Origin: a virus
Lineage: Duplodnaviria > Heunggongvirae > Uroviricota > Caudoviricetes
Reading direction: 5' to 3' (one strand)
Length of the DNA stretch: 4,302 nucleotides
Virus record (IMG/VR): IMGVR_UViG_2534681978_000024
In this document: positions 1 through 4,302 of the stretch, in pieces
Numbering within the stretch: the first letter of the stretch is position 1
Layout: each line of letters starts with the position of its first letter
The notes under the pieces: model-generated
Databases searched by the model: none
Told to the model about the DNA's origin: nothing
Seen by the model: only the letters and a program-made list of their open reading frames with translations
Translations under genes and position numbers: made by a program

Positions 1-38
1 GTATTTCGAGAAGGGGCTTGCAAGCTGAGTTAACAGAA

Positions 39-1097
39 ATGAAAACGGGGCTGGTGCTGTCCGGCGGCGGGGCGGTGGGCGCTTATCAGGCGGGAGTGGT
101 TAAGGCACTGGCAGAGTGTGGGGCACAGATCAGTATGGTTTCAGGGGCCAGTATCGGGGCTCTCAATGGTGCCATTATCGCGGCTTCTCCCGATTTGTCA
201 GAAGCTGCCGCACGCCTGGAGGCGCTCTGGGAGCATCTGGGGAATAATCAGGTGCTGTCGGTAAACCGATCGGTTTACTTTTCATTGCTGAAAAAATTGT
301 TCCAGGCAATGAACCTCTGCCAGATCCCCGGACGTGCAGGAGTACTGCTTACGACGCTTTTTCGCCATATATCGACAATCAACGGGTTCGAAAATCTGAT
401 GACTCAGCCGTTGTTGTCAGATGAGCCCCTGACAGCGCTGATGGATCATTATCTTGATACTGATGCTCTGGCAGACGGGCTACCGCTGTATGTGTCGCTG
501 TACCCCACAGAAGGAGGCATGCAGGATATTATTGACTGCATTCGTGCTGAACTGGGTGCCGGAACCACGAAAAACGCCGTTTTTCAGCATATCCAGAGCC
601 TGCCCCGCGGACAGCAGAAAGAGGCTCTGCTTGCGTCAGCCGCACTGCCCCTGCTGTTCCGTCCCCGTGAAGTTCAGGGAAAAATGTACGGTGATGGTGG
701 TATGGGAGGATGGCGAAATATGCAGGGAAATACCCCTGTAACGCCTCTGGTCGATGCCGGATGCAATATGGTGATTGTGACACATCTGAGTGACGGTTCT
801 TTATGGGATCGCCAGGCTTTTCCGGACACCACAATCCTTGAGATCCGTCCCCGGAAAAGACTGAAACATGCAGGTGATGGTGGCAACAGCGGCGGTCTGC
901 TCAGTTTTACATCGGCACATACCGACGCCTGGCGTCAGCAGGGCTATGAAGACACGATGCTGACGATGGAGCATATCCGGAAACCGCTGGCAGCACGTCA
1001 GGCACTGACCCGGTCAGAAACGGTGTTGCAGAAAAGTCTGGAGAAAACGGAAGAGGCAGATTCGGCACTGAGAAACGCGATGGCCCGACTTAAATAA
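39..1097 (+). CDS. Patatin-like phospholipase (serine lipid hydrolase, patatin/PNPLA family); start taken as ATG at 39, the ORF track starts at TTG 18 and the frame is open to the window edge
   Basis: Seen in translation: glycine-rich oxyanion loop GLVLSGGGAVGAYQAG close to the N-terminus, nucleophile elbow G-A-S-I-G (GxSxG, Ser codon agt at 150-152), and catalytic Asp in YGDGG (gat at 693-695). This trio is the established signature of the patatin Ser-Asp dyad fold. Single long ORF of 359 codons, with a roughly 100-residue C-terminal region lacking recognisable motifs. No strong Shine-Dalgarno before either candidate start. Confidence 0.85.
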   Translation: MKTGLVLSGGGAVGAYQAGVVKALAECGAQISMVSGASIGALNGAIIAASPDLSEAAARLEALWEHLGNNQVLSVNRSVYFSLLKKLFQAMNLCQIPGRAGVLLTTLFRHISTINGFENLMTQPLLSDEPLTALMDHYLDTDALADGLPLYVSLYPTEGGMQDIIDCIRAELGAGTTKNAVFQHIQSLPRGQQKEALLASAALPLLFRPREVQGKMYGDGGMGGWRNMQGNTPVTPLVDAGCNMVIVTHLSDGSLWDRQAFPDTTILEIRPRKRLKHAGDGGNSGGLLSFTSAHTDAWRQQGYEDTMLTMEHIRKPLAARQALTRSETVLQKSLEKTEEADSALRNAMARLK

Positions 1098-1113
1098 AGA
1101 CGCTCCGGAGAAA

Positions 1114-1139
1114 CGCCACCGCCTGTGGTGGTGTTTTTC
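1114..1139 (+). terminator. Weak candidate intrinsic terminator downstream of the phospholipase gene
   Basis: Short imperfect GC stem (gccacc ... ggtggt, about 5-6 bp) followed by a T5 run at 1135-1139, 17 nt after the stop codon at 1095-1097. The stem is short, so this is tentative. Confidence 0.35.
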
Positions 1140-1148
1140 TGGCTGGTG

Positions 1149-1160
1149 TTATTGAAAATA
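1149..1160. repeat. Left copy of an 11/12-identical direct repeat (ttattgaaaata) at the left edge of the AT-rich cassette
   Basis: ttattgaaaata at 1149-1160 versus ttactgaaaata at 3116-3127. Each copy sits immediately after a terminator T-run and at the point where base composition switches between GC-rich and AT-rich. Confidence 0.4.
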
Positions 1161-1225
1161 TTTTCAGATATATATTACCTGGACGATGGTTAAGATTAAT
1201 TTATTTAATTTTGGAGAGAAAACTC

Positions 1226-1684
1226 ATGAAACTGTTAAACATTCTTTTATCTGTTGTTTTAACTGTAAGTGCAACCGTCGCACAAGCAGAATCGGCATTG
1301 TGGAAGCGTAACAGTGTTGCCGGAACTGATATGTTCAGTATTGGTAATGTTTCTATTAACTGCACGACTAATCCAGAAGACAACAATTTGCTACCGCACT
1401 ATGTGTGGATTTACGGTCATACCCCCACCCCGCTAAATCAGTACGATTCTGATATCATTTTTATCATCAACGGTAAAGAGTATCCGGTCCCACCTGTCGA
1501 CGGAACACGAATGAATGAGAACAAATGGGTACACTTTATCGATGCTATCGGTGAAGCCACGAAGTTCGACGTTTTAGTAAACGGTAAGAAAGTCGACAGC
1601 TATACCACAAATATCAAAAATGTGAAAAAGACTTTGGGTAACAAATTCTACGGCAGTTGCTGGAGCACCTGGTTCCAGGAATAA
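1226..1684 (+). CDS. Hypothetical small secreted/periplasmic protein (about 152 aa precursor with N-terminal Sec-type signal peptide)
   Basis: ATG at 1226 preceded by Shine-Dalgarno GGAGAG (1213-1218, 7-nt spacer); the ORF track begins upstream at TTG 1211, but ATG 1226 with this RBS is the likelier start. N-terminus MKLLNILLSVVLTVSATVAQA-E has a positively charged n-region, hydrophobic core and AxA cleavage motif. Mature part about 131 aa with two Cys. AT-rich codon usage. No family recognised. Confidence 0.75.
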   Translation: MKLLNILLSVVLTVSATVAQAESALWKRNSVAGTDMFSIGNVSINCTTNPEDNNLLPHYVWIYGHTPTPLNQYDSDIIFIINGKEYPVPPVDGTRMNENKWVHFIDAIGEATKFDVLVNGKKVDSYTTNIKNVKKTLGNKFYGSCWSTWFQE

Positions 1685-1809
1685 TTGATAACGTGGTGTA
1701 AAACACCTCAGTTTAATTTAATACAGTGAGTGAAAATGAATATCATAAAAATATTTTCTGCTTCAGATGTCACATATTTTATTAACTGAATGATTAACAG
1801 GAGAATCAG

Positions 1810-2349
1810 ATGAACTGGCATTATGAAAAAAATGGTGTACGTTATGATAACGTAACAGAGGAAGATATTATTGAACGTATCCGCCGTGGTGAACTGAATG
1901 CATCAACACTGGTGTGGCAACAGGGCATGCTGGAATGGCAGCCAGTTTCAGCCACATCACTGGCGGAAATACTGAAACAAAGTGAAGTTCCTCCGGCCCT
2001 TCCGGGTCACCGCATTCCCGGAGGCGTTGTCTGGACGCTGGCATTTGCCCCTTTGATTGGATACATACTTGAGATGTGGACTGCCGGGCTGAACGGTATG
2101 TCATTTGAACGGGCTTATGATGCAGTCAGCGAAGGCCAGTACTGGTTTATCTCTCTGATTCTGAATATTGCTCTGGGATATCTGGATGAACGAAAACTCC
2201 GTAAATCTGGCGTGGATACCACAGCATTTGGCTGGCTGGCATGGTTGATCCCGGTTTATCTGTGGCGTCGGGCAAAAATCCTCGGGCAAAAACCTGCTTA
2301 TTTCTGGGTCTGGTTGGTTATGCTGATACTGGTGTTATTTACGGTCTGA
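1810..2349 (+). CDS. Membrane protein: N-terminal GYF-like (DUF4339-type) soluble domain fused to about four predicted transmembrane helices
   Basis: ATG at 1810 with Shine-Dalgarno AGGAG (1799-1803, 6-nt spacer). N-terminal roughly 50 aa (NWHYEKNGVRYDNVTEEDIIERIRRGELNASTLVWQQGMLEWQPVS) match my recollection of the bacterial GYF-like/DUF4339 consensus (W-x-Y ... NG ... TLVW-x-x-GM-x-x-W-x-P). C-terminal half has four hydrophobic stretches (VVWTLAFAPLIGYILEMW, YWFISLILNIALGYL, AFGWLAWLIPVYLW, AYFWVWLVMLILVLFTV) separated by charged loops. Confidence 0.8.
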   Translation: MNWHYEKNGVRYDNVTEEDIIERIRRGELNASTLVWQQGMLEWQPVSATSLAEILKQSEVPPALPGHRIPGGVVWTLAFAPLIGYILEMWTAGLNGMSFERAYDAVSEGQYWFISLILNIALGYLDERKLRKSGVDTTAFGWLAWLIPVYLWRRAKILGQKPAYFWVWLVMLILVLFTV

Positions 2350-2455
2350 TATTCTTTATCGCAGAGTTTACTAAATAATCAGGTTATTAGTGTTCTTAAC
2401 AGGTAAATGATGTTCATCATGGAACGGATATATTTTATTTGATTCAGGAGACAGT

Positions 2456-2604
2456 CAGAAACATAGTATAAATATATCGCCATGTTGAAGGTCATATCTT
2501 CAGGTATTTGTTTAATAAACAAGTCGGGGGTTAATCCTGACCTCTCGAGTGGATTATAAGTATTGCAGAAACAGTTTTTATACTTTTATTTAATATCAGA
2601 AACA
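2456..2604 (+). repeat. Three direct copies of the octamer CAGAAACA in the intergenic region upstream of the 2619 gene (candidate regulator-binding repeats)
   Basis: CAGAAACA at 2456-2463, 2566-2573 and 2597-2604, the last copy abutting the Shine-Dalgarno of the downstream gene. Seen directly in sequence; significance not computed. Confidence 0.3.
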
Positions 2605-2618
2605 ATGGAGTAATTATC

Positions 2619-3032
2619 ATGAAAAATATCATCACTATTTTAATGATTGCAGTTATCAGTTTCTTTACTGCTAATGTATCAGCAAACAATGCCGTTCCTT
2701 TACCAACCAACCTGACTGATGTTACTGACGGTACAGAATTCTGGTGTCAGGGTACTGATACTATCGACGGAGGTTGTGAATACCTGGGCACATCCAAAGA
2801 CATGCAATACGGTCTGGTACACGCCATGGGGGGTACAGCGTGCTGGGATGGTTTATACGGCGTAATTAATTTCTATACCGGTAAAGCCCAGACCATCAAA
2901 TACAACAACAATCAAAGTTGTGAAGGCAACATCACCGCCAGTTTCGTTACCCTGAAAAACGGTAAACCGGGCGTTAAACTTTACGACAATACGATTCATA
3001 AGGTTGTCGGGCTTGACGAAATCAAATTTTAA
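2619..3032 (+). CDS. Hypothetical small secreted protein with four cysteines (137 aa precursor, Sec-type signal peptide)
   Basis: ATG at 2619 with Shine-Dalgarno GGAG (2607-2610, 8-nt spacer). N-terminus MKNIITILMIAVISFFTANVSA-NN has a typical signal peptide with VSA cleavage motif. Mature part about 115 aa with four Cys (two possible disulfides). Followed by a strong intrinsic terminator. No family recognised. Confidence 0.8.
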   Translation: MKNIITILMIAVISFFTANVSANNAVPLPTNLTDVTDGTEFWCQGTDTIDGGCEYLGTSKDMQYGLVHAMGGTACWDGLYGVINFYTGKAQTIKYNNNQSCEGNITASFVTLKNGKPGVKLYDNTIHKVVGLDEIKF

Positions 3033-3082
3033 TGTATGAATTATAGTATCTTATCTGCGCGTTATTAATATCAAATGTAAAT

Positions 3083-3117
3083 AAAGCCCCGGCCATTATG
3101 GCAGGGGCTTTATTTTT
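3083..3117 (+). terminator. Rho-independent terminator for the 2619-3032 gene and the AT-rich cassette
   Basis: Hairpin aaagccccggcc / attat loop / ggcaggggcttt: an 11-bp stem with one G-A mismatch (3083-3094 pairing with 3100-3111), followed by a-ttttt (3112-3117), about 50 nt after the stop codon. Confidence 0.75.
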
Positions 3118-3127
3118 ACTGAAAATA
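3116..3127. repeat. Right copy of the 11/12-identical direct repeat (ttactgaaaata) at the right edge of the AT-rich cassette
   Basis: See left copy at 1149-1160. Located at the transition from AT-rich back to GC-richer sequence, overlapping the end of the terminator T-run. Confidence 0.4.
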
Positions 3128-3375
3128 CATGACGGGCTGTACATTACTTTTATTTTCCGAAGACCCTTTCTCACGCAAACAGACAGTTGCTGTCATAACA
3201 GCTTACCGCAATGTGTTTATCCAGGAATGCATTTCCGGCGGATTATCCGCAACGCGGAAGGTCAGCGACGCTGGCGCTGCCGGAATTCTGAACCCGATGT
3301 AGGCAAATAACTTAATGCGTGGCTCACCAGTGAAGGGCTTCCCGGACAATAAACCTCATTCATTTCACCCATCAG

Positions 3376-3406
3376 GCCGCGTCTTCTCCGGGAGACGCGG
3401 CTTTTT
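3376..3406 (+). terminator. Orphan strong terminator-like hairpin with no obvious upstream CDS (possible sRNA 3-prime end, or terminator of a decayed gene)
   Basis: Perfect 9-bp GC-rich stem gccgcgtct (3376-3384) pairing with agacgcggc (3393-3401), 8-nt loop, immediately followed by T5 (3402-3406). + strand orientation (T-run follows the stem; no A-run precedes it). Confidence 0.55.
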
Positions 3407-3442
3407 CATTTATACCGCTTAATCATTCATAAGGAGCAGATA

Positions 3443-4261
3443 ATGCGATTAGCAAGTCGTTTTGGTTATGCGAACCAGATACGCCGTGACCGTCCGCTGA
3501 CACATGAAGAGCTGATGCACTATGTACCCGGTATTTTTGGGGAAGACCGGCATACCTCCCGCAGTGAACGCTATACGTATATCCCCACCATCACCGTGCT
3601 GGAAAGTCTGCAGCGGGAGGGCTTTCAGCCCTTCTTCGCCTGTCAGACCCGCGTACGTGACCCGGGCCGCCGGGAATACACCAAACACATGCTGCGTCTG
3701 CGGCGGGCCGGAGAGATAAACGGAGAACATGTCCCTGAAATCATTCTGCTCAACTCCCATGACGGTACCTCCAGCTACCAGATGCTGCCGGGTTACTTCA
3801 GATTCGTCTGCCAGAACGGCTGCGTCTGCGGTCAGTCTCTGGGAGAAGTGCGTGTTCCGCACCGGGGAAACGTGGTGGACAGGGTCATCGAAGGGGCTTA
3901 CGAAGTGGTGGGCGTTTTTGACCGGATTGAGGAAAAGCGTGATGCCATGCAGTCGCTGGTCCTGCCGCCACCGGCACGCCAGGCGCTGGCACAGGCGGCA
4001 CTGACTTACCGTTATGGTGACGAACATCAGCCCGTCACCACCACTGACATTCTGACGCCACGACGCCGGGAGGATTACGGTAAGGACCTGTGGAGTGCTT
4101 ATCAGACCATCCAGGAAAATATGCTGAAAGGCGGGATTTCCGGTCGCAGCGCTAAAGGAAAACGTATCCACACCCGTGCCATTCACAGCATCGACACGGA
4201 CATTAAGCTCAATCGCGCATTGTGGGTGATGGCAGAAACGCTGCTGGAGGGTATGCGCTGA
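3443..4261 (+). CDS. DUF932-family protein (YfjQ/YafZ-like, conserved in CP4-type prophage and integrative-element cargo regions)
   Basis: ATG at 3443 with strong Shine-Dalgarno AAGGAG (3431-3436, 6-nt spacer). 272-aa ORF beginning MRLASRFGYANQIRRDRPLTHEEL, which I recognise from memory as resembling the E. coli YfjQ/YafZ DUF932 family (not database-verified). Stop TGA at 4259-4261 overlaps a downstream ATG (4261-4263). Confidence 0.8.
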   Translation: MRLASRFGYANQIRRDRPLTHEELMHYVPGIFGEDRHTSRSERYTYIPTITVLESLQREGFQPFFACQTRVRDPGRREYTKHMLRLRRAGEINGEHVPEIILLNSHDGTSSYQMLPGYFRFVCQNGCVCGQSLGEVRVPHRGNVVDRVIEGAYEVVGVFDRIEEKRDAMQSLVLPPPARQALAQAALTYRYGDEHQPVTTTDILTPRRREDYGKDLWSAYQTIQENMLKGGISGRSAKGKRIHTRAIHSIDTDIKLNRALWVMAETLLEGMR

Positions 4262-4302
4262 TGCCTTTCCCTGAAGCGCAGTTCTGACTCATGTCCGTCC
4301 TG

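Follow-up and report, generated by a model that had tools for sequence, protein, structure and literature searches.

A patatin-like phospholipase of Escherichia coli genomic islands shares a conserved operon with its candidate regulators, a dynamin-like GTPase and a YjcZ/RdcB-like protein

The nearest relative of known mechanism for the locus described here is the RdcA-RdcB pair of E. coli K-12, in which the gene for a dynamin-like GTPase (RdcA, or YjdA/CrfC) is followed, with a 4-nt overlap, by a gene for a YjcZ-family protein (RdcB, or YjcZ). This pair is encoded at a core locus next to proP, has no downstream patatin gene, and targets DgcE, a MASE1 diguanylate cyclase encoded at an unlinked site. 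RdcA works as a switch: the GTP-bound protein is cytosolic and inactive, and falling GTP or (p)ppGpp moves it to the membrane, with activation of the output enzyme (PMC13463826). The island-borne pair that we describe has the same gene order and overlap. Its dynamin is 33% identical to RdcA, matches the CrfC model end to end and has intact GTPase motifs, and its YjcZ protein shares 31% identity with RdcB. However, the island dynamin scores 557 bits against an equivalog cut-off of 1146 for CrfC and is a paralogue, and the island pair lies elsewhere than proP, on mobile rather than core DNA. The region most divergent from RdcA is the C-terminal domain of the dynamin, which in RdcA is the output-binding part. 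In contrast to DgcE, the putative output of the island pair is a co-encoded, and sometimes fused, patatin lipase, which argues for an output other than DgcE.

The window that we analyzed, a 4,302-bp stretch of DNA, is an entire draft contig of E. coli O104:H4 01-09591. A sequence-only reading of it had called a patatin-like phospholipase gene, and this ORF is real (18..1097, + strand). It opens mechanically at a TTG at position 18, and the first in-frame ATG gives a coding sequence of 39..1097 (+), which we use for residue numbering. An HMM search with the Pfam Patatin model (PF01734) returned 92.8 bits against a cut-off of 27.7 (E 4.2e-26). The three patatin hallmarks are present, as had been stated: the oxyanion loop GGGAVG (63..80, +; residues 9-14), the GxSxG nucleophile elbow GASIG (144..158, +; Ser38, codon 150-152), and the DGG motif with the catalytic Asp219 (693..701, +). 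The S45 and D226 of the sequence-only reading are these same two residues, correctly counted from the TTG at 18. In an alignment of 68 full-length homologues (alignment A2), G9, G10, G11, G14, G36, S38, G40, D219, G220 and G221 are invariant. The AlphaFold2 model (pLDDT 77.6) has the patatin alpha/beta fold, and its nearest solved folds in Foldseek are PlpD, CapV, CapE, VipD and ExoU, with patatin-17 also matched. Judged by these motifs, the gene product is a patatin-type phospholipase and apparently active. The exact patatin sequence of the window had no match in the sequence collection searched, and an Rfam scan of the window found no RNA family.

The patatin gene had been taken for a stand-alone gene, and its product for a single-gene effector with no sensor beside it; both descriptions fail. 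Bases 1..33 of the window (+, frame 1, stop TAA at 31-33) align to a complete locus, L001, as the 3' end of a YjcZ/RdcB-like gene, degraded by contig-end errors, and every complete locus has a dynamin gene and then a YjcZ gene ahead of the patatin gene, with overlapping stop and start codons. The patatin gene is the third and last gene of an operon that encodes a dynamin-like GTPase, a YjcZ/RdcB-like partner and the phospholipase. Loci that are 99.4% identical to the window contain the full trio and read from an RdcA/CrfC-like dynamin (~800 aa) through a YjcZ/RdcB-like helical protein (~300 aa) into the patatin. At L001 the genes lie at 16725-19121, 19118-20023 and 20020-21090, with 4-nt overlaps. 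The dynamin gene product matches Dynamin_N (E 2e-18), with GTPase motifs G1-G4 intact in seven taxa, and the YjcZ gene product scores 235.7 bits against a cut-off of 27. Consensus scans placed a promoter-like site 5' of the dynamin gene and a terminator-like site 3' of the patatin gene, which in the window is a hairpin with a T-run closing the operon (1117..1141, +). The apparent lone gene is thus an artefact of a contig end that cut off the first two genes of the operon, and a practical warning follows: operon members on short draft contigs can pass for orphan genes. A DUF932 gene described as its neighbor is present downstream (3443-4261), about 2.3 kb away and not adjacent.

The same contig end affects the start of the patatin gene. 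In intact relatives, translation starts at an ATG four codons 5' of the codon at position 39, overlapping the YjcZ stop as ATGA; in this canonical protein the catalytic residues are Ser42 and Asp223. Strains with an intact copy include FORC_069, W150 and ATCC 25922. Indels between the window and its closest genome are of homopolymer type and occur only at positions 1-32 and 4265-4298, at the two contig ends, so we take the canonical ATG to be corrupted in the window, where the patatin start codon is uncertain. The exact 5' junction string of the window was absent from all 126 loci that we fetched. With this string in 0 of 126 loci and the indels clustered at both contig ends, we rejected a genuine divergent allele and treat the junction as a sequencing error.

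We surveyed complete E. coli genomes for the operon. The complete trio is present in 2,443 of 5,426 (45%) and the patatin in 2,499 (46%); the patatin therefore almost never occurs without its partners in E. coli, and about 98% of patatin-bearing genomes also have the dynamin and YjcZ genes. Carriers include O157:H7, relatives of O104:H4, ATCC 25922 and UPEC, and the trio occurs at up to five places per genome. The sequence-only reading had viewed the gene as mobile-element cargo, and it does sit in a CP4-type genomic island. In E. coli the gene is found in variable islands at tRNA-Ser and tRNA-Ile, and the trio holds a fixed position after a YeeP-like GTPase. A module so common and so fixed in position looks more like part of the island backbone than like hypervariable cargo. 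We found no homologue in any of 50,697 phage genomes and the trio in only seven plasmid records, and on these counts we rejected a phage or plasmid origin.

These observations bear on whether the trio serves the island rather than the host. It might stabilize or protect the island, either through a GTPase-controlled toxin of the addiction type or by excluding rival mobile elements, with no host defense against lytic phages. The fixed place in CP4-type islands, with antirestriction, RadC and CbtA/CbeA genes as neighbors, would suit such a module, as would the absence from phage genomes and near absence from plasmids and the strong induction of the trio by a resident prophage: in a 2026 transcriptome (PMC12922286), no locus of E. 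coli MP1 was induced more strongly in Kapi1 lysogens than this operon. Yet there is no antitoxin-like small partner, and in other genera the trio lies outside CP4-type islands, beside BREX, McrBC and WYL regulators. We regard a purely element-serving role as improbable.

The trio extends well beyond E. coli. We found it in Pectobacterium, Providencia, Vibrio vulnificus, Pseudomonas fluorescens, Methylomonas, Allochromatium and a JGI metagenome, and the gene order and frame overlaps of E. coli are kept in Vibrio, Pseudomonas, Methylomonas and Allochromatium. Among metagenome and IMG/VR loci, nearly all patatins that are at least 34% identical and have upstream DNA are preceded by YjcZ and dynamin genes, whereas none of those with about 33% identity or less has either gene upstream. 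We rejected the latter, together with Clostridium and Rikenellaceae loci (L005-L007), as generic patatins; lacking both partners, they belong to a different patatin subfamily. One locus, L094, has YjcZ upstream but no detectable dynamin. At L041, one of two apparent exceptions, a 312-aa middle ORF weakly matches YjcZ in Pfam, below the gathering score; its apparent lack of YjcZ is a limit of tblastn sensitivity, and neither L041 nor the other locus, L043, is a clear exception. We also identified four YjcZ-patatin fusion proteins (657-707 aa) with intact catalytic motifs and 27-38% mutual identity. Such fusions occur in several divergent lineages, and the two fusion genes examined (P0360 and its relative P0417) lie directly behind a gene for a dynamin of 782-783 aa.

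The end of the patatin had been described as some 100 uncharacterized residues that could sense or regulate. A conserved, clade-specific end is indeed there, but only the last 60 residues are distinct, as the patatin core extends to about residue 271. Its last strands carry a clade-specific conserved block after the DGG motif (705..851, +; GGW..QGNTP..PL..GC..V.HL..W.R..F..E.RP). This is followed by a poorly conserved, glycine-rich flexible linker (852..908, +) with pLDDT below 50 over residues 278-290 (mean of 38 in a 10-residue block). The linker contains GDGGNSGG. This string is unconserved and disordered, and on those grounds we rejected the idea that it forms a second catalytic or nucleotide motif. 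The remainder is predicted to form a single 60-residue helix (912..1091, +; residues 292-351), in which W298, QGY.DT (301-306) and R320 are conserved and L323/S326/L330/S333/L344/M348/L351 form a heptad-like stripe. An exhaustive search with residues 222-352 returned about 300 representative clusters, nearly all of the same architecture, and the YjcZ-patatin fusion proteins keep the helix. A lone effector or toxin with a built-in sensor at this end could draw on the conservation of the helix and on the window, within whose 4,302 bp no partner gene is visible. It is extremely unlikely: the window is a cut contig that opens on a YjcZ gene end, dynamin and YjcZ genes accompany the patatin in the great majority of E. 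coli carriers and in almost every distant relative for which upstream DNA is present, and YjcZ-patatin fusions exist.

We next consider the relatives of the lipase. CapV and CapE of CBASS have the same patatin fold and a Ser-Asp dyad (Foldseek E 1e-6 to 1e-7); they are cytoplasmic lipases in defense islands that are inactive until licensed. Unlike in CBASS, no CD-NTase is adjacent, the upstream genes in the loci examined being dynamin and YjcZ; the likely activator would be a protein GTPase complex, not a cyclic nucleotide. With 20.2 bits, the patatin falls far short of the 200 that the NCBIfam CBASS_lipase model requires, and matches to PADLOC phospholipase models are limited to the N-terminal 65 residues of the patatin. 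The patatin is likewise no housekeeping enzyme of the RssA type (32 bits against 272), as its gene lies in variable islands and is present in only 46% of E. coli genomes. We rejected membership in CBASS, RssA and VpdC, all of whose NCBIfam scores are far under the cut-offs. The best core match is the patatin domain of PlpD of the P. aeruginosa type Vd secretion pathway (hmmsearch E 5e-18, Foldseek E 2e-10). PlpD, however, is an autotransporter passenger accompanied by POTRA and beta-barrel domains, and the trio patatin has none of these.

The core fold also resembles those of Legionella VipD and Pseudomonas ExoU, which are switched on only by a bound protein cofactor: ubiquitin for ExoU, and for VipD a GTPase, Rab5. 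CapV, CapE, VipD and ExoU are all cofactor-gated lipases. VipD and ExoU are secreted proteins of 550-700 aa that are activated in the host and have C-terminal cofactor- or membrane-binding domains of their own, whereas the trio patatin is about 355 aa, cytoplasmic, and encoded with its own GTPase partner. Action on host cells, as a secreted virulence phospholipase or as an aid to vesiculation like LeoABC, would fit the shared fold, the location on pathogenicity-type islands such as PAI-CFT073-aspV (PMC12922286) and the first linking of LeoABC dynamins to toxin release (Millman preprint). We consider it very improbable, as the locus shows neither a signal peptide nor a chaperone nor linkage to a secretion system, the C-terminal targeting domains of ExoU and VipD are absent because the patatin is only about 355 aa long, and environmental, non-pathogenic Methylomonas and Allochromatium carry the trio.

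On the GTPase side, a further known system to compare is Eleos (LeoA with LeoBC), likewise a dynamin-family GTPase operon in defense islands, whose defense requires the GTPase motifs (Millman preprint). Eleos consists of two dynamin-like genes in succession and lacks an enzymatic effector; in the trio a single dynamin is joined by a helical partner that is not a GTPase and by a lipase. We rejected Eleos membership, with a marginal LeoBC match (23 bits, E 9e-6), no match of LeoA to the dynamin, and the wrong gene content. For the YjcZ protein, comparison with the PDB by sequence gave nothing meaningful, and no solved structure resembled its model (best Foldseek E 2.1).

Dynamin-like proteins are also membrane remodelers, and the trio could have a non-suicidal role in which the dynamin/YjcZ pair remodels or reseals the inner membrane, like B. 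subtilis DynA, and the patatin supplies lysolipids or clears damaged lipids, giving stress tolerance or delayed lysis. DynA delays phage lysis, according to citations in PMC12922286 and in the Millman preprint. No transmembrane segment was predicted in the patatin, the YjcZ protein or the dynamin, and high prevalence with a backbone-like position in E. coli would suit a low-cost function. Nevertheless, RdcA is a signaling switch and not a remodeler, cofactor-gated killers are among the nearest lipase folds, and truncated patatin alleles are frequent, which suggests a cost. We rate membrane maintenance as rather unlikely.

The genomic neighborhood points toward defense. Neighbors of the trio include type I restriction-modification genes, BREX genes (BrxL/PglZ), McrBC and Drt-type reverse transcriptases, and about half of the loci outside E. 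coli have WYL/BrxR regulators nearby; the DNA around the Methylomonas and Allochromatium trios is not rich in defense genes. No model in PADLOC-DB v2 recognizes the trio, and its high prevalence with a backbone-like place in E. coli and the frequent truncation of its patatin also count against this reading. From this setting we judge that the trio probably has a defense role, against phages or other mobile genetic elements. A conditional toxic or defense effector role for the patatin itself is plausible.

The dynamin and YjcZ pair is the obvious candidate sensor or regulator of the patatin. The upstream sequence, which the sequence-only reading had singled out for inspection, contains partner genes in a conserved operon, contrary to the idea of a lone gene, and they do not form a validated system such as CBASS; its proposal of an unfamiliar activation mechanism therefore survives in changed form. 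With moderate confidence, we propose that the patatin is the effector of a conserved island-borne trio of Gammaproteobacteria in which the GTPase pair gates the lipase for abortive infection. By analogy to RdcA-RdcB-DgcE, the pair would keep the lipase inactive in a healthy cell. Perturbed nucleotide or energy status, or a perturbed membrane, as in phage infection, would then cause the pair to assemble at the inner membrane and license the lipase to hydrolyze phospholipids, and the infected cell would be killed or permeabilized. Likely regulatory contacts are the conserved C-terminal helix and a variable cap region (residues 70-125). Control of the lipase by the GTPase is our inference; the reverse, a lipase that assists the GTPase, was suggested in PMC12922286. 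We found no functional study of the operon in the searchable literature. More tentatively, and as a possibility that we hold with low confidence, the trio may be a new immune or suicide module in which the dynamin is a trigger GTPase that reads GTP/(p)ppGpp, energy or membrane perturbation and, through the YjcZ scaffold, directly licenses the lipase to destroy the inner membrane, with the E. coli biofilm switch RdcAB-DgcE as a domesticated relative of the mobile trio.

Nearly half of complete E. coli genomes carry this operon. If the GTPase pair does gate the lipase, a phospholipase licensed by a protein GTPase would join the cyclic nucleotides, ubiquitin and host Rab5 among the triggers of suicide effectors, and a second output, one amenable to mechanistic study, would be known for the poorly understood YjcZ/RdcB family. 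Such gating would also tie bacterial dynamin-like proteins to immunity through an enzymatic effector, an open problem for Eleos and Mx-type proteins.

We identified the patatin gene by ORF scan of the window as a reading frame at 18..1097 on the plus strand. Its product matched the Pfam Patatin model (PF01734) at 92.8 bits and an E-value of 4.2e-26, well above the cut-off of 27.7, and contains all three patatin hallmarks that had been recognised by eye (GGGAVG, GASIG, and DGG). Counting from the ATG at 39, residues G9-G11, G14, G36, S38, G40, and D219-G221 were invariant across 68 aligned full-length homologues (47-93% identical). Ser38 and Asp219 are the S45 and D226 of the sequence-only reading, which had merely numbered from the TTG at 18. 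Based on the model match, the hallmarks, and the invariant residues, we conclude that this is a genuine gene whose product, as far as sequence tells, is catalytically competent. PADLOC phospholipase models matched only the N-terminal 65 residues. Scores on the CBASS_lipase and RssA models were far below cut-off, and we rejected both assignments.

The TTG at 18 is probably not the true start, and the first in-frame ATG lies at 39. In FORC_069, the complete genome closest to the window (99.4% identical in alignment), the patatin start ATG and the upstream gene's stop codon share bases (GCATGA). This junction is garbled in the window relative to FORC_069, and the window's version of the string was absent from all 126 loci fetched. 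The DUF932 protein (3443-4261) has the same sequence as EGR59929.1, a protein of E. coli O104:H4 str. 01-09591 (HUSEC41) whose contig has a recorded length of exactly 4302 bp; the window is therefore an entire draft contig of that strain. Relative to FORC_069, the interior carries substitutions only, and all indels are of homopolymer type and confined to 1-32 and 4265-4298, which makes the sequence at both ends unreliable. Bases 1-33 encode, in frame 1, the C-terminal tail of the gene upstream of patatin. The orphan, single-gene effector proposed earlier was thus an artefact of contig truncation.

The remainder of the contig holds several other features. Positions 1100-3100 are AT-rich (GC 35-42% versus 51-56% in patatin) and contain three small ORFs unrelated to patatin and its partners: two with a signal-peptide-like N-terminus that matched no family (152 aa at 1226-1684, and a Cys-rich 137 aa at 2619-3032), and one at 1810-2349 whose N-domain is GYF_2/DUF4339 and whose C-terminal half is hydrophobic. 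A frameshifted DUF905 remnant at 3122-3303 is annotated as a pseudogene in related genomes. The DUF932 gene is closely preceded by a strong terminator-like hairpin with a T-run (3374-3403; 13-bp stem, 8 GC pairs).

We inspected the upstream sequence in two near-identical E. coli loci, L001 and L002, whose insertion sites are tRNA-Ser and tRNA-Ile, respectively. Patatin (356 aa) comes third in a compact operon at each locus, behind genes for a dynamin family protein (798 aa) and a YjcZ/"RdcB family" protein (301 aa), with 4-nt overlaps at both junctions. Consensus scans placed a promoter-like site with an extended -10 before the dynamin gene and a terminator-like hairpin after patatin (window 1117-1133). 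The dynamin protein matched Dynamin_N at E 2e-18, matched the NCBIfam model of CrfC (YjdA, RdcA) end to end at 557 bits (cut-off 1146), and shares 33% identity with K-12 RdcA. For the middle protein, the Pfam YjcZ score was 235.7 bits and the identity to K-12 RdcB 31%. In K-12, rdcA-rdcB is followed by proP and patatin is absent there. From these scores, identities, and the patatin-less K-12 pair, we conclude that the first two genes are a mobile paralogue of RdcA/RdcB. The GTPase motifs are intact (GTMKAGKST, PNRNRPMT, DTPGPNE, and NKFD), and no transmembrane segments were found in any of the three proteins.

The trio has been noted once in print: its genes were the most up-regulated in Kapi1 lysogens and were named a putative dynamin defence system by authors who found no link between phospholipases and bacterial dynamins in the literature (PMC12922286). 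Our further literature searches on the trio found no functional study. Eleos, as described by Millman et al., differs in architecture, consisting of two consecutive dynamin-like genes rather than dynamin, YjcZ, and patatin.

Patatin (at least 80% coverage) was present in 2499 of 5426 complete E. coli genomes and the whole 4.4-kb trio, in one place, in 2443, so E. coli patatin almost never occurs without its partners. Up to five places per genome matched the trio. It is chromosomal, with only 7 plasmid records, and was found in none of the phage records searched. Full-length patatin homologues (~355 aa, 46-67% identical) extend across Enterobacterales, Vibrio, and Pseudomonas. The three-gene order, usually with overlaps, is kept in Pectobacterium versatile, Vibrio vulnificus, and Pseudomonas fluorescens; it also occurs in Providencia, a JGI metagenome, Methylomonas koyamae, Allochromatium, and another complete genome with no called gene at the YjcZ position. 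An extra 99-aa ORF (L127 8617-8916) separates the dynamin and YjcZ genes in M. koyamae. A tblastn screen with four versions of each protein as queries covered 111 loci from metagenomes and IMG/VR. Nearly every patatin of at least 34% identity with available upstream DNA was preceded by YjcZ and, before it, dynamin, whereas those at or below ~33% had neither. The apparent exceptions were L041, whose 312-aa middle ORF weakly matches the YjcZ model below its gathering score, and L043. Taken together, it is nearly certain that patatin belongs to a dynamin-YjcZ-patatin trio.

Degenerate copies exist as well. An IMG/VR contig (L094 5090-7056) carries YjcZ and patatin with no detectable dynamin upstream, and in a Shigella flexneri locus (L004 7001-7600) only the C-terminal 200 residues of patatin remain. 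Truncated alleles (~200-260 aa), some carrying the misnomer "ferredoxin reductase", form large E. coli clusters (P0017, P0022, P0029, P0048, and P0081). Decay of the lipase gene appears common.

Gene fusions offered a second view of the partnership. We searched 1.84 billion representative proteins exhaustively with the clade-specific C-terminal half (aa 222-352) and obtained 300 clusters at E<=1e-3; almost all measured 335-390 aa and matched at their C-terminal end. In four matches of 657-707 aa, a low-complexity linker joins an N-terminal YjcZ to a C-terminal patatin whose motifs are intact. The fusions (proteins P0360, P0364, P0369, P0402, and P0417; locus L129 81-4410) are mutually only 27-38% identical. 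As classical Rosetta-stone evidence, they suggest that YjcZ and the lipase act together. Both fusion genes examined, P0360 and P0417 (38% identical), lie directly behind, and overlap, a gene for a 782-783-aa dynamin. This shows that the unit is dynamin, YjcZ, and patatin, of which dynamin plus fusion is a two-gene variant.

An AlphaFold2 model of patatin from the 68-sequence alignment (mean pLDDT 77.6, pTM 0.76) comprises a core to ~residue 270, an indel-rich cap modelled with low confidence (~70-125), a glycine-rich linker that is disordered (272-290), and one continuous helix (292-351; block-mean pLDDT ~77-94 up to residue 350). The C-terminal extension earlier described as uncharacterised therefore stands only in part: the core, including an invariant post-DGG block (GGW..QGNTP..PL..GC..V.HL..W.R..F..E.RP), reaches ~270, and GDGGNSGG falls within the linker and is unconserved, but the helix is conserved. 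Its conserved residues (W298, Q301-G302-Y303, D305-T306, and R320) and a heptad-like stripe (L323, S326, L330, S333, L344, M348, and L351) suggest a helix-helix interface. Since the fusions retain this helix, it is not merely a tether to YjcZ; candidate partners are the dynamin C-terminal domain, self-association, and the membrane. YjcZ was modelled (pLDDT 79.7) as an entirely helical protein that has a helix of 105 residues and, at its C-terminus, a small domain; a search for solved structural relatives returned none. The closest solved folds to patatin are PlpD (E 2e-10), CapV, CapE, VipD with the GTPase Rab5, and ExoU. Unlike PlpD, the CBASS lipases CapV and CapE, VipD-Rab5, and ExoU are inactive until a cofactor binds. 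These neighbours provide a precedent for a gated lipase and imply no membership.

RdcA is a dynamin-like "trigger" GTPase whose GTP-bound form is cytosolic and inactive; falling GTP (Km ~0.6 mM) or competition by (p)ppGpp sends it to the membrane, where its C-terminal domain activates DgcE, and RdcB is a stable partner promoting higher-order assembly (PMC13463826; PMC6510439). The operon is conserved, fused in some lineages, and intact in both GTPase motifs and lipase dyad. We propose that patatin would be the output of a sensor and scaffold formed by the dynamin/YjcZ pair. If the pair behaves as RdcA does, a loss of GTP or of energy, or a membrane perturbed during infection, would bring the complex to the inner membrane and thereby license the hydrolysis of phospholipids, an outcome of the abortive-infection type. 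We lean modestly toward such gating of the lipase by the GTPase pair.

Genomic context bears on the biological role. In E. coli, the trio has a fixed position in CP4-type islands, right after their YeeP/YfjP-like small GTPase (L001 and L002 15635-21090), with DUF932, antirestriction, RadC, and CbeA/CbtA genes downstream; farther upstream the cargo differs, with a ter cluster in one and type I R-M in the other. Such residence raises island-selfish functions as a minor rival. Elsewhere, neighbours include BREX genes (BrxL and PglZ), with a WYL regulator directly upstream, in Vibrio; McrBC, WYL, and PDDEXK at another locus; and BrxR-type WYL regulators in Pseudomonas, Providencia, and L126. The 55 neighbouring ORFs from 11 diverse metagenome loci included WYL/WCX regulators at four loci, one of them no more than a WCX fragment; two loci had Drt-type reverse transcriptases, and a PADLOC candidate (PDC-S11) was also present. 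Of the distinct non-E. coli loci, about half have a WYL-type regulator within 10 kb of the trio (L010 3682-4650, L033 355-1362, L012 1752-2624, L124 947-1882, L125 13964-14983, L126 11176-12084, L030 10927-11829, and L044 9376-10218), sometimes immediately upstream on the same strand; these WYL/BrxR-type regulators are candidates for controlling trio transcription. The Methylomonas and Allochromatium contexts are without defence character. In the latter (L128 6551-13623), the trio, Uma2, and Fic are flanked by ileS and lspA, core genes that are usually neighbours, so this looks like a small insertion islet. We put defence against phages or other mobile elements at about even odds; the main rival is a non-suicidal membrane-repair role, and a secreted virulence role is a further minor one.

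The trio relates to known kinds, namely dynamin-linked defence, cofactor-gated patatin effectors, and RdcAB signalling, and is not categorically new. The real finding is a very common module of three genes in which an RdcAB-like GTPase switch is combined with a patatin lipase.

Follow-up and report, generated by a model that had tools for sequence, protein, structure and literature searches.

The window that we analyzed is a 4,302-nucleotide stretch of viral DNA (IMG/VR virus record IMGVR_UViG_2534681978_000024). On its plus strand, at 1226–1684 (stop codon included), lies an intact open reading frame of 152 codons, which starts with ATG at 1226, ends with TAA at 1682–1684, and encodes an exported protein of the YfjT/YkfB family (Pfam PF27224). 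An identical coding sequence exists in RefSeq (WP_000771527.1, strain NCCP15648), where its 152–amino acid product is called a hypothetical protein. A gene for a patatin-like phospholipase precedes it at 18–1097. Two further plus-strand genes follow. The first (1810–2349) encodes a 179–amino acid protein with an N-terminal GYF_2 (DUF4339) domain (E = 5e-12) and hydrophobic segments in its C-terminal half. The second (2619–3032) encodes a 137–amino acid exported protein with four cysteines and a hydrophobic, signal-like N terminus (…FFTANVSANNA…); it matched no family in Pfam, NCBIfam, or PADLOC. Next comes the remnant of a DUF905 (YkfF-like) gene at 3098–3310, which RefSeq treats as a frameshifted pseudogene (22030–22211 of locus L001) and which marks the start of a conserved DUF905/DUF932/antirestriction/RadC/CbeA-CbtA module.

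The gene at 1226–1684 is poor in GC (41%, GC3 0.47) relative to the flanking patatin and DUF932 genes (54 to 57%, GC3 0.56 to 0.63), in agreement with the AT-rich codon usage noted in the initial annotation. The same annotation overstated its translation signal as a strong Shine-Dalgarno sequence. The element is a four-nucleotide GGAG core of moderate strength (1213–1216, plus strand, 9 nucleotides 5′ of the ATG), and its duplex energy with the anti–Shine-Dalgarno sequence, −6.4 kcal/mol, falls short of the −7.4 kcal/mol that marks the 5th percentile across the window. A sequence scan found no consensus sigma-70 promoter 5′ of the gene. Upstream, on the plus strand, is a hairpin resembling an intrinsic terminator (1114–1140; stems 1114–1130 and 1117–1133, then TTTTT), at which GC content falls from ~54% to 38%. 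This terminator-like hairpin appears to end a dynamin/YjcZ/patatin operon and to set the small gene apart from it.

A GC-rich plus-strand hairpin at 3083–3117 (AAAGCCCCGGCC...GGCAGGGGCTTT, followed by ATTTTT), read directly from the sequence and missed by a simple scan, probably serves as the terminator at the end of the AT-rich block of three genes. It accounts for the Thr_leader match in an Rfam scan of the window, which returned just two matches, both sub-threshold and taken as chance. A second GC-rich hairpin with a T-run (3374–3403, 13 pairs) lies just 5′ of the DUF932 gene.

The open reading frame is not a chance one, because homologs exist and because dN/dS is 0.10 against an intact ortholog with 74% amino acid identity on a metagenomic contig (L005). 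Its product begins with a Sec-type signal peptide, residues 1 to 21 (1226–1288), and reads MKLLNILLSVVLTVSATVAQA followed by ES. The n-region contains a single lysine, hydropathy peaks at 2.5 over 11 residues, and positions −3 to −1 are A-Q-A; cleavage is predicted after AQA, and there is no lipobox. We base this call on hydropathy, the −3/−1 rule, and conservation across the family, in which 122 of 126 full-length members have a signal-like N terminus and none of the 126 has a lipobox. Thus, the earlier description of a small exported protein with an AxA cleavage motif holds. The mature chain (1289–1681) has 131 amino acids, 14.9 kDa, and a pI of 5.9, and is modeled as a single alpha/beta domain.

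The only cysteines of the mature protein, Cys46 in CTTNPED (codon 1361–1363) and Cys145 in GSCWSTW (codon 1658–1660), lie far apart, as had been pointed out, and form a conserved pair that is kept across the family: Exactly two mature cysteines occur in 121 of the 126 full-length members, with a median separation of 99 residues. We infer that the two form a disulfide. In an alignment of 21 sequences, Trp101 is invariant, and Ala21, Trp26, Gly33, Ile39, Cys46, Pro89, Phe114, and Cys145 are at least 90% conserved. As we read it, the family consensus also appears to hold a conserved basic C-terminal stretch, KK...KN..K. The mature N-terminal motif (I/A)-P-N-x-W is present in a loose form in 120 of 126 members, most usually as IPNMW. 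The window protein and its close relatives carry ESALW instead, which retains the Trp but not the Pro-Asn. This is a peculiarity of the subgroup, not a failure to belong to the family.

AlphaFold2, run on the 21-sequence alignment, gave a confident single domain (mean pLDDT 89.2, pTM 0.80). The model has eight strands (residues 27–31, 34–39, 42–47, 59–62, 77–81, 84–87, 113–118, and 121–127) and three helices (95–108, 130–137, and 139–145). The fold search that had been proposed, run with Foldseek, found no significant relative in the PDB (best E = 0.26, TM ~0.2), so the fold suggests no ligand; a sequence-profile search of the PDB also gave nothing meaningful for the family. Predicted viral structures (BFVD) do match. 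Among them are a protein of Serratia phage vB_SmaM_Yaphecito (E = 6e-6, TM 0.62), whose label “putative adhesin” is an unverified annotation, and proteins of uncultured myoviruses.

By its sequence, the product of 1226–1684 is a divergent member of the YfjT/YkfB family, with a single predicted domain of ~15 kDa. The exact protein carries a precomputed PF27224:YfjT match that is left unmarked, meaning an E value of at most 1e-5, and three recently annotated genomes contain the identical gene under the PGAP name “YfjT/YkfB family phage-associated protein.” BLASTP, one of the checks suggested at the outset, aligns it with Escherichia coli K-12 YfjT (31% identity over 142 amino acids, E = 1e-21) and with YkfB (31% over 144 amino acids, E = 2e-21). 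The initial annotation had described an unrecognised family and a candidate novel secreted factor; neither description survives these matches, since both Pfam and PGAP already file the exact sequence under YfjT/YkfB. Pfam and NCBIfam scans with copies that lack a model for the family returned no family for the window protein, because PF27224 is newer than the Pfam copy scanned. Neither of the two outcomes that the initial annotation had named as counting against it was seen: The signal peptide is present by hydropathy and the −3/−1 rule, and no characterized housekeeping periplasmic protein was matched. The binding or immunity role that it had suggested may apply.

A word-indexed search recovered only near-identical proteins, and the homologs at 99, 90, and 74% identity all carry a precomputed PF27224 match. 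An exhaustive HMMER search of 1.84 billion representatives yielded only 33 clusters at E < 1e-3. Large repetitive proteins among these representatives (P0016, P0017, P0028, and P0029) were discarded as apparent repeat or compositional matches (e.g., MucBP repeats). A profile search found 130 relatives, and the 120 listed are all assigned to PF27224; the genera represented are Klebsiella, Enterobacter, Citrobacter, Serratia, Yersinia, Erwinia, Edwardsiella, Cronobacter, and Salmonella. Each of the 21 aligned sequences also hits PHROG 3429, a group of unknown function (best E = 2e-18; window protein, 9e-5). Among 50,697 deposited phage genomes, tblastn with the window protein and two other members found nothing, and a fourth member gave only marginal matches, in Klebsiella jumbo phages. 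An IMG/VR scan with the window protein itself as query found no relatives. A tblastn search of plasmids found K-12 ykfB on F-prime plasmids.

The resemblance to the K-12 proteins extends to gene context. YfjT (on the cryptic prophage CP4-57) and YkfB (on the cryptic prophage CP4-6) have 155 amino acids against 152 here, and share with the window protein the Sec signal peptide, the two conserved cysteines, the invariant Trp101, and the FDV-NxKK and KN-xK motifs. All three genes occupy the same CP4-type cargo slot, upstream of the DUF905/DUF932/antirestriction/RadC/CbeA-CbtA genes. In K-12, this slot runs through YfjR, YpjK, the lipoprotein YfjS or YafY, and then YfjT or YkfB, from where it continues with DUF905. 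They also differ. Identity is just 31%, and the mature N terminus is ESALW in the window protein but IPG(F/L)W in YfjT and YkfB. The K-12 genes are preceded by genes for YpjK and a YfjS/YafY lipoprotein, whereas the window gene is preceded by the patatin operon. Also unlike K-12, the genes 3′ of the window gene are those for the GYF_2 membrane protein and then the four-Cys exported protein.

Within E. coli, the gene lies in a mobile block. The window is E. coli DNA: Many complete chromosomes of this species match its bases 1100 to 3100 with 100% identity, and in strain NCCP15648 the region sits inside a tRNA-Ser island that also carries ter tellurite-resistance genes. In every E. coli copy, the block begins with a GTPase gene, sometimes an Ag43/Cah autotransporter gene, and genes for dynamin-family, YjcZ/RdcB-family, and patatin-like phospholipase proteins, followed by the YfjT-like gene. 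On the 3′ side of the latter come the GYF_2 (DUF4339) gene, the gene for the 137–amino acid four-Cys exported protein, the DUF905 pseudogene, and DUF932. Genes for antirestriction, RadC, DUF987, CbeA/CbtA, DUF5983, DUF957, and DUF4942 proteins then complete it. The window gene fills a variable cargo slot between the dynamin/YjcZ/patatin operon and the DUF905/DUF932/antirestriction/RadC/CbeA-CbtA module. The GTPase-to-DUF4942 block has at least five chromosomal flanks (ghrA-csg, infA-aat, mug-rpoD, sugE-blc-ampC, and ulaEF; loci L010 to L015, L019, and L020). Given these variable flanks and the differing cargo upstream, we regard the block as a mobile module with variable upstream cargo. Upstream, the block adjoins either type I restriction-modification genes or ter genes, and an annotated tRNA-Ser gene stands at the downstream island edge in both RefSeq-annotated loci (L001 and L019).

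The genes upstream of the patatin gene, at 14543–19998 of L001, encode a GTPase, a 798–amino acid dynamin-family protein, and a YjcZ/RdcB-family protein. Together with the patatin gene they make up a four-gene unit of the island, inside which the window starts. This unit looks like a mobile paralog of the K-12 rdcA-rdcB (yjdA-yjcZ) pair with an added lipase, and it could be a membrane-remodeling or defense module. PADLOC returned weak LeoBC/LeoA and “phospholipase effector” matches for it and nothing more.

Outside this block, family members are carried by Klebsiella, Enterobacter, and Citrobacter plasmids and by viral-type genomes of ~225 kb. On the Klebsiella plasmids, where the slot is equivalent to that in CP4-6 and CP4-57, the order is a WYL regulator gene, at least one small-protein gene, the YfjT-like gene, and then DUF932 onward, with a DUF4234 gene in between on one of the two plasmids. 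Mobile elements are not the family's only setting, as a distant member (P0034) stands by itself among housekeeping genes.

We then consider whether the genes at 1810 and 2619 travel with the family, as the initial annotation had suggested checking. In E. coli, the YfjT-like, 1810, and 2619 genes are carried by 77, 78, and 78 genomes, respectively, which amounts to essentially complete linkage. This linkage is not evidence of shared function, since it reflects a single recently spread block. For the 1810 gene, no recurrence was seen: No homolog adjoins YfjT genes outside the E. coli block, and its product has no similarity to the DUF4234 neighbor of the Klebsiella YfjT gene. The 2619 gene does recur. 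Homologs with 32 to 36% identity (tblastn E = 1e-17 to 5e-19; BLASTP E = 2e-21 for L016) lie two genes 3′ of a YfjT-family gene in a second lineage, unrelated to the E. coli block. To this lineage belong an Enterobacter ludwigii “plasmid” of 222 kb, one metagenomic contig, and three viral contigs from IMG/VR (107 to 225 kb). The homologs are found at 7395–7805 and 7816–8205 in L016, at 14834–15244 in L021, and at ~7394–7798 in L023, L024, and L026; a fourth IMG/VR contig with a YfjT gene ends before the corresponding position. In this viral-type lineage, the YfjT gene is the first of five small genes in succession, all of them encoding products with a hydrophobic, signal-like N terminus. The closest intact relative of the window protein, the 74% ortholog on L005, lies in a variant of that five-gene array.

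Using hhalign, we found no homology of the YfjT family to YfjS/YafY, to the 2619–3032 product, or to a 150–amino acid neighbor in Klebsiella, and comparison of the 2619–3032 family with YfjS/YafY was not significant either. The Klebsiella neighbor, an exported protein encoded next to the plasmid YfjT gene, aligns weakly with the 2619–3032 product. Nearly all genes of the E. ludwigii “plasmid” (L021, NZ_CP134650.1, 222 kb) are hypothetical, and its YfjT-family protein is 90 to 99% identical to proteins on the ~225-kb IMG/VR contigs L023 and L026, with matching local gene order. This replicon is probably no ordinary plasmid but a jumbo phage or a phage-plasmid.

Allelic variation shows that the gene is not always kept. 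It is present in 77 of 5,426 complete E. coli genomes, in 36 of them at 99% identity or more and in 40 at ~93%. Carriers of the ~93% allele include O157:H7, O145, O111, and porcine enterotoxigenic E. coli (ETEC). In both ~93%-allele loci examined (L019, 9001–9458; L020, 9001–9459), one of them from O157, the codon for the nearly invariant Trp26 (window 1301–1303) is changed from TGG to TAG. The O157 strain 644-PT8 has a 1-nucleotide deletion in addition to the amber codon. From this amber-allele pseudogene, PGAP calls just a 57–amino acid C-terminal fragment. The neighboring genes are intact in these loci. Relative to the amber allele, dN/dS is 0.63 for the YfjT-like gene, 0.27 for the 137–amino acid gene, 0.11 for the patatin gene, and 0.05 for the GYF_2 gene at 1810, which is therefore under strong purifying selection even where the YfjT-like gene is inactivated. 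Because amber alleles coexist with intact, constrained neighbors, the gene is dispensable and is not needed by those neighbors. As judged from these alleles, the window holds the intact form of a dispensable accessory gene.

Both yfjT and ykfB belong to the y-ome, among the still-uncharacterized genes of K-12 (PMC11551758). Our literature searches found no functional study of the YfjT/YkfB family except for a single screen of antimicrobial peptide susceptibility that included K-12 ykfB. In that screen, the Keio ykfB deletion had an at least twofold higher minimum inhibitory concentration of the membrane-active peptide Smp43, that is, it was more resistant, and ykfB was among the genes with changed expression under Smp43 and polymyxin B (PMC8125054). 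The Smp43 result hints weakly at a link to the cell envelope.

Several known protein classes were considered and set aside. A Laminin_G_3 (PF13385) or concanavalin A–like lectin identity was rejected; it was the sole match of the Pfam scans, seen in only one of the 21 members and at 16 bits (E = 0.014), below the cut-off of 27.6. A lectin jelly-roll fold was rejected as well, the Foldseek matches to GH16 and galectin having E > 0.2 and TM ~0.17. The IalB (invasion-associated locus B) periplasmic proteins offer a resemblance only, with both scores below significance and no sequence similarity; none of the 21 members matched the IalB Pfam model. We found neither a B-subunit–type fold nor an adjacent A-subunit gene that would mark the B subunit of an AB-type toxin or a small secreted toxin, and no sequence or fold match to the periplasmic lysozyme inhibitors Ivy, MliC/PliC, and PliG. 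For periplasmic immunity proteins of type VI secretion (T6SS) or contact-dependent inhibition (CDI) systems, there was neither an adjacent cognate effector nor a match to a known immunity family. PADLOC-DB had no match for the window protein or for the products of its two 3′ neighbors, 1810 and 2619.

Overall, we consider it likely that the gene encodes an exported YfjT/YkfB protein, carried as accessory cargo of mobile elements, that would act as a non-enzymatic binding protein of the envelope and serve as an exclusion or protective factor, the last of these steps being our inference. The protein would be exported by Sec and cleaved by signal peptidase I after AQA21, a feature conserved across the family. 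It would then be soluble in the periplasm, as it has neither a lipobox nor a transmembrane segment. There, DsbA may form the Cys46-Cys145 disulfide, tying the third strand to the C-terminal helix; the near-invariance of the cysteine pair suggests this bond. More tentatively, the mature protein could be a non-enzymatic envelope binding protein that serves the element carrying it. This suggestion draws on the structural character of the invariant and near-invariant residues (Trp, Gly, Pro, Phe, Ile, and Cys), the basic C-terminal stretch, and carriage almost only on islands, plasmids, and phage-like genomes. Such a protein might most plausibly exclude incoming phage or DNA, or protect against these or another attack directed at the envelope. 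Several findings count against this reading: PADLOC has no match, no PDB fold points to a ligand, the ~93% allele of 40 of the 77 carriers has an amber stop in both loci examined, P0034 lies among housekeeping genes, and the Pro-Asn usually found before Trp26 is missing from the window protein.

Other explanations must be weighed against this one. The protein might be an orphan periplasmic immunity protein against a competitor's envelope toxin (an effector of T6SS, CDI, or bacteriocin type) and be retained within a mobile set of genes resembling immunity genes. We find this unlikely, since no effector, Rhs, CdiA, T6SS, or bacteriocin gene adjoins any examined member, no known immunity family is matched by sequence or fold, and the K-12 paralogs have no known cognate toxin. 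It is very improbable that the gene is instead a functionless, decaying remnant of horizontally acquired DNA whose frame merely happens to be open still in the window strain. Decay is indeed seen in the amber stop, with or without a frameshift, of the ~93%-allele loci examined (the allele of 40 of the 77 carriers), and the gene is AT-rich and has the DUF905 pseudogene among its island neighbors. However, the dN/dS of 0.10 against the intact 74% ortholog, the conservation of the signal peptide, cysteine pair, and core Trp across the Enterobacterales, and the confident structure model all argue for a maintained protein.

A secreted virulence factor or a small toxin subunit of B type, a bolder reading of the initial annotation, has slighter chances still, even though the protein is exported and of ~15 kDa, its island is carried by pathogenic lineages (O157:H7, O145, O111, and ETEC), and the similar Serratia phage structure (Foldseek E = 6e-6, TM 0.62) is labeled a putative adhesin. 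Position raises a further alternative: Wherever the block occurs in E. coli, the gene starts 129 nucleotides past the patatin stop codon, and its product could act in the periplasm on the patatin-like phospholipase of the preceding gene, as its inhibitor or immunity partner. To this we assign an almost negligible probability. A terminator and a sharp drop in GC separate the two genes, the patatin protein has no evident N-terminal signal peptide, and no patatin gene adjoins other family members such as YfjT, YkfB, and the copies on plasmids and viral genomes. Furthermore, in the amber allele the patatin gene remains constrained while the YfjT-like gene decays.

A bolder form of the preferred reading, that of an exported envelope protein serving its mobile element, can also be framed. 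YfjT/YkfB would be a periplasmic exclusion or immunity factor with a new fold, found on Enterobacterales islands, plasmids, and jumbo phage–like elements and acting together with the unrelated four-Cys family of 2619–3032. The suggested partnership stems from the co-occurrence of the two families, at ~35% identity, in two independent element lineages. We consider this extended version unlikely.

The window protein is a member of a named, uncharacterized family and so counts as one more ordinary unknown, not as a new secreted factor. The exported protein was correctly spotted from the sequence, and current annotation pipelines already file it in that family. Our analysis goes slightly beyond the databases, in the lack of a significant fold relative in the PDB, the recurrent pairing with a 2619-type protein in jumbo phage–like genomes, and the amber-stop form in two ~93%-allele genomes, one of them O157. 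The window gene is a divergent, intact representative of YfjT/YkfB, an E. coli y-ome family without a solved structure or a significant PDB fold relative. If the family does act as an envelope-level exclusion or immunity factor, the recurrence of this cargo gene on CP4-type islands, large plasmids, and jumbo phage–like genomes would have an explanation.

What the first reader, a model, noticed from the sequence alone, without database searches (positions are those of the whole stretch)
1810..2349. Unusual domain fusion: cytoplasmic GYF-like (DUF4339-type) domain fused to a four-helix membrane module
The N-terminal roughly 50 residues fit the bacterial GYF-like consensus, a small domain of unknown function often found as an N-terminal appendage. 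The remainder is a compact bundle of about four transmembrane helices rich in Trp and Tyr at the helix ends. Small membrane proteins with a soluble adaptor-like domain are common as abortive-infection effectors, immunity proteins or holin-like factors. Its central position between two exported proteins suggests it may anchor or gate them. This is hypothesis only.
Basis: partly seen in the sequence, partly recalled or inferred. Interest (0 to 1): 0.5.

Follow-up and report, generated by a model that had tools for sequence, protein, structure and literature searches.

The report
GYF-domain membrane adaptor on mobile islands
This is an intact E. coli island gene for a small inner-membrane protein with a cytoplasmic GYF peptide-binding domain joined to an unnamed but widespread membrane module; that layout is the usual one for bacterial GYF proteins, and its function is still untested.

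Summary
Window 1810-2349 (+) is an intact 179-aa gene with a GYF_2 domain at aa 3-48 (Pfam E=5.4e-12, above the curated cut-off; fold confirmed). Four hydrophobic helices follow, and exported-protein genes lie on both sides.

- **Not unusual.** N-terminal GYF plus a membrane module is the published typical bacterial GYF architecture. Of the 148 best representatives of this membrane module, 109 carry GYF_2.
- **Not DUF2628.** The module matches no Pfam or NCBIfam model, no PDB sequence and no specific PDB fold. It is nevertheless large: 1025 clusters at 50% identity.
- **Probably not four spans.** Charge distribution and periplasmic-type domains fused after the last helix argue for N-in/C-out: three spans plus a short re-entrant helix.
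- **The link to exported neighbours gains support.** The downstream 137-aa protein family sits next to the gene in about 29 of 33 enterobacterial species. Outside enterics the next ORF is envelope-like in 76% of loci. A Cys-bracketed periplasmic motif is either fused to the module or encoded downstream.
- **No support** for holin, immunity or known-defence membership.

The gene is recurrent cargo of integrative elements (CP4-57-like islands; DUF932/RadC/YqaJ elements) and is under purifying selection. Best reading: a membrane adaptor joining an exported partner to a cytoplasmic ligand. Modest interest.

The parts
1718..1746 (+). weak sigma-70-like promoter match upstream of the gene (TTAATA-17-TATCAT)
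   Evidence: 9 of 12 matches, and no more such sites than shuffled sequence gives, so only a candidate
1799..1803 (+). Shine-Dalgarno AGGAG, 6 nt before the ATG
   Evidence: read from the sequence
1810..2349 (+). 179-aa CDS: GYF_2 domain plus an unnamed membrane module (RefSeq: DUF4339 domain-containing protein)
1816..1953 (+). GYF_2 domain, aa 3-48 (invariant W3, R11, W36, W43); inferred cytoplasmic
1990..2004 (+). PPALP linker motif, aa 61-65 (P61, P62, L64 invariant in close relatives); candidate ligand for the protein's own GYF domain
   Evidence: the motif occurs in 79 of 92 GYF-bearing members but in 1 of 14 Zn-ribbon and 1 of 11 short-N members (Fisher 7e-14)
2023..2091 (+). TM1, aa 72-94 (W75, A78, P81, G84 conserved; E88 acidic in 63%)
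2092..2136 (+). variable, acidic, K/R-poor loop with a short helix, aa 95-109; inferred periplasmic
2137..2187 (+). TM2, aa 110-126 (N119 95% conserved; D126 ~100% at its cytoplasmic end)
2185..2295 (+). conserved K/R-rich segment aa 126-162 (D126, L130, G134, D136, T137, P148-V-Y150, R154). It contains a short hydrophobic helix-break-helix at aa 140-152, inferred to be re-entrant or interfacial on the cytoplasmic face.
   Evidence: about 3 K/R per sequence on each side of only 10-13 hydrophobic residues; broken helices in AF2
2296..2346 (+). last TM helix, aa 163-179 (W168 99% conserved); C-terminus inferred periplasmic
   Evidence: homologues continue here into TonB_C or Cys-bracketed domains
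2619..3032 (+). 137-aa exported protein ('FWC' family, PHROG 8968); candidate periplasmic partner
   Evidence: PHROG E=1.8e-37; homologues adjacent to the GYF-TM gene in about 29 of 33 enteric loci
1226..1684 (+). 152-aa exported YfjT-family protein; a recurrent but positionally variable neighbour
   Evidence: 34% identity (E 3e-26) to the Yersinia protein carrying PF27224 YfjT; also adjacent in Mixta, Y. similis, Pseudomonas and Spirabiliibacterium loci

Best explanation
The gene encodes a small inner-membrane adaptor protein carried as accessory cargo by integrative mobile elements.

Shown:
- It is intact and under purifying selection.
- Its N-terminal 50 residues are a GYF_2 domain.
- Its C-terminal ~110 residues are a conserved polytopic module. 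The module defines a large unnamed family and is usually fused to GYF_2, less often to Zn-ribbons.

Inferred with good support: the topology is N-in/C-out. TM1 runs 72-94 and is followed by a short periplasmic loop. TM2 runs 110-126. A conserved, positively charged cytoplasmic-face segment follows, containing a re-entrant helix at 140-152. The last TM runs 163-179, so the C-terminus faces the periplasm.

Inferred mechanism: the module docks a periplasmic partner. That partner is fused to the C-terminus in some relatives and encoded immediately downstream in most others. In this window the candidate is the 137-aa exported protein at 2619-3032, with the YfjT-like protein possibly involved as well. 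On the cytoplasmic side the GYF domain binds a proline-rich peptide. This may be the protein's own conserved PPxLP linker (auto-inhibition or oligomerisation) and/or an unidentified cytoplasmic protein. The pair would therefore form a trans-membrane link.

Speculative: the physiological output. It is most likely an envelope function that benefits the element, such as exclusion, defence, signalling or surface modification. In most enteric relatives the gene is expressed from an operon headed by a WYL-HTH regulator.
For: - **Domain and fold:**
- **Family size and architectures:** 1025 clusters at E<=1e-3. Among the 148 best there are 109 GYF_2 and 15 Zn-ribbon members, with single SHOCT, FHA, DUF2510 and TonB_C cases.
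- **Literature:** bacterial GYF domains are typically N-terminal to membrane modules. The GltJ GYF domain is cytoplasmic and binds a proline-rich sequence (PMC11135422). Flanking proline-rich stretches and GYF+TM+TonB-C architectures were noted in PMC2034487.
- **Topology, charge:** K/R is rich on both sides of segment 140-152 and poor in loop 95-109.
- **Topology, N-terminus:** a Zn-ribbon sits directly N-terminal of TM1 in Herminiimonas.
- **Topology, C-terminus:** TonB_C follows the last helix in P0221 with no further hydrophobic segment. Cys-bracketed tails follow the last helix in P0085, P0096 and P0114 and in the phage and plasmid relatives.
- **Partner coupling, non-enterics:** the +1 ORF is envelope-like in 31 of 41 ORFs and 17 of 26 distinct families, against 9-42% at other positions (Fisher p=5e-4 by family).
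- **Partner coupling, fusion/fission:** the same ~40-aa Cys...Cys motif is fused after the module in three clusters. It also forms the C-terminus of separate exported proteins at +1 to +3 in nine loci (phmmer E 2e-11 to 1e-4).
- **Partner coupling, enterics:** the WYL-HTH > GYF-TM > FWC exported protein order recurs in about 29 of 33 species, with 25-66 nt gaps in Citrobacter.
- **PPxL motif:** it tracks GYF rather than the membrane module.
- **Mobile-element context:**
- **Selection:**
Against: - There is no experimental datum for this family: a full-text search for three RefSeq accessions of the protein found nothing, and the five papers that mention DUF4339 say nothing about it.
- Partner families are heterogeneous. 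At least 17 unrelated envelope-like families occur at +1, so a single conserved interface is not obvious.
- The Cys-bracketed fusion motif is absent from both neighbours in this window.
- This window lacks the WYL-HTH gene, and the gaps to its neighbours are long (125 and 269 nt).
- Much of the enteric co-localisation could be inherited synteny of related islands.
- My ORF calling and signal-peptide and TM flags are crude heuristics.
- The topology rests on inference and on single fusion examples; AF2 draws a four-helix bundle.
- The strongly conserved polar residues (N119, D126, Y150, R154) could indicate an autonomous catalytic or ion-binding activity rather than a scaffold.
Confidence: 0.45

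Rival explanations
1. It is a superinfection or entry-exclusion factor, or an abortive-infection effector, of the island. On this reading a small inner-membrane protein, with or without an exported or lipoprotein partner, blocks incoming phage or conjugative DNA or kills the infected cell. The analogy is to TraS/TraT, Eex, SieA/Imm or Cor/Llp.
For: - The gene is found exclusively on mobile elements: CP4-57-like islands, elements with integrase, AlpA, DUF932, YqaJ and RadC, a jumbo phage, and ~110-kb Salmonella and E. coli plasmids that also carry the module.
- WYL-HTH or divergent XRE regulators lie upstream, as in many defence loci.
- Distant homologues have defence-island-like neighbours: NERD helicase, PIN toxin-antitoxin, HNH and AAA_21.
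- The exported partner diverges fast. win137 is 32% identical to Citro_136, while the GYF-TM proteins are 76% identical.
Against: - PADLOC gives no hit for the protein or its partners, and NCBIfam has no defence model for it.
- No homology to any known exclusion protein was detected by profile or fold search.
- This rival overlaps with the best explanation, since it is a possible output of the adaptor.
Confidence: 0.2
2. It is an autonomous membrane enzyme, channel or transporter-like module. The conserved N119, D126, E127, D136, T137, Y150 and R154 would form an active or ion-binding site at the cytoplasmic face, with GYF acting only as a regulatory appendage. The exported neighbours would be coincidental island cargo.
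For: - These polar residues show near-100% conservation across more than 140 diverse representatives.
- Module-only proteins exist (P0104, P0106, P0107 and others).
- There is a weak recurrent similarity to PF11667 DUF3267 ('putative zincin peptidase') in 8 of 148 members (best E 0.0016). The one located hit lies over the TM1-to-loop region.
Against: - No His or metal motif is conserved.
- The DUF3267 hits are far below the gathering score.
- The +1 enrichment and the fusion/fission evidence argue that the neighbours are not coincidental.
Confidence: 0.2
3. It is a holin-like lysis factor, or an immunity protein for the upstream patatin-like phospholipase.
For: The protein is small and hydrophobic, and a patatin gene lies 0.7 kb upstream.
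Against: - There is no endolysin or lysis cassette.
- There is no charged C-terminal tail; the protein ends inside its last helix.
- The patatin gene closes a dynamin-RdcB-patatin operon and is followed by a terminator-like hairpin at 1117-1133.
- Homologues in the other loci examined have no patatin neighbour.
Confidence: 0.03

Closest known systems
GltJ of Myxococcus xanthus (GYF + TM + TonB-C; the only bacterial GYF protein studied experimentally)
   Same: Both have a cytoplasmic N-terminal GYF_2-type domain tethered to an inner-membrane anchor. The GYF domain binds a proline-rich sequence. One relative of the present module (P0221) even carries a C-terminal TonB_C like GltJ.
   Different: GltJ has a Zn-ribbon, a long linker, a membrane anchor not detectably related to this module (the only similarity found is the GYF region, NCBIfam E 0.0039), and belongs to the Agl-Glt gliding machinery. 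The present protein has an unrelated polytopic module, no Zn-ribbon and no periplasmic domain, and sits on a mobile island.
Small bacterial membrane modules that carry N-terminal GYF_2 or Zn-ribbon appendages (RDD, DUF2628, TM2 and similar). This grouping is from general knowledge of Pfam architectures.
   Same: The architectural logic is the same: a small soluble cytoplasmic adaptor followed by a compact polytopic module. The set of alternative N-terminal domains is also the same (GYF_2, Zn-ribbon, DUF2510, SHOCT, FHA).
   Different: There is no detectable sequence relationship. No such family appears in scans at E<=1 of the target or among the 25 most frequent families across 148 relatives. 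The conserved signature here is W-x-L-A-x-A-P ... L-N ... D-E-x-x-L-x-x-x-G-x-D-T ... P-V-Y-L-x-x-R ... W.
PHROG 12486 and phage or plasmid relatives (Erwinia phage pEa_SNUABM_30 gp28; the WP_060453917-type protein on ~110-kb Salmonella and E. coli plasmids)
   Same: They share the core of the membrane module: W75, D126, G134, P148-V-Y150, R154 and W168 are invariant in the alignment.
   Different: They lack the GYF domain. They carry a ~70-aa Cys-containing tail after the last helix. N119 is not conserved. Their function is unknown.
CP4-57 / CP4-6 / CP4-44-type cryptic elements of E. coli (the accessory cluster containing yfjR, yfjS and yfjT)
   Same: The slot is the same, between the YeeP/YfjP-like GTPase and the DUF932-antirestriction-RadC-CbeA/CbtA block. 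The companion families are also the same: WYL-HTH YfjR-like regulator, YfjS/YafY lipoprotein, YfjT and IrmA.
   Different: No K-12 record appears among the E. coli matches listed, and only 148 of 5426 complete genomes carry a DNA-level homologue. Here the slot additionally holds a dynamin-RdcB-patatin operon and lacks the regulator.

Membership tests
GYF_2 / DUF4339 (PF14237) | Profile match above the curated gathering score | tested here: met
   45.7 bits against a 25.8 cut-off, E=5.4e-12, aa 3-48 covering profile positions 1-46 of 50
GYF_2 / DUF4339 (PF14237) | GYF fold (small beta-sheet packed on a helix) | tested here: met
GYF_2 / DUF4339 (PF14237) | Binding of proline-rich peptides | not testable with these tools
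   Only indirect evidence: the conserved Trp signature is retained (W3, W36, W43), and a PPxL motif co-occurs with GYF.
   No hit at E<=1 in the target. Not among the 25 most frequent families when 148 relatives are scanned at E<=1.
Four-TM helical bundle | Four membrane-spanning segments, hence N- and C-termini on the same side | tested here: inconclusive
   AF2 shows four long helices. Only two segments exceed KD 1.6. Segment 140-152 has 10-13 hydrophobic residues flanked by about 3 K/R on each side. C-terminal fusions to TonB_C or disulfide-type domains, together with N-terminal Zn-ribbon or GYF domains, imply N-in/C-out, an odd number of spans. No dedicated topology predictor was available.
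Known anti-phage defence, abortive-infection or holin families | Match to a curated defence model, or a lysis-cassette context | tested here: not met
   PADLOC gives no hits for the protein or candidate partners. NCBIfam gives none. No endolysin or toxin partner is present.
CP4-57-like integrative island cargo | Location between the YeeP-like GTPase and the DUF932/antirestriction/RadC/CbeA-CbtA block, next to a tRNA gene | tested here: met
   NZ_CP009050 context, with tRNA-Ser at the island end. The same slot is used in Yersinia, Citrobacter and other E. coli lineages.
Unnamed 'GYF-associated' membrane module family (defined here) | Conserved signature W75, A78, P81, G84 / N119 / D126, L130, G134 / P148-V-Y150, R154 / W168 | tested here: met
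   All of these residues are present in the window protein. They are 90-100% conserved in 148 representatives.

The most novel reading that the evidence does not exclude
The GYF-plus-three-span module and a rapidly diversifying exported or lipoprotein partner would form a previously unrecognised two-part, envelope-spanning cassette of integrative mobile elements. In most enteric copies it is controlled by a WYL or XRE regulator. The periplasmic partner would sense or block something at the envelope, such as incoming phage or conjugative DNA, or a host surface cue. The conserved cytoplasmic-face D126/Y150/R154 site and the GYF-PPxLP switch would transmit that event inward.
Probability: 0.2. Interest if true: 0.6.

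Novelty: new member of a known kind. Interest (0 to 1): 0.3.

Why it matters
If the adaptor model is right, it gives a first functional handle on two things. One is a very large family with no name: more than 1000 clusters at 50% identity, no Pfam model and no solved structure. The other is the bacterial GYF domain outside Myxococcus.

It would also explain why small, fast-evolving exported proteins (the YfjT, IrmA-like and 'FWC' families) accumulate in one slot of the CP4-57-type islands that many enterobacterial genomes carry.

As it stands, the gene is an already annotated hypothetical protein with the standard bacterial GYF architecture. The immediate value is corrective: the fusion is not unusual and the module is not DUF2628. 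It also yields a short list of cheap experiments.

Tried and rejected
- **DUF2628, RDD or any Pfam/NCBIfam family for the membrane part.** No hit was found.
- **DUF3267.** A weak signal appeared in 8 of 148 members (best E 0.0016). The one located hit had E 0.63 over the TM1-to-loop region. I treat this as unconfirmed.
- **PDB sequence profile search with the module.** Zero hits at E<=10.
- **Foldseek against viral structures.** Nothing at E<=0.001.
- **The afdb50 library.** Not available.
- **PADLOC.** Negative for the target and for candidate partners.
- **Literature on DUF4339 and on RefSeq accessions.** Nothing on this family. The stlA paper (PMC3861447) and the Xanthomonas 'pilin-like' DUF4339 paper (PMC10333488) gave nothing usable on this family.
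- **Remnant of a lost exported-protein gene in the 269-nt spacer 2350-2618.** None was found.
- **Rfam on the window.** Only sub-threshold hits over the terminator-like hairpin near 3080-3117.
- **Holin or patatin-immunity readings.** Rejected on context.

Full report
**1. What is there.** The window is E. coli chromosomal DNA, 99.4% identical to several complete genomes. In NZ_CP009050 it lies in a tRNA-Ser-linked island that also carries the tellurite-resistance genes. The local gene order is:
- YeeP-like GTPase
- dynamin-family protein
- RdcB/YjcZ-family protein
- patatin-like phospholipase (window 18-1097)
- 152-aa exported protein (1226-1684)
- the target (1810-2349)
- 137-aa exported protein (2619-3032)
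- a frameshifted DUF905 gene
- DUF932 (3443-4261)
- antirestriction, RadC, DUF987, CbeA/CbtA

The target is a clean 179-aa ORF with AGGAG 6 nt before the ATG. RefSeq annotates it as 'DUF4339 domain-containing protein'.

The rest of the protein is hydrophobic and helical. Hydropathy gives two strong peaks (aa ~69-92 and ~161-179) and two weaker ones (aa ~105-125 and ~133-152). AF2 gives helices at 72-94, 99-107, 112-132, 137-158 (broken at G141 and P148) and 163-178.

The gene is real and constrained. dN/dS is 0.08-0.15 against four enterobacterial homologues, in both halves. Full-length homologues reach 37% identity in Burkholderiales.

**3. The fusion is not unusual.** I searched a profile of the C-terminal 120 residues alone against 1.84 billion representative proteins. 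It found 1025 clusters at E<=1e-3 and 507 at E<=1e-10. Among the best 148:
- 109 carry GYF_2 and 15 carry a Zn-ribbon.
- Single members carry FHA, SHOCT, DUF2510, DUF2007, Prok-RING or TonB_C.
- No Pfam family covers the membrane module itself.

In 80 species-representative genomes nearly every copy starts with the GYF signature. The exceptions are Zn-ribbon versions in Herminiimonas and a beta-proteobacterial MAG, and a few apparently N-terminally shortened ORFs such as Acinetobacter gyllenbergii.

The literature already describes this architecture. Attia et al. [quoted passage not shown] They also show that the GltJ GYF domain is cytoplasmic and binds a proline-rich sequence. Balaji and Aravind 2007 (PMC2034487) noted GYF+TM and GYF+TM+TonB-C architectures and flanking proline-rich stretches.

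**4. What the membrane module is and is not.** There is no hit at E<=1 in the target. It is also not among the 25 most frequent families when the 148 relatives are scanned at E<=1. The other searches were likewise negative:
- NCBIfam has nothing for the module.
- A profile search of all PDB sequences gives nothing at E<=10.
- Foldseek against viral models gives nothing significant.

The only profile link is PHROG 12486, of unknown function (E=4.5e-7). It corresponds to GYF-less relatives in an Erwinia jumbo phage and in ~110-kb Salmonella and E. coli plasmids.

Family-wide conservation defines a signature: W75, A78, P81 and G84 in helix 1; N119 in helix 2; D126 (100%), L130, G134, D136 and T137; P148 (100%)-V-Y150 and R154 (99%); and W168.

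**5. Topology.** Three independent lines favour N-in/C-out with three spans plus a re-entrant or interfacial helix.
- **Charge.** The hydrophobic stretch at 140-152 is only 10-13 residues long, contains the invariant proline, and has about three K/R per sequence on each side. Loop 95-109 is K/R-poor and acidic.
- **N-terminal fusions.** These are cytoplasmic-type domains. A Zn-ribbon sits directly before helix 1 in Herminiimonas. GYF is cytoplasmic in GltJ.
- **C-terminal fusions.** These are periplasmic-type domains. TonB_C follows the last helix in P0221 with no further hydrophobic segment. Cys-bracketed domains follow it in P0085, P0096 and P0114 and in the phage and plasmid relatives.

No dedicated topology predictor was available, so this remains an inference.

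**6. Genomic context.** In Enterobacterales the gene always occupies the variable slot of CP4-57/CP4-6-like islands. This holds in Yersinia, Citrobacter, other E. coli lineages and 33 species representatives. The usual order is WYL-HTH (YfjR-like) regulator, then GYF-TM, then one or two small exported 'FWC' proteins, then DUF905. In Citrobacter the gaps are 25-66 nt.

The window's 137-aa neighbour belongs to this FWC family. It is 32% identical to Citrobacter's 136-aa protein, 25% to the 150-aa protein of ATCC 8739, and matches PHROG 8968 at E=1.8e-37. A member of the family is adjacent in about 29 of 33 enteric loci.

The 152-aa neighbour is a YfjT-family protein, 34% identical to the Yersinia PF27224 protein. 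It recurs next to the gene on either side in several genera. This window's island lacks the WYL-HTH gene.

Outside the enterics (47 loci) the gene lies in elements with DUF932, YqaJ, a Gp3-like recombination directionality factor, RadC, integrase and AlpA. A divergent XRE-type regulator lies within two ORFs upstream in about 19 of these loci.

The next downstream ORF is envelope-like (signal peptide, lipobox or TM) in 31 of 41 cases. That is 17 of 26 distinct families, against 9-42% at the seven other positions (Fisher p=5e-4 by family).

In E. coli, 148 of 5426 complete genomes carry a DNA-level homologue, and 77 have this exact arrangement.

**7. Fusion/fission evidence.** Three clusters (P0085, P0096, P0114) carry, after the last helix, a ~40-residue motif: C-[VL]-D-x-W-[VI]-x-A-Y-R-x-E-x-G-E-D-A-...-E-W-x-x-W-C-x-x-G-K-x-P. 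P0085 has six members on several contigs, and P0114 lies on a 160-kb contig. The same motif forms the C-terminus of separately encoded exported or membrane-anchored proteins at +1 to +3 in Xanthomonadales, Pseudomonas and Gordonia loci (phmmer E 2e-11 to 1e-4).

This supports two points: the C-terminus faces the periplasm, and the module is functionally coupled to downstream envelope proteins. The motif is absent from the window's own neighbours.

**8. The PPxLP linker.** P61, P62 and L64 are invariant in close homologues. Across the family, PPx[LIVMF] within 22 residues of helix 1 occurs in 79 of 92 GYF-bearing members. It occurs in only 1 of 14 Zn-ribbon members and 1 of 11 short-N members (Fisher 7e-14).

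The motif therefore belongs with GYF and not with the membrane module. That makes it a candidate intramolecular or intermolecular GYF ligand. Balaji and Aravind raised this idea in general terms.

**9. Mechanism.** My best-supported reading has confidence ~0.45 for the mechanism and much higher for the anatomy. The protein is an inner-membrane adaptor whose module docks a periplasmic partner, fused in some relatives and encoded downstream in most. Here the candidate partner is the 137-aa FWC protein. The cytoplasmic GYF domain engages a proline-rich ligand, possibly its own linker.

The rivals are:
- an exclusion or abortive-infection function, which is also a possible output of the adaptor (~0.2);
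- an autonomous enzyme or channel using the conserved D126/Y150/R154 face (~0.2);
- holin or patatin immunity (~0.03), rejected on context. The patatin operon ends at a terminator-like hairpin at 1117-1133, and the homologous loci examined lack a patatin neighbour.

PADLOC finds nothing for the protein or its partners.

**10. Verdict.** The sequence observation is correct. The 'unusual fusion' and DUF2628 ideas are not. The suggested link to exported neighbours is supported at family level but is untested biochemically. The gene is a new member of a known kind (bacterial GYF + membrane proteins). Its membrane module is widespread but unnamed and uncharacterised. Interest is modest at 0.3.

Noticed in passing
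window 18-1097, and upstream in L001 16725-21090: The patatin-like phospholipase is the last gene of an apparent operon: dynamin-family GTPase (798 aa), RdcB/YjcZ-family protein, patatin. The stop and start codons overlap by 4 nt at both junctions. It looks like an island-borne paralogue of the rdcA/rdcB pair with a lipase attached. PADLOC gives only weak LeoBC/LeoA ('Dynamins' system) hits for the GTPases and weak CBASS-type phospholipase hits for the patatin N-terminus.
   Followed up: partly
window 2619-3032: The 137-aa exported protein belongs to a fast-diverging family of small Cys-containing secreted proteins with an 'FWC' motif (PHROG 8968, E=1.8e-37; no Pfam model). Family members are 25-32% identical to one another, while the adjacent GYF-TM proteins stay 74-82% identical.
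   Followed up: partly
window 1226-1684: The 152-aa exported protein is a YfjT/YkfB-family member, 34% identical to a Yersinia PF27224 protein. The local Pfam copy gave only a sub-threshold Laminin_G_3 hit. Some RefSeq records name it 'YfjT/YkfB family phage-associated protein'.
   Followed up: partly
window ~3122-3303: RefSeq annotates a frameshifted DUF905 pseudogene here. Intact DUF905 genes follow the FWC genes in most related islands.
   Followed up: no
window 1200-1220, 2434-2454, 2585-2605: A 21-nt AT-rich motif, TTTATTTAATnnnGGAGA-like, precedes the start codons of both exported-protein genes. A third copy lies in the 269-nt spacer after the target, with no ORF behind it. No remnant of a lost gene was detectable there.
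   Followed up: partly
window 1050-3300 compared with its flanks: Composition is mosaic. The flanking patatin and DUF932 genes are 52-60% GC. The two exported-protein genes and the spacers are 31-46% GC. The target gene itself is about 49-51% GC. This suggests the three small genes were assembled from different sources.
   Followed up: no
L050/L052/L053 +1, L068 +1, L080/L082 +2, L074/L075/L084 +2 or +3; proteins P0085, P0096, P0114: A ~40-aa Cys-bracketed motif, C[VL]DxW[VI]xAYRxExGEDA...EWxxWCxxGKxP, has no Pfam match in the two carriers scanned. It occurs either fused to the C-terminus of the membrane module or at the C-terminus of separate exported proteins encoded just downstream.
   Followed up: partly
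window 3057-3137 and 3374-3403: Two hairpins are present. A terminator-like hairpin follows the 137-aa gene; sub-threshold Rfam hits fall on it. A strong 13-bp-stem terminator-like hairpin lies just upstream of the DUF932 gene.
   Followed up: no
L013 7602-8054 (E. coli ATCC 8739): In another E. coli lineage the gene directly downstream of the GYF-TM homologue is an IrmA-family protein (PF18673, E=2.6e-42). IrmA is the interleukin-receptor-mimic protein of uropathogenic E. coli. This adds a host-interaction-type secreted protein to the set of neighbours.
   Followed up: no

Follow-up and report, generated by a model that had tools for sequence, protein, structure and literature searches.

A four-cysteine exported protein family common to jumbo phages and CP4-type islands of Enterobacterales, with a possible role as periplasmic inhibitor of cell-wall hydrolases

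RESULTS

The open reading frame (ORF) at positions 2619 to 3032 of the window (the whole stretch of DNA analyzed, 4,302 nucleotides) encodes a small four-cysteine protein which, judged by its sequence, is a clear member of the uncharacterized gp182/phrog_8968 family. The DNA around it indicates that an SPN3US-like jumbo phage was the source of the gene, which then entered the variable cargo slot of a CP4-type island. With a probability of about one in three, we propose that the product would be a nonenzymatic periplasmic binder or inhibitor of cell-wall hydrolases that serves in superinfection exclusion or defense. The gene itself is an ordinary "hypothetical protein" gene; what is new here is the delineation of a superfamily around it, the jumbo-phage origin, the fusion and adjacency to Ivy (the c-type lysozyme inhibitor family), and the prevalence.

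A small exported protein under purifying selection

The gene and its product comprise the following features.

2619-3032, + strand: gene for the four-Cys protein, an ORF of 137 aa (translated)
2619-2684, + strand: predicted Sec signal peptide, 22 codons, MKNIITILMIAVISFFTANVSA (hydrophobicity profile and equivalent N termini of homologues)
2685-3032, + strand: mature domain plus stop codon, 115 aa, predicted periplasmic (AlphaFold model and Cys conservation)

The N terminus, MKNIITILMIAVISFFTANVSA/NN, has a Lys-containing n-region followed by a hydrophobic core of about 15 residues (Kyte-Doolittle means of up to 2.97 over 11 residues) and a V-S-A cleavage motif, with cleavage predicted after VSA at residue 22. 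An equivalent signal peptide is aligned in every homologue. Because of these features, and of the equivalent N termini in all homologues, the protein is by sequence criteria a Sec-exported small periplasmic protein in E. coli, which agrees with a preliminary description of this DNA that had called it a small exported protein. That description had also given a mature protein of about 115 aa rich in Gly, Thr, and Asn; the predicted mature part is indeed 115 aa long (12.5 kDa, acidic with a pI of 4.9) and contains 15 Gly, 13 Thr, 10 Asn, and 4 Cys. The dN/dS ratio is 0.098 against the 88%-identical Salmonella orthologue, so that this is a genuine coding gene under strong purifying selection.

All four Cys motifs singled out earlier (WCQGT, GGCEY, TACWD, and QSCEG) are present and conserved in the family: among 42 members, C75 and C101 never vary, and conservation of C43 and C53 is at least 90%. 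Apart from Cys, a Gly, and aromatic residues, invariant columns are absent from the family alignment. No conserved His/Asp/Ser/Glu constellation was found in the family alignments, which argues for a binding protein rather than an enzyme, and we infer that the protein acts by binding something in the periplasm.

Predicted fold

AlphaFold modeling gave a pLDDT of 75.5 with 21 sequences and of 86.6 with 42; in the 42-sequence run, pLDDT exceeded 90 over residues 31 to 137 and all five models scored between 83 and 87. The predicted fold is all-beta, with seven main strands arranged in two four-stranded antiparallel meander sheets, and in the model it looks like two neighboring propeller blades. 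Since the first and second Cys are jointly absent from YfjS and from the gp180-type relatives described below, the disulfides are probably C43-C53 and C75-C101, bonds presumably of the DsbA type. In the model, the former would close a variable hairpin loop and the latter would tie both sheets together.

No close PDB relative of the model was found. The best structural matches were two-blade propeller fragments or blades (6r5x, Pizza3 3ww8, and TolB 1c5k) and the putative lipoprotein 4l1n_A, all of which share with it two consecutive four-stranded meander sheets (80 to 97 residues aligned), and a BFVD structure search returned only the protein's own family. The fold bears no resemblance to Ivy, MliC/PliC, PliG, PliI, or Spackle. 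The protein does not belong to the Ivy, Spackle, or AB5 B-subunit families.

The model bears directly on the overall interpretation in the preliminary description, a lectin-like or toxin-subunit-like protein, which is partly supported. In its toxin version, the protein would serve as a secreted virulence factor, such as the B (binding) subunit of an AB-type toxin. The case for this consists of size, signal peptide, and Cys content only. Against it, the model has a two-sheet beta-meander and is neither an OB fold nor a B-pentamer fold, no A-subunit(-like) gene lies near the gene or its homologues in any context examined, homologues occur in lytic phages of plant and enteric bacteria, and no toxin-family match was found in Pfam, NCBIfam, or PDB. 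With fold, gene context, and family searches all against it, the toxin B-subunit reading is effectively refuted. The lectin version survives as a rival, in the form that two-blade units would oligomerize into a pseudo-propeller and bind the peptidoglycan glycan, the lipopolysaccharide (LPS) core, or another envelope sugar, for example masking a phage receptor. We regard this nearest surviving form of the earlier idea as distinctly unlikely.

Relatives in jumbo phages and in K-12 cryptic prophages

A search of PHROGs returned phrog_8968 (function unknown) as a full-length match (E value 1.8e-37, positions 1 to 135 of 135). By tblastn, the protein matched 53 phages at 33 to 42% identity, with at least 80% of the query covered in 47 of the 53. 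All are jumbo myoviruses with genomes of about 240 kb and belong to the SPN3US, Asesino/phiEaH2, and Machina groups, and their hosts are Salmonella, Erwinia, Escherichia, and Proteus. Searched exhaustively with a profile, 1.84 billion cluster representatives yielded 37 family clusters; the family is thus small and confined to the Enterobacterales and their jumbo phages. Neither the protein itself, searched against local Pfam, NCBIfam, PADLOC, and PDB sequences, nor the 42-member family profile, searched against the same four collections, produced a match. A word-indexed protein search returned few relatives, its third round, with a broad profile, being less sensitive than the second.

SPN3US gp182 (YP_009153476) and its orthologues in the Erwinia phages Asesino (gp203) and phiEaH2 match the island protein over its full length (39 to 42% identity) and have the same length, signal peptide, and four Cys. 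They differ in setting: gp182 (SPN3US_0182) is one of four tandemly encoded proteins with signal peptides (gp180 to gp183) in a lytic 240-kb genome, whereas the gene studied here is a single gene in a chromosomal island. A hidden Markov model (HMM) built from gp182-type sequences only detects the gp181 type (E values of 1e-10 to 1e-13) and the gp183 type (1e-5 to 4e-8), both scaled to a database of 1e6, with all four Cys aligned, and the gp181, gp182, and gp183 types are therefore paralogues. Between the gp183 type and the two-Cys gp180 type, the profile-profile probability is 88%.

More distantly, the family is probably related, on profile evidence, to YfjS and YafY (PF20494). With hhalign, and with small alignments throughout, the probability was 57% for alignment A1 of the family against YfjS, 89% for the whole family (A8) against a YfjS pair, and 92.6% for the gp183 type against a YfjS pair. 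The HMM-HMM alignments to YfjS span 86 to 96 columns and include the second Cys pair. Compared directly, the gp180 type and YfjS gave nothing significant, their link running only via the gp183 type. With PF20494 itself, the island protein had no match at an E value of ≤1, and 1 of the 42 family members matched weakly (E value 0.12). YfjS and YafY of the K-12 cryptic prophages occupy the same CP4-type island slot, beside YfjT-like genes. They are inner-membrane lipoproteins with a lipobox, whereas the island protein has an AXA-type signal peptide, which ends in VSA/NN, contains no Cys, and hence lacks a lipobox, and presumably an extra N-terminal disulfide. The superfamily as delineated here thus comprises the gp180, gp181, gp182, and gp183 types and a C-terminal domain found in certain Ivy family proteins; YfjS/YafY probably belong to it as well.

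Island context and indications of capture from a phage array

The window is a section of an E. coli CP4-type integrative island that is associated with tRNA-Ser and lies downstream of the ter tellurite-resistance genes. Upstream, the island cargo comprises a GTPase, a dynamin-family protein, an RdcB-family protein, and a patatin-like phospholipase; downstream of the four-Cys gene follow DUF905, DUF932, antirestriction, RadC, DUF987, and CbeA/CbtA genes. The island flanks (patatin and DUF932) were found in 4,484 of 5,426 complete E. coli genomes. The low-GC cassette between them (positions ~1100 to 3130), which contains a YfjT-like exported protein, a GYF_2 membrane protein, and the four-Cys protein, was present in 77 to 78 of the 5,426, always as one block. 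In other E. coli strains, the slot is empty or holds other small exported proteins.

Immediately downstream of the gene lies a trace of its presumed origin.

3033-3061, + strand: phage remnant, a decayed spacer plus the first 5 to 6 codons of a gp183-type gene; ends at a breakpoint, after which comes TTATTAAT

The window was compared in a four-way alignment with the E. coli pNJS001-2 island, the Salmonella island, and an Enterobacter ludwigii jumbo phage. All three island sequences (window, Salmonella, and E. coli cassette) keep the decaying phage spacer and the start of the gp183-type gene, up to one common breakpoint. The ribosome-binding site of this next phage gene also survives in the island copies, and positions 3051 to 3097 of the window are 87% identical to positions 6428 to 6474 of the E. 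coli island cassette locus L006. The stub of the next phage gene and the common breakpoint indicate capture from an SPN3US-like jumbo-phage array into the islands.

The phage in this alignment is NZ_CP134650.1 (L004), a 222-kb sequence named "Enterobacter ludwigii plasmid unnamed1". It is collinear with SPN3US (the SMC-like protein is 58% identical over 836 aa) and also has homologues of SPN3US gp180, gp183 to gp185, and acetyltransferase, consistent with a jumbo-phage genome deposited as a plasmid. Its Ivy-like and gp182-type genes form a pair whose DNA is 85% identical to that of a cassette found in E. coli islands; the match begins at the ribosome-binding site of the Ivy-like gene and extends past the gp182-type gene to the opening codons of the phage gene after it. 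This sister cassette, consisting of an Ivy-like gene plus a gp182-type paralogue, was found in 2,376 of the 5,426 complete E. coli genomes (44%), including O157:H7.

At three of the loci (L006:5302-5985, L020:1726-2403, and L021:8806-9489), the gene upstream of the sister gp182-type gene is annotated as a "hypothetical protein" of about 227 aa, with a start that seems to have been mis-called. The Ivy-like protein of the E. coli cassette, with its own signal peptide, seems to begin at an internal Met (MKRLHTLML...), as in the phage ORF L004:5502-5984.

Association with Ivy-like domains

The phage ORF just mentioned encodes an unannotated Ivy-like protein of 160 aa, sits in the gp181 position directly upstream of the gp182-type gene, and has Ivy as its sole family match (NCBIfam E value 6e-4, Pfam E value 0.03). 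Also in this array is a YfjT-like gene, a homologue of the one that encodes a 152-aa protein in the window. In Salmonella enterica diarizonae, at a locus that surfaced as a single genome locus with a narrow alignment, a gp182-type gene is followed by a gene for a 322-aa exported protein with an Ivy-like N-terminal half and a four-Cys C-terminal half. Orthologues of this fusion on Klebsiella plasmids are 65% identical and carry the PGAP name "Ivy family c-type lysozyme inhibitor"; their Ivy domain scores 23.9 bits in Pfam, against a gathering cutoff of 21. The gp183-type HMM scores 22 bits on the C-terminal domain of the fusion, with the four Cys aligned, and 26.7 bits on the island protein itself. 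On three independent lines (the phage array, the related E. coli cassette, and the fusion), Ivy-like domains are thus found adjacent to, positionally interchangeable with, or fused to domains of the family.

Adjacency and domain fusion suggest a common process, not the same activity. Ivy and the island protein are both small, periplasmic, and disulfide-containing and have no sequence or fold similarity; the latter had no HMM match to Ivy (PF08816 or NCBIfam PRK09993) and has no CKPHDC-type loop, and no Ivy-like gene or remnant was found in the window. The linked Ivy-like domains, most of which score below the Pfam cutoff, have CKANTC, CKSDAC, or CEQGNC instead of the canonical CKPHDC. With the His of this motif, which binds the catalytic site, missing, they may not inhibit lysozyme at all.

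The link to Ivy would fit immunity against muramidase effectors as well as it fits phage exclusion, and the protein could accordingly be an orphan immunity protein against an interbacterial toxin that acts in the periplasm, such as a type VI secretion system (T6SS) muramidase or amidase effector or a colicin-type toxin. Small size, periplasmic location, disulfide bonds, tandem diversification, and carriage on mobile elements are also typical of immunity genes. However, no toxin, Rhs, VgrG, or colicin gene was found near any copy examined, and interbacterial competition is hard-pressed to explain a family of which strictly lytic jumbo phages carry three or four paralogues. We consider an immunity function very unlikely.

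Proposed function

If the protein is a periplasmic hydrolase inhibitor, as we propose, its target in the periplasm would be an enzyme that degrades peptidoglycan, or some other part of the envelope on which an incoming phage depends, and the protein would bind and block this target. It would thus be an analogue of Ivy, or its partner, and the functional counterpart of T4 Spackle. The benefit, to the infected cell in the case of the phage and to the island-bearing cell in that of the bacterium, would be superinfection exclusion or protection against lysis from without. Target specificity could differ among the tandem paralogues and with the variable Cys-bridged loop. It may be speculated that the variable C43-C53 hairpin is the loop that would be inserted into the enzyme.

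The precedent is Spackle (gp61.3) of T4, a small disulfide-containing protein of the periplasm, which causes superinfection exclusion by inhibiting the gp5 tail lysozyme (PMC7677548). Most of the known lysozyme inhibitors of bacteria are built of beta-sheets and reach into the enzyme with a loop between strands, whereas Spackle is an alpha-helical bundle (PMC7677548). Spackle and the island protein are alike in being phage encoded or phage derived, small, disulfide containing, equipped with a signal peptide, and periplasmic (by prediction for the latter). They differ in that Spackle is a 75-aa alpha-helical bundle and the island protein is all-beta in the model; there is no homology and no PDB sequence match between them, and the analogy is offered as a hypothesis. 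Literature searches found no functional study of SPN3US gp180 to gp183, of the WP accessions of the family, or of YfjS/YfjT.

All members of the family are annotated "hypothetical protein", and yet they are under purifying selection and have multiplied in tandem across a clade of jumbo phages; counting the sister allele, the family occurs in roughly 45% of complete E. coli genomes. The adjacency and fusion to Ivy and the exchange of DNA between phages and islands lead to the hypothesis of cell-wall protection or periplasmic phage exclusion. In its widest and still doubtful form, the gp180-183/YfjS superfamily would be an unrecognized structural class of periplasmic inhibitors of peptidoglycan hydrolases, of phage or host, traded between nucleus-forming-type jumbo phages and CP4-type islands and forming, with divergent Ivy, a superinfection-exclusion or defense cassette in nearly half of E. 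coli, including O157:H7. If the hypothesis of cell-wall protection or phage exclusion is right, it would add a new fold to the few proteinaceous muramidase inhibitors, hint at what the long-unexplained genes of the yfjS/yafY type in the K-12 cryptic prophages do, and make lytic jumbo phages a source of envelope-defense genes for bacteria. If it is wrong, the family would still mark an uncharacterized periplasmic activity common to phages and islands.

Neighboring genes and an envelope-signaling alternative

Two further genes of the cassette precede the four-Cys gene.

1226-1684, + strand: YfjT-like gene, 152 aa, signal peptide, 2 Cys (BLASTP)
1810-2349, + strand: GYF_2 (DUF4339) gene (Pfam GYF_2, E value 5e-12; dN/dS 0.075)

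The product of the first, annotated as hypothetical, has 31% identity to K-12 YfjT (BLASTP E value 3e-20 in a small database) and 30% identity to an ORF of the NZ_CP134650 phage array (L004:4607-5068; E value 6e-23, also in a small database). Neither YfjS nor the YfjT-like protein had a match in the phage collection by tblastn. The second product has an N-terminal GYF_2 domain and a hydrophobic C-terminal half that, from its sequence, is probably membrane spanning. The GYF_2 gene directly adjoins members of the family in islands of E. coli, Salmonella, and Serratia: in the Salmonella island the gene row is YfjS-like, gp181-type, GYF_2, and gp182-type, and in Serratia the neighbor is a gp183-like gene. 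The GYF_2 protein may be a partner or receptor of the four-Cys protein.

These arrangements bear on a further alternative, in which the four-Cys protein would be the periplasmic ligand or sensor subunit of an envelope signaling or adaptor module formed with the GYF_2 protein, the YfjT-like protein, or both. Such a module would not inhibit a hydrolase; it would alter envelope physiology, through Cpx-type stress signaling, lysis timing, or membrane remodeling. The recurrence of the block of GYF_2 gene and family member in the three genera is consistent with it, and so is the situation in Yersinia, where the place of YfjS next to YfjT is taken by family members (a gp181-type gene in Yersinia rohdei, downstream of a WYL regulator). 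The HMM-HMM links to YfjS (89 to 93% probability) bring in YafY as a probable relative, and overproduced YafY activates Cpx, the only experimental datum on this putative relative (PMC6538781). On the other hand, no GYF_2 gene was found in the jumbo-phage arrays examined, and activation of Cpx by an overproduced lipoprotein is an unspecific phenotype. We hold a signaling role to be unlikely and keep periplasmic inhibition as the preferred reading.

Some neighboring genes merit mention in their own right. The YfjT neighbor in Yersinia rohdei is listed as PF27224 (YfjT) in the contig table, whereas the local Pfam scan never returned PF27224, even for K-12 YfjT. Exported Cys-containing proteins of 188 to 204 aa (L005:5280-5894 and L014:5621-6187; 59% identical between Enterobacter and Salmonella), which have no family assignment, sit just after a YfjR-like WYL/DeoR regulator in some islands. 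The GTPase/dynamin/RdcB/patatin cargo (L001:13243-18698 plus positions 18 to 1097 of the window) looks like one module; the patatin protein had only weak matches to models of CBASS-type or anti-phage phospholipase effectors, and the module may be of a defense type.

Leader, terminator, and downstream region

The four-Cys gene is flanked by the following noncoding elements.

2350-2618, + strand: AT-rich leader or intergenic region, ~31 to 38% GC (sequence and composition)
2456-2463, 2566-2573, and 2597-2604, + strand: three copies of the octamer CAGAAACA (sequence and shuffle statistics)
2607-2610, + strand: GGAG ribosome-binding site, 8 nt upstream of the ATG
3079-3119, + strand: intrinsic terminator (hairpin 3079-3115 plus T-run) with a 17-bp interrupted stem

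The preliminary description had credited the gene with a regulatory region of its own containing repeated octamers, and with a strong terminator. The repeats are real: all three copies of CAGAAACA lie in the leader, 0.15 would be expected in the whole window, and none of 200 shuffles reached three. In the orthologous Salmonella leader, which shows about 80% nucleotide conservation, the sole intact octamer is the copy proximal to the ribosome-binding site, so that an operator or regulatory role has no support from conservation. A consensus promoter scan found no consensus sigma-70 promoter on the + strand of the leader, and an Rfam scan of the window gave no match above threshold. The terminator, which ends the transcription unit, is strong as described (hairpin 3079-3115, ΔG of -24.8 kcal/mol, z = -5.4, none of 200 shuffles as stable); a simple terminator scanner missed it because its stem and loop are extended.

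Downstream of the terminator, the DUF905 gene at positions 3129 to 3310 is a frameshifted pseudogene according to the RefSeq annotation of an identical region; the DUF905 gene of the Salmonella island is intact (79 aa). A 13-bp GC-rich hairpin with a T-run at positions 3374 to 3403, about 40 nt upstream of the DUF932 start (position 3443), has the look of a terminator or attenuator that separates the DUF905 remnant from DUF932.

Follow-up and report, generated by a model that had tools for sequence, protein, structure and literature searches.

The window, by which we mean the whole stretch of 4,302 nt analysed here, belongs to a genomic island of E. coli, and strain FORC_069 carries a stretch that matches it with 100% identity. 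The gene order in FORC_069 runs dynamin-family, RdcB-family, patatin, three small cargo genes, DUF905 (frameshifted) and DUF932, and continues with antirestriction, RadC, DUF987, CbeA, CbtA, DUF5983, DUF957 and DUF4942; the end of the island adjoins a tRNA-Ser gene and ghrA. DUF932 is the first gene of a conserved module consisting of DUF932, antirestriction, RadC-JAB, DUF987 and CbeA-CbtA. The segment studied here, 3128-3442, lies immediately upstream of the DUF932 gene, and the features found in and around it are given below.

3083-3117, + strand: upstream terminator hairpin, AAAGCCCCGGCC-ATTA-TGGCAGGGGCTTT and a T-run, with sub-threshold Rfam terminator-stem matches on both strands.
3129-3352, + strand: pseudogene of the DUF905 family (YkfF family, PF06006), recognised by PGAP label, Pfam, tblastn, alignment and repaired protein.
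3223-3224, + strand: junction of a 10-bp deletion, at which the GGATGACC(C/A)G of intact copies is gone (alignment columns 133-142) and the frame shifts.
3308-3310, + strand: TAA that ends the C-terminal DUF905 frame prematurely; CAA in the closest relative (L003), CAG or GTG in intact copies.
3353-3442, + strand: spacer of about 90 nt from the DUF905 stop to DUF932, nearly invariant among E. coli paralogues and retained in O157:H7.
3374-3403, + strand: predicted terminator hairpin of 13 pairs, 8 of them G-C, with a UCCG tetraloop at 3387-3390.
3402-3413, + strand: T-tract TTTTTCATTTAT, with 5 consecutive T and T at 9 of 12 positions; the first two T close the extended stem.
3431-3436, + strand: Shine-Dalgarno sequence AAGGAG of DUF932, 6 nt before the ATG.
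3443-4261, + strand: DUF932 gene, 272 aa (Pfam E 1.4e-52).

The start of DUF932 at 3443, proposed earlier in a sequence-only reading of this DNA, agrees with the Pfam match. The same reading had described the segment as GC-richer, and the GC content is indeed 0.49 in 3151-3450 against 0.31-0.46 in the preceding cargo region 2251-3150. The cargo ORFs 1226-1684 and 2619-3032 are A+T-rich, have signal-peptide-like N-termini (MKLLNILLSVVLTVSATVAQA and MKNIITILMIAVISFFTANVSA, respectively) and belong to no Pfam family, and 1810-2349, situated between the two, encodes a GYF_2/DUF4339 protein with predicted membrane segments. This cargo block is variable among otherwise similar islands. The hairpin at 3083-3117, which had been called the cassette terminator, is present in the sequence, and belongs to the cargo gene 2619-3032, with 11 nt between its end and the start codon of DUF905. 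An A-tract precedes it and a T-tract follows it, and it may work bidirectionally; on the - strand two promoter-like sites lie just upstream of it (3074-3040).

The segment had been regarded as non-coding, with 3098-3310 as its sole ORF. As described, this ORF begins with an ATG inside the loop of the 3083-3117 hairpin, but a further ORF, 3129-3302 (57 aa, ATG), is found there too, and together they make up the two frames of one broken gene. Positions 4-26 of the Pfam DUF905 profile match the ATG-3129 frame, while positions 30-56 match the 3098-3310 frame with 24.6 bits at a cut-off of 22.3. In a tblastn search with an intact DUF905 query, two segments aligned (joint E 3.5e-28), namely residues 1-33 with 3129-3227 and residues 35-73 with 3221-3337, and YkfF as query itself matched 3224-3340 (E 3e-10). 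The pseudogene extends from the ancestral start ATG at 3129 to the ancestral stop TAA at 3350-3352, which gives 224 nt compared with 234 nt when intact. The word non-coding is thus correct in that no intact ORF is found within 3128-3442, but misses that 3129-3352 is a nearly full-length dead DUF905 (YkfF-family) gene. This coding remnant is already known, as the equivalent of 3129-3310 in the identical FORC_069 sequence carries the PGAP/RefSeq label "DUF905 family protein, frameshifted". Further, "DUF905 family protein" stands under the match in nearly every record among the megablast matches listed for complete E. coli genomes. Two other ORFs were discarded as spurious: 3315-3422 (35 aa, across the hairpin), which has no Shine-Dalgarno sequence and whose ATG is missing in the loci L004 and L005, and 3203-3349 on the - strand, which has no family match.

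The lesions were read from a DNA alignment with the intact 234-nt genes of three other strains. GGA microhomology flanks the deletion junction on each side, which suggests slippage, and from the alignment the 10 bp were probably lost by slippage between these two GGA triplets. A third difference concerns the Shine-Dalgarno sequence of DUF905, which reads A-CTGA in the window and AGGTGA or GGGAG in L002 and L004. Reinsertion of the 10 bp and reversion of the TAA in silico gave a gene of 234 nt and 77 codons. The repaired 77-aa protein scores 63.5 bits (E 1.9e-17) over positions 4-68 of the 70 positions of Pfam DUF905, which equals the score of the intact relative, and 62 of its 77 residues are identical to the intact copy in L002. 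This intact close relative in turn matches the NMR structure of YkfF, 2HJJ, with an E of 8e-16. As the segment matches the PF06006 profile and has no uninterrupted ORF of about 77-79 aa, we assign it as a pseudogene of the family. Rescue by programmed frameshifting was considered and rejected, as the junction has no slippery site, the conserved DDPG codons (10 bp) are gone and an in-frame TAA follows downstream.

The deletion allele was detected in 81 of 5426 complete genomes by use of a junction-spanning query, which intact alleles match only as far as CCAGGA, and about 35 records show 99% identity or more over the whole stretch. The allele of E. coli CFIAFB20180511 (L003), 97.5% identical to the window, carries the deletion and does not have the TAA, hence the deletion is older than the CAA>TAA change. 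Decay of the DUF905 gene is recurrent and is seen in the window, in K-12 ypjI and in O157:H7. The ypjI pseudogene of CP4-57 (L006, 20546-20817) is split over two frames like the window copy, with YkfF residues 20-49 and 50-79 in separate frames (E 7e-19), so that decay of the small gene has a precedent in cryptic islands. The 10-bp deletion and the TAA are lesions of the window copy's own, as compared with YkfF and ypjI. After ypjI there follows a hairpin with a T-run, about 20 nt before lfgA (yfjX). At O157:H7 Z1830 (L088, 2294-2632) the same dynamin/RdcB/patatin island has lost the three cargo genes and most of DUF905; what is left is a 340-nt unannotated gap, in which an intact hairpin, spacer and ribosome-binding site still precede DUF932.

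K-12 YkfF (PF06006, 2HJJ) is of the same family as the window copy, but the two share only about 44% identity, in the C-terminal half. Their surroundings differ as well, since ykfF and ypjI in K-12 lie upstream of an antirestriction gene (yafX and lfgA, respectively), whereas the window copy lies upstream of DUF932. The position and the spacer of the window are found again in intact E. coli DUF905-DUF932 pairs (for example WP_001213776.1, WP_001117568.1 and WP_001278287.1). In these pairs a 234-nt ORF (77 aa) lies about 90-100 nt upstream of DUF932, and the hairpin with its flanks is nearly identical to that of the window, with a DNA identity of 81-87% in the gene; the window allele differs in being broken.

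A decayed gene before DUF932 had in fact been suggested as one of two possibilities, in the form of the 3' end of a gene, with a GTPase as the candidate. The kind of explanation was right, but more than a 3' end remains, as the sequence from the start codon at 3129 to the stop at 3350-3352 is still there, and the lost gene is a different one. The GTPase-DUF932 order named in that reading is real elsewhere: a GTPase gene precedes DUF932 with a 91-nt spacer in K-12 CP4-57 (yfjP-yfjQ) and CP4-6 (ykfA-yafZ), and the order occurs also in 14 of 80 other loci. In the window, on the other hand, tblastn with YfjP and YkfA gave no match in 3128-3442 at E<=10, and DUF905 accounts for 3129-3340. We attach practically no probability to the segment being a remnant of a YfjP/YkfA/YeeP-type GTPase gene.

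The perfect 9-bp G+C stem followed by five T on the + strand, reported earlier for the end of the segment, is present, with GCCGCGTCT/AGACGCGGC at 3376-3384/3393-3401 and the T5 at 3402-3406, and it is the core of the longer stem of 13 pairs. The stem had been taken for an orphan terminator. Its start lies only 21 nt past the ancestral DUF905 stop, hence it is not orphan, and its end is 39 nt before the DUF932 ATG. The predicted free energy is -24.5 kcal/mol for the hairpin alone and -26.6 kcal/mol for the spacer of about 90 nt (z = -4.86), and 0 of 200 shuffles were as stable as the spacer. In the alignment the hairpin is nearly unchanged after intact DUF905 genes, and the two changes in the L002 hairpin each give a G-U pair on the + strand. 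By every sequence criterion tested the hairpin is an intrinsic (Rho-independent) terminator, and it would presumably terminate transcription in vivo.

The other possibility suggested for the segment was a small RNA. A small regulatory RNA, whether independent or of 3' UTR origin, might end at the 3406 terminator, as a strong terminator with a U-tract is the typical 3' end of such RNAs. Further, a dead gene no longer needs a terminator for protein expression, and the spacer is highly conserved among the E. coli copies. Against this, an Rfam search of the whole window at E<=10 yielded nothing beyond the sub-threshold terminator-like matches at 3083-3117, hence no match in 3128-3442, and a scan of 2900-3600 for sigma-70 consensus sites only detected no sigma-70-like promoter on the + strand. 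The 343-nt region folds marginally better than its shuffles (z -2.6), largely because of the terminator hairpin, and the hairpin follows the ancestral stop after no more than 21 nt. In relatives the same DNA contains a protein-coding gene that is intact, and these intact ORFs explain the conservation of the stretch. All in all a small RNA seems very unlikely. The apparent orphan terminator is explained by the pseudogene that was already flagged, and we would keep it off the list of new RNA elements. Two other candidates were rejected as well. A long single-strand promoter of the Frpo/ssi type does not agree with the 343-nt fold, which is unremarkable once the terminator is discounted, or with DNA that is a decayed ORF, and the EHEC sRNA Esr41 is located elsewhere, in OI-43 between z1181 and z1182.

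Hairpins are found at the same place before DUF932 in the K-12 yfjP-yfjQ and ykfA-yafZ spacers. They resemble the window's hairpin in having a G+C-rich stem, a short UNCG-type loop and a 3' U-tract soon after a co-directional stop, and termination is predicted for all of them. The stem sequence of the window hairpin is nevertheless unrelated to those of K-12, and local blastn of 3118-3460 detected no DNA similarity to CP4-57 and CP4-6. Judged by these features, the K-12 spacers are analogous to that of the window and not alignable with it.

To see how general the hairpin is, we inspected the sequence upstream of the start codon of 80 DUF932 loci from 80 genome records of Enterobacterales. Under a strict rule the stem had to be perfect over 7 bp or more, with 4 or more G-C, and to be followed by at least 4 T in 8. 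In 81 distinct 95-nt upstream regions this rule gave 52 on the + strand and 3 on the - strand, compared with a mean of 0.86 and a maximum of 3 for dinucleotide shuffles of the 81 regions. When imperfect stems were allowed, a hairpin of -12 kcal/mol or better was present in 69 of the 81 regions, and a T-tract followed it in 63 of these 69, while an A-tract preceded it in 8. The hairpins end at a median distance of 30 nt (IQR 28-33) from the DUF932 start codon. Loops of the type cUUCGg occur in 19 and cUCCGg in 8 of the upstream hairpins, and G-U wobble pairs on the + strand number 115. The stem sequences fall into several unrelated families, those of K-12 included, and the families track the upstream gene family. 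In the alignment of the 81 upstream regions, drawn from many genera, the AGGA of the DUF932 ribosome-binding site is nearly invariant, and no conserved sequence across genera was found around the hairpin.

Covariation was assessed for the 13 pairs of the window in a MAFFT alignment of the 81 regions. With the reservation that parts of this alignment are out of structural register and that the window's own sequence supplied the structure under test, 76.6% of cells were paired as against 36-50% when the structure was slid, and 166 cells were doubly changed as against 34-66. Changes on both sides were seen in 12 of the 13 pairs, and the covariation score was 0.434 compared with a maximum of 0.197 when slid; none of 500 shuffles reached the observed values. 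RNAalifold on the same alignment returned 4 pairs only, as the stems of different lineages are out of register. Since the hairpins had been selected on the + strand, a comparison of energies between the + and - strands is biased. None of these problems of register, structure source and strand choice affects the T-tract asymmetry or the shuffle control. As a modest new observation from these sequence comparisons, we suggest that in many genera a structurally conserved putative terminator precedes DUF932 by about 30 nt. Under the strict rule a terminator-like site was found upstream of DUF932 in 50 of 79 cases and downstream in 23 of 79, against a background of about 0.04 per 95 nt in the same loci. 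The site is thus about twice as frequent upstream, which indicates that the hairpin delimits the conserved module on its upstream side.

A DUF932 homologue of about 63% identity lies in the leading region of the IncF plasmid pG749_1 (L090, 3883-4000), beside an SLT gene, oriT and traM, and a DUF932 homologue is carried by at least 5000 plasmids. The spacer upstream of the pG749_1 copy contains a stem of 9 bp enclosing a 29-nt loop, together with an A/T-rich run, which is no canonical terminator. As this IncF copy is without an equivalent terminator, the hairpin is not a universal feature of DUF932.

The location of such homologues next to oriT raises the question of whether the hairpin acts in DNA, for example by folding in the single strand during transfer or as a site of recombination. 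A change in L003 also points in this direction. There the central 8 nt of the hairpin (about 2756-2785) are exactly inverted, TCT-TCTCCGGG-AGA in the window against TCT-CCCGGAGA-AGA, with one mismatch in the stem and a fall in predicted stability from -24.5 to -13.7 kcal/mol. From the sequence this looks like a palindrome-mediated loop inversion, a DNA-level event typical of palindromes. However, the strong bias towards T-tracts after rather than A-tracts before the hairpins, together with the + strand wobble pairs, is strand-asymmetric, the cUUCGg and cUCCGg tetraloops are features of RNA stability, and the IncF copy itself has no such hairpin. The strand asymmetry and the RNA tetraloops make a role at the DNA level unlikely, and we consider it highly improbable.

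How DUF932 is transcribed past the hairpin is less evident. Within the 39 nt between hairpin and ATG we found only the AAGGAG ribosome-binding site. With no promoter-like site in this gap, the DUF932 mRNA either reads through the hairpin or uses a promoter type outside the scan, and the hairpin is most likely inside the transcript leading into DUF932, a situation which the earlier reading had itself named as speaking against its proposal. According to this model, the hairpin at 3374-3406 would end + strand transcripts leaving DUF905 and the upstream cargo genes, and a DUF932 mRNA starting upstream would have to read through it. The hairpin would then probably also insulate or dampen the module of DUF932, antirestriction, RadC and toxin/antitoxin genes. 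We found no functional study of DUF905 or DUF932 in the literature, and two Term-seq data sets have no entries for yfjP, yfjQ, ykfA and yafZ. In E. coli Nissle a gene for Ag43 and a DUF932 gene ("yfjQ") rise together as measured by RNA-seq and qPCR, fluC (Ag43) and yfjQ both being strongly up-regulated in Nissle cured of its cryptic plasmids (PMC11056357). A stretch comprising the Ag43 3' end, DUF905 and the DUF932 5' end was matched over at least 80% in 2557 genomes. If fluC and yfjQ adjoin in Nissle, their co-induction would be in vivo evidence of read-through across the DUF905 terminator. The co-induction would fit read-through, though as a hint only, with the adjacency in Nissle assumed.

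Read-through that depends on a condition or on a factor encoded by the island or the host would make the hairpin a regulated attenuator or leader of the DUF932 operon, a reading that overlaps with that of an ordinary terminator. The tight distance to the DUF932 start is kept whether DUF905, a GTPase or another gene lies upstream, and the hairpin is intact in O157:H7 despite the loss of most of DUF905. The promoter-free stretch from hairpin to ATG and the excess of strict-rule sites upstream over downstream of DUF932 speak for the same. The predicted folds, in contrast, show the terminator hairpin as the only stable structure with no antiterminator pairing, and the flanks have neither conserved sequence across genera nor an Rfam family. 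Further, the hairpin families track the upstream gene family, as expected of ordinary gene-end terminators, and intergenic terminators are common in these islands generally. We regard regulated attenuation as unlikely, but should it be true, expression of the antirestriction/RadC/toxin-antitoxin module would be tied to a signal. We are more doubtful still about a stronger form, in which the UNCG-capped hairpin and its U-tract would serve as a dedicated attenuator in cis and form an RNA motif not represented in Rfam that gates the DUF932-antirestriction-RadC-CbeA/CbtA genes. Such gating might work for example via an island-encoded or host antitermination activity, and the hairpin would then be more than a generic gene-end terminator.

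The explanation that we find best, and hold as very likely for both parts jointly, is a dead DUF905 gene, inactivated by the 10-bp deletion and later hit by the TAA, followed by its own ordinary Rho-independent terminator before DUF932. The stretch is an ordinary feature and no new kind of element. The main value of the analysis is the clean-up of a small RNA candidate, with the conserved hairpin before DUF932 and the promoter-free gap behind it as by-products. A strong and structurally conserved predicted terminator in front of DUF932, together with that gap, leaves a small testable question, namely how the CP4-type module is transcribed.

Some observations were made on other spacers of these islands. 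The octamer TCATTCAT is present on both flanks of the hairpin (3356-3363 and 3423-3430) and recurs upstream of the terminator of the DUF4942 gene. L001 contains 5 copies where 0.83 would be expected, a number not reached in any of 200 shuffles. The octamer is not conserved in L002, in other genera or outside close E. coli copies, and this lack of conservation points to a probable shared spacer ancestry rather than a binding site. The DUF4942 terminator is a second strong terminator, situated upstream of that gene (L001, 10097-10169) and composed of GACGCCAGCC...GGCTGGCGTT and a TTTCATTTATA tail. This TTTCATTTATA tail is common to the DUF4942 terminator and the DUF932 hairpin. Homology to the ykfF-yafX spacer of K-12 (L007, 20208-20304, - strand) is seen in the stem of the DUF4942 terminator and in the CACACTT..CCCC upstream of it. 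It seems as intergenic terminator modules have been shuffled between gene junctions in these islands.
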